DNA of 64,000 nt from an uncultured Chroococcidiopsis sp. (GTDB lineage Bacteria > Cyanobacteriota > Cyanobacteriia > Cyanobacteriales > Chroococcidiopsidaceae), in contig CAXTYC010000004.1 in assembly GCA_964248365.1 (NCBI GenBank), positions 160,001 through 224,000 of the forward strand, read 5' to 3'. A program made the position numbers and the translations under genes. The notes beneath the pieces are model-generated. The model searched no databases, was not told the DNA's origin, and worked only from the letters and a program-made list of their open reading frames with translations. Every line of letters starts with the position of its first letter. The first letter of the stretch is position 1. Positions 1-64,000 of the stretch are shown piece by piece.

Positions 1-1009
1 TAGCCCCAATATTAGCGTGTCCTGTGGGTTGAGCATTCATCCGTTGTGCTGTACCAGCACTATGAAGGAAATTTGTCAATACTCCATTTGCGATTAATGA
101 AACTCGACGGGTTGGTGTACCTTCACCGTCAAATGTTTCTGCTCCGACATTTTCAGGATGCAAGGCATCATCGTCTACAGACAGCAGCGAAGAAGCTATT
201 TGCTTTCCCAAAGATTCTGGTGTTGAGAGGCTTTGCTTATCTAGAATACTCTGAGCATTAAACAGGTTAGAAAAAGCCCCCAGTAGGCTCAAAAAAGCTT
301 CGGGTGAGAAAACCACTCGATATTTGCCAGACTTGACTTTTTCATAGTTCAAGTGACTAATCGTTTTTTCGGCAGCTTCCTTTAGACAAGCTTCGATGTC
401 TAAATCGGCAAGGCTGCGGTTGATGCGAAAAGCACCAGCACTGCGAGGCTTTTTCCCTTCTTCCTCGGTTTTGCTGTACAGATAAATAGAAGCATAGGAA
501 CGAGCTTCATTTCGGAGTGCGCCATCACTGTTGAGATAAAATCTGTCGATATCTCTTTGGGACAAACCGTTATATGGTATGCCTTTGATGGCTGGGTGAG
601 CCTCAAGTAGCTCTTTTTCGGCTTTGATTAGGGTGTCAATCAGTTGGGGAACTGGGGCTTGTGGTGCTGTATCTTCTGTTTTGGCTGTAATTGGTGCAGT
701 CGCTAGGGGGCTGAAATCTGGAATATTTTCTTTGACACCAAAGAAACTGGCTTCCTGGGCTGTTTTCAATGCCAATTCAATGCCGTTGGGATCTACATCT
801 GTTGTGCTGGTGACTCCTACGGTGTTGTTTTCATTCCATACCCGCACTGTCACCCCAGAACGATTTGAGGCTTTGACTTGTTTGGGTTCTCCCATATCTA
901 CTTGAACGCTGGTTTCATCTACAGATGAGCCATAAATATCGAATTTTTCAATCCCAAGCTGTTTGGCACTTGCTTGAGCGTAAGTTGCAATTTCTTGAAT
1001 ATTGGGCAT
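1..1009 (-). CDS. pmbA: PmbA/TldE-family protein, runs off the window start
   Basis: Not in the ORF track. My translation from ATG at 1009 gives MPNIQEIATYAQASAKQLGIEKFDIYGSSVDETSVQV...FDGEGTPTRRVSLIANGVLTNFLH (FDGEG motif). It lies directly downstream of tldD. Confidence 0.9.
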   Translation of the reverse strand, partial: MPNIQEIATYAQASAKQLGIEKFDIYGSSVDETSVQVDMGEPKQVKASNRSGVTVRVWNENNTVGVTSTTDVDPNGIELALKTAQEASFFGVKENIPDFSPLATAPITAKTEDTAPQAPVPQLIDTLIKAEKELLEAHPAIKGIPYNGLSQRDIDRFYLNSDGALRNEARSYASIYLYSKTEEEGKKPRSAGAFRINRSLADLDIEACLKEAAEKTISHLNYEKVKSGKYRVVFSPEAFLSLLGAFSNLFNAQSILDKQSLSTPESLGKQIASSLLSVDDDALHPENVGAETFDGEGTPTRRVSLIANGVLTNFLHSAGTAQRMNAQPTGHANIGA

Positions 1010-1272
1010 ATCAATTTTGAATTTTGGATTTTTGTCGCGCATAGACGCCCTGAAAGGGCGGCTTCTCGCAGAGTAGGCGCAAAGGCGCTAAGGAGACAGG
1101 AGACAGGACGAGTAAGGTGGGCACCCACCATAAAGATAATTTTTCCTTAAGCGGCGATCGCACAGGAACGAGTTTTAACAGGCAAGAGCGTAGTATCTGA
1201 TGTTGGAATTAAAGGTTTATGGTGGGCATCGCCCACCCTACAGGCAATTGGTGGGCGATGGCTGGCATACAA

Positions 1273-2757
1273 TTATCTGCCGCCTACGGTGATGGAGTCT
1301 ACTTTGATGTGGGGTTGTCCTACGGTTACATAGATGCTGCCGCTAACAGAGCCGCAAAAACCCGCAGCAAGTCCTAAGTCTTGAGAAGACATGGAAATTT
1401 TGTTCATGATTTCCTGAGCGTCACCGATGAGGGTTGCTCCTTTGAGTGGCTTGGTAATTTTGCCGTTCTCAATTAGGTAGGCTTCGTCTACGGCAAAGTT
1501 GAACTGTCCTGTAGAACCTACACTACCGCCGCCCATCTTCTTGCAGTAGATGCCTTTGTCGATGGAGGCAAATAAGTCTTCTGTGGTATAATTTCCAGGT
1601 GCGATGTAGGTGTTACGCATCCGCGAGGCTGCTGCATAGGTATAGTTCTGTCGCCGCCCGCTTCCGGTTCTGGGGTGTCCCGTGCGGATGAAACCTGCGC
1701 GATCGCTCAAGAAGTTCTTTAGTATGCCGTTTTCGATTAATAATGTACGTTGGGCTGGCATTCCCTCATCGTCCATGTCAATTGTGCCGAAGGCATCGGT
1801 AGAAAGTCCTTCATCCCAAGCGGTGAGATTTTCGTGGGCAATTTTTTCGCCTTTTTTGTCGGCGAAGGGAGTGGTTTTTCTTTCAATTTGGGTGGTTTCT
1901 AGCAGGTGTCCACAAGCTTCATGGAAGATCACCCCACCAAACTGATTCGCCATTACCAGCGGGTATGTACCTGACTCAATGTAGTCGGCATATAGCATAC
2001 GTCCGGCTGATTCTGCCACTTCTTCAGCAGTAGATTTATAATCCCATGTGCGGAGGAAGTTTGGATCGCTAGTGTCACCAGCACGTTGACCAATTGAAGC
2101 ACGATTAGCACCGTCAGCGCATAAGAGGTTATAGCCTACTGATTGAGTTAGGCGAATATCTCTAGCAAATGTACCATCACTTGCTGCTACTAAGACTTCT
2201 TGCCAATCCCGAAAATAAACTGCTCGGCGGGATTGTACATGATCGGCTTTCAGCTTAAGTTGTTGATTAGCATCTAGTAGCACTTCTCCCATTTCTCGCA
2301 TCGAGCTGCATTGGGTTAGCCATGTATCTTTGCTTTTTTTGGTGGCGTAGTCTCGCAGCAGTTCGAGGTTGATGGGCGGGATATAAGAGTTAGGCGCTGG
2401 TAATTGTAGTCCTAGAATAGATAAACCTTTTTCCAGAGCCGCTTTTAGTCCGGTAAATGACAAATCATTGGTGCTAACGTAGCAGTCAGCTTTACCGCGA
2501 AATACTCTTACACCTGCTCCGGTTGATAGCCTGGGTGAGATGCTGGTGATGGTGTCATCTTCTGCTAAAGTGCTGATGTAGTTGACTCGCTCCAAGAAAA
2601 ATTCGATGAAGTCAGCACCCGCTGCCCGTCCTAAACCTAGTAGGGTGGAAAGGGGAGCTTCCCAAGTTTCATCAAAGCGATCGCGCCCAACATTATAGTT
2701 AAGGTTAGGCAGTTCTCTAGAAAGAAGTAATGTACTTGGATACGTCGATAGCATCAT
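1273..2757 (-). CDS. tldD: TldD-family metalloprotease
   Basis: Contains HEACGHLLE (HExxxH), DDEG, GSGRRQ..SRMRNT and C-terminal VGQPHIKV. Likely start ATG 2757/2754 rather than 2853. Confidence 0.93.
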
Positions 2758-2988
2758 CGAGGAGCGTCCTTGCTGAAAGTGACTGACAAAGCCTAGTTCC
2801 TTCAGTCTAGCAATTCTTGAAGACACAAGCTTTTGACAGGCATATCGCACCAATAAGGCAATAAGAAGCGATCGTCCCTTTGTTTTTGTGTACTATCAAA
2901 CAAAAGCTAGTGTTAAGTCATTTTGTAATTTTTGCAATAAAGTTAATTAATTATTACACTTATTAGTAACATCTCATATATCAAAGCT

Positions 2989-3696
2989 ATGCAACGGCAT
3001 AATAAAAAGCGCCAAAAAGCAGAAGAGATAAGCACTACTGATGAAATATTGGTTAAGCAGTATGAGATAGAGCTTTTGCATGAGCAACTAGAGTTTTCGC
3101 GCGAACAGATAGAAACTCTAAACTTACAGCTGGGTTACAAAGAGCAGGAACTCGAACAAATAGAGCAAGAGTTGACGCATACAAATCGTGATTTGTCTAA
3201 TGCAGTGATATTCCAGAAGGTAGAATATGGTGAGGCGCGGCAACTAGCTCAGAAAATTTTGAACAGTAATAAATCTGCTAGCGAGTCTCTAGCCCAGCTA
3301 CTCACTGCTATCTATGGCTGTGCAACCCCTCCAGAGGAATTGGAGCATTTAGACAGCTTAAGTATTATAACAAACTCTTCAACAAGTGCTGAAACTGATC
3401 AGATAGTTGCTCGTTTAAAAGAGGTCAAAGCTCGTTCAAAGCAGCTTTATTCTCAGTACAAAGACCTTCACTTTCAGTTTGCTAACTTGAAAAATACTTT
3501 TGTTAAGGTCAAAGCTCGTTCAAAGCAGCTTTATTCTCAGTACAAAGACCTTCACTTTCAGTTTGCTAACTCGAAAAATACTTTTGTTAAAATGTCTGAG
3601 ATATATACTAACTTAAGGACAGAAACGAAAGGCATTTTTAAGAATCACGTTGATAAAAAAGATTTGAATTCTTCCCCCCCCCCCGATTTTTTCTAA
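2989..3696 (+). CDS. Hypothetical coiled-coil protein with an internal 28-aa tandem duplication
   Basis: 235-aa E/Q/L-rich heptad ORF. Confidence 0.65.
   Translation: MQRHNKKRQKAEEISTTDEILVKQYEIELLHEQLEFSREQIETLNLQLGYKEQELEQIEQELTHTNRDLSNAVIFQKVEYGEARQLAQKILNSNKSASESLAQLLTAIYGCATPPEELEHLDSLSIITNSSTSAETDQIVARLKEVKARSKQLYSQYKDLHFQFANLKNTFVKVKARSKQLYSQYKDLHFQFANSKNTFVKMSEIYTNLRTETKGIFKNHVDKKDLNSSPPPDFF
3422..3589 (+). repeat. 84-bp tandem duplication (2 copies, 1 mismatch), in frame
   Basis: AGGTCAAAGCTCG...TTTTGTTA at 3422 and 3506. Confidence 0.95.
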
Positions 3697-3745
3697 ATAA
3701 TGCGCGAGTTTTAAATTATGACTTTTAAGTTACAAGTGGTGATAA

Positions 3746-3915
3746 CTTAGATCTTGCACCTATGCCATAGTCCGCCTGCTAATTAATTAGCAGGCTCTCA
3801 AGTCAAAGTCTTCTTAAGAAGACTAATATTGGGTTGTAGTCCATTGAAATGGACTTGAGCTATTAGCCCAAAGAAAAAGTAAGAGGCGGTTATTGAAACT
3901 GGTGCAATATGTGAA
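3746..3915. mobile_element. Palindromic MITE/REPIN-like element, subtype A copy 1
   Basis: Imperfect terminal IR CTTAGATCTTGCACC / GGTGCAATATGTGAA. Internal hairpins GCCTGCTAATTAATTAGCAGGC, AGTCTTCTTAAGAAGACT and AGTCCATTGAAATGGACT. A close copy is at 4411. Confidence 0.8.
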
Positions 3916-4057
3916 GATAACTCAAAACTTAACCTTAACACTTAAAACTACTTTAAACCCGCTCCTACTATTAATTACATTTATTAATTAATTGTTTTGC
4001 CCATTCGTAATATTTATAGAACGTTTGAAATTTGGCATTAGTTTAAATTTAAAGTTG

Positions 4058-4390
4058 CTAATGCCAGTCTTTTTGTGCTTGTTCTAGGACGTAGGCGGAA
4101 ACATCTAGGATCTGCTGTTCACTCAAGCGATCTTTGTATGCTGACATATTATTTTTACCGTTTGTGACTATGTTGGCGATCGCTTCGATTGAATCCATGC
4201 CATATTTTTTCAATGCTTTCTGTTTTAGGTTCTTACCCCGTCTGACGATGTTACCACCGTTGAGATGACAACCAGCACAGTGAACCTCAAAAATTTTGGC
4301 TGCGTTTATCGTATCTGCTCTAACTTGTCTTGTGAAAGTAATATTCAGCACTGTTAGCGTAATTAGCACTACTACTAGTAACTTCTTCAA
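4058..4390 (-). CDS. petJ: Cytochrome c6-family protein, probably c6B/c6C (PetJ2) type
   Basis: Signal peptide, CAGCH haem motif, axial Met in GKNNMSAY; TTG start with AAGGAGA RBS. Confidence 0.88.
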   Translation of the reverse strand: MKKLLVVVLITLTVLNITFTRQVRADTINAAKIFEVHCAGCHLNGGNIVRRGKNLKQKALKKYGMDSIEAIANIVTNGKNNMSAYKDRLSEQQILDVSAYVLEQAQKDWH

Positions 4391-4410
4391 TCGAATTCTC
4401 CTTGCTTTAA

Positions 4411-4669
4411 CTTAGATCTTGCACCTATTCCATAGTCCGCCTGCTAATTAATTAGCAGGCTCTCAAGCCAAAGTCTTCTTAAGAAGACTAACATTTTCAA
4501 TGGACTTGAGCTATTAGCCCAAAAAAGAAGTAATATCATTTCCCTAAAACTACTAAAGACGATCCCCCCTTGCCCCCCTTATAAAGGGGGGTAGAGGGGA
4601 TCGGATCTGCTGCAAGAATAAACAGAATTGGTATAAGGGGCGGTTATTGAAACTGGTGCAATATGTGAA
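4411..4669. mobile_element. Palindromic MITE subtype A copy 2, carrying a nested 100-bp insertion
   Basis: Same ends and hairpins as 3746-3915, with extra sequence at 4534-4633. Confidence 0.8.
4534..4633. mobile_element. Nested miniature element with TAA duplication
   Basis: TAA at 4531-33 and 4634-36; imperfect ends TATCATTTC / GAATTGGTA; central CCCCCCTTATAAAGGGGGG hairpin. Confidence 0.65.
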
Positions 4670-4777
4670 TTTAAGACACAAGCAGTAATGATCCTGACAT
4701 AAACTACCCTGTGGAGTCGAAAATTTGATCCTTGCTTGGTGAGATGATGGCTTAAGTGTCTCCAGATCCCAACGGGT

Positions 4778-6220
4778 ATGACTCGCCAGCGCTTATTTGT
4801 GGTATTGATGGCTTTATTACTGATTTTACTCTCCTGGTGGGGAGTAGCGGCGGCAAGAACTGGGCTGGTGGTGCGTGAGATCGAACGCGATCGCATACCG
4901 ATGCTATATGTCGCGCCCCAACAAACAGAGAAAATACCAGGTGTTCTGGTAGCGCATGGCTACGCGGGTTCCAAGCAGCTAATGCTAGGTTATGCCCATG
5001 TTCTAGCACATGCAGGTTATGCTGTAATGTTGTGGGATGAGGGCGGACATGGAGCCAATCCTACACCGCTAGAGCGTTTTGGATTACAGCATGATCTTGA
5101 GGTTGCATATACAACTTTGCTAGAGCAACCCGAAGTAGATCCTACCCGTCTGGCGTTGCTAGGACATTCTATGGGTAGTGGTGTAGTGATGTCGGCGGCT
5201 ATCAGCAATCCTGACTTTGCTGCTACTATTGCTATATCACCAACAGGCGCAGCTGTCAACTCGCAGGTTCCTCGCAACTTGCAATTGCAAGTAGGCAGTT
5301 GGGAAGTTCGCTTTATTGCCAATGCTCGACGACTGTTGCAACAGGCAGGAGGAGAAAATGAAAATTTGGCACAAGGCAAAGGGCGATCGCTAGTAACTAT
5401 ACCCAACGCCGAACACATCACCATTCTCTTGCGTAATGCTAGTCACCAGGCAGCGAGAAAATGGCTCGATGCTACCTTCGGTATTCAAAATACCAGCAGT
5501 TATGTAGATCTGCGAATGGCTTGGTATGGCTTGCACTTGATAGCATGGTTAGTTTTATTAGGTGCAGTTGCTCCCACCTTGATGCCTGAACGCCTCAATC
5601 AAACAAAGTTACCTATGGTAAGAAGCTGGCTTGGTTTACTCGTTGCCCCAGTTGTAGCATCTGGTGTTTTGACATTAATTAGTAGTAGGAGTGAGATTCA
5701 GAGTCTGGGGGGTGTCTTAGTGGGTGGTGCGGTAGGAATTTGGTTTTGTATAGCTGGAGCAGTATGGTTAGTTGCAGGAGGCATACCACGTCCTAAAGTG
5801 CGATCGCTTGGGTTAGGAATTGCTCTATTTATACTACTTTGGGTTGCTTTTGGGGCAATGGCACAGGTAGTTTGGCTGCAATGGTGGCTAATTCCTGCCC
5901 GTTTGAAACTCTGGTTAGTGCTGTCGCTACTGTGTTTCCCTTGGTTTCTAGCATCAGGGCAGGCGGTGCAAGGGGCAAGAATCGGAAGTAGGTGGCTCTG
6001 GTGGCTAGGGCAAAGTGTAGCACTGGTAGGAGGCTTTTTTTTAACTGTGCAATTTGTGCCGCAACTTAGCTTTATCTTCCTCTTGCTGCCACTATTTCCC
6101 CTATTCATGGCAATGTTTTCCTATACGGCTGCTATGCTCAATGAAGTGTGGAGCTATGCGGTGGGGTGTGCTTTATTTTTTGGTTGGGTAATTACTGCGG
6201 CTTTTCCCTTAGCTGGCTGA
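4778..6220 (+). CDS. Membrane-anchored alpha/beta hydrolase
   Basis: HGYAG oxyanion region, GHSMG nucleophile elbow, hydrophobic multi-TM C-terminal half. Confidence 0.85.
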   Translation: MTRQRLFVVLMALLLILLSWWGVAAARTGLVVREIERDRIPMLYVAPQQTEKIPGVLVAHGYAGSKQLMLGYAHVLAHAGYAVMLWDEGGHGANPTPLERFGLQHDLEVAYTTLLEQPEVDPTRLALLGHSMGSGVVMSAAISNPDFAATIAISPTGAAVNSQVPRNLQLQVGSWEVRFIANARRLLQQAGGENENLAQGKGRSLVTIPNAEHITILLRNASHQAARKWLDATFGIQNTSSYVDLRMAWYGLHLIAWLVLLGAVAPTLMPERLNQTKLPMVRSWLGLLVAPVVASGVLTLISSRSEIQSLGGVLVGGAVGIWFCIAGAVWLVAGGIPRPKVRSLGLGIALFILLWVAFGAMAQVVWLQWWLIPARLKLWLVLSLLCFPWFLASGQAVQGARIGSRWLWWLGQSVALVGGFFLTVQFVPQLSFIFLLLPLFPLFMAMFSYTAAMLNEVWSYAVGCALFFGWVITAAFPLAG

Positions 6221-6355
6221 GACAATTATCAATTAGCTGTTAGCAGGCGCGCTATTAGCTGTTAGTAGATCTTCTTTGTTTGACTCATATCTTGCATCAG
6301 TATTTCAGTATTTCATTGAGGCAGGGGTTCCTCTATTTTTTGGTTCCTTGGAACC

Positions 6356-6451
6356 TAGCCTTGAAACGAGGGTTGGTGGGTGCCCACCCTACTGTTACCA
6401 GCTTAGCCTTGAAACGAGGGTTGGTGGGCGCCCGCCCTACTGTTACCAGCT
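6356..6451. repeat. 48-bp tandem repeat x2 containing a GGTGGG..CCCACCCTAC REP-like palindrome
   Basis: TAGCCTTGAAACGAGGGTTGGTGGG(T/C)GCCC(A/G)CCCTACTGTTACCAGCT at 6356 and 6404. Confidence 0.9.
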
Positions 6452-6525
6452 AATTGCTAATAGCTAAAAGCTAAAAGCTTTCTAGACAATTACAATTTTC
6501 CACTTATATTGGTTGGAAGCTTGCT

Positions 6526-7698
6526 TCATGCTTGAAGGCACGATCGCACAAATTTATCTAGCCTGTCCATCCCTTTCTCAATTGTTGTCATATCAGTAGC
6601 ATAGGAAAGACGAATATGATCGTCAGCACCGAAGGCAATACCAGGAATTACAGCAACTTGCACAGTTTCTAGCAAGGCATCACAGAATTCTAAAGATGTC
6701 ATACCAGTTTTACTGATGTTGACAAACAAATAGAAAGCCCCATCGGGTTTAGCAAAGGTAATCTCTGGAATTTCGCCCAGTCTTTGCATCATCACCTGGC
6801 GGCGTTGTGCAAAGCAGGAGCGCATCTGTTCTACGCAATCTTGCGAACTTTCCAAGGCAGCGATCGCGCCGTACTGAGCAAAGGTACAAACATTTGATGT
6901 ACTGTGACCTTGAATAGTACTCACAGCTTTCATCAATTCGAGTGAACCTGCTACATAGCCTACTCGCCAACCTGTCATCGCGTAAGCTTTGGCAAATCCA
7001 TTGCTAATAATGGTGCGCTCAAAAATTTCTTCACCCAAGGAAGCGATGCTCAGATGTTCTGCCCCCTCGTAGATGATCTTTTCATAAATCTCGTCTGAGA
7101 CTACTAAAATATCTTGCTCTACTACTACCTCTGCCAGTGCCTTGATTTCTGCTGGAGTGTAGACAACACCACTGGGATTAGAGGGGGAGTTGAGAATAAA
7201 TAACTTGGTGTTACTCGTAATCGATGAACGGAGTTGTTCTGGGGTGATTTTATAACCACAAGAAGCGTCTGTCTGGACAATTACAGGCACTCCACCCGCT
7301 AGCTTCACCATTTCTGGATAACTTAGCCAGTAGGGGGCGGGAATAATCACCTCATCTCCAGAGTCAATCAGCGCCATCATCAAGTTATACAAGCCATGCT
7401 TGCCGCCATTGGTGACGACGATGTTTTCTGGCTGATAGTCAAGCCCCTTTTGGGCATTTAGAGAAGAGGCGATCGCAGATCTTAACTGGGGTTCCCCAGC
7501 CGCCGCACCGTATTTGGTTTTACCTTCATCCAAGGCTTGTTTAGCCGCAGCCCTAATATGTTCTGGTGTGTCAAAATCTGGTTCCCCAGTGCTGAAACTA
7601 CACACATCAATACCCTCTGCCTTCATTGCCTTGGCTTTCGCGGCGATCGCCAATGTTAAAGAAGGCGTTACCTGACCAACTCTTGCTGCCAGCTTCAT
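6526..7698 (-). CDS. aspC: PLP-dependent class I aminotransferase (aspartate aminotransferase)
   Basis: [35 protein letters not shown]; likely start MKLAARV. Confidence 0.9.
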
Positions 7699-7753
7699 CC
7701 TCACTTCATCCGGCAAAACTCTAATCTATTAAGGATATCTCAGAGTTTAAAGA

Positions 7754-7900
7754 AGGGGCTAGGGGCAAAGGCTAGGGGCTAGGGGATTTTAGATTTTAGA
7801 TTTTGGATTTTGGATTAGATTTTCTCCCCCTGCTCCCCCTGCTCCCCCTGCTCCCCCTGCTTTCTTCCTACCCTAGCCCCTAGCCCCTAGCCCCCAGTCC
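7754..7900. repeat. STRR cluster (GGGGCTA, GATTTTA/G, CTCCCCCTG, CCCCTAG) forming a nested inverted repeat
   Basis: Direct reading of tandem 7- and 9-mers. Confidence 0.9.
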
Positions 7901-7904
7901 CTTG

Positions 7905-8987
7905 TCAGGCTATGGTGACATCTGGTGACAAATATACATCTTGGATGGCGTGAAATAGTTTCACTCCTTCCTCAAAGGGACGTTGGAAAGTCTTGCGACC
8001 GGAGATCAAGCCAGAACCGCCAGCGCGTTTGTTAATTACGGCTGTGCGAATTGCTTCGGCAAAGTCATTTTTACCAGAAGCACCACCGGAGTTAATTAAT
8101 CCGGCACGACCACAGTAACAGTTCAGCACTTGATAGCGCGTCAAGTCAATCGGGTGATCAGTGACTAAATTTGTGTAGATTCGCTCATCGGTTTTGCCGT
8201 AGCTTTGACCAGTGGCTTTGGCAACTGCTTCGTAGCCGCGATTATATTCTGGTAGCTTTTGTTTAATAATGTCGGCTTCGATTGTCACACCTAGATGATT
8301 TGCTTGTCCTGTCAGATCAGCTGCTAGGTGATAATCTTTGTCTTGCTTAAAGACATTGTTACGCAAATAGCACCACAGGATAGTTGCCATTCCTAATTCA
8401 TGGGCGCGAGCAAAGGCGCGGCTGACTTCCTGAATTTGGCGAGTTGATTGTTCGGAACCAAAGTAAATGGTTGCACCTACAGCGACAGCCCCCAGATTCC
8501 AAGCTTGCTCAACTGAAGCAAACATCACCTGGTCGAATTGATTGGGAAAGGTGAGTAGTTCATTGTGATTGATTTTCGCAATGAAGGGGATTTTATGGGC
8601 ATACTTGCGGGAGACACTACCCAAAACGCCCAAAGTAGTGGCGACAGCGTTGCAACCAGAGGCGATCGCTAGCTTGATAATATTTTCTGGGTCAAAGTAC
8701 ATCGGGTTTGGTGCAAAGGATGCTCCCGCCGAGTGTTCAATTCCCTGGTCTACAGGGAGAATGGAAATATAGCCTGTATTGCCTAACCGCCCGAAGGAAT
8801 ACAGTTGTTGGAGACTGCGTAGCACCTGGGGGTTGCGATCGCTTATGGCAAATATCCGGTCTACAAAGTCTGGACTTGGTAGATGCAGTAAATCTTTGGA
8901 AACTTTTGCTTTGAAGGTAAGTAGATCTTCTGCTTCTTTACCTAGCCAAGACTCGATGGATTGGGGTGCAGATAGCGTTGCGGTCAT
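7905..8987 (-). CDS. fbaB: Class I fructose-bisphosphate aldolase (DhnA/FbaB type)
   Basis: [32 protein letters not shown]. Confidence 0.93.
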
Positions 8988-9018
8988 AAAGAATCCTCAA
9001 AATTTCAACACAACATAT

Positions 9019-9170
9019 ATTCAGTTACCAGTTATCAGTTACCAGTTACTCTTTACCAGTTACCAACTACCAGTTATCAGTTATCACTTACCAGGCTTAG
9101 TTATCAGTCACTCTTTACCAACTACCAACTACCAACTACCAGTTATCATTTACACCTAACAGCTAAAAGC
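9019..9170. repeat. STRR array TTACCAG/TTATCAG/CTACCAA
   Basis: Degenerate tandem heptamers. Confidence 0.9.
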
Positions 9171-9224
9171 TAATCGCGCTCGCGCGCTCAAGCTATTAGA
9201 CTCGCTACTACATAGGGTAACGTT

Positions 9225-10358
9225 TTAAGTTGGCATTTGTTTTTGCGGCGGGAACCCGTGCTGAATTCTGCCTTCATCGGCATCGAACTTTTTGGAAGTT
9301 TTAAACAGTTCAAAGCGTCCATCAGCTGCATATTTAAGACAGCGATCGCGCAAAGCTTGCATTTGCCTCGCACTCATTGGCTGGAAGCCCCGCGCAATTG
9401 CCAAGTTTTGACGCAGTATTGCCGCATTGGGAATACCGCTGACGGTTGTAGCAACGGGAAGGCTCATTGCATAACTAAGCGCTTCTTGTGGCGTGAGAAT
9501 ACCTTGTTTGATAGCATCACCATTTCCACTCAAGCTCTTCATACCAATGGCGGCAATTCCGCGTCGGTTGAGTTCGGGTAGCACCTGCTGCTCAAAACTA
9601 TTAAAGGTAGCATCAAAAGTGTTGAGTGGCAATTGAACCGTATCGAACGGGTAGTTATGCGAAAGCATCTTGAGATGGATCGCTGGATCTTTGTGACCTG
9701 TGAAGCCGACAAATCGAACTTTGCCTTCTTTCTTTGCCTGGTCAAGTGCTTCAATTGCACCATTTTGACGGAAAATTAGATCGGGATCGCTGTAGTAAAC
9801 AACTTCGTGAATCTGCCATAAATCTAGATGATCCGTTCGCAGCCGCCGTAAAGACTCCTCAAGTTGCTGCATAGCCACTTTGCGATCGCGTCCGTGAGTG
9901 CAAACTTTCGTCATCAAAAAAACTCGATCTCGTCGTCCTTGCAGCGCCTTACCCATCCACTCTTCACTACGGTGGTTGTTATATTCCCAGGCATTGTCCA
10001 TGAAAGTGATTCCAGCATCAATCGCCTCATGCACAATCCGCTCGGCTTCTTCATAGCTTTTTGCCTGACCTAAATCGGAGCCACCCAACCCAATCGCAGA
10101 AACTTCAACTCCCGTCCGTCCGAGTTGGCGGCGGGGGATTTCGCCCGTACTATTTTGAGCAGCGATTAAGCTTTCTTCTCCTTGTAGCTGCATATTCTCA
10201 GAGGCTGTCTTTGCTGCAACTGGATGCTCATAGGAGTGCAAAATTAAGTCAGTTAGTGCCGCCCCCGCGCCAATCATCCCGACTCGTTTGAGAAATTCCC
10301 GCCGCCGACGATCAAACATTGAACGATTCTTTGCTACGTCATCATGTTCATCTGTCAT
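9225..10358 (-). CDS. Aldo/keto reductase with a twin-arginine signal peptide
   Basis: RRREFLK plus hydrophobic stretch; AKR motifs GLGG, DNAWEY, TKV, DLWQIH, GKVRFVGFTGH. Confidence 0.88.
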   Translation of the reverse strand: MTDEHDDVAKNRSMFDRRRREFLKRVGMIGAGAALTDLILHSYEHPVAAKTASENMQLQGEESLIAAQNSTGEIPRRQLGRTGVEVSAIGLGGSDLGQAKSYEEAERIVHEAIDAGITFMDNAWEYNNHRSEEWMGKALQGRRDRVFLMTKVCTHGRDRKVAMQQLEESLRRLRTDHLDLWQIHEVVYYSDPDLIFRQNGAIEALDQAKKEGKVRFVGFTGHKDPAIHLKMLSHNYPFDTVQLPLNTFDATFNSFEQQVLPELNRRGIAAIGMKSLSGNGDAIKQGILTPQEALSYAMSLPVATTVSGIPNAAILRQNLAIARGFQPMSARQMQALRDRCLKYAADGRFELFKTSKKFDADEGRIQHGFPPQKQMPT

Positions 10359-10503
10359 GAATTTTTCCTTATTACGGCACTCTTGCCATTTGACTTTTAG
10401 CGTTCAAGTTGTTTCATAAGCACCCACCTAGAGACAGGTTGTTAATTAAGGAATAAGAAGCCAGGTAAAAATCTAGGCGGCAAATAACACAAGCGCATAA
10501 GTA

Positions 10504-10562
10504 GTAGGGGCGGTCTGAGGATATTGGTTACAAATGAGTATATCGGTAAGGAGCGCCACTAC
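10504..10562. repeat. GTAG-ended REP-like palindrome
   Basis: GTAGGGGCG...CGCCACTAC. Confidence 0.6.
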
Positions 10563-10704
10563 AACGGACAAAAACAACCACTTAAAAATCACCAATCAGC
10601 AACGAGTTACTATAGATGCCTTTTATTAAGGTTGGCTCCAGCGCTGGCAGTTGCAATTTTCTACATGATTGAGGAGAATAAGCACTAATTAAAGCGGTAA
10701 CATT

Positions 10705-11271
10705 TTGTCAAGAGAAGATTATATGAAAGATTTTCAACTTCAAGGAATCAATCATATTGCGTTGGTATGTAAGGACATGGCACGTACTGTTGATTTTTAT
10801 ACCAACACCCTGGGGATTAATTTGATCAAAACCATTGCCCTACCAGATGGTGGACAGCACTTCTTTTTTGACATCGGTAACGGTGATGCTTTGGCTTTTT
10901 TCTGGTTCCCGCAAGCACCAGAAGCACAACCTGGCATCGCGTCTGTCAGATCTGATGCTTGGGAAACTGCCAATATTACCACCGCACATGGTTCAATGAA
11001 CCATTTAGCATTTAACGTTCCCCTAGAAAAAATTGAGGAGTATAGAGAAAAACTATTAACCAAGGGTGTAAAAGTGACACCTATTTTACATCATGCCGAT
11101 GTTCCTTCTGGTTATGTTTCAGAATCTGATGAAAGTACATTTATTTCCTCATTTTATTTCTTCGATCCTGATGGCATTTTGCTAGAGTTTGCAGCTAATG
11201 CGCGCTCGTTGGGCGATCCTGTAAGAGATATTCAACATCAACCAGTCTCAATCAATACCACAACAGACTAA
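10705..11271 (+). CDS. VOC/glyoxalase-family protein
   Basis: INHIALVCKDM, MNHLAFNV, FYFFDPDGILLEF; likely start ATG 10723. Confidence 0.9.
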   Translation: MSREDYMKDFQLQGINHIALVCKDMARTVDFYTNTLGINLIKTIALPDGGQHFFFDIGNGDALAFFWFPQAPEAQPGIASVRSDAWETANITTAHGSMNHLAFNVPLEKIEEYREKLLTKGVKVTPILHHADVPSGYVSESDESTFISSFYFFDPDGILLEFAANARSLGDPVRDIQHQPVSINTTTD

Positions 11272-11511
11272 TATCAGTTATCAATTATCAATTATTTTTA
11301 TTCCAAGAGGAGGGACATTGTTAATTGTTAACTTCTTACCGAGATTTGTACAAACACATGAATTGCAAAATCTGCCCAAGTTGCTATAGCAATCACAATT
11401 TGAGTCAGCAAATACTTCTACAACATCATTAGTCAGTAGCTACTTTTGACTAATAACTATGGAATTATGACAGCCACAATAAAATATTCATGAATCGTTT
11501 AATGTTGCTAT

Positions 11512-11922
11512 ATGGTTTTTCAACAGAATGAAGCACTCGTTACTTTAGCATCTATTAATATTGAAAATTTGGTAAAATTTTATATTGATTTATTGGGAAA
11601 ACCAAAAACTCACATTCCAAATGTGTATGCACAGTTTCAATTACCTGGTTTGCGACTGGGAATTTTTCAACCAAAAGAAACCAACTTGCAAGAGTTTGAG
11701 TCGGCTAAAAGTCGAATGAGTTTATGTTTAGAAGTAACTGATTTGGAAGATGCGATCGCCCACCTCACCACTTTAGGCTATCCACCACCAGGAGAAATTA
11801 TCACAGCATCTCACGGTAGAGAAATTTATGCCTACGATCCCGAAGGAAACCGCCTAATTTTGCACCAGGGGAATGGGAAAAGGGAAAAGGGAAAAGGGAA
11901 AACAATTATCAATGAACAATAA
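11512..11922 (+). CDS. VOC/glyoxalase-family protein
   Basis: SLCLEVTDL, GREIYAYDPEGNRLIL; the C-terminus runs into GGGAAAA repeats. Confidence 0.85.
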   Translation: MVFQQNEALVTLASINIENLVKFYIDLLGKPKTHIPNVYAQFQLPGLRLGIFQPKETNLQEFESAKSRMSLCLEVTDLEDAIAHLTTLGYPPPGEIITASHGREIYAYDPEGNRLILHQGNGKREKGKGKTIINEQ

Positions 11923-11976
11923 ATAATTGATAATTGATAATTGATTCCCCTAGCCCCTAGCCCCTAGCCTCTAATA

Positions 11977-13245
11977 TTACTCACTTCGTAAAGCATCGAT
12001 TGGATTTAATTTGGCTGCGTTACGTGCAGGTATTACTCCAGCTAGTAGCCCAACGATGAAAGAGAGTCCAAAGCCAGCCCCGATTGACCAAATAGAAACT
12101 ATAAAGGGAAATTTGAAGATGGTTGCAGCAGACAAAGCGATCGCTATTCCCAAACTAATACCAATTCCACCCCCCACAACAGAAACCACGAGGGCTTCAG
12201 CTAGAAACTGACTCAGAATAGCGGCGTTAGTGGCTCCGAGGGCTTTACGAATACCGATTTCTTTTGTTCTTTCCACAACTGAAACCAGCATAATATTGGC
12301 AATACCAATTCCTCCAACTACCAGAGAAATTCCGGCGATCGCCACTACCATTACTGTAAACAAACCCACCACATTACTAAAAGTATTGATAATGTCTACT
12401 TGGTTAATAATTCTAAAATCATCAGCTTGTGGTGGATAAATATTATGGCGTAAGCGCAAAAGATTTGTCACCTGAAATTGAGCCGCGTCTAACTGTGCCT
12501 CATCTTTGGCTGCTAACCAAAACCCAGTAATAGCAACTCCTGTTAGAGCATTGTTACCCACAAGCCGAGCTGACATATTTGTCAGGGGAATAAAAACTCG
12601 GTCATCTTGATCCTGATTTCCGACAGCTCCTTTCGGTTCCATTACCCCAATCACCCGATAACTGCTTCGTTGAATGCGGATTTCCTTACCTATTGCACTT
12701 TCTCTACCAAAAAGTTCATCTCGCACTTTAGAACCCAAGACTACTACTGGTTTGGCAGTATCCAAATCATCTTGAGAAAAAAATTGCCCTTCTTGAGGAT
12801 TAGTGTTTTTGACTTTTGGGTAATTTAAATCCGTACCTATGATCGAAGTCGATATATTCTGCCCTCCATACACAACTTGCATCTGACGTTGCAAAAAGGC
12901 AGTAACCGAAGAGGCGGCAGGAGCTTGCTTTGCGATCGCCTGGGCATCTTGCATCGTCAAAGTTGAAGCCGATCCAGTTCCAAGATTTATTCGACCACTT
13001 GTAGATGCACCAGCTAGCACGAGTATGACATTTGTACCCAATGCCTGAATCTGCTGCTGGGTGGATTTTTGCACTCCCTGTCCTACTGAAGTAATAGAAA
13101 TCACCGAGGATATACCAATAATTACACCCAGCATGGTTAGTCCTGTGCGTAACTTGTGGTTCCACAAGGACTCTATAGCCATGCCGAAAACTTCAACAGA
13201 TGACACGGTACGAGGACGAATGCGAGTCGGTAAGCGGTTAGGCAT
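11977..13245 (-). CDS. MacB/FtsX-type ABC transporter permease
   Basis: LRTGLTMLGVIIGISSV, GGIGIANIMLVSVVERTKEIGIRKALGA, PARNAAKLNPIDALR. Start set at ATG 13245 because the upstream extension is STRR-derived. Confidence 0.92.
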   Translation of the reverse strand: MPNRLPTRIRPRTVSSVEVFGMAIESLWNHKLRTGLTMLGVIIGISSVISITSVGQGVQKSTQQQIQALGTNVILVLAGASTSGRINLGTGSASTLTMQDAQAIAKQAPAASSVTAFLQRQMQVVYGGQNISTSIIGTDLNYPKVKNTNPQEGQFFSQDDLDTAKPVVVLGSKVRDELFGRESAIGKEIRIQRSSYRVIGVMEPKGAVGNQDQDDRVFIPLTNMSARLVGNNALTGVAITGFWLAAKDEAQLDAAQFQVTNLLRLRHNIYPPQADDFRIINQVDIINTFSNVVGLFTVMVVAIAGISLVVGGIGIANIMLVSVVERTKEIGIRKALGATNAAILSQFLAEALVVSVVGGGIGISLGIAIALSAATIFKFPFIVSIWSIGAGFGLSFIVGLLAGVIPARNAAKLNPIDALRSE

Positions 13246-13415
13246 TTTACTGGGGGCTAGGGGCTGGGGGCTAGGGGCTAGTGTTGAGGGGGTTCGCAGG
13301 GAGAGGGGGGAGAGCAAAAGGAGGCAAAAGGAGGCTGAGGGAGAAAGTGCATTCAATTTTCTTGACTTGGAAAGCAGGAATATGGTATAGTCTACAACCT
13401 CATAACCCCATATTC

Positions 13416-14747
13416 CTAGCCCCCAGCCCCTCGCCGTGAACCTCGTCCCATACCAGGAATCAATGATGGGGATCTCGTTTGGGGTTTGGTTCCAGGTGGG
13501 AAGGTGATAAATACTCTTTCGGTTCCAGTCAATCCAGATAGAACCTGTGTTTTATCATTTACGGTTGTTCCGGTTTTGATGGGGATGAATATGGGCTGGT
13601 TATTCTCTCTGGCGACAAAGACACCTGTACCATTTTCCTGACGAGCGATCGCCACTGTAGGAACCACAAGGGCGTTCTTCAGTTCACCTGCTTTGAAAGA
13701 GACATTCACGTTCATCCCAGAACGCAGCAGTTGTTCGGGATCTGACAGAATTGCCGCTTTTACTTCAAAACTGGTGACGTTCTGCTCTACAGTAGACTGA
13801 ACGGCAATTTGATTCACTCGACCTGTAAAAGTTTTCCCTGGATAGGCATCAGCTTGAAAGGTAATCTCCTGCCCTAGACGGATTTGGGAAATATTGCTTT
13901 CTGCTACATCTGCCACTACTTGGTTAACAGAAGCAAGGGACAAGATCGAAGAACTGGTAGCACTAGAAACATCACTACCTGCGGTTGTTGGGGTAACAAA
14001 AGCCCCAGGATCTGCATACTTCTTGGACACAACCCCACTAAAGGGAGCGCGAATCACTGTATCATTGAAGGAAGTTTGGATATTTTGGACAGCGCCTTGC
14101 TGCTGCATTACAGAGGCGCGGGCAGCGGCAATATCTTCTGGACGCGATCCATTTTGCTGCAAAGCTAAGGCTTGCTGCGCCCGTGTCACCTGGGCTTTCG
14201 CACTGTCGTAGGCTGCGCGTGATGCAATCAAATCTCGGTTAGAAATTGCTCCAGAGGAGTATAGTTGCTGATTCTGTTGCAGGTTTGTTGCTGCTTGCTG
14301 TAGGGAAGCTTGGACATTGCGCAATTCGGCTTGCGCTTGGGCAATATCCTCAGAACGATTACCAGCAATTAGTTTTTGCAGATTTGCCTGGGCTGCTGCT
14401 AGTTGTCCTTGCGCCTGGATGAGTTGTCCTCTAAGATTCGAGTCATCCATGTAAGCCAGAATCTGATCAAGTTTTACGCGATCGCCTTCTTTGACAAGCA
14501 AACTTTTCAATCTACCGGAGGTTTTGGGGCTGACATTGATTAATTTTTCTGGTTTAATAGTGCCATTGGCTGAAACAGTGACAGGCAAATTCAGTCTTTC
14601 AACCGGAACTGTCAAAACCTTACGCTTTGCTTGCTGTTGCGGGATGACAACTAGCTGGCGATAAACTGCATAGCCTCCACCTGCCACAAGACAGAGAAAG
14701 ATGAACCCTAGTAACCACCTATTAATTTCTTTTTTCTTGAATTTCAC
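13416..14747 (-). CDS. Efflux periplasmic adaptor (HlyD/MacA-type MFP)
   Basis: N-terminal TM, VSPKTSGRL..VKEGDRV, coiled coil, IRAPFSGVV. Confidence 0.92.
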   Translation of the reverse strand: MKFKKKEINRWLLGFIFLCLVAGGGYAVYRQLVVIPQQQAKRKVLTVPVERLNLPVTVSANGTIKPEKLINVSPKTSGRLKSLLVKEGDRVKLDQILAYMDDSNLRGQLIQAQGQLAAAQANLQKLIAGNRSEDIAQAQAELRNVQASLQQAATNLQQNQQLYSSGAISNRDLIASRAAYDSAKAQVTRAQQALALQQNGSRPEDIAAARASVMQQQGAVQNIQTSFNDTVIRAPFSGVVSKKYADPGAFVTPTTAGSDVSSATSSSILSLASVNQVVADVAESNISQIRLGQEITFQADAYPGKTFTGRVNQIAVQSTVEQNVTSFEVKAAILSDPEQLLRSGMNVNVSFKAGELKNALVVPTVAIARQENGTGVFVARENNQPIFIPIKTGTTVNDKTQVLSGLTGTERVFITFPPGTKPQTRSPSLIPGMGRGSRRGAGG

Positions 14748-14810
14748 GATCAGTATGTGAAAGCGATCGCGTATGATGAATCATATTCATTCTAGCTTTC
14801 TTCTGTTTTT

Positions 14811-14859
14811 CTCGTTACCTGGTTGGAGCCAGGTAACAAGTTAACGAGGCTCAGCCTCG
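14811..14859. repeat. CTCGTT..AACGAG-type dispersed hairpin plus CGAGGCTCAGCCTCG hairpin
   Basis: CTCGTTACCTGG/CCAGGTAACAAG; relatives near 6342, 29733, 35062, 60688 and 62260. Confidence 0.7.
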
Positions 14860-14869
14860 AAGAAGGTTA

Positions 14870-16231
14870 TTAACCAACACTGGGCAATCCTGCTAGTGCC
14901 ATTGCTACCTCTTCGGCACTGTACTGGGTATCTCGCAACAACCCAGCTTGATAATCCATATACGCCTGCATATCGAAGTGACCATGACCACACAGATTAA
15001 ACAGGATAGTTTTACTTACTCCTTCCTCTTTGCAACGTAGAGCTTCATCGATCGCACCCTTAACAGCATGATTAGCTTCAGGTGCAGGTAAAATACCCTC
15101 AGCACGAGCAAAAGTTAAACCAGCGGCAAAGCATCCGAGTTGAGGTTCGGCACGGGTTTCAATCAGCCCTAACTCGACAATATGACTGAGCAAGGGAGCC
15201 ATGCCATGATACCGTAACCCGCCTGCATGGAAACCTTGGGGAACAAAAGAGTTTCCCAGAGTGTGCATCTTCACCAGGGGAGTAAGATGGGCTGTATCGC
15301 CAAAGTCGTAAGTATATTTGCCCTTAGTTAGGGTTGGGCAAGCAGCTGGTTCAACCGCCACAAATTTAATGTTGTTCTCCTCACCTCGCAGCTTAGCACC
15401 GATGAAGGGAAAGGTAATGCCAGCGAAGTTACTACCACCACCTGTACAGCCCACTATAATATCTGGATAGTCCCCAGCCTGTTCTAGTTGCGCTAACACT
15501 TCTAAACCAGTTACAGTTTGATGCAGCAGCACATGATTAAGTACACTGCCTAAAGCATATTTAGTTTGGTCATCTTGTACGGCAACTTCTACAGCTTCGC
15601 TAATGGCAATGCCTAAACTGCCTGTGCTATCAGGATAATCTTTTAAAATCATTCGCCCCGCTTGTGTTTCGTTGCTGGGGCTAGCTACTACCCGCGCCCC
15701 ATATGATTCCATCAAGGCACGACGATAGGGCTTGTGGTGATAGCTGACTTTGACCATGTAAACCAGTACTTCTAAGTCAAAGAAAGCACCAGCCAAAGCG
15801 AGGGAAGAACCCCATTGTCCTGCACCTGTTTCTGTTGTCAGGCGCTTGACTCCTGCTTGTTTGTTGTAGTATGCTTGTGGTATAGCTGTGTTGGGTTTAT
15901 GGCTACCAGCAGGGCTGACACCTTCGTATTTGTAGTATATTTTCGCAGGGGTATCAAGGGCTTTCTCTAGCCGTCGGGCGCGGTAGAGTGGAGTTGGTCG
16001 CCACTGACGATAGATTGATTGCACTTCGTCGGGAATTTCAATCCAGGGTTGGATGCTTACCTCTTGCATAATTAGCTGTTCAGGAAACAGCGGTTCTAAG
16101 TCAGCAGCTGTGATTGGCATCCCTGTACCTGGGTGCAGTGGGGGCGGCATGGGAGTAGGTAAGTCAGCTTGAATGTTGTACCAAGCTGTGGGCATTTGGC
16201 TTTCTGCAAGGGTGTACTTGATAGTATCCAT
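14870..16231 (-). CDS. trpB2: TrpB2-type tryptophan synthase beta-like enzyme
   Basis: [17 protein letters not shown] (PLP Lys), [23 protein letters not shown]. Confidence 0.9.
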
Positions 16232-16372
16232 TGGTGAAATACTGCTGCAATGTAAGTTGTTCAGGCTGGTTTGGAGTATCTTAGTTTATTATTTTTTCTG
16301 GAGTTTCTCTATAGGATATTTTTTTTATATATATAGGGGATTTTTTACATATTTTTGAGGGGAATATTATTT

Positions 16373-16423
16373 TTAACGAACCGCAAAGGACGCAGAGGAC
16401 ACAGAGGAAAGAGGTAGAGAGAG
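16373..16423 (+). repeat. Dispersed TTAACGAACCGCAAAGG-(9-mer)n repeat
   Basis: Second copy at 44889-44937; a related copy lies on the - strand at about 29770-29800. Confidence 0.75.
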
Positions 16424-16446
16424 TTTATTGGTTATGGTATTGAATA

Positions 16447-17547
16447 ATGAAGAGAATTGAGGTTGAGCAAAGAACGATTTTTATTGGTTTGTCTGGTAGT
16501 CATGGTTATAGTTTAAATCGACCAGATTCAGACATGGACTATAGAGGAGTTTTTATTGCACCGAAAAAATACTATTTGGGGTTTGATAGTATTGAACAAA
16601 AAAATGATGGTTGGGATGAAGCGGGGATATTTCCTTTTTTAGATGGTAATACCGATACGGTTATCTATGAATTAAGAAAAGTTATTCAGCTTTTAGCGGC
16701 TGCTAATCCCAATATTTTAGAATTACTTTGGTTGAACGAGTATCCTGTTTTAACACAGGTGGGACAAAGGTTAATTGAACACAGGCAAGTGTTTCTTAGT
16801 AAGAAAGTAAAGCATACATATTCTGGTTATGCTTTTGCTCAAATAAAAAAGATGGAAACTCATCGTAAGTGGTTACTCAATCCACCCCAAAAAAAGCCAT
16901 TGCCTGAAGATTTTGGCATTCAAGATGCGCCGTTAAGTAAAGAGGAACTGAATGCTTTTTTGGAGTATCTTTATAATTTAGTTAGAGGCAAAATTGAATT
17001 TTTAGAAGAAGCAGAACAGTTATATCATTTGTTGACTGCTGATATCGATTTTAAGGGAATGTTGAAACAACACCCTTTACCAGATGAAATGGCATATACT
17101 CAACAACTTACTAATGGTCGAGGTGACTTTATTCGGCTACTGCAAAAGAGCCAAAAGTATCAAGTAGCTTTGAGAGAATGGCAGGCTTATTTGTCATGGC
17201 AAAAGAATAGAAATCCCGCTAGGGCTGAAATGGAAAAACAATCGGGATTCGATCTCAAGCACGGGATGCATTGCATTAGATTGCTACGCAGTGGACTAGA
17301 GATATTAAGCCTCGGAAAAGTAATTGTAAATAGAATTGAAGCAGGCGATGCTGATGAACTAAAAGCCATTCTCAAGGGTGAATATTCTTATGACCAAGTA
17401 ATGAAAATGGCTGATGATTTAGTAGCCCAAATGGATGTTGTATATCAACAATCTACCTTACCTCACAGCCCTAATTTAGAGCAAATTAATCAACTATGCA
17501 TACAATTAGTAGAAATGCAAGGATGGGAAATAATTCGTAATTCGTAA
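16447..17547 (+). CDS. DNA polymerase beta-superfamily nucleotidyltransferase (RlaP/YcgL-like)
   Basis: GSHGYSLNRPDSDMDYRGVF, ANPNILELLW, GFDLKHGMHCIRLL. Confidence 0.85.
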   Translation: MKRIEVEQRTIFIGLSGSHGYSLNRPDSDMDYRGVFIAPKKYYLGFDSIEQKNDGWDEAGIFPFLDGNTDTVIYELRKVIQLLAAANPNILELLWLNEYPVLTQVGQRLIEHRQVFLSKKVKHTYSGYAFAQIKKMETHRKWLLNPPQKKPLPEDFGIQDAPLSKEELNAFLEYLYNLVRGKIEFLEEAEQLYHLLTADIDFKGMLKQHPLPDEMAYTQQLTNGRGDFIRLLQKSQKYQVALREWQAYLSWQKNRNPARAEMEKQSGFDLKHGMHCIRLLRSGLEILSLGKVIVNRIEAGDADELKAILKGEYSYDQVMKMADDLVAQMDVVYQQSTLPHSPNLEQINQLCIQLVEMQGWEIIRNS

Positions 17548-17694
17548 TTCAGAAGTCTCTAAGTCAGGAGTCTCCAAGTCAGGAGCCAGAAGTCAGAAGA
17601 TAGAAGACAGAATATTTAATTCTTTCATCTTCCCCAGCTCCCTTTTGCTCCCTTTTGCCCTCTTCTAGCCTAAGCGCCTCTAGCCCCTAGCTCC

Positions 17695-17994
17695 TCATAA
17701 GTAGTGAATTACGTCAGCAAAACCGTAGATGCTCAAGAGTAGCAATACTAGGGCTGATACTTGAGTGGCGCGTGTTTGGTGTGTGGGTGACAGATGCGAT
17801 CGCACCCACATAGAAGCAGATACCCCTACTACATAACTCCAAGCTAGTACTAAATATGACCAGTGAGGTGTCATTAGCCAAGTCCCCAGTAATATAACCG
17901 CTAGCAATAACATCACTAGTTCTACAAACTGGGGTGGATTTTGCTCACAGGCAAGAATTAAGGTATTCCACCAAAAACGGCAATTTCTGATCAT
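17695..17994 (-). CDS. Hypothetical small membrane protein
   Basis: 99 aa with three hydrophobic segments; follows chlI. Confidence 0.6.
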   Translation of the reverse strand: MIRNCRFWWNTLILACEQNPPQFVELVMLLLAVILLGTWLMTPHWSYLVLAWSYVVGVSASMWVRSHLSPTHQTRATQVSALVLLLLSIYGFADVIHYL

Positions 17995-18015
17995 TAGCAG
18001 CCTAAAAATGAGTAA

Positions 18016-19143
18016 TTAGCTATAACGCCCACTGGTTTGTCCGATACCGTTAGTTTGTGCTGAAGAGTTTGAATTTTCTTCTGTCGTTGGTTCGATTCCA
18101 AATACACGGTTAAAGACTTTTTCTACTTTATAACCAGAATCAATCGACTCTAGGGGATCTTTGCGGAGTCTATGTCGTAAACACAAGGTCATAACGCGGC
18201 GAATATCATCAACTGTGACTTCGGTACGACCTTCGTATGCTGCTAAGGCTTTGGCGGCGCGGTTAGTTACAATATCACCCCGCAATCCATCAACATCAAG
18301 TTCTGAGCAAACTTCTGAAATTTTCACTCGTAGATCGTAGTCCATCTGTACTGATGGCAGCAGTTCTTGCGCTTTAATTAGCTGGTGTTGCAAGGCTGCT
18401 TGCTGGGTTTGATATTTTTCGAGAAACTGTTGGGGATTGGAGTCAAATTCTGCCCGTTGTTCGACGATTTGCACTCGCAGGGTTGGTTCTTTGACGGTGC
18501 GAATTTCGGCGTGCATTCCAAAGCGATCGAGCAGCTGGGGACGCAGTTCGCCTTCTTCAGGGTTGCCAGAACCAACGAGAACAAAACGGGCGGGGTGGCG
18601 AATGGAAATGCCTTCTCGTTCGACTGTGTTCCAGCCACTGGCGGCTGAGTCAAGCAGTACGTCTACCAAGTGATCGTCTAGTAGGTTGACTTCATCAACG
18701 TAGAGAATGCCGCGATTTGCTTTGGCTAGTAGTCCTGGTTCAAAAGCTTTCACACCTTCACTAAGGGCTTTTTCGATATCGATAGTACCGCAAACTCGGT
18801 CTTCTGTAGCTCCCAAGGGTAGGTCAACCATTGGGACTTTTTTCCCCGCAACTCGAATTTCTGCTTGTTGCTCTAGCTGCTGTCGCACAGCATCGCTCAT
18901 GATTTCTGGATCACTGGGATGGCTGTTGAAGGGATCATCGGCAACAACTTCGATTTCTGGTAGTAAGTCAGCCAATGCCCGAATAGTTGTGGATTTACCA
19001 GTACCGCGATCGCCCATAATCATTACACCCCCCACTTTGGGATCGATCACGTTCAATAGTAGGGCGAGTTTCATTTCTTCCTGTCCCACAATGGCAGTGA
19101 AGGGAAAAACAACGCGGCGGGTAGCTGGGGCAGTTGGACTCAC
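18016..19143 (-). CDS. chlI: Magnesium chelatase subunit I
   Basis: [50 protein letters not shown]. Confidence 0.97.
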
Positions 19144-19199
19144 TTCGATTACCTATTAAAGAGTTTTTTTAACACTGTTTTTCATTTTGCCACAATCGG

Positions 19200-19418
19200 G
19201 GGGGCTAGGGGCTAGAGGCGCTTAGGCTAGGGGAAGAAATAAAAGGATGAAGTGTGAAGGCGCGAAGTGTAAAGTTAGAAGTTAGAAGTATGAAAATTTC
19301 AACCTTCAACCTTTACCGCAATACCGTTCAACCTACCCCTTCGCTTAAGCAAGCTACAACCTTTATCCTTTCCCCTTTCCCCTTTCCCCAGCCCCTAGCC
19401 CCTAGTCCCTAGCCCCTG
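19200..19418. repeat. STRR cluster
   Basis: GGGGCTA, GAAGTTA, CCTTTCC and CCCCTAG units. Confidence 0.85.
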
Positions 19419-19419
19419 A

Positions 19420-20931
19420 TTAAGGTAGCCAAAAATCAGGTATAAAATTCTTGCTCCAAGTGCGAAATCTCTGGTTGAGCGATCGCCCTATCTGAATATG
19501 TGGTTCATCAGCCTCTACTGGGATAATCCCCGCCTTACTCCCACGCCTAAACCGCTCTATTACCAAATTTGCTGCTTCTAAACCAGTTACATAAGCTTTT
19601 TCCTGTGACCAAGATCCGTGACGATTTATAATCCAGTCACCACTCATAAATACATTATCTATACTCGTCTTTGCTGGCAACATAGATCGATAACTACCAG
19701 GTGCAAAGTGAGTAACTGCGCGTGGTAATCGGATTATACTACTATCAATTACCTCCGCTTCCCGAAATGCTGGAATACAAGTTGCTAAATCTTGCTGTAC
19801 CAGTGGCACAATTTCCTCATTGCTCAATGGTAAAAATTGATTAGCGTGATAGAAATCTACCTCAACTACACTTCCTGGTTCGTTGCGGTACTCGTCATGC
19901 AATGCATTTAAGTCAAAAAAAGTCCAGCCCGTAGTTGCATTAAATCCGAAACAGGCGTTAGAAGGACGGGGAATAGTAATTTTGCGATCGAACCATAGTC
20001 TTGTTGCAAGTACATCAACTGCACTCAAATTCATTAAATCTCGAAACTCCTGGCGGTTATGCAAACTAGGGCTACTGCTGACTATCTTCTGCATCGCGCT
20101 AACTCCCACAGCAAAGATCACTGCGTCAGCCTCAAAGGTTTCATCTCCACAGACAACACCTGTTGCATTACCATTACTATCAAGGATGATATCGCTAACT
20201 CTTTTGTTTGCCAGTAGTTTTGCCCCAGCTTGTTCGATGCGTTCTACCCAAGGGCGAAATATCATTTCCCCAACTGTACCCCGACACCAAACCACATCAA
20301 AATCTGGTTGATGGGCGAGGATGAAAAAGTACAGCATCCCTATGGTGGCGGCGGCTGAACACTGTTCACCAGGGGCGAACAAGCCTACTAACAGCATCGG
20401 TTCAAATGAGTCGTAGTAAAGTCGTGCAGAGACACCAAAATCTTTAAATAGTTCACGGGCTGTTACTGAATCGTAGCGTCGCCAAGCTTCATCAGAATTG
20501 TCAAAATCAACGACTGCATAGAGTAGAGGTAATGCAGAAAGGCGATCGCTCAGCGGTAAACGCTTAAATTGTGTGTATAAAAACGTTCCCAATGGTGTGG
20601 GTAGTCGTGGCAAATCTTGAAATATCGGTGATTCGACTTCTAATCCGGCGGGTGAGTACTGAGATGAACGGGTGAAAGGAGTAAAGGGATTGATACCTAA
20701 TTCCCGTATTAGGGAAAAGATATTTCTATATGGATACCAGAAGCCATGAATCCCAGCTTCAACCGATCGCCCACCTTCTGTTTTCCAGCCTGCTACCAAG
20801 CCACCAGGATAAGCACCAGCTTCCAAAAGTGTGACATCATATCCCTGCTTTGCTAGGTGATAAGTAGCACCCAAGCCAGCCCAACCAGCACCGACGACGA
20901 CTACTTTAGAATTTTGTGATTTCGTTGTCAT
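19420..20931 (-). CDS. FAD-dependent oxidoreductase (amine oxidase / carotene desaturase-like family)
   Basis: VVVVGAGWAGL Rossmann motif, EAGIHGFW, GDW..SQEKAYVTGLEAAN. Confidence 0.85.
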   Translation of the reverse strand: MTTKSQNSKVVVVGAGWAGLGATYHLAKQGYDVTLLEAGAYPGGLVAGWKTEGGRSVEAGIHGFWYPYRNIFSLIRELGINPFTPFTRSSQYSPAGLEVESPIFQDLPRLPTPLGTFLYTQFKRLPLSDRLSALPLLYAVVDFDNSDEAWRRYDSVTARELFKDFGVSARLYYDSFEPMLLVGLFAPGEQCSAAATIGMLYFFILAHQPDFDVVWCRGTVGEMIFRPWVERIEQAGAKLLANKRVSDIILDSNGNATGVVCGDETFEADAVIFAVGVSAMQKIVSSSPSLHNRQEFRDLMNLSAVDVLATRLWFDRKITIPRPSNACFGFNATTGWTFFDLNALHDEYRNEPGSVVEVDFYHANQFLPLSNEEIVPLVQQDLATCIPAFREAEVIDSSIIRLPRAVTHFAPGSYRSMLPAKTSIDNVFMSGDWIINRHGSWSQEKAYVTGLEAANLVIERFRRGSKAGIIPVEADEPHIQIGRSLNQRFRTWSKNFIPDFWLP

Positions 20932-21054
20932 AGCTCATGCGATCGCTTCTTTTTCAGGATGACACTATTTGCCCTACTAATGCGGACGTATTGTTAGCCG
21001 CTGGTGTTGTGGCGGGAAAACTAGAGACAGGAGAAGGGGCGCGATCGTTCTTTT

Positions 21055-21227
21055 CTGATATCTTGCACCTACCCCATCTCCCGCCAAGAAATAAATTTCA
21101 AAGGACCAAAGCCACTCGTCCACTTGGGTGGACTAAAATCCTTACCTAGTCTTCTTTAGAAGACGAGAGCTATTAGCCTGTTGAATTCAGTCGACAGGCG
21201 GTTGTGGGAAGTGGTGCAAGATCTGAG
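21055..21227. mobile_element. Palindromic MITE subtype B copy 1
   Basis: ATATCTTGCACC...GGTGCAAGATCT ends; hairpins GTCCACTTGGGTGGAC, GTCTTCTTTAGAAGAC and GCCTGTTGAATTCAGTCGACAGGC; near-identical to 37264. Confidence 0.85.
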
Positions 21228-21630
21228 TTTTGAAGTTTTAATAACTAGGGTAGTCCTTGTCGAAAAAATTTCTCTAATTTATTGCACTTCTATGGATGCC
21301 TTCACCTTTGGAAACGAGCTTTTTGTGAGGCAATACGATATTTCCGATTTATCAAACATCGTAATTCTAAGGGCAGAAAGTCGTTTAAACAAAGATAAAT
21401 ACAATCTCATTTTTAAATGAGGCAAGAGCCTCCAGGCAATCCCTCGATGCAAGATCCTGTAAATGATGAAAATTCTGTTGCCGCTACAGTCTACCACGCT
21501 TTGAGCGCAAGATCGCCCACAATATCGCTTCTTTTTGCCCAATCACACCATTTGCATAGCCGATATACATTGGCGTTAGATAAAATTGCGGTGATAATAG
21601 TGCATTCTACTGGCAACGTGAGCAGGCAAA

Positions 21631-24600
21631 ATGACGACGATCGCCTTTTCTGGCTATACCATTAGCGAAACGATTCATGATGGCGACAAAACAATCGTTT
21701 ATCGTAGCATCAGAAAGCGCGATCGCTACCAGGTAGTGATAAAAATTCTCAAAGCCGAGTTCCCTACCCTGCAAGAGATCGCCCGTCTTAAACAGGAATA
21801 TAAAATTTTAACATATTTAGATGATGTAGGAGTTGTAAAAACCTACGGCTTAGAAAATTCTCAAAATCGATTAGCCTTAATATTAGAAGATTTTGGCGGC
21901 ATACCTCTTGGGCAATTTGCTACGTCTAAAAAGTTGGAATTAACAGATTTTTTGAATATAGCAATTCAACTTTCAGGCACTTTGGGAGTTATCCACCAAA
22001 ACAATATTATCCATAAAGATATCAAACCAAAAAACATTCTGATAAATCCTAATACAGGTCAGGTAAAAATAATTGATTTTAGTATATCTTCGTATTTATC
22101 TAAAGAAAATCCATATCTGAGCAACATTAACTCATTAGAAGGCACTCTATCATACATTTCTCCAGAGCAAACAGGGCGGATGAATCGATTGATTGATTAC
22201 CGCAGTGACCTGTATTCTTTAGGAGTAACTTTTTATAAACTGCTAACAGGTTCACTCCCTTTTCAATCTACCGATCCGCTAGAACTGATCCATTGCCATA
22301 TTGCCAAACAACCAATTTATCCGCATCAGTTGCAACAAGAAATTCCCCTGGCAATATCGAATTTGGTAATGAAGCTATTAGCTAAAAATGCTGAAGATAG
22401 ATATCAAAGTGGTTTTGGCGTGAAAGCAGATTTGGAATTGGCACTCACACAGTTAGAGACAAAAGGTGAGATTTCCAACTTTGCGATCGCCCAACAAGAT
22501 TTATCAGGAAAACTACTAATTCCCCAAAAACTTTATGGTAGAGAAGCTGAAGTTCAAACCTTGATGGATGCGTTCACACGGATTAGTAACGGTGCGTGTG
22601 AAATGATGCTAGTGAGTGGCTATTCTGGCATCGGTAAATCATCTTTAGTCAATGAAATTCATAAACCTATTCTACAACAACGGGGATATTTTATAGAAGG
22701 TAAATTTGACCAGTTTAAGCGTGATATTCCCTATGCTTCCCTAATTCAAGCATTTCAGGAATTGATTCAACAATTACTTGCAGCAGAGATTTTGTCAGTT
22801 TGGAAAGCAAAACTCCTAAAGGCTTTGGGTAATAACGCACAGGTAATTATCGATGTGATTCCTGAAGTGGAATTGATTATTGGAACTCAACCTGCTGTAG
22901 CGCAACTCGGTGCAACAGAAGCCCAAAACCGCTTTAATCGAGTATTTCAAGCATTTATTCGGGTATTTGCAGCAGCCGAACATCCCCTAGTTGTGTTTTT
23001 AGATGACTTGCAGTGGGCAGATTCTGCCTCTTTGAAGTTAATTCAGATTTTGATGAATGACCAAAATAGTGGTTATTTGCTGCTATTGGGGGCGTATCGT
23101 GATAACGAAGTGAGTTCATCTCATCGGTTGGTTCAAACTGTAGAACAGATTCAACAAGCTGGTGCAATAGTTAATAATATTGTACTTTCTCCTTTAGATA
23201 TTGGTAGTGTCAATCAATTAATGGCTGATACGTTAAATGAAGTAGAATCATCTAAAGAACTAGCCAAATTAGTTTTCCAGAAAACACAGGGTAATCCATT
23301 CTTTTTAACTCAGTTACTGAAATCTTTATATCAAGAAAATTTACTCCTGTTTAATTTTATTAGTGGTAAATGGCAATGGGATATTGAGCAAATCCAGGCA
23401 GTGGGTGTTACGGATAATGTTGTCGATTTGATGATTGGTAAGATTCAAAAGTTGCCAGAAACAACTCAAAATATCCTCAAATTAGCTGCTTGTATAGGAA
23501 ACCGTTTTGACTTAGAAACCCTGGCTGTAATTAATGAAAAATCTTTTCTAACTACAGCTGCCGAAATTTGGGCAGCCCTGCAAGAAGAATTGATTTTACC
23601 CTTGAGTAATGCTTATAAAATTCCTCTGGTTGTGGGTGAAGAAACGGCGGCTAATAATTCTTTTGATCGAGGAAGCTATCAATTTTTGCATGACAGAGTG
23701 CAGCAGGCAGCATATACGCTTATTCCAGAGGCAGAGAAAAAAGCCACTCATTTTAAAATTGGTCAACTTCTGCTAGAAAGTCAAACGAATGAGGCGCAAG
23801 AAGAAAATATTTTTGAGTTAGTGAACCAGCTAAATTATGGTGTTGATGTAATTAAAAGTCAAGCAGAAAGAAATCAATTAGCCCAACTAAATTTAATTGC
23901 AGGGCGAAAAGCAAAAGCTTCAATTGCCTATGAACCTGCTGCCAGATATTTAAATGTAGCTAACAATTTGTTGTCAAGAGATTGGCACGAGTATGACTTA
24001 AGCCTGAATATTTATGATGCAACGATTGACATAGAATGTATCAATGGCAATTATCAGCGATCGCAAGCCTTAATTAACATTGCCCTAGCACAGGTTAAAA
24101 CCCTCTTAGATCGTGTCCGCATCTATAAGAGACAAATTCAGTTGTATATTGCTCAAGGAGATTTACCCGCAGCTATTGATACGGCATTGGTAGTTCTGGA
24201 AATGCTTGGTGTTCCTATCCCAACTGATGTAGAAGAAATCAATCAGTATTGCGAACAAATACGGCAAGAATTGGTATTTGAAAATAGCCAAATTGCTGAG
24301 TTGGCAAACCTACCTTTGATGAGCGATCCTCATAAACAGGCGGCGATGGAAATCTTAATTACCATGCCAGGTCCAGTATATATTGTCAAACCGCAACTTT
24401 TTATGCCGATGATGTTGACAATGGCAAGTCTATCGGTGAAGTACGGCAATTGGGTTCCTTCTTCGTTTGGCTATTGTATTTATGGGGCGCTTTTGTGTGC
24501 TGTCTTTGGAGATATCGACACTGGCTATGAATTTGGGCAATTGTCATTGAAAGTGTTAGAGCAATTCAATGATAAAGCATTGTATCCGCAGGTGATCAAG

Positions 24601-27015
24601 GTTTATGCCAGCCATATCGATCACTGTAAAAATCATATTCAATCTGCTATCGACTTCCTGCAATTGTCAATCGAAAATTCAGTTGAAACTGGCAATATTG
24701 AGTTTTTGGGGTATGGCAGCGCAGAATACGCTATCTACCTCTTTTTTAGTGGAGAAAATTTAGAAATCGTCAATCAAAAGGTAACGCCTTATGTAGAATT
24801 AGTCAAAAGCTTTAAACAGGATTTAGGCATTTATTACATCAGAATTGCTAGGCAAGTTGTTTTGAATTTGAGCGGTGGGGGAACTGATCCATTAGTGTTA
24901 ACAGGTGAGAGTTTCAATGAAGAAACAATGCTACCCCCTGTGATAGCGGCAAATTGGAAAACGTTAATCTGCTGCTTTTACTTGTTCAAATTAATGCTGG
25001 CTTATTTATTTAATGACTATGAACAGGCGAATGCCTATGCCAAATTAACCTCGTCTAATTTAGAGGGTGTACTAGCCATGATGATGGCTTACGAATACAA
25101 TTTCTACCACTCTCTTGTTCTGTTGGCTCGGTATAACAGTATAGACGCTAGTGAACGCGAACAAGTACTCTTGCAGGTGCAATTAAATCAGGAAACTTTG
25201 GCACAGAAGGCGTTTCATGCCCCGATGAATTTTCAGCACAAATATGATTTAGTCGAGGCTGAAAAAGCAAGAGTATTAGGACAAATGCGAGCAGCAATGG
25301 ATTATTATGATGCCAGCATTAAAGCAGCTAGAATTCATGGTTATACTCAAGAGGAAGCTTTAGCTAATGAACTGGCAGCTAAGTTTTATCTAGAAATAGG
25401 CAAAGAAAAAATTGCTAAAGCTTATATGACTGATGCTTACTTAGGTTATGTTAGTTGGGGTGCAACTGCAAAAGCTTCATATTTGGCACAGCGTTATCCC
25501 GATTTTATTGTCAAACCAGCAGGAAAAACAACGGCTTTAACTCTTGCAATCGATCCATCAATAACTTCAAGTTCGGGTGGAACTGGGGCGTTGTTAGATT
25601 TAGCCACTGTTGTTAAAGCTTCTGGGGCGATCGCGGCTGAAATTGTCCTGTCAAACTTACTTGACAAATTAATCAAAATCGTGATTGAAAATGCTGGGGC
25701 GCAAAGAGGATTACTGATCTCGGAAAAATCAAAAGGTTTTGTAATTGAAGCGGCAGGTATTGCAGATGAAAATCAGATAATATCCTTACAGTCTGCTGCT
25801 CAAATTAATCAGCAGTTGCCTTTGTTAATTATGAATTATGTAGTTAGAACTAGGGAAACTGTTGTTTTAACTGATGCAACCGGAGACGGTATTTTTAGCA
25901 ATGATCCTTATATTATAACCTTTCAACCAAAATCAGTGTTGTGTACTCCAATCATTCATCAAGGAGAACTCAAAAACATCTTATATCTAGAAAATAATTT
26001 AACAACAGGAGCTTTTACAGTTGAGCGGTTGGAAGTATTAAGATTGCTTTCTGCTCAGATTGCAGTTTCATTAGAAAATGCACAGCTTTATAGCAATTTA
26101 TCTAATACAAATGCCCAGTTAGAAGAGGCTAATAGGCAGTTAGAAAATTACGCCGAAACCCTAGAAGCAACAGTAGCAGAACGAACCCAGGAATTGCAGG
26201 AAAAAAATAATATTTTAGAGCGAACTACTAATCAATTAAAAATTACTAACCAAGAACTAGAAACATTTTCCTACTCAGTTTCACACGATCTACGCGCACC
26301 ACTGCGACGGATTAATAGCTTTAGCCAGATGCTATTAGAAGAGGCAGTAGAGCAATTGGATGAACAGAGTAAGCATTACCTGCGGCGGATTCAAGCTTCC
26401 ACTGAGCAGATGGGGCAGTTGATCGAGGATTTATTGCGATTGTCTCGCATTAGCCGCACCCAGATTCAACGGCAAGAGGTGAATTTGAGTGCGATGGTAA
26501 GAGCAGTAGCCCAAGACTTGCTTTCATCTCAACCAGAACGAATAGTCGAGTTCCAAATTGCTGAAAACGTGACTACCAGTGCCGATGCCCATCTCCTCCA
26601 TTCTGCCCTGGAAAACTTGCTAGGCAATGCCTGGAAATACACGCAAAAACGACCCCACGCTCGGATTGAATTCGGTGTACTAATAGAGGGGCTTTGGCGC
26701 AGAGGCTGGGGGCTAGGAAGAGCAGAAGGGGACAAGGAGGAACTAGGAGAAACCCTTTGTTCATCCCAAGTCCCAAGTCCCCAGCCCCAAGCCCCTCCGA
26801 TCTACTTCGTGCGGGATAATGGAGCAGGTTTTGACATGGCTTATGCAGATCAACTTTTTCAAGCCTTCCGCCGCCTGCATTCGGCATCAGAATTTGAAGG
26901 TACTGGTGTTGGTTTAGCTACAGTGCAGCGAATTATCCATCGTCACGGGGGACAGATTTGGGCAGAAAGCGCTGTAGATCAGGGCGCAAGTTTTTATTTT
27001 ACTTTGGATGGTTAG
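21631..27015 (+). CDS. Multidomain Ser/Thr kinase - AAA ATPase - GAF - histidine kinase
   Basis: HKDIKPKN, GYSGIGKS, DDLQWAD, GAF (YLENN), H-box SVSHDLRAPL, NLLGNAWKY, DNGAGF, GTGVGLA. Confidence 0.95.
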   Translation: MTTIAFSGYTISETIHDGDKTIVYRSIRKRDRYQVVIKILKAEFPTLQEIARLKQEYKILTYLDDVGVVKTYGLENSQNRLALILEDFGGIPLGQFATSKKLELTDFLNIAIQLSGTLGVIHQNNIIHKDIKPKNILINPNTGQVKIIDFSISSYLSKENPYLSNINSLEGTLSYISPEQTGRMNRLIDYRSDLYSLGVTFYKLLTGSLPFQSTDPLELIHCHIAKQPIYPHQLQQEIPLAISNLVMKLLAKNAEDRYQSGFGVKADLELALTQLETKGEISNFAIAQQDLSGKLLIPQKLYGREAEVQTLMDAFTRISNGACEMMLVSGYSGIGKSSLVNEIHKPILQQRGYFIEGKFDQFKRDIPYASLIQAFQELIQQLLAAEILSVWKAKLLKALGNNAQVIIDVIPEVELIIGTQPAVAQLGATEAQNRFNRVFQAFIRVFAAAEHPLVVFLDDLQWADSASLKLIQILMNDQNSGYLLLLGAYRDNEVSSSHRLVQTVEQIQQAGAIVNNIVLSPLDIGSVNQLMADTLNEVESSKELAKLVFQKTQGNPFFLTQLLKSLYQENLLLFNFISGKWQWDIEQIQAVGVTDNVVDLMIGKIQKLPETTQNILKLAACIGNRFDLETLAVINEKSFLTTAAEIWAALQEELILPLSNAYKIPLVVGEETAANNSFDRGSYQFLHDRVQQAAYTLIPEAEKKATHFKIGQLLLESQTNEAQEENIFELVNQLNYGVDVIKSQAERNQLAQLNLIAGRKAKASIAYEPAARYLNVANNLLSRDWHEYDLSLNIYDATIDIECINGNYQRSQALINIALAQVKTLLDRVRIYKRQIQLYIAQGDLPAAIDTALVVLEMLGVPIPTDVEEINQYCEQIRQELVFENSQIAELANLPLMSDPHKQAAMEILITMPGPVYIVKPQLFMPMMLTMASLSVKYGNWVPSSFGYCIYGALLCAVFGDIDTGYEFGQLSLKVLEQFNDKALYPQVIKVYASHIDHCKNHIQSAIDFLQLSIENSVETGNIEFLGYGSAEYAIYLFFSGENLEIVNQKVTPYVELVKSFKQDLGIYYIRIARQVVLNLSGGGTDPLVLTGESFNEETMLPPVIAANWKTLICCFYLFKLMLAYLFNDYEQANAYAKLTSSNLEGVLAMMMAYEYNFYHSLVLLARYNSIDASEREQVLLQVQLNQETLAQKAFHAPMNFQHKYDLVEAEKARVLGQMRAAMDYYDASIKAARIHGYTQEEALANELAAKFYLEIGKEKIAKAYMTDAYLGYVSWGATAKASYLAQRYPDFIVKPAGKTTALTLAIDPSITSSSGGTGALLDLATVVKASGAIAAEIVLSNLLDKLIKIVIENAGAQRGLLISEKSKGFVIEAAGIADENQIISLQSAAQINQQLPLLIMNYVVRTRETVVLTDATGDGIFSNDPYIITFQPKSVLCTPIIHQGELKNILYLENNLTTGAFTVERLEVLRLLSAQIAVSLENAQLYSNLSNTNAQLEEANRQLENYAETLEATVAERTQELQEKNNILERTTNQLKITNQELETFSYSVSHDLRAPLRRINSFSQMLLEEAVEQLDEQSKHYLRRIQASTEQMGQLIEDLLRLSRISRTQIQRQEVNLSAMVRAVAQDLLSSQPERIVEFQIAENVTTSADAHLLHSALENLLGNAWKYTQKRPHARIEFGVLIEGLWRRGWGLGRAEGDKEELGETLCSSQVPSPQPQAPPIYFVRDNGAGFDMAYADQLFQAFRRLHSASEFEGTGVGLATVQRIIHRHGGQIWAESAVDQGASFYFTLDG

Positions 27016-29023
27016 GAGCATCACAATGGGAACCTTGCCGCTACGTGTTCTTATTATTGAAGATTCAGAAGATGATACCCTGGTGCTGCTTTCTACCCTT
27101 AAAAGTAATGGCTATAAACCCACCTATGAACGGGTAGACTCTGCCGCTGGGATGAGCGCTGCCCTAGACCAGCCCTGGGATGTGGTAATTGCTGACTATG
27201 TAGTGCCAGGATTTAACGCCGCTGCTGCGTTGTCGTTATTGAAGGAAAAGGGGCAAGACATCCCTTTTATTATCTTGTCTGGCGTAATTGATGAACAAAC
27301 AGCCGTGACTGCATTGAAAGCTGGGGCGCATGATTTTGTCCTCAAAAGTCGCATGGCGCGGCTGGTTCCAGCGATTGAACGAGAGATGCGCGAGGCTGAA
27401 ATTCGGCGAAAACATCGGCAGGCAGAGAAAGCACTACAAGAGAGTGAGTCAAGGTATCGATCGCTAGCGATCGCCACCTCTGCCGCAGTTTGGACAACCA
27501 ACGCCCAAGGAGAGGTAGTTGATGACATCCCATCTTGGCGGGCATTGACTGGACAAAGTGAGTCAGCAGTCAAGGGCTGGGGTTGGTTGGCTGCGATTCA
27601 TCCCGAAGATCGAGAGCGCACAGCGCAAATGTGGAAGGAAGCTGTAGCAACAAAAAGCATATATGACATAGAGCATCGGATACTTTTAGCCGATGGTACT
27701 TACCGATACTTCTCGGCACGGGGTGTCCCCGTTGTGCATGAAAGTGGAGAGGTTCAAGAATGGGTTGGCACTCATACAGATATTAGCGATCGCGTGACAA
27801 TGCAGTCAGCCCTGCGTCAACGGGCAGAAGAATTGACCGAAGCAAATCGCATCAAAGATGAATTTCTAGCAGTCGTCTCCCATGAGTTGCGTTCACCCCT
27901 CAACGCCATGCTTGGCTGGGTGACACTACTTCGGACTCGCCAATTTGATGCAGCCACGACAGCCAAAGCACTAGAAACTATTGAGCGCAATGCTAGATCG
28001 CAAGCGCAGCTAGTAGAGGATTTGCTCGATATTTCGCGCATTATTAGAGGTCAACTTCGCCTGAATGTCTGCCCAGTGAACTTAGTAAGCATAATTGAGG
28101 CAGCAATTGAGACAGTACGGCTGGCGGCTGATGCTAAAAATATTCACCTCAAAGCCGTACTAGATCCTACAGCAAGTTTAGTTACAGGAGACTCACACCG
28201 TTTACAACAAGTTGTCTGGAACCTGCTGACCAACGCCGTTAAGTTTACACCAAACGATGGACAGGTAGAAATTCGTCTCCAACGAATTAATTCTCATGTT
28301 GAAATTGCCGTGATTGATACAGGTATGGGCATCAGCGCCGAGTTTCTCCCATTCGTCTTCGATCGCTTTCGTCAGGAAGATAGTTCTAAAACTCGGTCTT
28401 ATAGTGGGTTGGGGCTGGGTTTGTCAATTGTGCGCCACCTGGTTGAACTGCATGGTGGAACTGTTCACGCCTACAGCCAGGGTGTAGAATGTGGATCGCA
28501 CTTTATCATAAAATTACCACTTTTGCAAGGAAATAGAGGCAGAGGGGCTGAGGGAGCTGAGGGAGCTAAATTTATAGCCTCTCGCCTCTCGCAGAGCGCC
28601 CCTCGCACAGCGCCCCTCGCAGAGCGCCCCTGTCTGCTTAATGGTTTGCGAATACTTGTAGTAGATGATCAAGCAGATGCCCGTGAGTTGTTAATTAGCA
28701 TCCTTCAACAAGAGAAATCTGAAGTTATGGCAGTTGCAACCGCAGACGAGGCAATGACAGCCTTAAGTCGAAAAGCAACGCAATTTGATGTATTAATCAG
28801 CGATATTGGTATGCCAGGTGAGGATGGCTACTCTTTGATCCGAAAAGTGCGTGCGATGAACCCCCTAAGCGGTGGACAGATTCCGGCTATAGCGCTGAGT
28901 GCCTATGCTAGAAGTGAAGATGCAACAGCCGCTCTTTTGGCAGGCTTTCACTATCATGTTGCCAAACCAGTTGATCCTGCTCAATTAATTGCGGCGATCG
29001 CTTCTGCCGCTAGACGAACCTGA
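27008..29023 (+). CDS. Hybrid histidine kinase REC-PAS-HisKA-HATPase-REC
   Basis: VLIIEDSEDD, PAS/PAC (IHPEDRER..VGTHTDISDR), SHELRSPL, VVDDQAD..ISDIGMP; overlaps the upstream stop. Confidence 0.95.
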   Translation: MVRSITMGTLPLRVLIIEDSEDDTLVLLSTLKSNGYKPTYERVDSAAGMSAALDQPWDVVIADYVVPGFNAAAALSLLKEKGQDIPFIILSGVIDEQTAVTALKAGAHDFVLKSRMARLVPAIEREMREAEIRRKHRQAEKALQESESRYRSLAIATSAAVWTTNAQGEVVDDIPSWRALTGQSESAVKGWGWLAAIHPEDRERTAQMWKEAVATKSIYDIEHRILLADGTYRYFSARGVPVVHESGEVQEWVGTHTDISDRVTMQSALRQRAEELTEANRIKDEFLAVVSHELRSPLNAMLGWVTLLRTRQFDAATTAKALETIERNARSQAQLVEDLLDISRIIRGQLRLNVCPVNLVSIIEAAIETVRLAADAKNIHLKAVLDPTASLVTGDSHRLQQVVWNLLTNAVKFTPNDGQVEIRLQRINSHVEIAVIDTGMGISAEFLPFVFDRFRQEDSSKTRSYSGLGLGLSIVRHLVELHGGTVHAYSQGVECGSHFIIKLPLLQGNRGRGAEGAEGAKFIASRLSQSAPRTAPLAERPCLLNGLRILVVDDQADARELLISILQQEKSEVMAVATADEAMTALSRKATQFDVLISDIGMPGEDGYSLIRKVRAMNPLSGGQIPAIALSAYARSEDATAALLAGFHYHVAKPVDPAQLIAAIASAARRT

Positions 29024-29033
29024 TATAGTCAAT

Positions 29034-29846
29034 CTACGGCATCCACTCTAAAACAATCCCCACCCGACTATCTTTATCTTCGCTAGAATTTTGCTTTTGA
29101 ATATCAGTAGATAAGCGCAAATTACGAGTAACAGCATAGCCGAAAGAAAGCGTCGTTAAACCCACTTCCTCGTCTGTACCTGGAGATACCCAACTCTGAG
29201 TAAAGGAAATATCAGCCGCACCCCCACGAGACAATACTAACAGCAGCCTCGCACCAAGATTTACACCATCTGTCGAGTATTCATCAGTTGACAAATGGCG
29301 ATAGCCTACCAGTGGGGCAAAATTGATATACTTACCCAAGGGACGCACATAATAATGTAAATCTGCTCCCCATGCTTCCCGACTGCCATTAAAAGCAGCC
29401 TGATATTCACCACTGACTGTAAAACGACTTCGAGCAATAAATATATCTTCTACACCAATATTCCACCCCCCCACAGCATCCCTAGAGGAAAACAGCGAAT
29501 AACCCAGCCGCAGCCTTGTGCGAAAACTAGGATCATTGTTGATTTCATCTAAAATATTCGGTACTTTACGCAACCACCGCTGTAAAAGTGGACTGTTTTT
29601 AATAACTTCTGGACTTAAATCTAAATCAGCAGCATTGGGTGTCGGTGGCGGCGGCGCACCCCAAGCAGGAGAAGCCAACAAGCAAATACTTAACAAACAC
29701 ACAGCAAAGTAGATTCCCCCTTCGTTACCCCCTTCGTTACCAAGCTGAGCCTGATAACGAGAGAAATATTTCTTGGCGTTCTTGGCGACTTGGCGGTTCA
29801 TAAAAAAAGTGGCTCTGCATTCTACAGAACCACCACAGCGGAGCAA
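29034..29846 (-). CDS. Hypothetical exported beta-strand-rich protein; start uncertain
   Basis: Signal-like CLLASPAWG and alternating beta pattern; the 5' region contains dispersed repeats. Confidence 0.65.
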   Translation of the reverse strand: MLRCGGSVECRATFFMNRQVAKNAKKYFSRYQAQLGNEGGNEGGIYFAVCLLSICLLASPAWGAPPPPTPNAADLDLSPEVIKNSPLLQRWLRKVPNILDEINNDPSFRTRLRLGYSLFSSRDAVGGWNIGVEDIFIARSRFTVSGEYQAAFNGSREAWGADLHYYVRPLGKYINFAPLVGYRHLSTDEYSTDGVNLGARLLLVLSRGGAADISFTQSWVSPGTDEEVGLTTLSFGYAVTRNLRLSTDIQKQNSSEDKDSRVGIVLEWMP

Positions 29847-29858
29847 AACTTGGAGACT

Positions 29859-30935
29859 TTATCTTACCGTGCCTTGAGCCAATGTTGCGTTAATTGGCTT
29901 CATCAGGTATAGTCGCAAGAACTGCCAGCCATTGGATAGGTAAAGCGGTAGCTTTTGGAACAATTGCAAGAATTTAGGAGTGTTGGAGCTAGCGATCGCA
30001 CTCAATCTCTTGTTATTCTCTACACACACGTCCATCCGCTGGTAAAACTTGGGATTCTCCGTATCCAGCATCACTGGGAATACTCGCCCTGCGGTTTCAT
30101 TCGTCTTCTGAATCACATAGGTTTCATAGTCGCGGGTATTTAGTCCCAGCATCTCGTAGAATCCAGGCTCTTGGGTGTCCCTAATATACATCGTGCCAAA
30201 CACTGCCAGCAAGAAGAAACGACACCATAGCCGCGCCTTCCAATCATTCAAAGTCTGCGGCTGAGCTTTCATTAAAGCATCAAAGAAATCTCCGTGCCGA
30301 TTTTCATCCTGACACCAGTTTTCAAAGAACCGGAAAATTGGATAAATCCGCTTTTCAGGATGAGCTTCTAGGTGACGATAAATCGTGATATACCGCCAGT
30401 AGCCAATCTTCTCAGAAAGATATGTGGCGTAGAAGATAAACTTCGGTTTAAAGAAAGTATACTTGCGGCTCTTGGTTAAAAATCCCAAGTCCAGCGACAG
30501 ATTAAAGTCTGACATCGCCTTATTCAGGAATCCAGCGTGACGCGCTTCATCCCGTGACATCAAAGCAAAGCATTCTGCTAGTAGAGGGTTTTTGTCTTTC
30601 AACTTGCGGCTGAGTTCTTTGTAAAGCAAAAAGCCAGAAAACTCAGACGTGCAAGAACGTTCCAAAAATTCTACAAACCGTTTGCGAGTTTCCCAATCCA
30701 TGTTATCCCAGGATTGTTCAAATTCCGCATCTCTGACAAAGTGATGGCGATTGTAGTCGGCGCGGAACTCTTCGAGAATGGCTTTCAGTTCATCTTCATT
30801 GACTGAAATATCCATCCGCGCCATTTCATCAAAGTCGGTGGTGTAGAACTTGGGCGAAAGCAGGGTGTCCTTTGCTGGGACTTTTATCCCTGGTCGCATT
30901 TCTTCAAAGCCTGGTTTTTGCAGGGAATCTACCAT
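29859..30935 (-). CDS. acsF: Mg-protoporphyrin IX monomethyl ester oxidative cyclase
   Basis: [40 protein letters not shown] diiron motifs. Confidence 0.97.
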
Positions 30936-31226
30936 GTCGTTTTGCTCTTGTTTGCTCTTATCTGTATTACCAAGAGGTTGGTGTGCTGATTCTTATATGG
31001 AATTCAGTCTACCAAGGCATTGGCTGATTAAATCTACTTGTAACGTTAAGAGTTACAACAGGCTATCAATTTTTTTTACAAAATTCAGTCATGGTGGTTT
31101 AAATGACACCTTTTTAGGTATGCGATCGCTCTATATTGCCACAATATGGGCAATTCCACTGTAAAAAGCTGACCCAAAAACTCTATCTAACATGGAAAAT
31201 AGAAACCAGGAACGTCAGCAAAGTTT

Positions 31227-31706
31227 ATGAATAAAGAGAATAAAGCTAGCACTGCCTATTTTTTGTGGCTAGCTTGTTTGCTTCAGTTACACGGGCTACA
31301 TCGCCTATACAATGGCAAAGTCGGGACAGGGCTTTTGTGGCTTTGCACCTTTGGTTTATTTGGTGTTGGGCAACTGGTAGACCTGTTCTTGATTCCCAAT
31401 ATGGTAGAAGATTACAATGCCAAGCTCAGAGCAAAATTGGGTGTATCTGCTTATGGCGTACCCTTCTACGAGCCAGTAGTCGCTACCACTGTTGTCAAGC
31501 ATCCCCATGAGCAATTGATGGTTAAACTGCTCAAAGCTGCCGCAGCGCGTGATGGTAAGCTTTCTGTCACTCAAGGAGTGATGGATACAGGCGCTAGTTT
31601 TTCTGAAGTAGAAGCCGTTTTAAAGGAAATGGTTAAATCTGGTTACGTCAGAGTTGACAACCACCCCCTTACTGGTGTAGTTGTCTACGAATTTTTTGAA
31701 CTTTAA
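31227..31706 (+). CDS. TM2/NINE-domain protein with C-terminal helix-turn-helix-like region
   Basis: GLHRLYNGKVGTGLLWLCTFG..VGQLVDLFLIP. Confidence 0.85.
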   Translation: MNKENKASTAYFLWLACLLQLHGLHRLYNGKVGTGLLWLCTFGLFGVGQLVDLFLIPNMVEDYNAKLRAKLGVSAYGVPFYEPVVATTVVKHPHEQLMVKLLKAAAARDGKLSVTQGVMDTGASFSEVEAVLKEMVKSGYVRVDNHPLTGVVVYEFFEL

Positions 31707-31785
31707 TTGACTGTATTGATACAGAAATAAATCCAAATGGGAAAACTATCTATGAAAGGGTTAATTATGCGTATTTGAACACCAT

Positions 31786-32262
31786 ATGAATACTAATCGC
31801 CTTGCAACTTCCTACATTCTCTGCGTAGTGTGGTTTTTCGGTTTAGCAGGATTACAGCGTTTATACAATGGTAAAATTGGCACAGGCTTGCTGTGGCTTT
31901 TGACTTGGGGTTTTTTTGGTGTAGGTCAGTTTGTAGATTTATTCATGATTCCTAGTATGGTCGAGGAACATGATATTAAGCTGAGAGCCAAAGCTGGTTT
32001 ATCCGCCAATGGTGTGCCTTTGAGTGGATCTGGGATCGCATTAACAGCTACTAATCGAGCTTACGATAAACTGATGAAAAAGCTCCTGAAAGCTGCCCAG
32101 AATCACGGCGGCGTAATTTCCGTTACTCAAGCAGTAATGGATACAGGAGCCAGCTTTGATGAAGTAGAAACTGTTTTGAAGGAAATGGTCAAATCAGGTT
32201 ACGTTATGGTTGGGAACCACCCCAAAACAGGAGCGGTAATTTACCACTTTCTAGAACTTTAA
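31786..32262 (+). CDS. TM2/NINE-domain protein, tandem paralog
   Basis: GLQRLYNGKIGTGLLWLLTWG; shares SVTQ.VMDTGASF.EVE..LKEMVKSGYV with the upstream gene. Confidence 0.85.
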   Translation: MNTNRLATSYILCVVWFFGLAGLQRLYNGKIGTGLLWLLTWGFFGVGQFVDLFMIPSMVEEHDIKLRAKAGLSANGVPLSGSGIALTATNRAYDKLMKKLLKAAQNHGGVISVTQAVMDTGASFDEVETVLKEMVKSGYVMVGNHPKTGAVIYHFLEL

Positions 32263-32272
32263 CTAGCCATTT

Positions 32273-33049
32273 TTAATTTAATTGCAGCCACTTTTGACCA
32301 TTTAACCGCTGCACTAAGCCATATATCATCAGATCAAGTGTGACTTTACGCTCATCAATTAAGAATGGCTCTAGTGTGCTGGGATGAGAACCTTCGTTGC
32401 AAGAAAAAGCTCTTTTTCCTTGAATATCTTCATCTGGAAAATAGAGATTGAATTGCCGCGAATCATTCTGCCAATGACCAACTATTTGCCAGCATTCATC
32501 CCCAGTGTAACCAGCAATTGGGAATTTTTGCTTAGCAAAAGTTAGGTCTACATCAGCAGCACCAGTCTCGGCTAGTACCTTCTTCACAGCTGGTATGTAA
32601 TCTTGTTGAATGAACTCGGCAAACGGCTTATCTTCAACTGCTGGTGCTTTCTCTTTTTTTGCCTTGGCTGCGGCTGGTTTATCACCATCTGCCTCAGCCC
32701 CGTCTGGCTTTTCTGCCTTCCCTTCAGCTTTTTTCGCGCCAGGCTTCCCAGCAGCCATAGCTTGCAAGTCACCTTCATTCGGGTTGTCTACTACTGCTGT
32801 ACCTTTCTCCTTTGCTTCATCAGTGTTCGCCACTAAATTTGCAGCAGGATCGGGCGCGTTAGCAGTGGGTATTTCTGCTGCTACAGCTTCAGACTCACTA
32901 CGAAGGTTTTCTGAGATAACGCTAGGTGCTTGTTCCTCAACGGTACTAGGAGGAGCATTTTCTCCCGCCGTCGAACCTGCGGGTGCTTGTCCTTCTGGTG
33001 TGGATTGAGTAGATTCGTCCGTACTATTTGGGGTAGTTTCTTCTGCCAT
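32273..33049 (-). CDS. ndhV: DUF2996 protein (NDH-1 subunit NdhV) with long acidic N-terminus
   Basis: VEDKPFAEFI, EPFLIDERKVTLDL..QRLNGQKWL. Confidence 0.82.
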   Translation of the reverse strand: MAEETTPNSTDESTQSTPEGQAPAGSTAGENAPPSTVEEQAPSVISENLRSESEAVAAEIPTANAPDPAANLVANTDEAKEKGTAVVDNPNEGDLQAMAAGKPGAKKAEGKAEKPDGAEADGDKPAAAKAKKEKAPAVEDKPFAEFIQQDYIPAVKKVLAETGAADVDLTFAKQKFPIAGYTGDECWQIVGHWQNDSRQFNLYFPDEDIQGKRAFSCNEGSHPSTLEPFLIDERKVTLDLMIYGLVQRLNGQKWLQLN

Positions 33050-33118
33050 TGCGAGAGGTGAATCCTTTGTGTAGCTTCATGGGCGATCGCTCACTTTTAT
33101 CATAGCGATCGTTTGTCA

Positions 33119-33152
33119 TTGGTAGTTGGTAGTTGGTAGTTGGTAGTTGGTA
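33119..33152. repeat. STRR (TTGGTAG)x4+
   Basis: Perfect tandem heptamers. Confidence 0.9.
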
Positions 33153-33194
33153 ATTCCTCACCACTCGTACCTCAAAAGCCGCCTCTTCTATTGA

Positions 33195-33470
33195 TCAACC
33201 ACCAGCCACAGCGGGGACAATACTTACTTCGTCGCCTTCTTTTAGGGGTGTGTCCGTTCCTTCTAAAAAGCGGATATCTTCGCTATTGACATATAGGTTC
33301 AAAAATCGTCGCGGTTGTCCTTGTTCATCACAAAGGCGAGACTTGATCCCTGGAAAGTTTTGCTCTAGGGATTCGAGTAGTTCAGCAATGTTGCTACCGC
33401 TACATTCCAATGTAGCTTGATCGTTGGTGAATTTTTGCAGGGGAGTGGGAATTAGAACTTTTACAGACAT
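33195..33470 (-). CDS. MoaD/ThiS-family sulfur carrier (CysO-like length)
   Basis: 91 aa ending in PAVAGG; immediately downstream of the thrC-like gene. Confidence 0.9.
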
Positions 33471-33570
33471 AATTAGGGACTAGGGGCGATCGTACTAGGG
33501 ACTAGGGGAAAAACCCTAATCCAAAATCGGTAAAAAAGCTAATAGCTAATAGCTAATCGCGCGCCAGCTA

Positions 33571-34905
33571 TTAGACTAGGACTTGTTGCCAGTCGAGGCG
33601 CTCTAAAGTACGCGATCGCTCTAGCGCTCTTTCAAAACTATCTAGTTTTGGCTCAATTGTGAGTGGTTCGCCAATGTAGCCTTGTACAGCTTCCTGAGTC
33701 TTCAGACCATTTCCTGTAATATAAGCCACAGTGGTTTCATCTGGATCAATTTTGCCTGCTTCTACTAGTTTTTTCAGCACGGCGATCGTTGTTCCGCCTG
33801 CTGTTTCAGTGAAGATGCCTTCGGTTTCTGCTAGCAGTTTGATGCCTTCAATAATCTCTGCATCATTGACTGATTCAATGTTGCCATTGGTTTTGCGAGC
33901 TATGTCAAGGGCATAGACACCATCAGCAGGGTTGCCGATCGCTATCGATTTAGCAATTGTATTCGGTTTTACTGGTTTGATAAAGTCTTTTTCTTCTCGA
34001 TAAGCAGTTGCAATCGGTGAGCAACCTTCTGCTTGAGCGCCGCTGAAGCGCACACTCTTATCTTCCACCAAGCCAACTTGAATAAATTCTTGGAACCCTT
34101 TGTAAATCTTTGTAAATAGTGAACCCGAAGCTAGGGGAGCAACAATATGATCTGGCAGTTGCCAACCGAGTTGTTCTGCTACTTCATAACCTAGTGTTTT
34201 TGAGCCTTCGGAATAGTAGGGACGCAAGTTGATATTGACAAAACCCCAGCCATATGTATTGGCAACTTCAGAGCAGAGGCGGTTAACCTGGTCGTAGTTG
34301 CCATGTACAGCCATGACGGTAGGGCTGTAGATCAAAGTACCTAGAACCTTACCTGCTTCCAAATCAGACGGGATGAATACACAACAGTCTAGACCAGCAT
34401 GAGCGGCGATCGCAGCTGTAGAATTTGCCAAATTCCCCGTACTGGCACAGGAGACGGTAGTAAAGCCCAACTCACGCGCACGGGTGAGGGCAACTGACAC
34501 TACCCTATCCTTGAAGCTCAGTGTAGGCATATTGACGGCATCGTTTTTGATATAAAGCTGCTTCAGCCCTAAGCGACGTGCCAAGCGATTGGCGCGAACT
34601 AGGGGTGTTAAGCCAGTTCCCACGTCAATTGGATTGTCGGTAGCAACAGGCAAGAAAGGACGATAGCGCCAAATTGAATGTGGTCCTGCTTGAATGCTTT
34701 CCTTTGTAACTATACGGCGCAAAGCATTGTAATCGTAGCTTACTTCCAATGGTCCAAAACAGAACTCACAGACATGACTTGCTTTGAGTTCGTACTCAGC
34801 GCCACATTCCTTACACTTGAGCGCTTTAAAAGTGGCATCTGTTGCTTGGGTTTGGTTTGTGGTCACCTGGGTCATAGCTTGCTGCTTTTCCTCGATATCC
34901 GTCAA
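33571..34905 (-). CDS. thrC: Threonine synthase-family PLP enzyme
   Basis: CKEC..CEFC, PTLSFKDR, CASTGN, YITGNGLKT; the start may be ATG 34875. Confidence 0.9.
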   Translation of the reverse strand: MTDIEEKQQAMTQVTTNQTQATDATFKALKCKECGAEYELKASHVCEFCFGPLEVSYDYNALRRIVTKESIQAGPHSIWRYRPFLPVATDNPIDVGTGLTPLVRANRLARRLGLKQLYIKNDAVNMPTLSFKDRVVSVALTRARELGFTTVSCASTGNLANSTAAIAAHAGLDCCVFIPSDLEAGKVLGTLIYSPTVMAVHGNYDQVNRLCSEVANTYGWGFVNINLRPYYSEGSKTLGYEVAEQLGWQLPDHIVAPLASGSLFTKIYKGFQEFIQVGLVEDKSVRFSGAQAEGCSPIATAYREEKDFIKPVKPNTIAKSIAIGNPADGVYALDIARKTNGNIESVNDAEIIEGIKLLAETEGIFTETAGGTTIAVLKKLVEAGKIDPDETTVAYITGNGLKTQEAVQGYIGEPLTIEPKLDSFERALERSRTLERLDWQQVLV

Positions 34906-34947
34906 CTGTCGATTGATAGTAACACCTGGTAAATAATTGAGTCAAAT

Positions 34948-34972
34948 ATACCCGACTTTTTTTGTCGGGTTT
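34948..34972. promoter_or_regulatory. Putative Rrf2/IscR-type operator upstream of thrC-moaD
   Basis: ATACCCGAC-T7-GTCGGGTTT palindrome next to a - strand TTGACT-N18-TACTAT promoter candidate. Confidence 0.55.
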
Positions 34973-34984
34973 AGTTGGCTTGAC

Positions 34985-35026
34985 AAAACTAATAAAGTTA
35001 GTTTTAACTAATACTATTAGTTAAAA
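34985..35026. promoter_or_regulatory. Two tandem palindromic operators, probably for the adjacent TetR
   Basis: AAAACTAA-N5-TTAGTTTT and TTTTAACTAAT-N3-ATTAGTTAAAA right after TTGACA (34980-85). Confidence 0.7.
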
Positions 35027-35156
35027 TTTGGCTCTCAATCATGCGCTTCCTAATCCGCGCATCCGTTCTAGGCTCCTGCTTGGAAACGAGGCTTAAAAAT
35101 CTAGTCAGGTGGGTATGGGTGGCATACTAATCGAAAATCTAAAATCCAAAATCGAA

Positions 35157-35750
35157 ATGCCACGTCCTAAAGGGCAAACTTTGACTCAGAAAGATATTGT
35201 GGAAGCTGCGATCGCCTGCATCCAAAAAGAAGGTGAATCAGCATTAGGTGTAAACCGAGTCGCTAGGGAACTAGGAATTCAACCGCCATCCTTGTATAAC
35301 CACATTGCTGGAAATGAGGAATTGCGGCGGCTAGTGGTAGTGGAGGGCTGGCGGCGTTGTCTTGCTGCTTGTCTTCCACCTGCAACAGAGATTGAAGATG
35401 GACGAGAAAGGCTAAAGAAAAGTGCATATCGATTCCGGCGCTTTGTGCAAGAGAATCCATCGCTGTATGCAGTTTTGATGCGGTACAAATTAGATTTGAG
35501 CGTTCCAGAATTCGCCGCAATCTTTCAACAAGTCATCAAGTTCTACACCGAAATCCTAGAGCCTTATGGATTTAGTTCAGATGAAATTGTCCACACATCT
35601 CGCTTGGCTACTTCTGTGATGCATGGCTTTGTCAGCGTTGAACAAGCAGGTTTATTTACCTACAGTTTATCGACAAATGAAAGTTTCGAGTGGATTGTAA
35701 ACACGATTATTGATGCACTTGAGCAGAAAAAACGCTTACCGAGCGATTGA
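35157..35750 (+). CDS. TetR/AcrR-family regulator
   Basis: HTH VARELGIQPPSLYNH and C-terminal MHGFVSVE; start set at ATG 35157. Confidence 0.92.
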   Translation: MPRPKGQTLTQKDIVEAAIACIQKEGESALGVNRVARELGIQPPSLYNHIAGNEELRRLVVVEGWRRCLAACLPPATEIEDGRERLKKSAYRFRRFVQENPSLYAVLMRYKLDLSVPEFAAIFQQVIKFYTEILEPYGFSSDEIVHTSRLATSVMHGFVSVEQAGLFTYSLSTNESFEWIVNTIIDALEQKKRLPSD

Positions 35751-35759
35751 GGTGAATTT

Positions 35760-37238
35760 ATGAGTGACCTTGTTTTTCTTCCTGCCCATGAGTTAGCCAA
35801 AGGAATACGCGATCGCACCTTTTCCGCCGTCGAAGTATTAGACGCATATTTAGAGCAAATTGTCAAACACAACTTCAAACTAAATGCAGTTTGCACCCTG
35901 AATGAAGAAAACGCACGTAAACGAGCAAAACAAGCAGATGAAGCCTTAGCGCGAGGCGAAAACTGGGGCATTTTACACGGAGTACCCATCACCATCAAAG
36001 ACATCTTTGAAACGGCTGGACTACGTACAACGGCAGGCTATAAACCGCTCAAAGATTACGTTCCTGGGCAAGATGCAACGGTTGTTTCTCGTCTGGGTGC
36101 GGCTGGGGCGATTATTGTGGGTAAAACGAATGTGGCTGAACTGGCAGGGGATTACCAAGGCATCAATGATTTATTTCCCCGTGTCAATAATCCCTGGAAT
36201 TTAAACTGCACTCCTGGTGGTAGTTCTAGCGGTAGTGCTGCTGCTGTTGCGGCTGGTTTATCACCTCTGGATCTGGGTAATGATTTTGGTGGTTCAATTC
36301 GTCAACCAAGTCATTTCTGTGGTGTATTCGGATTCAAACCAACAGATCGCCGTGTATCGACAACAGGTATGATTCCTGAAGTTCCTGGGATGCCTAAATC
36401 CATTCGTCAAATGATGACGGTAGGACCACTAGCTAGATCAATTGAAGACTTGCGATTATGCTTTTCGCTGATAGCAGGTGCTGATCCACAACAACCAGAC
36501 ATTCCACCTGTTCCCCTCGATACACCTTCGCAAAAGTCTCTACAAAATTTGCGAATTGCTTGGACAGAGGAATGGCAACATTTCCCAGTTGCAATAGAAA
36601 TCAAATCAGCGATTGTGTCAGTTGCGGGGCAACTGGCTGATGTAGGAATGCAAATTGAACAATGGGTTCCAAACTTTGATTTTGTTGCTGCTTGTCAGAT
36701 TTACTTTGCTGTCGCAACTTACAATATGATCTACTCACAACAGATCGCGTTTGATGATGTTCGTAAGCAGATGCCGTTTCTGTTTCGTGAGGCTACACAA
36801 GGCGATCCCACGTTACGCAAAGGAATTAACACAGCCCGAACGGGGCTGTCTATTTGGTTGAACCCAAGCTTGAAAGGTTATTTTGAAGCTTTGACAGAAC
36901 GCGATCGCCTGATTGCTCAAATGGACAAGGAACTAGAACAATGGGACGTGTGGCTGTGTCCTGTTGCAATGACACCTGCATTCATTCATCGTGCTAAGGG
37001 TGAAGCGGTTGAGGTGGATGGTAGAAAAGTCCCTTACCTAATGGCATCAGGCGCTTATACAATACCCTTCAGTTTTACAGGTCATCCAGTCGTGGTGATA
37101 CCAATTGGACAAACTCAAACTGGATTACCAATTGGAATGCAGATTGTTGGTAAACGATGGAAGGAAATGGAATTACTAGCGACAGCCAGACAACTGACCG
37201 AAATCACCCAAGCCTACCAACGCCCACCAGGATATTAA
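35760..37238 (+). CDS. Amidase signature-family enzyme
   Basis: GVPITIKD, PGGSSSGSAAAVA, GGSIRQPS. Confidence 0.93.
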   Translation: MSDLVFLPAHELAKGIRDRTFSAVEVLDAYLEQIVKHNFKLNAVCTLNEENARKRAKQADEALARGENWGILHGVPITIKDIFETAGLRTTAGYKPLKDYVPGQDATVVSRLGAAGAIIVGKTNVAELAGDYQGINDLFPRVNNPWNLNCTPGGSSSGSAAAVAAGLSPLDLGNDFGGSIRQPSHFCGVFGFKPTDRRVSTTGMIPEVPGMPKSIRQMMTVGPLARSIEDLRLCFSLIAGADPQQPDIPPVPLDTPSQKSLQNLRIAWTEEWQHFPVAIEIKSAIVSVAGQLADVGMQIEQWVPNFDFVAACQIYFAVATYNMIYSQQIAFDDVRKQMPFLFREATQGDPTLRKGINTARTGLSIWLNPSLKGYFEALTERDRLIAQMDKELEQWDVWLCPVAMTPAFIHRAKGEAVEVDGRKVPYLMASGAYTIPFSFTGHPVVVIPIGQTQTGLPIGMQIVGKRWKEMELLATARQLTEITQAYQRPPGY

Positions 37239-37263
37239 GGCTTCTTGCTCCAAGTAGGGTAAA

Positions 37264-37435
37264 CTGATATCTTGCACCTAACCCCATCTCCCGCCAAGAA
37301 ATAAATTTCAAAGGACCAAAGCCACTCGTCCACTGAAGTGGACTAAAAACCTTACCTAGTCTTCTTTAGAAGACGAGAGCTATTAGCCTTTTGAATTCAT
37401 TCAAAAGGCGGTTGTGGGAAGTGGTGCAAGATCAG
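37264..37435. mobile_element. Palindromic MITE subtype B copy 2
   Basis: Near-identical to 21055-21227. Confidence 0.85.
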
Positions 37436-37520
37436 CAGGTAAAGGGAAAAGAGGTATTGCGGTAAAGGTAATTTCTCCCCTTTGCTCCCTTTTGCTCCCT
37501 TTTGCTCCCTTTTGCCCTCT

Positions 37521-37778
37521 TCACCCGCCGCTGACGGGTGGAATTAGTACCACTTCATCGCCGTCTTGCAGGATGGTATCTGGTTCTACAAATTGCAAAT
37601 TAACACCAAAGCGAGTTAGATCCCGCCACCGCGCAAGTTGTGGGTGTTCGCTAATTAGGCGATCGCGTACTGCTGCTACTGTTATACGTGGGGGAAATTC
37701 CAGCACTATTTCGGAAACACCATAAGCTTCTTGATAGGCAGCGAAGAGCTTAACTGTAACTTTGACGGTATCAGCCAT
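37521..37778 (-). CDS. moaD: Molybdopterin synthase sulfur carrier MoaD
   Basis: VKLFAAYQE...VNLQFV...GDEVVLIPPVSGG. Confidence 0.88.
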   Translation of the reverse strand: MADTVKVTVKLFAAYQEAYGVSEIVLEFPPRITVAAVRDRLISEHPQLARWRDLTRFGVNLQFVEPDTILQDGDEVVLIPPVSGG

Positions 37779-37951
37779 AAATATAAATTAAATATTTTTA
37801 ATAATTATTAATAATTATTAAACAAATCTTTTTCCACCAGCACAAATATAGTGTCAAATATAACTTAGTAACAGCAATTAGCTGGCGCGCGTTAGCTATT
37901 AGCTAATTGCTAACAGCTAACCCCTAACAGCTAATAGCTAATAGCTAAAAA

Positions 37952-38545
37952 CTATGGACGTTCTTCAATTACACGGTCAATTAGACCATATTCCTTGGCT
38001 TCCTGAGCAGACATGAAAAAGTCACGATCCATGTCTTTTTCAATCTTGGGGAGGGGCTGACCTGTATTATCAGCATAGATCTGATTGAGATGCTGGCGAA
38101 TCCGCAAGATTTCTCTAGCTTCAATCTCAATATCTGTTGCCTGTCCTCTCGCACCACCAGAAGGTTGGTGAATCATAATCCGAGAGTGAGGTAGCGCCAG
38201 TCGTTTTCCTTTAGTGCCTGCGGCAAGTAGGAACGAACCCATAGAGGCGGCTAAGCCCACACAAATGGTTGCTACATCTGATTTGATGTGCTGCATGGTG
38301 TCATAAATTGCCATGCCAGATGTCACCATTCCCCCTGGAGAATTGATGTATAGAAGTATGTCTTTGCCTGGATCTTCTGAATCCAGATAAAGCATAAAGG
38401 CGATGATTTCGTTGGCAATCTCATCATTAACTTCTTGCCCTAAGAAAATAATGCGATCGCGGGCAAGACGATTGTAGATGTGAATCCACTGAGTATAGGG
38501 TTCCCCCGGCAATCGGTAGGGGACGCTAGGATACCCGATAGGCAT
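37952..38545 (-). CDS. clpP: Clp protease proteolytic subunit
   Basis: YINSPGG, GLAASMG (catalytic Ser), MIHQP, DRDFFMS. Confidence 0.95.
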
Positions 38546-38579
38546 AATTTACTCCGTTTTTAATTTGCTGGGGGTAGTT

Positions 38580-38767
38580 AATAGAAAGGATGAAGGATAA
38601 AGGCTGAAGGCAAAAAGGATAAAGGTAAAAGGTAAAAGGGGAAAGGGGAAAGGGAAAAGGGAAAGAATTAAATTTTCTGTCTCCTGTCTCCTGTTTCCAC
38701 AACTCCACAACTTCACAACTCCACAACTCCACAACTCCTTCATACTTCACACTTCATACTTCAACCT
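38580..38767. repeat. STRR cluster (AAAGGAT, GGGGAAA, TCTCCTG, CCACAACT)
   Basis: Tandem 7-8-mers between clpR and clpP. Confidence 0.85.
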
Positions 38768-39424
38768 TTAGGCGACTCCGGCTGGTAGTGGAGGATTGGC
38801 TAAGTCTTGTTTTTCTAGAACTCTGTCAATTAGCCCATACTCTTTAGCCTGCACTGGAGTCATGTAGAACAACCGATCCATGTCTTTGGAAACTTTTTCT
38901 AGCGGCTGACCAGTGGTATGAGATAAAATTTCAAGCATCGTTGCCTTATTCGCCAGAACTTCCTTAGCTCGGATCTGAATATCCGTTGCTTGACCTTGGG
39001 CGTAGCTCTTGGGTTGGTGCAAGATAATACTGGCGTTAGGCAGACTCGCCCGACAACCTTTTGTACCAGCTGAGAGAAGCATCGCTGCCATACCCATTGC
39101 TGAACCAATACAAATGGTATGAATAGGGGGCTTGATGTATTTTATCGTGTCATAGATGGCAAAGGCTTCGGTTTCAAAACCGACCGGATCGCCACCATAG
39201 CTAGAGGTTCCAGTAGAGTTGATGTAGATTTTAATCGGTTTGTCAGGATCGTCGGATTGCAAATACAGCAGTTCGGCGATTATAAGTTTCGTTACCTCTG
39301 GCACTAGGGGCATACCGAGATAGACAATCCGCTCTTTTAATAATAAAGAGGGTAAATCTGGCGGTGGTGTGCGGTAGAAGTTATCGCCATAATAAGGAGA
39401 TTGAACAGCTTTAATTGGTTCCAT
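38768..39424 (-). CDS. clpR: Non-catalytic Clp subunit ClpR
   Basis: RTPPPDLPSLLLKERIVYLG, YINSTG, AMGMAA lacking the catalytic Ser; upstream of clpP. Confidence 0.9.
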   Translation of the reverse strand: MEPIKAVQSPYYGDNFYRTPPPDLPSLLLKERIVYLGMPLVPEVTKLIIAELLYLQSDDPDKPIKIYINSTGTSSYGGDPVGFETEAFAIYDTIKYIKPPIHTICIGSAMGMAAMLLSAGTKGCRASLPNASIILHQPKSYAQGQATDIQIRAKEVLANKATMLEILSHTTGQPLEKVSKDMDRLFYMTPVQAKEYGLIDRVLEKQDLANPPLPAGVA

Positions 39425-39769
39425 AGCAAATAAGAGCGCTCTTAATAATGCCATTATCTTTTGTAATCCTAGCTTGACAATTGACCTAGTAGTGGTACGG
39501 ATTCCTCGCCTTCTTTCCCCGTGCTGCCAGGAAATTCCGTCTTAAAAAAATGACGGTCCTTCATAACAGATCAACCGTGATGCCAACAAATAACCCCAAA
39601 ACAAGGACTGTCCTTTTTTTAGGGTTCCATCGGATTCCCATACAAGAACGATTTAGGTTAGTAAGATATTCTGTTTATTAGGAATGTAGATATATTTAAA
39701 TGATTTTTCCGTAGCAACATAGTGCTATGGAGTGGTTGATATAAGCTCTGGATTTAGATAGGATGGGGT

Positions 39770-41014
39770 ATGAATGTCTTCTTGCAGCCTGCTCTCAATG
39801 ATGTCAATTTAGACGGGACGCAACCGAGTAGTCAGCGTCAATTGGCAGTGTCAATTTCGGCGATCGCCAACGATAGGTCGCCCAATGTGCCACTTAATCT
39901 TTGCTTAATTCTTGACCAAAGCGGTTCAATGAAAGGGGAACCGATAGAAATGGTCAAAAAAGCAGCTTTGCGGTTGGTAGACAAACTACAAAGTTGCGAT
40001 CGCTTGTCTGTAGTAGTTTTCGCCCACCGAGCCAAAGTACTAGTACCCAATCAATATGTTGAAGATCCAATCCATATTAAGCGGCAAATTGAGCGGCTTT
40101 ATGCTGAGGGTGGCACATCCATTGATGAAGGGCTGAAATTGGGAGTTGAGGAACTGGGGAAGGGCAAAAAAGAAGCAATTTCTCAGGCATTTTTGTTGAC
40201 TGACGGTGAAAACGAACACGGTGATAACAATCGCTGCCTCAAATTAGCCCAACTGGCTGCTAGCTACAACTTAACACTCAATACCCTAGGATTTGGTGAC
40301 TACTGGAACCAGGATATTTTGGAAAAAATTGCCGATGGTGGTGGTGGCAGTTTGTCTTATATTCAAAGACCAGATCAAGTAGTGGAAGAATTTGGTCGCC
40401 TATTCAACCGTATTCAAGCAGTGGGACTGACGAATGCTTACCTGCAACTATCCCTCCTGCCCAAAGTACGCCTAGCAGAACTCAAACCAATCGCCCAAGT
40501 TGCTCCTGATACAATTGAACTGCCACTGCAACAAGATGCTGATGGCAAATATACTGTGCGCCTGGGAGATTTGATGCAAGACGTGCAGCGGGTAGTGTTG
40601 GCGAATATGTATGTCGGTCAACTGCCAGAAGGCAGACAAACAATTGCCAACATCCAAGTGTGTTATGACGATCCAGCTACAAACTCTTCTGGTCTAATCT
40701 CTGAAAATATTCCCATAGAAGTCAACGTAATGCGAAATTATGTGCCAAACGTTGATCCCCAGGTGCAGCGATATATCCTTGCCTTAGCCAAGTATCGACA
40801 AACTCAGCTAGCAGAGGCAAAGTTGCAACAAGGCGATCGCGCTGGTGCAGCAACAATGTTACAAACCGCCGCCAAAACTGCCCTGCAAATGGGCGACAAA
40901 GGAGCAGCTACAGTACTACAAACGAGTGCCACTCGTCTACAAGCTGGAGAAGAACTTTCAGAAGCAGAGCGCAAGAAAACCAGAATTGTCTCGAAAACTA
41001 TCTTGCAGGAGTAG
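39770..41014 (+). CDS. von Willebrand factor A domain protein
   Basis: MIDAS DQSGSM, GGTSI, LLTDGEN. Confidence 0.92.
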   Translation: MNVFLQPALNDVNLDGTQPSSQRQLAVSISAIANDRSPNVPLNLCLILDQSGSMKGEPIEMVKKAALRLVDKLQSCDRLSVVVFAHRAKVLVPNQYVEDPIHIKRQIERLYAEGGTSIDEGLKLGVEELGKGKKEAISQAFLLTDGENEHGDNNRCLKLAQLAASYNLTLNTLGFGDYWNQDILEKIADGGGGSLSYIQRPDQVVEEFGRLFNRIQAVGLTNAYLQLSLLPKVRLAELKPIAQVAPDTIELPLQQDADGKYTVRLGDLMQDVQRVVLANMYVGQLPEGRQTIANIQVCYDDPATNSSGLISENIPIEVNVMRNYVPNVDPQVQRYILALAKYRQTQLAEAKLQQGDRAGAATMLQTAAKTALQMGDKGAATVLQTSATRLQAGEELSEAERKKTRIVSKTILQE

Positions 41015-41146
41015 CCACCCATGCCCAGCATAACGGCAGCTAGTGTAAAGGCGCGCTTTCACCAAGGGGCAAGTTCGGATCATCGAAGAGCCTATGCATG
41101 AAAATTCTTTGAGGCTTTTGGTGTGGCGTAAGTTTTTTAGTTTTTT

Positions 41147-41935
41147 TCAAGCGAAATCGTAACTAAATCGGATGTTGTCTTTGTCGATGCCGTCAAGTAC
41201 AACAGAGAGTCCACCCATACGAATCATCCACTCAAGACGATGATCGCGGTACTCACGTTTGAACTGGTTCTGCTCAACGAGGTGCGAAAATTGCTCCAAT
41301 CCGGCAATTGCGTCTTTTGCTTCCTGCAACGTTTGAGCGACGCTTGGACGTATATTAACGCGCTCCAGCCAATCGGCGAGTGGGGAGCCAGGTTCCGGCA
41401 CAATGCCGAATACAGTTGACGACACGTTGATGTGGGGGACGATACACAGATCGCTCCAGCCAAAACGGTTGCCGTTGAACCATTGGCGATCGCCTAGCTG
41501 GTTTGTGAGCCATTGGCGGCACTTGGCAGCTTGTTGTTTGGCATTCCCAACGATCTTTTCCGCCAGCTCACCTTTTGCCCGACCAAAGAAGTTGATCTCA
41601 CCAAGCCCCCAGTTGATCGGTTCGTAGTAGGTGTCCATGACTTCTTCGATCGTGCGGACACGGGCGCGCTCCGCCGGATTGCTCGGCAGTAGTGGTGGCT
41701 CTGACCATTTATCTTCGATGTACTCCAAGATGATTGTAGAGTCGAAGATCTTGATGTCGCCGTCAATGAGGGCTGGTACCTCCGCACGGGGATTGGCTTG
41801 GAGGAACTCGCTGCCCCCGAACCCGCTCCCACCAAGCCCAGGTGTCCTGGTTTCAAACTCAATTCCCTTTTCGCGCAAGGCGATTTTTATCTTCTGTACA
41901 TACGGAGATAGCGGGTGTTCGTAGACGATGATCAT
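41147..41935 (-). CDS. Glutathione S-transferase family protein
   Basis: SPYVQKIKIALREKG, NPRAEVPAL, DSTIILEYI. Confidence 0.9.
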   Translation of the reverse strand: MIIVYEHPLSPYVQKIKIALREKGIEFETRTPGLGGSGFGGSEFLQANPRAEVPALIDGDIKIFDSTIILEYIEDKWSEPPLLPSNPAERARVRTIEEVMDTYYEPINWGLGEINFFGRAKGELAEKIVGNAKQQAAKCRQWLTNQLGDRQWFNGNRFGWSDLCIVPHINVSSTVFGIVPEPGSPLADWLERVNIRPSVAQTLQEAKDAIAGLEQFSHLVEQNQFKREYRDHRLEWMIRMGGLSVVLDGIDKDNIRFSYDFA

Positions 41936-42104
41936 TGGTCAAATTCTCCCTGCTACTTAGGATCTTTTTTTTGCAAAATAGAGACTTTCGTGGTTATTCT
42001 TTGCTTATTCCTTTCCCAGGATAATATTACCGATAACTGTTAATTATTCTTTAATCTTATACGGGGAAAAAAGTAGGACGGGGCTTTAAACCCATTTCTT
42101 CGGT

Positions 42105-42138
42105 AAAACAAAACCGATGCAGCCCTTGTGCATCGGTT
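42105..42138 (-). terminator. Probable intrinsic terminator
   Basis: 10-bp stem AACCGATGCA/TGCATCGGTT followed by a T-rich tail on the - strand. Confidence 0.65.
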
Positions 42139-42182
42139 ATGACGAAGCGATCGCCCCATCGATTCAATTCCCATCACTGCCC

Positions 42183-43262
42183 TCAAGCATATGCTGATGC
42201 TTGGGGTTTGGCAAAAATCATCCGTCCGGCGGCAGTTTGCAACGCACTCGTTACCACTACTCGCAGTTCACCGCCGATATAATGGCTGCCATCTTCAACT
42301 ACAACCATCGTCCCATCCTCTAGGTAGCCTACACCTTGACTCGGTTCTTTGCCTTCCTTGAGGATCTTCAGGTCGATGTTGTCACCTGGTAGATAGCTTG
42401 GGCGTACAGCTTGCACTAAATCATTGATATTCAATACAGGCACTTTCTGCAAGCTTGCTACCTTGCACAAATTGTAGTCATTTGTCAAGAGTGTACCATT
42501 AATTTCTTGCACGAACCGCACTAACTTAGCATCTACGGTATTAACATCGTCGTAGTCAGTGGGGTTGAAAACGATGCGATCTGGATAAGCTGCCTGAATG
42601 CGGTTGAGAATGTCCAATCCTCTTCTTCCCCGTACCCGCTTGAGATCTTTTGCCCCATCTGCTAATTGTTGCAGTTCTTGCAAGACAAACTGCGGCACTA
42701 GAATTGGTCCTTCTATAAATCCTGTCTCTAGCAGTGCTTCGATACGACCATCGATAATGCAGCTAGTATCCAAAACTTTAGTGGCAGCAGGCTTAAGCGT
42801 CCCTTCTGCCAGTAACATAGTTTCGACAGTATGGGGATTAATCAGTCGCAAGAAAGTCCGCCCGTGAGTATCAGCCAAGCTGATCCCAGAAAAGGCAAAC
42901 ATTACACTTGCTAAAACCGCAATTAACGGCTTAATAAAGCTAAAATCCTCTGGAATTGGCAATAAGAAAAGTGGGGCAAGCATCAAGTTGGCGATTAGTA
43001 GCCCGATTACCAATCCCAGCGCCCGCGACAGTAGAACATCGACTGGCATTTCGCGGACTTTGGCTTCTAAGCGGCGATAGGTGATCTGGAAACTCAGCCC
43101 AGTAGCACCGCCGATTAGGGCGGCAAACACAGCAAAGATCAAGCGCAAAGCTTCTAGATTACTAGCTTGCTGCTGCACTCCTTCGGGCAGTAGTTCAACG
43201 CTGTAGAAGCCGATTCCGGCTCCTGCTAGAATGAATAAGATAATTATGATTGCATCAAGCAT
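42183..43262 (-). CDS. Membrane PIN/TRAM domain protein (YacL-like)
   Basis: 4 TM segments, LDTSCIIDGRI, RGRRGLDIL, TNDYNL, GYLEDGTMVVVE. Confidence 0.92.
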   Translation of the reverse strand: MLDAIIIILFILAGAGIGFYSVELLPEGVQQQASNLEALRLIFAVFAALIGGATGLSFQITYRRLEAKVREMPVDVLLSRALGLVIGLLIANLMLAPLFLLPIPEDFSFIKPLIAVLASVMFAFSGISLADTHGRTFLRLINPHTVETMLLAEGTLKPAATKVLDTSCIIDGRIEALLETGFIEGPILVPQFVLQELQQLADGAKDLKRVRGRRGLDILNRIQAAYPDRIVFNPTDYDDVNTVDAKLVRFVQEINGTLLTNDYNLCKVASLQKVPVLNINDLVQAVRPSYLPGDNIDLKILKEGKEPSQGVGYLEDGTMVVVEDGSHYIGGELRVVVTSALQTAAGRMIFAKPQASAYA

Positions 43263-43608
43263 TGGTTCAATCCAATTGAATTTCGTTTAAATCCCTTTGC
43301 TGGTGGATTTGACATGAGAAATTGGTATGATTATCAACAAATTAAATTTGTTGATATAGATCTATGATATAACTTTGTGGTTATCAGTTGCTTCCTTGGG
43401 ATACTGGCTACACCTTTGTTTATGAGAAAAATTGGCTAAAATTAATATGAGTGAATCAAAAATATTTTAAATTTGACCCGAATGTAATCTTTTTATTTAT
43501 GATTGAGGCTGACTTAGTATATGAAGCTACTTAATTTCTGTAATTATTACACTTAAGGAACAGATAAAAAATATTATTAAATTTTTCGATAATTAATTAT
43601 TCTCATAA

Positions 43609-44892
43609 TTGAATCAATATCTTGTGTTAGCTAATTTAAACCCGTTGTCTAAAGAAATATATTTGGGAATTCCAAGAAACGCTTATGTGCATATTCCCTT
43701 TTGCCGAAGGCGTTGCTATTACTGTGATTTCCCAGTTTCGATTGTAGGCGATGCCTTCGGCAAGGGCGAAGCCCTACGCCGACAAGGTGACACATCTGGC
43801 ACTATCTCCCATTATGTTGAGATATTGTGCCAAGAAATTGCCACCACGAGCAACTTAGGGCAACCATTAGAAACAATTTTTTTTGGGGGTGGTACTCCCT
43901 CGCTGCTATCTGTAAATCAACTGTCTCATATATTAGATGCATTAAAACGCAGATTTGATATCTCTCCTAATGCTGAAATTTCAATGGAAATGGACCCAGG
44001 TACATTTACAGGGGAACAGTTGCAGGGATATCTTGCTGCTGGAGTAAATCGGATTAGTTTGGGAGTGCAAAGTTTTGTGCCAGAATTACTAAAAGTATGT
44101 GGGCGATCGCATACTCTAGATGATATCTGGGCAGCTTTTGATCTGATTGGCGGGGCAAAAGTCCCTAATTTCAGCCTCGATTTAATTTCTGGACTACCCC
44201 ACCAAACTTTAGAACAATGGCAAGCAACCCTGGAAACAGCCCAGAGAATTGCACCTAACCATATTTCAATTTACGACCTTACCATTGAGCCTGGTACTGC
44301 CTTTGGTCGTTATTATCAACCAGGTTCCAATCCTCTACCCACTGATGACGAGACAGTAGAAATGTACCGTTTGGCAAGGCTTATCTTGACAAACGCCCGT
44401 TACGAACACTACGAAATCTCTAACTACGCTCAGCCAGGATATCAGTGTCGCCATAATCGAGTTTACTGGGAAAATCGCCCCTATTATGGCTTTGGCATGG
44501 GAGCGGCAAGTTATACCAATGGGCAACGATTCACACGACCTGGTAAGACTAAAGAATACTACCAGTGGGTACAAGATTTTATTACTGCCCAGGGTGTGTT
44601 AAATTGTCCGCAAACTCCCCTAGATGAAGTTTTGTTAGAAACTTTAATGCTGGGGTTACGGTTGGCTGAGGGTGTGAGTTTGTCTACTCTGGCTGCATTT
44701 GGAGAAAAGACGCTGGAACGAATTTGGACTTGTTTGCAGCCGTACTATCAAAAAGGCTGGGTGGAAGTTGTGGGTACGGTATTTGATGGTAAATTGCCCA
44801 GTGTTGGGCGGTTGCGGTTGAGTGATCCGCAGGGGTTTTTGTTTTCTAATGTGGTTTTGGCGGATTTGTTTGGTCAGTTGCAGGTAGATTAA
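43609..44892 (+). CDS. hemW: Radical SAM haem chaperone HemW (HemN-like); start uncertain
   Basis: YVHIPFCRRRCYYCDF, GGGTPS, YEISNY, HNRVYW. Confidence 0.9.
   Translation: MNQYLVLANLNPLSKEIYLGIPRNAYVHIPFCRRRCYYCDFPVSIVGDAFGKGEALRRQGDTSGTISHYVEILCQEIATTSNLGQPLETIFFGGGTPSLLSVNQLSHILDALKRRFDISPNAEISMEMDPGTFTGEQLQGYLAAGVNRISLGVQSFVPELLKVCGRSHTLDDIWAAFDLIGGAKVPNFSLDLISGLPHQTLEQWQATLETAQRIAPNHISIYDLTIEPGTAFGRYYQPGSNPLPTDDETVEMYRLARLILTNARYEHYEISNYAQPGYQCRHNRVYWENRPYYGFGMGAASYTNGQRFTRPGKTKEYYQWVQDFITAQGVLNCPQTPLDEVLLETLMLGLRLAEGVSLSTLAAFGEKTLERIWTCLQPYYQKGWVEVVGTVFDGKLPSVGRLRLSDPQGFLFSNVVLADLFGQLQVD
43753..43776 (+). mobile_element. 24-nt SDR5-like insertion splitting a HIP1 site inside hemW
   Basis: GCGAT|GCCTTCGGCAAGGGCGAAGCCCTA|CGC. 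Confidence 0.8.
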
Positions 44893-45190
44893 CGAACCGC
44901 AAAGGCGCAAAGGGCGCAGAGGAAGAGGAGAGAGGAAAGGTCGAACCTCGTCTGATAGATTTGACTCTAGCAATTAAAGTTGTGGCTAGATTGTTTATAC
45001 AATAGTTTCACACTAACAGAGCAATTCTTTAAAATTGAACAAGTCCTTTGGTAAGCAAAGTTACTGGCAAAACCAGCAACTATGCCCTACCCAATTCTGT
45101 TTGGCTGCGGGGAGGAGCGGTAATGGACTTGATACGGCTATTGGCTTTCCTCTTGCACAATACCTTTCAGATTTAATGTATTTTACTAGA

Positions 45191-45263
<73 letters not shown>

Positions 45264-45280
45264 GTTGCATATAGAAAATT

Positions 45281-45289
45281 AGTATAGCA
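45281..45289 (-). promoter_or_regulatory. Extended -10 (TGCTATACT) for the tRNA gene
   Basis: 17 nt upstream of the tRNA 5' end. Confidence 0.6.
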
Positions 45290-45504
45290 GATTGTTACCA
45301 GAAAAAGCTATGATTTTTGAAAAAGATTTTGCTGATAGTATATCGCCTTAGTATCTATGGGTTTGAGCCAAAGATTTTGGCTCTTGGTAGTCACAACCGC
45401 TTTCAACTAGAATTATCTAAAAAGCAGTTCTAACCCAGCTAGCTTCGTAATTCGTAATTAATAATTCTTCCCTGCTCCCCTTTGCTATCTTAAAAGCCCC
45501 TCCT

Positions 45505-48210
45505 ATGGACATGACACAAGAAGAAAAAAGATTAGCAGAAGATCGCGATCGCCTAGTGTATTGGCGGCGTTGGGGTTCCTATTTGAGTGAACGGCAATGG
45601 GGAACAGTGCGAGAAGACTATAGCCCATCAGGATCAGCTTGGGACTATTTTCCCCACGAACAAGCGCGTTCTCGTGCCTATCGTTGGGGTGAGGATGGTA
45701 TTGCGGGAATTTCTGATAATCACCAAAGACTTTGTTTTGCAGTTGCACTTTGGAACGGTACAGATTCGATTCTAAAAGAAAGACTTTTTGGTTTAACCGG
45801 AAGCGAAGGCAATCATGGCGAAGATGTTAAGGAGTATTACTTTTATCTTGACAATACTCCTACTCACTCTTATATGAAATACCTCTATAAATATCCACAA
45901 CAAGCATTTCCCTATGACTCTTTAGTAGAAGAAAATCGAAACCGAGGTTATGGCGATCGCGAATATGAATTGCTAGACACAGGTATATTTAATGACAACC
46001 GTTATTTTGATGTTTTTGTTGAATATGCTAAGCATTCAGCCGAAGATATTTTAATTAAAATCAGTGTAACTAATCGAGGCGAAGAGGAGAAAACACTCCA
46101 TGTTTTACCCACTCTCTGGTTTCGTAATATTTGGTCTTGGGGAAGATTCAAAACTAAGCCTTTTTTGAAAAAATTAAAAGTAGACAACGACATGAGTGTG
46201 ATAGAAGCGTCTCATTCAGCTTTGGGAGAACGCTGGCTATATTGTCAAGGTGCAACAGAATTGTTGTTTACAGAAAATGAAACTAATAATGAAAGATTAT
46301 TTGGTGTAAGTAATAACTCGCCTTGGGTGAAGGATGGCATAAATAATTACATTGTTCATGGTGATAAAAACGCTGTTAATTCCTTTCAAACTGGAACTAA
46401 GTTTGCAGCACATTATTTATTAAATATTGCGGCAGGAGAAACCAAATCTGTTTGTTTGCGGCTGAGTGATATCCCCCTTGCCCCCCTTATGAAGGGGGGC
46501 AAGGGGGGATCACCATTTGGAACAGATTTTGATAATATATTCCAAACTCGTATCCGCGAAGCAGATGAATTTTATAATCGTATCTGTTCACCTTCGCTGA
46601 CAGAAGATAAAAAGAATATACAGCGGCAAGCTTTTGCTGGAATGTTGTGGAGTAAACAATTTTATTACTACGTTGTCCATGATTGGCTTCAAGGAGATCC
46701 TGACAATCCAACACCACCCTCGTCACGCCAAAATATCAGAAATCAAGATTGGATTCATCTTTTCAATAATGATATTATATCCATGCCAGATAAATGGGAA
46801 TATCCCTGGTATGCAGCATGGGATTTAGCATTTCATGTGATTCCATTAGTAATGATCGATCCAGACTTTGCCAAGCGACAACTAACTCGTTTGACAAGAG
46901 AATGGTATATGCATCCCAATGGTCAATTACCAGCTTATGAATGGAATTTCAGTGATGTTAATCCGCCTGTTCATGCTTGGGCTGCATGGCGTGTATATAA
47001 AATTGAACAAAAAATGTATGGTCGCGCTGATAAATTATTTCTAGAGCGCGTATTTCAAAAGTTGCTGCTTAATTTTACTTGGTGGGTAAACCGCAAAGAT
47101 GTTACGGGAAAGAACGTATTTCAAGGCGGTTTCCTGGGCATGGATAACATTGGTGTGTTTGACCGAAATATGAAACTGCCCACCGATGGATATTTGCAAC
47201 AGTCAGATGGTACGAGTTGGATGGGAATGTACTGTCTAAATATGCTGGCGATCGCGTTAGAATTGGCGAAAGACAATTCGGCATACGAAGATATTGCTAG
47301 CAAATTTTTCGAGCATTTTCTCTATATCGCAGATGCCATGAACCGTATGGGCGAAGCCAGAACGGGGCTATGGGATGAAGAAGATGGCTTTTACTATGAT
47401 CTGCTACATTTGCCTGATCAAAGTGATGTATTGTTGAAAGTGCGAAGTCTAGTAGGATTAGTGCCACTGTTTGCAGTTGAAACTTTAGAAACAGAAACTT
47501 TGCAGCAACTTCCAGGCTTTAAAAAGCGCATGGAATGGTTTATTAACAATCGTCCTGACTTGCGACAAAATGTTGCTTGTATGGAGTCGCCAGGTATTGG
47601 CGCAAAAAGATTACTAGCAATTTGCTACAAACCCCCTGGAGGCGGCGAACAGCAAAATAAACTCCGGCGGATTCTACACACAATGTTAGATGAAAACGAG
47701 TTTCTTAGCCCCTATGGAATTCGTTCTGTTTCTAAATATCATCAGGAGCATCCCTATTGCTTAAAATTGGATGGAGAGGAATACAATATAGATTACGAAC
47801 CAGCAGAATCTACTAATGCTATGTTTGGCGGTAATTCTAACTGGCGTGGTCCAATTTGGTTTCCGATAAATTATCTAATTATCGAGTCACTGCAAAAGTT
47901 TCATTACTACCTGGGCGATGATTTTAAAATAGATTTTCCAACAGGTTCCGGTCAAGAAATGAACCTTTGGGAAGTCGCACAAGAATTATCAAAAAGACTA
48001 ACTCGAATTTTTCTCGAAGATGAATCAGGTAGACGACCAGTATATGGAGATTTAGAGAAGTTTCAAACCGATGCTGATTGGCGGGATTTAATTCTTTTTC
48101 ATGAATATTTTCATGGTGATAACGGTGCTGGATTAGGAGCAAATCATCAAACTGGGTGGACGGGATTAGTAGCAAAATTGATTCAGCAATGTGGCGAGTA
48201 TAGGGGGTGA
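45505..48210 (+). CDS. GH63/MGH1-like glucosidase
   Basis: [49 protein letters not shown]. Confidence 0.9.
46471..46511. repeat. G/C hairpin repeat inserted in frame in the glucosidase
   Basis: CCCCCTTGCCCCCCTT-ATG-AAGGGGGGCAAGGGGG; same family as 4561-4602. Confidence 0.85.
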
Positions 48211-48395
48211 AACATGGTAGGATGCGTCCCACAACTTACCTGTAGGAGTTTTGGTGCGGCTAGTGGAGGGAGCGTGGAGAAGTTTAAGGTGTAGCTGCTT
48301 GTTGTTAGACTATATATTATAAGTCTCACTGGTTATGGTAGGCGATCGCTCACTCGACCTAATTGATAGAAAATGGCTTCATTCCCATCCTTGTT

Positions 48396-49262
48396 ATGAC
48401 TGCTGCTATCCCCGTTGTCAAACCTGTTAGTCAAATGAGGCTAGCTCCAGGTAGCACCGTCACTATTCCCAACGTCAGTTGGCAGGAATTTGAGTGTATT
48501 TTACAAGAATTAGGAGAGCATAGAGCAGCACGAGTTGCCTACAGTAAGGAAACTTTAGAGATTGTGGTTCCTCTACCTGAGCATGAAAAACGGTTGTGTT
48601 GCAAAAAACGATGCTGAGCAGGTAGTGTATTCTCTGTAAACAGTTAATACTGTCTCAATGAACCACTCGCATCCCTTTAAATGGCAGCATTTTGAATCAG
48701 AAATCATCGGGCTAGTGTGTGAGGTGGTATTCGAGATATCCACTTTCGCTACCGCCACATGGAAGAGATAATCAGGGAGAGAGGATGGTTCTGTTGACCA
48801 TACAACTATATACAGATGGGTGCAGCACTATGCGCTGCTAATTAGAGAAAAGATGCAAGCGAAAATTTTTGGAGTTGCTGTATAACGAGAGCTGATTGTC
48901 AGGATTGCTCTGTCCTTAAAAAGTTGTTGCAACACAACCGTTTTTATATCCAGAATTATCAGCGTATGATTACTCGTCGTAGGTTTGAGCCTAACGATCC
49001 TCCCCCAGATCTTGCTATTGAAATAGATGTCACTTCTAAAACGACTCTCGACGCTATTGAAGCGATCGCAGTCCTAGAACTATGGGTATACGCCAGCCAG
49101 AAGCTGAGCGTTTATCTACTCCAAGATGGAAAATACCTAGAATCTAATACCAGCCCTATCTTTCCAAACGTACCTATTGCTCAAATTATACCTGCGGTTG
49201 TTGAACGTGCGTGTCTTGTGGGGAGTGTTCAGGCATTAGAAGAATTTGCAGCAACAATTTGA
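48396..49262 (+). pseudogene. Uma2/DUF820 endonuclease-family gene split by an IS6 remnant
   Basis: N-half VSWQEFE..LEIVVPLPEHEK (to 48591); C-half FYIQN..PPPDLAIEIDVTS..SPIFP (from 48940). Confidence 0.88.
48592..48939 (+). mobile_element. Internally deleted IS6-family element
   Basis: Perfect 13-bp IR GGTTGTGTTGCAA / TTGCAACACAACC; frameshifted fragments HPFKWQHFESEII and VDHTTIYRWVQHYA. Confidence 0.88.
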
Positions 49263-49445
49263 AGTGTGCTGACGATAAATACTTCACCCAAAAGTCAGAC
49301 GAAGAAAACACAAGATAATGAATTAAAAAATACCAAGACTACAATACAGATGGTATCGAAATTTAAAGCACGATCGCTTTTGGAGAAATTAAGTGGGCGC
49401 GATCGCAAAACACTAGAGTTTGTAACGTAAAGGGATATTAGCCGT

Positions 49446-51602
49446 TCATTCTCGATTTTCGTGCCGCCAACGTCCCCTAACAAGTCGGATTTCGTCGTAA
49501 GTATAATCCTCACCCAAATATTCCCGAATTTGAGTGAGCGAGTGACTACCAACGACTTGCAATGCTTGCAAAATTTTGACTTGGCGATCGCTCGTAACCA
49601 ACCGATTCAAGTCTACGGCTTCGTTCTTCTCCACCAAATCAGACAGGTGACGAATAATTGTTGTCAGGCGAAGATTGCGTTTTTGGGCAATTTCTTCTAC
49701 ACTTAGCCCTTGTTGATGTAACTGCAAGGTGTATAGTTCAGTGTCTGAGGCTGTAGCAGGTAGAGGAGTTGTAGTATCCTGCTGCACACTCAAGCCTTGT
49801 TCTTGACAATAAGCCAGGATTTCTGCTAGAAATATTTTCCCGTATTGTGCCAATTTGTGAGTACCAACACCGGAAATTTGGGCAAAAGCGGCTAAAGATT
49901 GGGGTTGCTGCAAAGCCATCAATTTGAGAGTAGAATCTGCAAACACGACATAAGGGGGAACTGATTGTTCGTCAGCAATTTGTTTGCGCAGCGATCGCAG
50001 TCTCCCAAATAGCATTTCAACTTCAGTTGTTCGCGTCTCCAAGGGTTGAGCGACACCCATTTGAGGAGTAGTAACAGCAATCGAAACTGTACGCACTCGC
50101 CGCATCACTTCCCAACTATGAGCGTTGAGCTTCAATACTGAGTAACCATCAACTGTTTGATCGACTAAGCCTTGATGCAAAAGACTTCGCCCCAGCAACC
50201 GCCAATCCTCCACACTTTTATCTTTACCAATACCATAAGTTGAAAGCTTGTCATGACCGTTTTGCAAAATCTTCTGATTTTTTGAACCGCGCAAGACATC
50301 TATGATGTAGTTCATGCCAAATCGTTCTTTGCAACGAGCCACACAGGAAAGAAATTTCATCGCTTCAATTGTCCAGTCTGCAACTGGTTTCGGGTAACGG
50401 CAGTTATCGCATTTACCACAATTACCCGCAAATCTTTCGCCAAAATAGCCCAAAACAATTGTGCGACGGCAATCTGTACCTTCGGCAAAATCTAGTACCT
50501 GACGTAACTGTTGACGGGCGATTCGCTGTTCTTGCAAATCGGGTTTTTGCTCAATCAGATACTCAATTGTCTTAATGTCGCCATAGCCGAAAAACAGTGT
50601 ACAACGAGCAACTTCCCCATCTCGTCCCGCCCGTCCAGATTCTTGATAATAGCTTTCTAAGTTGCGGGGTAAGTCGTAATGAATCACAAACCGTACATCT
50701 GGCTTGTTAATTCCCATGCCAAAAGCGATCGTAGCCACCATGACACGAACATCATCCCGAATAAAACTGGTTTGATTGGCTGTGCGTTGAGCATCATCCA
50801 ATCCAGCATGGTAAGGTAGAGCCGCGATACCATCATGTTGTAGCTTGAGTGCAATTTCATCAACTTTACGCCGACTAAGGCAATAGACAATACCCGATCC
50901 TTCTGTTTGACGAATCAGTTGCAAAAGTTGGCTATAGCTTTGTTTCTGCTTGGGCTGGATTTCGTAATAAAGATTGGGACGGTTGAAGCTGGCAATGTGA
51001 ATACTTGGTTTTTCTAGTCCCAATTGTTGTATAATGTCTTGGCGCACGCGATCTGTCGCTGTAGCCGTAAGTGCAAGTGTCGGTACGCCAGAATAGCGTT
51101 GGCGTAATTGTTTTAGCTGTCGATATTCGGGACGAAAATCGTGTCCCCATTCGGAAACACAATGGGCTTCATCGATCGCAAAGGCAGCAATCCCAATTTT
51201 TTCCCCCACTAAATCTAGAAAAGGCAGAAATCTTTCACTCAGCAAGCGTTCTGGGGCGATGTAGAGTAGTTTGACTTTGCCTGCCAGAATTGCTTGTTCA
51301 CGCGATCGCACTTGATAGGAGTTGAGACTACTATTGATAAGTGTCGCCCCAATCCCATTATCGCGCAGCGCTTCCACTTGGTCTTGCATTAAGGCGATTA
51401 GTGGCGATACCACGACAGTTAAGCCTTTTTTTAACAGTGCTGGGAGTTGAAAACACAGAGACTTACCCCCACCTGTGGGCATCACAATCAGCAAATCTTG
51501 ATTCTCTAGTGCTTGTTCGATAATCTGCTGTTGTCCGAGGCGGAAGCAATCGTAGCCAAAATAATGTTTAAGTGCTGCTTCCAGGGATTGAAGCTGAGGC
51601 AT
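49446..51602 (-). CDS. recQ: DNA helicase RecQ
   Basis: MPTGGGKSLC, IDEAHCVSEWGHDFR, QESGRAGRDG, Zn/RQC and HRDC regions. Confidence 0.97.
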   Translation of the reverse strand: MPQLQSLEAALKHYFGYDCFRLGQQQIIEQALENQDLLIVMPTGGGKSLCFQLPALLKKGLTVVVSPLIALMQDQVEALRDNGIGATLINSSLNSYQVRSREQAILAGKVKLLYIAPERLLSERFLPFLDLVGEKIGIAAFAIDEAHCVSEWGHDFRPEYRQLKQLRQRYSGVPTLALTATATDRVRQDIIQQLGLEKPSIHIASFNRPNLYYEIQPKQKQSYSQLLQLIRQTEGSGIVYCLSRRKVDEIALKLQHDGIAALPYHAGLDDAQRTANQTSFIRDDVRVMVATIAFGMGINKPDVRFVIHYDLPRNLESYYQESGRAGRDGEVARCTLFFGYGDIKTIEYLIEQKPDLQEQRIARQQLRQVLDFAEGTDCRRTIVLGYFGERFAGNCGKCDNCRYPKPVADWTIEAMKFLSCVARCKERFGMNYIIDVLRGSKNQKILQNGHDKLSTYGIGKDKSVEDWRLLGRSLLHQGLVDQTVDGYSVLKLNAHSWEVMRRVRTVSIAVTTPQMGVAQPLETRTTEVEMLFGRLRSLRKQIADEQSVPPYVVFADSTLKLMALQQPQSLAAFAQISGVGTHKLAQYGKIFLAEILAYCQEQGLSVQQDTTTPLPATASDTELYTLQLHQQGLSVEEIAQKRNLRLTTIIRHLSDLVEKNEAVDLNRLVTSDRQVKILQALQVVGSHSLTQIREYLGEDYTYDEIRLVRGRWRHENRE

Positions 51603-51998
51603 GGTTGATGGGATAGGGGTTAATATTCTATATTATTTTGCCCTGATAGTGATACGTCAAAAGACTCTTAATAAAAGAAATGTATGTTGAAAGCGCGATC
51701 GCAAATCTCCAGAAGGCGAATTCCCTGTTGTGGTGTTAAACTGCAATGTGCGGTAATCTTATATCTTCAGAGTTAGACTGCTCTTGTGTAGGATAACATT
51801 GCCAATCAGTAGCTTAGATCGCAGTGTGAAGCATAATTATCTAGTTATGCCGCAGTGTTATCGGTGGGAATGGTACTTGAAGGTTGTCTGTCATCGTTTC
51901 GCGTTTGTTGTGATTTATTTGGTGGGACGTGTGCTTTGAGGTTGTCAATCAGACAACTAGTGCCATATGAGAACGTTCTGCGGTATGGAGTTTTGGGA

Positions 51999-52403
51999 AT
52001 GCAAAACATTATTGGGTCTTGGGTATCAAGTTTGCAATATTCTCCTGGTACTCCGGCTGATGAAAGGCTTTCTTTCTTCGATTCTGGAATTGGGCTTCTT
52101 GAAATCATCAATTGGGGACTGTGTTCGATTGAGAAATTTGATTGGATTTGTAAGGACGGAACGTTAGAGATTGAAACTGAGTGGGCTGCCTACAACGACG
52201 GACAAGATAACTTTGAAAAAGAGGAGACGTTTATTTTTGGTTCAAGGCGGATTGATTACAAAATAGAAGTGGGACATTCACCTGTATATGGAACAATGGA
52301 TTTTTTGAGCTTCAATAATTTATGCATAAATCATCAATCGAAATTTGTAAAAGCAAATAAAACATTTGATTTGGAGTGCTTGAAAGAATTTGGACTTTCT
52401 TAA
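51999..52403 (+). CDS. Hypothetical protein (cassette-like orphan)
   Basis: ATG 51999 with GGAG RBS inside track ORF 51855..52403; no recognised motif. Confidence 0.5.
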   Translation: MQNIIGSWVSSLQYSPGTPADERLSFFDSGIGLLEIINWGLCSIEKFDWICKDGTLEIETEWAAYNDGQDNFEKEETFIFGSRRIDYKIEVGHSPVYGTMDFLSFNNLCINHQSKFVKANKTFDLECLKEFGLS

Positions 52404-52530
52404 AGCATGAGAGCAGGTGCGACATAACACCTCGTTGGAACGGACGAATGGGCGTTAGATCTAGTTTGCCACCCATACCCACCATTATCATATTTGGTAG
52501 GCATTGCCCACCCTACAAACTTAATTATCT

Positions 52531-52785
52531 ATGGATTTTATTACAATTTTGGGATTAGTTGCGGGAACTTTAACAACTATCGCCTTTTTACCTCAACTAA
52601 TTAAAACCTGGAAATCAAAATCAGCTAAAGATGTCTCTCTTGAAATGCTAATAGTATTTTCTATTGGTGTCTTTCTTTGGCTAATTTATGGAATTTATCT
52701 GCAAGCACTACCAATTATTCTTGCTAACTTGTTGACCTTAATTTTCAACTTAGTAATTTTAGGGCTTAAAATTAGATATAGATGA
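52531..52785 (+). CDS. SemiSWEET / PQ-loop sugar transporter
   Basis: TTIAFLPQLIKTWKSKSAKDVS, WLIYG, PIILAN. Confidence 0.92.
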   Translation: MDFITILGLVAGTLTTIAFLPQLIKTWKSKSAKDVSLEMLIVFSIGVFLWLIYGIYLQALPIILANLLTLIFNLVILGLKIRYR

Positions 52786-52825
52786 TAAACAATTCGGAGT
52801 TCAAAATTCGGAATTTGTAATTAAT

Positions 52826-54481
52826 ATGAGTGCATCTGCCTTTGCTGCTGAACGACTACTATTTACTCCAGCTACACCTGATACTGATGCAATACCTACT
52901 ATCTTTGCCTTCCCTAATGAATATAGTGTGGGCATTACCAGCTTAGGTTATCAAGTGGTGTGGGCAACTTTGGCAATGCGTTCTGATGTGCAAGTGAGTC
53001 GTTTATTTACTGATATTCACGAACAGCTACCGCGATCGGCTGGGTTAGTTGGCTTTTCCTGTTCCTGGGAGTTGGATTACGTCAATATCCTCAATTTACT
53101 AGAATTTTTGCAAATTCCGATTCGTAATAATGCTCGTTCCCAAACCGATCCTTTGATATTTGGTGGGGGATCGGTACTGACAGCAAATCCAGAACCCTTT
53201 GCAGACTTTTTCGACATCATTTTGTTAGGAGATGGGGAAAACCTGCTAGGAAATTTCATTGAAGCATATAAACAAGTTCGCCATGCTGACAGAAAAACTC
53301 AGCTACGCCATTTAGCACAAGTACCAGGAGTTTATGTTCCCAGTCTGTATGAGGTGACTTATGATGATCCTACTGGCTGTATCAAATCAATTGAACCAGT
53401 AGCAGCTGACATTCCAGCACAAGTTGAAAAGCAGACTTATCGCGGTAATACTTTATCAACTTCAACAGTTGTCACCGAGAAAGCAGCCTGGGAAAACATC
53501 TACATGGTGGAAGTGGTACGCAGTTGTCCAGAAATGTGTCGTTTTTGCCTTGCTAGTTATCTTACACTACCTTTTCGGACAGCAAGTGTAGATTCGTTAA
53601 TTGGGGCAATTGAGCGGGGATTAGCTGTTACCGATCGCATAGGCTTATTAGGAGCATCTGTAACTCAGCATCCTGAGTTTGAGTCTTTGCTTGATTACTT
53701 GAGTAAACCTGAATATAATCATGTTCGCCTGAGTATAGCCTCAGTACGCACAAATACAGTAACAGTGAAACTCGCACAGACTTTGGCAAAGCGAGATACG
53801 CGATCGCTTACCATTGCTGTAGAAAGTGGTTCAGCACATTTACGCCAAATTGTCAACAAAAAGCTAGATAACGATCAAATTATTCAAGCGGCGGTGAATG
53901 CTAAAGCAGGCGGTTTAAGTGGATTAAAACTCTATGGAATGGTGGGTATTCCAGGGGAAGAACCAGAGGATTTGGACGATACAGTAAAGATGATGCGAAG
54001 TCTCAAAAAAGCTGCACCTGGATTAAGGTTAACATTCGGATGTAGTACTTTTGTCCCCAAGGCGCATACACCATTTCAGTGGTTTGGGGTAAATTCCCAA
54101 GCAGAGAAACGGCTGCAATTTTTGCAGAAACAACTCAAACCCCAAGGAATTGATTTTCGCCCCGAAAGTTACAATTGGTCAGTGATTCAGGCTTTAATAT
54201 CTAGAGGCGATCGCCGTTTATCCCAATTGCTAGAATTAACAAGACATTATGGCGACTCTCTGGGTAGCTACCGTCGTGCTTTCAAGCAGCTACGTGGGCA
54301 ACTTCCCCAGTTAGACTTTTATGTTCACACCAATTGGTCAAAAACACAAGTCTTGCCTTGGAGTCATTTGCAAGCACCACTGTCTCAAGCTACATTACTC
54401 AAACATTTAGCAACTGCTGAGGAATTATTCAACTCATCAGTGCGTGAATCACCAGTTAGTGTCAACCTCCCAATAAAGTAG
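52826..54481 (+). CDS. Radical SAM protein with N-terminal B12-binding-like domain
   Basis: RSCPEMCRFC, GDGE, FVPKAHTPFQW. Confidence 0.88.
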   Translation: MSASAFAAERLLFTPATPDTDAIPTIFAFPNEYSVGITSLGYQVVWATLAMRSDVQVSRLFTDIHEQLPRSAGLVGFSCSWELDYVNILNLLEFLQIPIRNNARSQTDPLIFGGGSVLTANPEPFADFFDIILLGDGENLLGNFIEAYKQVRHADRKTQLRHLAQVPGVYVPSLYEVTYDDPTGCIKSIEPVAADIPAQVEKQTYRGNTLSTSTVVTEKAAWENIYMVEVVRSCPEMCRFCLASYLTLPFRTASVDSLIGAIERGLAVTDRIGLLGASVTQHPEFESLLDYLSKPEYNHVRLSIASVRTNTVTVKLAQTLAKRDTRSLTIAVESGSAHLRQIVNKKLDNDQIIQAAVNAKAGGLSGLKLYGMVGIPGEEPEDLDDTVKMMRSLKKAAPGLRLTFGCSTFVPKAHTPFQWFGVNSQAEKRLQFLQKQLKPQGIDFRPESYNWSVIQALISRGDRRLSQLLELTRHYGDSLGSYRRAFKQLRGQLPQLDFYVHTNWSKTQVLPWSHLQAPLSQATLLKHLATAEELFNSSVRESPVSVNLPIK

Positions 54482-54551
54482 GGTGCGTTATTAACGCACC
54501 CTACAAAATTTAACCATCCAAGAAAGTAAGGTGGGCAATTGCCCACCCTAC
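54478..54551. repeat. Two GTAG/CTAC-ended REP-like palindromes between convergent genes
   Basis: GTAGGGTGCGTT-ATT-AACGCACCCTAC and GTAAGGTGGGCAATTGCCCACCCTAC; relatives near 1111, 1221, 6375 and 52496. Confidence 0.85.
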
Positions 54552-54577
54552 AATAAAGGTAAGGATTATACCTAAGC

Positions 54578-54829
54578 TTACAGATCGTAGATTAGACACT
54601 CAACCGCTTCTGGATGAGCTTCACAGTAATTGTCTAATGAAGTTTTGGGCGAAGCTTTCGCTTCTCGATGAGACTTTTCTGCTTGTAGCTCTTCCACAAT
54701 ATCCCAAGCTACAGCACAATCACTAGAGGAGTTGCCCTTTGCTTCACAAGCAGCACGAGCTTGCTCAACGGCTTCTTGAATGGCTTGCTGTATTTTGGTA
54801 TTCTCAATATGGTTTACAGTGTTATTCAT
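54578..54829 (-). CDS. cp12: Calvin cycle regulator CP12 with both Cys pairs
   Basis: C..DCAVAWDIVEELQA and YCEAHPEAVECLIYD; ATG 54829 with AGAGGA RBS. Confidence 0.92.
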   Translation of the reverse strand: MNNTVNHIENTKIQQAIQEAVEQARAACEAKGNSSSDCAVAWDIVEELQAEKSHREAKASPKTSLDNYCEAHPEAVECLIYDL

Positions 54830-55104
54830 CAAATCCTCTTTTGTGCTTGACAAGCACAATTCAAAGTACTACCAGCTTCTGAATCTTTACATCTGTGATG
54901 CTCTTACCTCCCATCTTATCCACCCTCAAACAGGATTGCAGGGGGGTAAAACCGTAATTTTGATAGACGGCTTTCCGTTGTTCACCGTTTTTTTCTGATT
55001 GCACCAAGAGACGAAAGATGAGAGAAAAGGACGTGAAACTCATACACAGCAAGAATAATGAAAACCATTCTTGTTGTGTTCCATCAAGTTGTGACAGCTT
55101 CTGA

Positions 55105-55171
55105 CTTTAAGAAAGAGCGATCGCGCTGTGGCGAGAATCTCTTCGTCTGTAATAGTTTTATTACGGGGTAT
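55105..55171 (-). pseudogene. TetR N-terminal remnant
   Basis: (I)PRNKTITDEEILATARSLFLK, after which similarity stops; ATA in place of ATG. Confidence 0.55.
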
Positions 55172-55203
55172 TAAATTTGCGTTCAGTTCGAGGGAAAAAA
55201 TAG

Positions 55204-55390
55204 AAAAATCCCTCGGCTTCATGGGTGATCTGTAATGCACAATGGTTGGGAGGCGAAGGCTTGAAAAAATAAGTCAGCCAATTTCATCGTTATCTGTTTG
55301 TCCCAATATTAGAAGGATTTGGTTTGAAGGCTGACTTATTTTTTTTGCGCCAACTTCCAGATCTATTTTGTTAAAAGCCGAGGGATTTTT
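55204..55390 (+). repeat. Long nested inverted repeat (rod-like hairpin)
   Basis: Two perfect 16-bp stems: 55204-19/55375-90 and 55264-79/55329-44. Confidence 0.85.
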
Positions 55391-55552
55391 AGACTTCGTG
55401 TTCAAGGTAGTTCGTGCGATATCTCACACAAGGTTATACCATTTTAGATTTTAGATTTTAGATAATAGAATTGGGGAATCCTCATCAGTAGCCCCACGTA
55501 GCAATTCGTTGGTAGCAGCCATAAAGCCAAATGGTATTAGATATTTTTACGT

Positions 55553-55999
55553 TCACAAAACGATGCCGTGTCGGGCGCGAATTTCAAGTATGGACTGTTC
55601 CTTTAGCCGAGAAAACTCCTCAACCGCCAGTTTCTTTTTCATGCGTAAGCTCTTGAAGATGATGCTGATAATGCGTGGAAGGCTAGCGAACCAGATGTTA
55701 ATTAACTTGAAGTACCCAATACCAGACAAAACATTGCGATGCTCAAGGCTAGCAACTGCACGATGCATTTCGCTGATTTTTGCCGTTGTAGCAAAGATCA
55801 TCCATATATGTACGGCGATTTCGTCTTCAATAGAAGTGCCACAATTAAACAAGATGTGAACTGCATCATGCTGCTCCAATGCCTGCCTTACCTCTGCCGA
55901 CATTTTGTTTGTCAGATCGGCTTCATGTTCTAATGCACACAATTTTTGAATGGCTTCGCCCAAAGTAATTGAAGTACCAAAACCAAATTGCTCATTCAT
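55553..55999 (-). CDS. Hypothetical protein with a Coq4-like HDxxH-x11-E motif
   Basis: HDAVH-ILFNCGTSIED-E; AGGAG RBS. Confidence 0.7.
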   Translation of the reverse strand: MNEQFGFGTSITLGEAIQKLCALEHEADLTNKMSAEVRQALEQHDAVHILFNCGTSIEDEIAVHIWMIFATTAKISEMHRAVASLEHRNVLSGIGYFKLINIWFASLPRIISIIFKSLRMKKKLAVEEFSRLKEQSILEIRARHGIVL

Positions 56000-56119
56000 G
56001 GCAACGCTCCTATCACAAACTGCTTTGATTAACTATCGTCGGGCGATCGTTATGCTCTTAATGCTATTAAAATAGTACAAAAAAGTATTGGAGAAAGAGG
56101 GTATTAAAGTATACTAGGA

Positions 56120-56495
56120 GTGCTATTACATACAGCCGAACCGCCTTAGTTCAAATGTGATCTAGGGCGGTTCGGGATTGATATAGAGTTAGATATAGGG
56201 TGAGACACTAGACGTTTACTACCTAAAACCTCAGTTGGGTAGTAACCAAGTGAAGGAAACGACACAAACTTCACATCGTCTAGAGTCTGTATATGCACTG
56301 TCTGCACATATGCTGTCGCTTTGGTTCATGGCAGCTAAGGGTAAAATCGAATACCCATTCAGTACGTTTTTACTTACATTTACTAGAATAACACAACCAT
56401 TGAGTTTAGCGCTGTCGCTCTAAAGTGGAATTCCTATCGTCTGCAACTTAGACTTCTTTCAGCCATTTACATCTACCCTTGTGCTTATATTGCTG
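56120..56495 (+). ncRNA. Candidate large structured ncRNA, family not recognised
   Basis: At least eight stems, G-U pairs favouring the + strand, TATACT at 56110-15; boundaries inferred. Confidence 0.5.
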
Positions 56496-56507
56496 AAAAA
56501 ATGAAAG

Positions 56508-56570
56508 TAATTGGTAGTTGGTAGTTGGTAACAGCGCGCTTGGTAACTGATAACTGGTAACTGGTAACTG
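56508..56570. repeat. STRR (TTGGTAG / CTGGTAA) with a GCGCGC interruption
   Basis: Direct reading. Confidence 0.85.
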
Positions 56571-56575
56571 CTTTC

Positions 56576-57220
56576 TCAAAGCATAATTAAACCTTGTCTT
56601 GCTCCAAGGGTAACTGCTTCGGTGCGGCTAGAGGCGTTGAGCTTGGTGAATATAGATGAGACGTGGAACTTGACTGTATGCTCAGAGATGCCCAAACGTC
56701 GGGCGATCGCTTTGTTACCCAACCCCTGGGCTAACATACCCAAAACCTCAATTTCTCGCCCAGTCAACGCTTGCACTGGATTGGCATCATCAGGTCGAGT
56801 GGTAGAAGGTAATATAGGCAGCAGTGCATCCACTACTTCTGGGTGCAATACTACCAGCCCAGCCGCAGCAGCAACAACTGTATGCAAAATCTCTTCCGCT
56901 GTTGTCGAGCGCGGTAATACTGCTCTTACACCTAAGCGTAGCGCTTCGGTTATCCAGTCACCTGGGGGGGTATCGGCGAGGATAACAATTGCTACCACCC
57001 CCAAAGTGTTGAGTGTAACTAATTTCTCTGACACAGGTTCGTCATCTTGCAGCCCTAATTCTATTAGCACCACATCAGGCGAGTGTGCTGCTACCAAAGC
57101 AGCTAAGGTATCTGTATCAAATGCAATACCCACTACTGATAGATTGGGACTTGCTCGGAGAATGCTTTCCAACCCAGCACGTACAATCAAATCAGTAGCA
57201 ACGACCAGAACACTTGTCAC
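56576..57220 (-). CDS. NarL/LuxR-family regulator with atypical receiver domain
   Basis: LTGREIEVL..GLGNKAIARRLGISEHTVKFHV; the GTG start overlaps the upstream TGA (GTGA). Confidence 0.9.
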   Translation of the reverse strand: MTSVLVVATDLIVRAGLESILRASPNLSVVGIAFDTDTLAALVAAHSPDVVLIELGLQDDEPVSEKLVTLNTLGVVAIVILADTPPGDWITEALRLGVRAVLPRSTTAEEILHTVVAAAAGLVVLHPEVVDALLPILPSTTRPDDANPVQALTGREIEVLGMLAQGLGNKAIARRLGISEHTVKFHVSSIFTKLNASSRTEAVTLGARQGLIML

Positions 57221-58068
57221 GCCGCCTCCGCTCCGGTTTTGCCATTTTGCGATCGCACTGTGCAAGTCAGATGCTCAGCTCCACGCAGGAAATCAAGTTG
57301 CAGTGTATCCCCTGGGTTAATCTGCCCTAGTGCTTGTGCTAAGTCTGTAGTTGCTCGGAAAAATTGACCAGCAAACCCAATTAATACATCAAAAGTCTTT
57401 AGCCCTGCTGTTTGGGCTATGCTGCCTTGGTGTACTTCTAGGACTAACAAACCTAATATACGCTTACCTCTTAGTCGTACAAAAACGGGTTGGATCGTTA
57501 CCCCCAGTAATGGGCGTTCCTCATCCTGATGCACAAAACGCTCAACTGTATTGCTAGGTACAGCTAGAGCTAAACCGCCAGCAATTACAGTATTGATACC
57601 GATGACTCTACCTTGGGCATCTGCCAAAGAACCGCCAGAATTGCCTGGAGCTAGTCGAATATCTGCTTGTACCCATCTGCCTGGTGTATCATTGGGTGCG
57701 ATCGCATGAATAATTCCAGTCGTCAAAGCACCGACAGCACCCAGAGGATTGCCCACAGCTAGCACTAGTTCACCCACTCGGAGAGTATCACAGTTGCCTA
57801 TCGTCGCAGCTGGTAAATCGGTAGCATCAACTTTGATAAGGGCTAAATCCCGCTGGCGATCGCGCTTGATACATACAGCATCAAATACCCGTTTGTCTGA
57901 CAGTTCTACCGTCGCCCTCATACCTCTAACTACATGAGCGTTAGTGATGATTAAGCCGTTAGAGTCCCAGATCACCCCAGAACCGCCCCCAAACCTTTGA
58001 TGCACCTGGACAGTAGAACGGTTTAAATTTGCTGCTACCTTGGCTAATTCGTCATTTGGTGTAGCCAT
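57217..58068 (-). CDS. HtrA-like (S1C) serine protease with PDZ, no signal peptide
   Basis: TNAHVV, DLALI, PGNSGG, C-terminal PDZ. Confidence 0.92.
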   Translation of the reverse strand: MATPNDELAKVAANLNRSTVQVHQRFGGGSGVIWDSNGLIITNAHVVRGMRATVELSDKRVFDAVCIKRDRQRDLALIKVDATDLPAATIGNCDTLRVGELVLAVGNPLGAVGALTTGIIHAIAPNDTPGRWVQADIRLAPGNSGGSLADAQGRVIGINTVIAGGLALAVPSNTVERFVHQDEERPLLGVTIQPVFVRLRGKRILGLLVLEVHQGSIAQTAGLKTFDVLIGFAGQFFRATTDLAQALGQINPGDTLQLDFLRGAEHLTCTVRSQNGKTGAEAA

Positions 58069-58131
58069 ATTATTCCTTTGCCGCTGTAAAATTATTTACT
58101 AGTTGAGTAGCAAAAATACCGCTTGTGAATT

Positions 58132-59064
58132 TCAAAGCGGTCTTTCACCCACAGCGATCGCCACTTCAAGCAACGCCCCACCCCGAATAATCTGCACCTT
58201 GATGGTTTTACCCACAGATTCTGGATTTAACACTGCCTGCACATCTCCTGTATCACTCACAAACTTGCCATCTAGCTCCAGTAGTACATCCCCGATCAAA
58301 ATACCCGCGCGATCGGCAGGTCCATTTGGCTCAACATTGACAACAATCACCCCACCGTTACTTGCCAAATTCAAAGTATCCTTGAGGCGAGCGGGCAGTA
58401 GGATGGGCTGCATTCCCAAACCCAGGTAGCCCCGCGTAATGCGTCCTTTTTCCAGCAAGGTGTCAATCACGCGGTTAACTGTAGAAACGGGTATACCCAA
58501 AACCATGTTGCGAAGACCAGAGGTATTAATTCCTACAACATTGCCAGCTGCATCTACTAAGGAACCGCCGGAAAAGCCTGGGTAAAGCGTCAAATCCAGC
58601 CGCAAGAACTCGCCAAGCCCACCGCACCAACCACGCCAAGCACCACCTTTGGCACTGACTACCCCTAAACTCGCACTCAACCCGCTTTCACCTGGACGCG
58701 CTACAGCAAGTACCATATGACCGACTTTGAGCGATTGAGTATCACCAATTTCAGCTATGGGTAGAGACGCGGCTTGTGTTTCTATATCCTCTAATTTCAG
58801 TACAGCCAAATCGTTACTAGCATCCCGACCTACTAGATTTGCAGGTACTATGCGATTATCTGGTAGTCTGACAGTAATTTCCTCGTCACGCCTAACTGTA
58901 TGGTCAGCAGTGACGATTATGCCAGAACGCCAGTGAACGCCGCTTGAAGGTATACGGTGTCGGGCATTGACTGCAACGACAGCACGACCAGCCTTTTCTA
59001 CTGCATCAGCTAAATTATTCGAGAGAGTCAGCAACGTGCTGGGTATCTCGGATGATGATGACAT
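58132..59064 (-). CDS. HtrA-like (S1C) serine protease with PDZ, no signal peptide
   Basis: TADH, DLAVL, PGFSGG, GYLGL PDZ; AAGGAGG RBS. Confidence 0.9.
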   Translation of the reverse strand: MSSSSEIPSTLLTLSNNLADAVEKAGRAVVAVNARHRIPSSGVHWRSGIIVTADHTVRRDEEITVRLPDNRIVPANLVGRDASNDLAVLKLEDIETQAASLPIAEIGDTQSLKVGHMVLAVARPGESGLSASLGVVSAKGGAWRGWCGGLGEFLRLDLTLYPGFSGGSLVDAAGNVVGINTSGLRNMVLGIPVSTVNRVIDTLLEKGRITRGYLGLGMQPILLPARLKDTLNLASNGGVIVVNVEPNGPADRAGILIGDVLLELDGKFVSDTGDVQAVLNPESVGKTIKVQIIRGGALLEVAIAVGERPL

Positions 59065-59256
59065 TTCATTCCTCCTTTCCCTTATGCCTTAATCGTGCCG
59101 GATTTCAGGAATGGATCACATCAGTGAAATGGGGAGAAAAGTACCTAGAAAAATGGCTAGGGACTAAGGGGCAGAGGAGAAAATCCAATCCAAAATCCAA
59201 AATTTAAAATCTAAAATCCAAAATTCCCTTTTCCCTTTTTCCTTTTCCCTAGCCTC

Positions 59257-59475
59257 TTAGGGAATTACGCGCTTTTCATGCCCAACAACAATATCTCTCA
59301 AGCCGCTGATAGAAGCTCTTAGGTCGCCAAAATCTCGTTCATGAGCAATTCTCAAGTCGTTGATAGAAGCTCTTAATTGGGCAATTTCCCGCTCGATGCG
59401 AGTCATGCACTCGTCACTAGCACTAATGAATTGCTCTAACAAAGCTTCAATCCTGTCGAGCCGATCTTGAGTTAT
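59257..59475 (-). CDS. Small coiled-coil protein, possibly with a mutated (ATA) start
   Basis: (I)TQDRLDRIEALLEQFI..., in frame with track ORF 59257..59442. Confidence 0.45.
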   Translation of the reverse strand: MTQDRLDRIEALLEQFISASDECMTRIEREIAQLRASINDLRIAHERDFGDLRASISGLRDIVVGHEKRVIP

Positions 59476-59618
59476 GAGGATTATGCTTAAGAAGCAGTCG
59501 GGCTAAAAATTATTATAACTGGGGCGATCGCCCCCAAGTCTTAGAGTCCAGTGTTAGACACTGCGATCGCGCTTTTCAGATGAGAGTAACAAATCACTTT
59601 TAGTTTGGCACTAACAGA

Positions 59619-60398
59619 TTATAATAATATTCTTTTTTCTCGTTCATTTAGACATTTTAGCTCTAGCAAAATAGGCAAGTCTTTAATAATTTTTGAACTT
59701 TGCCTGATAAAAGCACCAGACCACTCTTTTAACCAGTAAGTATGTAAATTACTAACACATTCTGTATCCCTACCTGAAAATGTTATTTCAGCAGAGTAGC
59801 TTATTTCAAATTTTTCTACCCCTTCAAAATTAGGACGAGCTAATTCCCAACAGCTTCTAGTTAATTCTACCCCTAGATAACTTGCGGTGAATTTACTTAT
59901 ATGATTGAGTACCTCTAAAAAATCTTTGATAGTATTCTCTTCCCCACGAACATTTACTGCATTATTATTTATTTTTGACGTGTCAGCAGTAATTGCTGGG
60001 GAAATTGAGATATACTTAAAATAATCCTTTGATAAAATTTGAAATGTTAGAATTGTATTATCAATATCTTCTTTCAGTACCTTCTGCAATTGCTTAGCTG
60101 CCACTAGCTTGATTGCTGGCACATCTTTAATGGTTAAAACTAAAAGGGTAACGGTAGGATTAATATTATAAGTATAAGCATAATAACCCTTTACAGGAAA
60201 TTCAAAAAAATCCAACTCAGAAGTTTTTACTAGATCTTCAACAATGCGTGTAATACTCCCAGTTAGACTTTGTTTTTCCTGTATAATTAGTTTATCCTTA
60301 AAATGGAGATATGATTTTAATTGTCCATCAATTAGGAAAATTCCTAAACCTACAACTCCTGGTAACTTTAAAAAATTACTGATAACATCTTGACTCAT
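59619..60398 (-). CDS. Hypothetical protein
   Basis: 259-aa AT-rich ORF starting MSQDVISNFLKLPGVVGL. Confidence 0.7.
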   Translation of the reverse strand: MSQDVISNFLKLPGVVGLGIFLIDGQLKSYLHFKDKLIIQEKQSLTGSITRIVEDLVKTSELDFFEFPVKGYYAYTYNINPTVTLLVLTIKDVPAIKLVAAKQLQKVLKEDIDNTILTFQILSKDYFKYISISPAITADTSKINNNAVNVRGEENTIKDFLEVLNHISKFTASYLGVELTRSCWELARPNFEGVEKFEISYSAEITFSGRDTECVSNLHTYWLKEWSGAFIRQSSKIIKDLPILLELKCLNEREKRILL

Positions 60399-60753
60399 AA
60401 ACTAATACACTACATCTCTTGCAAAAGATACTTTGCAAAAAGCCTACTGATTGGCTCCAGGTATAATACTTATAGGTAAATTTAACTTTATTGCTATGCT
60501 TTTAATAACCGTAATTTTACGGAAAAACTGAGAATAATTAATTCTTCCTGTAGGAAAAATAAGTAAATTTATTTACTTGATTGGTGTCAAGTATTACCTA
60601 TTTTCTTTTCTACCCTCTGCCCCAGGGCAATTTCTGCTTCCCCTAGAGCAACAATGGGTAATCTTTGGGTGGGTAAGTAATAATACCCCCGTTCCCAAGC
60701 TAAGGCTAGAAACGGGTGGTTAAAAGGAATGACTTGTAAAACAATCTTTAAAT

Positions 60754-61308
60754 TTAGCGCTTACGGATAAATATTTGAGTGAAATAGTACTCACCTTTAG
60801 CATTCTTTGCAACACCAATACCAGTCATGTTGTAGTTACCCTCAATATTCTGGCGGTGTCCGGTACTATTTAACCAACCTTGAACTGCTTTAGTAGCTGG
60901 ATCAGAATAGCCCATATTGTAAGCGACATTTTCAGCTGCTGCTCTATAAGGAATCATTGTAGCGATCGCCGCGACTCGCTGTTGAAAGCCATCGTGACTA
61001 AAAGGAACTGCACCACTTGCCATATTTTGACTATGGGTTCTGGCAATATTACTAATACGTTCATCTATAGTAAGTGGTGGCAAGCCGCGCTGCTGTCGAT
61101 ATTGATTGATCTGAGTGTGTACTGCTTGTTCTATAGAGGCAAAGGGATTAGTAGTAGACCCAGCAATGTCAGTCGGGGTGGTTGTAGATAGAACCTGATG
61201 GTTTAAATTTGCATTGGAGATAGGAGCGGCATTAACTGAAATTCCTAGTGTTCCGGTTGCAAGGACAACTGAACTTAATGCTATTTGGGTGAACAAAGAT
61301 TGCTTCAT
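60754..61308 (-). CDS. CAP/SCP domain secreted protein
   Basis: INQYR, HSQNM, AENVA, WLNSTGHRQNI, YFTQIF. Confidence 0.92.
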   Translation of the reverse strand: MKQSLFTQIALSSVVLATGTLGISVNAAPISNANLNHQVLSTTTPTDIAGSTTNPFASIEQAVHTQINQYRQQRGLPPLTIDERISNIARTHSQNMASGAVPFSHDGFQQRVAAIATMIPYRAAAENVAYNMGYSDPATKAVQGWLNSTGHRQNIEGNYNMTGIGVAKNAKGEYYFTQIFIRKR

Positions 61309-61674
61309 TAAGCTAATTCCAACTATTAACTAAATTTTTCAGACAAGTCCAAATCAAAAAATGCCAAGCAGATTTACTGATAGCATCAAATTCGCTATCA
61401 AATATTTGCTTTTGCAATCAAAAACTTTGGAATTGCTGTAATTAACGTAGACGCAAGAAGCTTGCGGCTTCTCCTATGTCAACGCCTCAAGTAGCTTTAC
61501 ATAATTCAGCCACAAAATTAAGTTAACTTTAAATTTACTTTGCCACCAAGCGAATGTTTACTGATTTTTATATGGGCGTAATTCTACTGACAATTTGAGT
61601 CTAAGTATATATATAAATTAAGTTATATACTTGAAAATACGGTGGTTAAAAAGGCTTTACTTTGCTAATAAAAT

Positions 61675-62205
61675 TTACCACCAAGTACGGATAAATATTT
61701 GAGTGAAATAGTACTCACCCTTAGCATTTTTGACAACTCCAATTCCAGTTAAGTTATACTGCCCTTCAATATTGATCCGATGACCAGGGCTTTTAATCCA
61801 GCCTTCAACAGCCTGCTGCACTGGATTGCTATATCCTTTGTTAAAAGCGACATTTTCAGCCGCAGATCTGTAAGGAATTACGCGGTTAATTGTCTGGATG
61901 CGTTGCTCAAATCCACCATGCCCAAAAGGAACTTTACCATTTGCCATTGCCCTACTATGTAATCTTGCCTGTTCACTAATGCGCGGATCAAGAGTCAAAG
62001 GCGGTAAGTTGTGAGAGGCGCGATACTGGTTAATTTGTTGGTGAACGGACTGTTCCAAGGAAGTGGGACGAATGGTACTTGCAGTAGCAGCCTTCGATGA
62101 TGTTTTGTTAGCTGGTAGAATTTGACGAAATACAGAATTGCGATCGCAGCCTGTTAAGACACTAAAGACAAGCATCAGGGTGATCGCAGCATATAATTTT
62201 CCCAT
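61675..62205 (-). CDS. CAP/SCP domain lipoprotein, tandem paralog
   Basis: LTGC lipobox, AENVA, WIKSPGHRINI. Confidence 0.92.
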   Translation of the reverse strand: MGKLYAAITLMLVFSVLTGCDRNSVFRQILPANKTSSKAATASTIRPTSLEQSVHQQINQYRASHNLPPLTLDPRISEQARLHSRAMANGKVPFGHGGFEQRIQTINRVIPYRSAAENVAFNKGYSNPVQQAVEGWIKSPGHRINIEGQYNLTGIGVVKNAKGEYYFTQIFIRTWW

Positions 62206-62387
62206 TGCCTATTTTAGTTTATTGCGAACTTGATAATTGATAATTGTTCATTGATTATGCCTCTTGTTACTACGACGTGCGCTTGGTAACGAGGGGTAGG
62301 AGGAAAACAGAAATACATCAATCATAAGATAGAGGTGTTATTGTAGCTTTTATCACATCATCTTCATAGTATTTGAAGAAAGATTAA

Positions 62388-63602
62388 GTGAAAGAGGCTA
62401 ATATTACTACTCAACTTTGGGCGGATGGAATTTACCGCCAACTAATATCTGTTGCTGATATTTTAGAACGTGCTACAGAAATTGCTAACTACTGTGCAAC
62501 CAATGCCGCAGCCGTCGATTACAATGGGGCTTTTCCTGCCAAAGAGTTTGAGCTAATTGCCTCTTCTGGATTGTTAGCAGCACCTTTGCAACCCAAATAT
62601 GGCGGACTAGGCATGGGTATTGATGCAGGTGTCACTTGGGAACTGTTACTATTGCTCAAGCAGCTAGGGAGGGGTAATCTTGCTGTTGGTCGCATTTATG
62701 AGGGACACGTCAATGCCCTGCAATTGATTCAGACTTTTGGGACAAAAGAACAGATAGAGCGATTAGCTCTTGATGCTTGTCGCCACAAAATTTTTGGAGT
62801 TTGGAACGCCGAAGCCGCTGATGGAGTGAAAATTATTCCCCTGGATAACGGGCGATATCGGCTAGTTGGTTCTAAAACCTTTGCTTCTGGATCGGGTTAC
62901 GTAGAACGTCCCTTTGTGAATGGAGAATTGCCCGATGGCACTTGGCAAATGTGTATAGTGCCAATGGATGAGGTAGCTACAATTAGCGATCCTGCATGGT
63001 GGCAACCTTCTGGAATGCGGGCAACGGCAAGTTACAAGGTAGATTTTAGCGGTGTGGAACTCGAAGCCTTATGGTTAATTGGTAAGCCTGGTGACTATTT
63101 TAGGCAACCTTGGCTGAGTGCAGGAGTAATTCGCTTTGCCGCAGTGCAACTCGGTGGGGCGGAGGCGTTATTCGACGCTACTCGTCAGTATCTTCAGGAA
63201 TTGGGCAGAATTAACGATCCTCACCAGCAAGCACGTTTAGGCAAGATGGCGATCGCAATTGAAAGCGGTAATCTGTGGCTGGGAGGGGCAGCCCAAAAAG
63301 TCAAAGCGATCGCCCCTATCTTCGGGGGTTATCCCACTTTGCCCAACCACCAAGCAGATAAGCTGGTTGCCTATGCCAATATGGTACGAACTGTCATTGA
63401 GCAAATCTGCATGGATGTCATACAACTATGCCAACGCTCAGTCGGTACGAGGGGCTTGCTACCACCTCATCCGATGGAACGAATCATCAGAGATTTATCG
63501 TTGTATCTCCGCCAACCCGTCTTTGATTTAGCCTTGACAAATGTCGGGCAGTATGCTCTGTCAGATTCAACCTGTGCTAGTTCGCTGTGGTCATATGAAT
63601 AG
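62388..63602 (+). CDS. Acyl-CoA dehydrogenase-like protein
   Basis: GRIYEGHVNA, GSKTFASG, GMRATAS, RDLSLYLRQP. Confidence 0.88.
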   Translation: MKEANITTQLWADGIYRQLISVADILERATEIANYCATNAAAVDYNGAFPAKEFELIASSGLLAAPLQPKYGGLGMGIDAGVTWELLLLLKQLGRGNLAVGRIYEGHVNALQLIQTFGTKEQIERLALDACRHKIFGVWNAEAADGVKIIPLDNGRYRLVGSKTFASGSGYVERPFVNGELPDGTWQMCIVPMDEVATISDPAWWQPSGMRATASYKVDFSGVELEALWLIGKPGDYFRQPWLSAGVIRFAAVQLGGAEALFDATRQYLQELGRINDPHQQARLGKMAIAIESGNLWLGGAAQKVKAIAPIFGGYPTLPNHQADKLVAYANMVRTVIEQICMDVIQLCQRSVGTRGLLPPHPMERIIRDLSLYLRQPVFDLALTNVGQYALSDSTCASSLWSYE

Positions 63603-64000
63603 CCAGGTAATGAATCAGTCACCGCTCGTTAATCCAACAGTTTTACCGTTACTTCCCCCGTGTGCGGTTGCTACAGATAATGTGCTTGTCGTCGCACCGC
63701 ATCCAGATGACGAAACTTTGGGTTGTGGTGGAGCGATCGCGCTTTTACGCTCTTTGGGTTGCAAAGTGCAGGTACTGGTAATTAGTGATGGTACACTGTC
63801 TCATCCCCACTCTCGCAAGTATCCTGCGCCTGCATTACGGGCATTGCGGGAATCAGAAACCCTAGCAGCAATGTCATTGCTTGGGGTTGACGCAAGTGAT
63901 GTTACCTTTTTAGGGTTGCCAGATGGAGCCATCCCAACGCAGGCATCTGCCCAGCTAAAAGATGCAGTTGCCAAGTGTCGTCCCAATACTATCTTTTTAC
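63595..64000 (+). CDS. PIG-L/LmbE-family deacetylase, runs off the window end
   Basis: Not in the ORF track. My translation gives VVAPHPDDETLGCGG...ISDGTLSHP...LGLPDG; it overlaps the upstream stop. Confidence 0.92.
   Translation, partial: MNSQVMNQSPLVNPTVLPLLPPCAVATDNVLVVAPHPDDETLGCGGAIALLRSLGCKVQVLVISDGTLSHPHSRKYPAPALRALRESETLAAMSLLGVDASDVTFLGLPDGAIPTQASAQLKDAVAKCRPNTIFL

What the first reader, a model, noticed from the sequence alone, without database searches (positions are those of the whole stretch)
56120..56495. Unexplained ~370-nt multi-branched structure: candidate novel large ncRNA
Seen: a gene-free interval packed with stems. These are CCGAACCGCCTTAG/CTAGGGCGGTTCGG (56136-75); AGACACTAGACG/CGTCTAGAGTCT (56203-88), which closes a three-way junction with TTACTACCTAA/TTGGGTAGTAA and GTGAAG/CTTCAC; GTATATG/CATATGC; GCTGTCG/TGGCAGC; GGGTA/TACCC; TTTAG/CTAAA; and GTCTG/TAGAC. 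A possible long-range closing helix pairs GATATAG..AGGGTGAGA (56180-205) with TCTACCCT..TTATATT (56472-91). The wobble-type mismatches I found are G-U on the + strand and would be A-C on the - strand, and TATACT sits at 56110-15. It is unlike the STRR/REP repeats elsewhere in the window, and I do not recognise it as tmRNA, RNase P, SRP, 6S, an intron or a Cas12k tracrRNA. Inference: a + strand RNA under structural selection, either an independent ncRNA or the orphan RNA of a lost RNA-guided or RT element.
Basis: partly seen in the sequence, partly recalled or inferred. Interest (0 to 1): 0.8.

Follow-up and report, generated by a model that had tools for sequence, protein, structure and literature searches.

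The report
Eroded copy of two-domain CyVA-1 RNA
The flagged stretch is a real RNA gene, but it reads from the opposite strand and is a damaged spare copy of a catalogued cyanobacterial RNA of unknown job (CyVA-1), whose intact relatives consist of two matching halves that lock together by two loop-to-loop contacts.

Summary
All named stems exist, but they are not one new plus-strand 370-nt RNA. The core (56205-56365) is a minus-strand homologue of Rfam CyVA-1 (RF02965). It scores only 21.5 bits against a cut-off of 41.4. However, all 6 same-genus genomes carry an intact copy behind the same luxR gene.

Intact copies have two related three-way-junction domains joined by two crossed loop-loop pairings; 41 of 54 pairs show compensatory change. 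G-U versus A-C counts (345:36), a conserved -10 box and a 3' hairpin place the RNA on the minus strand. The 56136-75 hairpin is probably its terminator; 56371-56495 is unstructured promoter DNA.

The window copy has lost both partners of one pairing and breaks 12 of 52 near-invariant positions (median 0), while an intact paralogue lies on contig C16. It is most likely a decaying copy. There is no support for an orphan omegaRNA or RT element. This scan found the two-domain form before on other DNA (e1-7604267). Function is unknown; my best guess is a self-locking, stress-induced scaffold or protein-binding RNA.

The parts
56415..56425 (-). Conserved upstream promoter motif C[CT]N3GAN2GA; probable activator site, regulator unknown
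   Evidence: Present 50-68 nt before P1 in 29 of 80 copies vs 0.45 shuffled. 29 of 30 listed sites have a TAnnnT box 33-35 nt downstream vs 96 of 1134 non-coding genome matches.
56385..56390 (-). -10 box (TATTCT, with TG one base upstream); inferred start near 56378
   Evidence: TAnnnT 18-34 nt before P1 in 68 of 80 copies vs 37.8 +/- 4.2 shuffled and 46 of 80 on the other strand; conserved in orthologues. Start site is inferred.
56295..56365 (-). Domain 1 = CyVA-1 motif (P1, P2/loop A, P3/loop B), eroded: 4 nt missing from loop A, P3 shortened, loop B altered
   Evidence: RF02965 21.5 bits, E 0.045, below gathering 41.4; alignments A1 and A3
56283..56294 (-). Variable linker between the domains
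   Evidence: Unconserved in length and sequence in A1
56205..56282 (-). Domain 2 (P5, P6/loop C, P7), CyVA-1-like second half; about 21 nt holding P8 and loop D are missing near 56230
   Evidence: Model R1, built without the window: 48.7 bits, E 1.7e-9; orthologues 93-101 bits; deletion seen
56136..56175 (-). 3' hairpin, probable terminator or 3'-end stem; weak U tail
   Evidence: 18-nt arms, 89% complementary; z about -5.5; a hairpin at the same place in orthologues; not called by the terminator scan
56576..57265 (-). Upstream LuxR-family response regulator gene (synteny marker)
   Evidence: PF00196; its orthologue precedes an intact copy in 6 of 6 same-genus genomes and in G207
55553..55999 (-). 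Downstream 148-aa ORF, weak Coq4 likeness; likely owner of the palindromic TATACT
   Evidence: PF05019 E 8e-4, below cut-off. In 5 orthologous loci the next gene is CP12 instead. Promoter assignment is inferred.

Best explanation
SHOWN: 56205-56365 (minus strand) descends from a two-domain CyVA-1 RNA gene that is intact at the same locus in sister species. Intact copies are two related three-way junctions on a variable linker. Loop A of domain 1 pairs with loop D of domain 2, and loop B pairs with loop C. INFERRED (about 0.75): the window copy is a decaying paralogue. It may still be transcribed from about 56378 to about 56130, but it cannot form the A-D contact, and the intact copy on contig C16 supplies the function. 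INFERRED mechanism of the intact RNA (about 0.4): a stand-alone RNA whose two loop-loop contacts lock it into a compact pseudo-symmetric particle, or link identical molecules. It would act through its shape as a scaffold or protein-binding sponge, not by pairing with mRNAs, and is possibly induced by osmotic or drying stress.
For: Homology: blastn hits in 10 of 200 other genomes of the order; 8 of those 10 loci pass the CyVA-1 cut-off. Synteny holds in 6 of 6 same-genus genomes. Two domains: R1 finds domain 2 beside the motif in 39 of 39 loci picked by RF02965 (16 were in R1's training set and some are duplicates). RF02965 itself weakly hits domain 2 in 9 of 20 loci. Structure: 96.7% of cells paired, 41 of 54 pairs with two-sided change, slid controls 36-49%. 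A structure-blind MI scan finds the A-D and B-C pairs. In 162 non-redundant copies A-D reaches z 12.5 and 13.0 and B-C z 9.5 and 13.4, while all A-B and C-D pairs have z <= 0.2. Decay: 17 of 54 pairs broken vs median 2 and next worst 7 (5 of the 17 lie in P3 and partly reflect alignment); 12 of 52 near-invariant columns violated vs median 0. Domain 2 identity to the nearest orthologue is 42/52, against 62-63/68 among intact orthologues. An intact paralogue lies at G000:C16. Stand-alone: own promoter, 3' hairpin, downstream gene same strand in 53 and opposite in 51 of 107 loci.
Against: The window copy fails the Rfam cut-off. It keeps P1, P5, P6, P7, all 7 B-C pairs, the promoter motif and a strong 3' hairpin, which could mean continued selection. 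Its own sequence folds better on the plus strand. There are no expression or read data for this locus, so the deletions are unverified against reads. Many homologues were gathered with patterns covering loops B and C, which biases those columns. Sequences are related, so the shuffle controls overstate. Covariation cannot tell pairing within one molecule from pairing between molecules. No partner protein is identified. The stress link is weak: the motif precedes the glgX-treZ genes in 6 of 7 same-genus genomes but in 0 of 13 other loci, and I found no published motif to match it.
Confidence: 0.75

Rival explanations
1. The window copy is a functional, streamlined one-contact variant: it keeps the B-C pairing, has dropped the A-D pairing on both sides, and could cap or compete with the intact paralogue.
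For: Both partners of A-D are lost while B-C keeps 7 of 7 pairs; P1, P5, P6 and P7 are intact. The promoter motif and -10 box are kept.
Against: Near-invariant bases outside A-D are also changed (12 of 52) and P3 is damaged. It is found in 1 of 8 orthologous loci. Once loop D is gone, loop A is free to drift. Another copy shortened in domain 2 (L235) sits beside what looks like a transposase gene (read by eye).
Confidence: 0.15
2. One reading: a novel ~370-nt plus-strand ncRNA, or the orphan RNA of a lost RNA-guided or RT element.
For: Plus-strand z -4.06; TATACT at 56110-15; one TnpB-like neighbour cluster of 2 loci.
Against: Homologues match CyVA-1 on the minus strand; G-U:A-C is 345:36; 56371-56495 is unstructured. 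No HEARO, group II intron or other family at E<=1 in 20 homologue loci. No RT or IscB family among 26 neighbour representatives scanned, of 107 clusters. No plasmid or phage blastn match.
Confidence: 0.03
3. The family is a cis-acting riboswitch-like leader, a ligand-binding RNA or a ribozyme rather than a scaffold.
For: Two pseudoknots, multistem junctions and many invariant bases meet the 'sophisticated RNA' criteria of PMC5737381 (passages). A non-canonical covarying pair exists (A1 columns 185-217).
Against: For cis control: the downstream gene is on the opposite strand in 51 of 107 loci and belongs to many unrelated families. There is no positive sign of a ligand or of catalysis; neither was testable here.
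Confidence: 0.2
4. The element encodes a small peptide or a type I toxin.
For: A GTG in P6 opens at least 20 codons in 72 of 80 rows.
Against: Third codon positions are the least variable (entropy 0.74/0.59/0.45), stops vary, and 6 of 67 rows are frameshifted. Variation follows base pairing.
Confidence: 0.02

Closest known systems
CyVA-1 RNA motif (Rfam RF02965; Weinberg et al. 2017, PMC5737381)
   Same: Domain 1 is this motif: same three-way junction and loop sequences. Orthologues score 76-86 bits; the window copy aligns over positions 1-77. Cyanobacterial, 1-4 copies per genome.
   Different: The Rfam model covers 77 nt and shows no pseudoknot; the paper's main text gives an average of 78 nt (supplement unreadable). 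The full unit is about 190 nt with a second domain and two crossed loop pairings. The window copy is eroded and falls below the cut-off.
ROOL and GOLLD RNAs (PMC12286853, passages)
   Same: Works-like lead only: RNA-only assemblies held by kissing loops, with a variable linker; in ROOL one contact first seen as tertiary covariation proved intermolecular.
   Different: Those are 600-800+ nt and unrelated in sequence; no Rfam hit here. No oligomer has been shown for CyVA-1.
phi29 packaging RNA (recalled, no call)
   Different: No sequence match, and no packaging genes beside the cyanobacterial copies; here two units are fused in one chain.
HEARO / IscB omegaRNA and RT-associated RNAs (recalled)
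   Same: Only that they are structured cyanobacterial RNAs of a few hundred nt.
   Different: No model hit, no linked nuclease or RT, no variable guide or element ends seen.

Membership tests
CyVA-1 (RF02965) | Window copy reaches the gathering score of 41.4 bits | tested here: not met
   21.5 bits, E 0.045; missed by the genome search
CyVA-1 (RF02965) | Orthologous copies at the same locus reach the gathering score | tested here: met
   6 of 6 same-genus genomes and G207, 76-86 bits
CyVA-1 (RF02965) | Three-way junction P1/P2/P3 in the window copy | tested here: inconclusive
   P1 and P2 pair; P3 is shortened
CyVA-1 (RF02965) | Conserved loop sequences in the window copy | tested here: not met
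   12 of 52 near-invariant columns violated
CyVA-1 (RF02965) | Expressed as a small RNA | not testable with these tools
   No data for this locus. PMC7002113 (passage) reports low-abundance CyVA-1 in halite cyanobacteria.
Two-domain CyVA-1 unit (defined here and in earlier scan notes) | Domain 2 directly downstream on the same strand | tested here: met
   R1 48.7 bits at 56205-56282
Two-domain CyVA-1 unit (defined here and in earlier scan notes) | Loop B-loop C pairing | tested here: met
   7 of 7 pairs in the window row
Two-domain CyVA-1 unit (defined here and in earlier scan notes) | Loop A-loop D pairing and P8 | tested here: not met
   0 of 6 pairs; both sides deleted
HEARO / omegaRNA / RT-associated RNA | Rfam match | tested here: not met
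HEARO / omegaRNA / RT-associated RNA | Linkage to IscB, IsrB, TnpB or RT genes among homologues | tested here: inconclusive
   No recurring link; one TnpB-like cluster of 2 loci; only 26 of 107 neighbour clusters were scanned with Pfam
ROOL/GOLLD-type RNA assemblies | RNA-only oligomer held by kissing loops | not testable with these tools
   Needs native gels, mass photometry or cryo-EM

The most novel reading that the evidence does not exclude
The window copy is a natural one-handed variant that keeps one contact and could end or tune assemblies of the intact paralogue. Its loop C is complementary over 7 positions, with G-U pairs, to the paralogue's loop B (read).
Probability: 0.1. Interest if true: 0.75.

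Novelty: new variant of a known kind. Interest (0 to 1): 0.3.

Why it matters
For this locus the result is mostly a correction: an apparent novel large RNA is an eroded copy of a catalogued motif, missed because it falls below the Rfam cut-off. For the family, it independently confirms that Rfam models less than half of the RNA. The full unit is a compact double-kissing-loop fold, found in 61 of 141 sampled genomes of the order and in a few GC-rich metagenome contigs. That makes an orphan RNA testable: defined ends, two switchable contacts, a candidate activator site and a natural deletion allele. I found neither the second domain nor the crossed pairings in print, but the 2017 supplement could not be read.

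Tried and rejected
Rfam at gathering threshold over the whole window: only tRNA-Val. Sigma-70 consensus scan: no promoter on either strand. blastn against plasmids and phages with the window copy, and against plasmids with an intact homologue: no match. Viral contigs: 0 hits with two specific patterns. Two loose patterns gave 238 loci with no convincing match: best R1 E 0.019 over 80 of them, best nhmmer E 0.18 over all 238. CP12 tblastn in phages found nothing. So I could not confirm the phage relatives reported in earlier scan notes; my patterns may be too cyanobacterial. Sequencing runs: no RNA holder listed, which is no evidence either way. Regex parsing of the loops was noisy and was replaced by alignment-based counts (229 elements reduced to 166 non-redundant; 4 lacking a domain-1 alignment were dropped). 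Within-domain pairings A-B and C-D rejected. Small ORF rejected. A link of the upstream motif to OrrA (recalled) was not supported by passages of PMC13131328, PMC7760821, PMC9804601 or PMC9971976; PMC4178590 is not held. Literature searches by sequence motif, by transcriptome terms and by sRNA-screen terms gave nothing relevant. PMC10690425 has no mention of CyVA; PMC9964418 passages list other phage RNAs. MFE folding of the intact orthologue is unremarkable (z -0.96), so the evidence rests on covariation, not energy.

Full report
Verdict. The interval holds a real structured RNA gene, but not the one proposed. It is a minus-strand, eroded copy of a two-domain RNA whose first half is the catalogued CyVA-1 motif (RF02965, function unknown).

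1. Observation. All 23 quoted motifs are in place. The 376 nt fold better than shuffles on both strands (plus z -4.06, minus z -2.61). The signal comes from the 56136-75 hairpin and the 56200-290 junction. The stretch 56371-56495 is no better than chance (z +0.6), and the whole without the first hairpin is only z -2.0. TATACT lies in a palindrome and reads on both strands.

2. Identity. Rfam gave nothing here at the gathering threshold. In E-value mode it gave CyVA-1 on the minus strand at 56295-56365, 21.5 bits against a cut-off of 41.4. blastn found matches in 10 of 200 other genomes of the order. Eight of these 10 loci pass the cut-off at 69-90 bits; one more scores 40.3 and one is spurious. 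A 25-nt pattern from outside the Rfam model found at least 121 loci in the genome collection; nearly all of the 80 listed are titled as cyanobacteria, the rest as uncultured bacteria or other labels. The luxR orthologue is followed by an intact copy in 6 of 6 same-genus genomes and in G207, but in none of the 5 other family members that carry the gene. The genome has a second, intact copy on contig C16.

3. Architecture. An 80-row alignment shows two three-way junctions on a variable linker. Of 54 proposed pairs, 41 show two-sided changes and 96.7% of cells pair; slid controls give 36-49%. A structure-blind MI scan recovers the helices and two long-range contacts. In 162 non-redundant copies, loop A covaries with loop D and loop B with loop C (top z 13.0 and 13.4). 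The within-domain alternatives show no covariation, and 146 of 162 copies keep both contacts (several failures are partial alignments). A model of domain 2 built without the window finds it beside the motif in 39 of 39 RF02965-selected loci, 16 of them in its training set, and in 61 of 141 genomes of the order. RF02965 itself hits 18 of 151 genomes across the phylum and weakly hits domain 2 in 9 of 20 loci, so the halves look like an old duplication (inference). In the tandem pair of L009, each copy's loop A matches its own loop D. Caveats: many rows were gathered with patterns over loops B and C, sequences are related, and covariation cannot separate pairing within a molecule from pairing between molecules.

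4. Strand and ends. In the minus orientation the stems hold 345 G-U and 36 A-C cells. A TAnnnT box lies 18-34 nt before P1 in 68 of 80 copies (shuffled 37.8, other strand 46). A hairpin of -10 kcal/mol or better follows in 75 of 80, against 32 of 80 upstream (windows of 140 and 100 nt, so not strictly matched). A second motif, C[CT]N3GAN2GA, lies at fixed spacing before the -10 box in 29 of 30 listed sites. The inferred transcript runs from about 56378 to about 56130; it has not been observed.

5. State of this copy. Against its orthologues it lacks 4 nt of loop A and about 21 nt holding P8 and loop D. It breaks 17 of 54 pairs (median 2, next worst 7) and 12 of 52 near-invariant columns (median 0, next worst 4). 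It keeps P1, P5-P7, all 7 B-C pairs and its promoter. Decay of a redundant paralogue is the simplest reading (about 0.75). A functional one-contact variant is not excluded (about 0.15). Assembly error could not be checked.

6. Mechanism. Shown: homology, fold, strand, and independence from neighbours (downstream gene same strand in 53, opposite in 51, none in 3 of 107 loci). Inferred: the conserved loops change in step with each other, so they are used for RNA-RNA contacts within the unit and not as seeds for mRNA targets. I therefore favour a shape-based role (about 0.4): a self-locking scaffold or protein sponge, perhaps oligomeric, in the manner of ROOL and GOLLD (PMC12286853, passages). 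A ligand-binding or catalytic role is the main rival. Stress induction is a weak lead. The motif precedes the glgX-treZ genes in 6 of 7 same-genus genomes and in none of 13 other loci, and no paper I read gave a matching site. A peptide reading is rejected. An omegaRNA or RT link is unsupported.

7. Prior knowledge. The term CyVA-1 occurs in 3 held papers, 2 listed. PMC5737381 gives an average of 78 nt (passages; supplement not readable, and it may bear on the second domain). PMC7002113 reports low expression in halite cyanobacteria (passage). Earlier notes of this scan already describe the two-domain, swapped-loop form (e1-7604267, e1-7604266); I had reached and tested that reading before seeing them. 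Other notes report single-domain phage relatives, which my searches did not recover.

8. Score. The window copy fails the formal membership cut-off but is the orthologue of passing members, so I file it as an eroded variant of a known kind. Interest 0.3: the locus is ordinary, while the family's full architecture is a worthwhile target that the scan has already noted.

Noticed in passing
window 56415-56425 (-) and G000:C11 near 59997 (-): Promoter motif C[CT]N3GAN2GA at 33-35 nt before the -10 box in CyVA-1 copies; also before the glgX-treZ genes in 6 of 7 same-genus genomes and before several small hydrophilic ORFs. Regulator unknown.
   Followed up: partly
L009, L048, L074, L079, L110, L119, L153, L211, L214, L266: Two copies of the two-domain RNA in tandem or close together; in L009 the two copies have different, self-matching loop sequences.
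   Followed up: partly
L210, L227, L247, L254: GC-rich (57-58%) metagenome contigs carry the two-domain form with their own compensatory loop A-D sequences; possibly non-cyanobacterial, taxonomy not determined.
   Followed up: partly
L133 (G000:C16:15604-15825), L158, L160-L167, L189-L193: A second subtype with a longer linker and different loop sequences. The G000 copy has a CRP-like site upstream (motif recalled, seen by eye).
   Followed up: partly
A1 columns 185-217 and 39-54: Strong covariation with mostly non-canonical combinations; likely tertiary or sheared pairs.
   Followed up: no
L235 443-523; L051, L060, L118: Other damaged copies: L235 is shortened in domain 2 beside a transposase-like ORF; L051, L060 and L118 lack an adjacent domain 1.
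   Followed up: partly
window 55040-55999: A TetR-like N-terminal fragment (by eye), two perfect 16-nt inverted repeats (55204-55390, 55264-55344) and a Coq4-like ORF lie between the RNA and CP12; in 5 orthologous loci CP12 is the next gene.
   Followed up: partly
window 48363-49262: Two short ORFs that look like pieces of one broken Uma2-type endonuclease gene (by eye).
   Followed up: no
L004, L005, L006, L014, L160-L166, L189-L193: A conserved cyanobacterial protein with no Pfam match is the commonest upstream neighbour (a cluster of 26 among 107 loci).
   Followed up: partly
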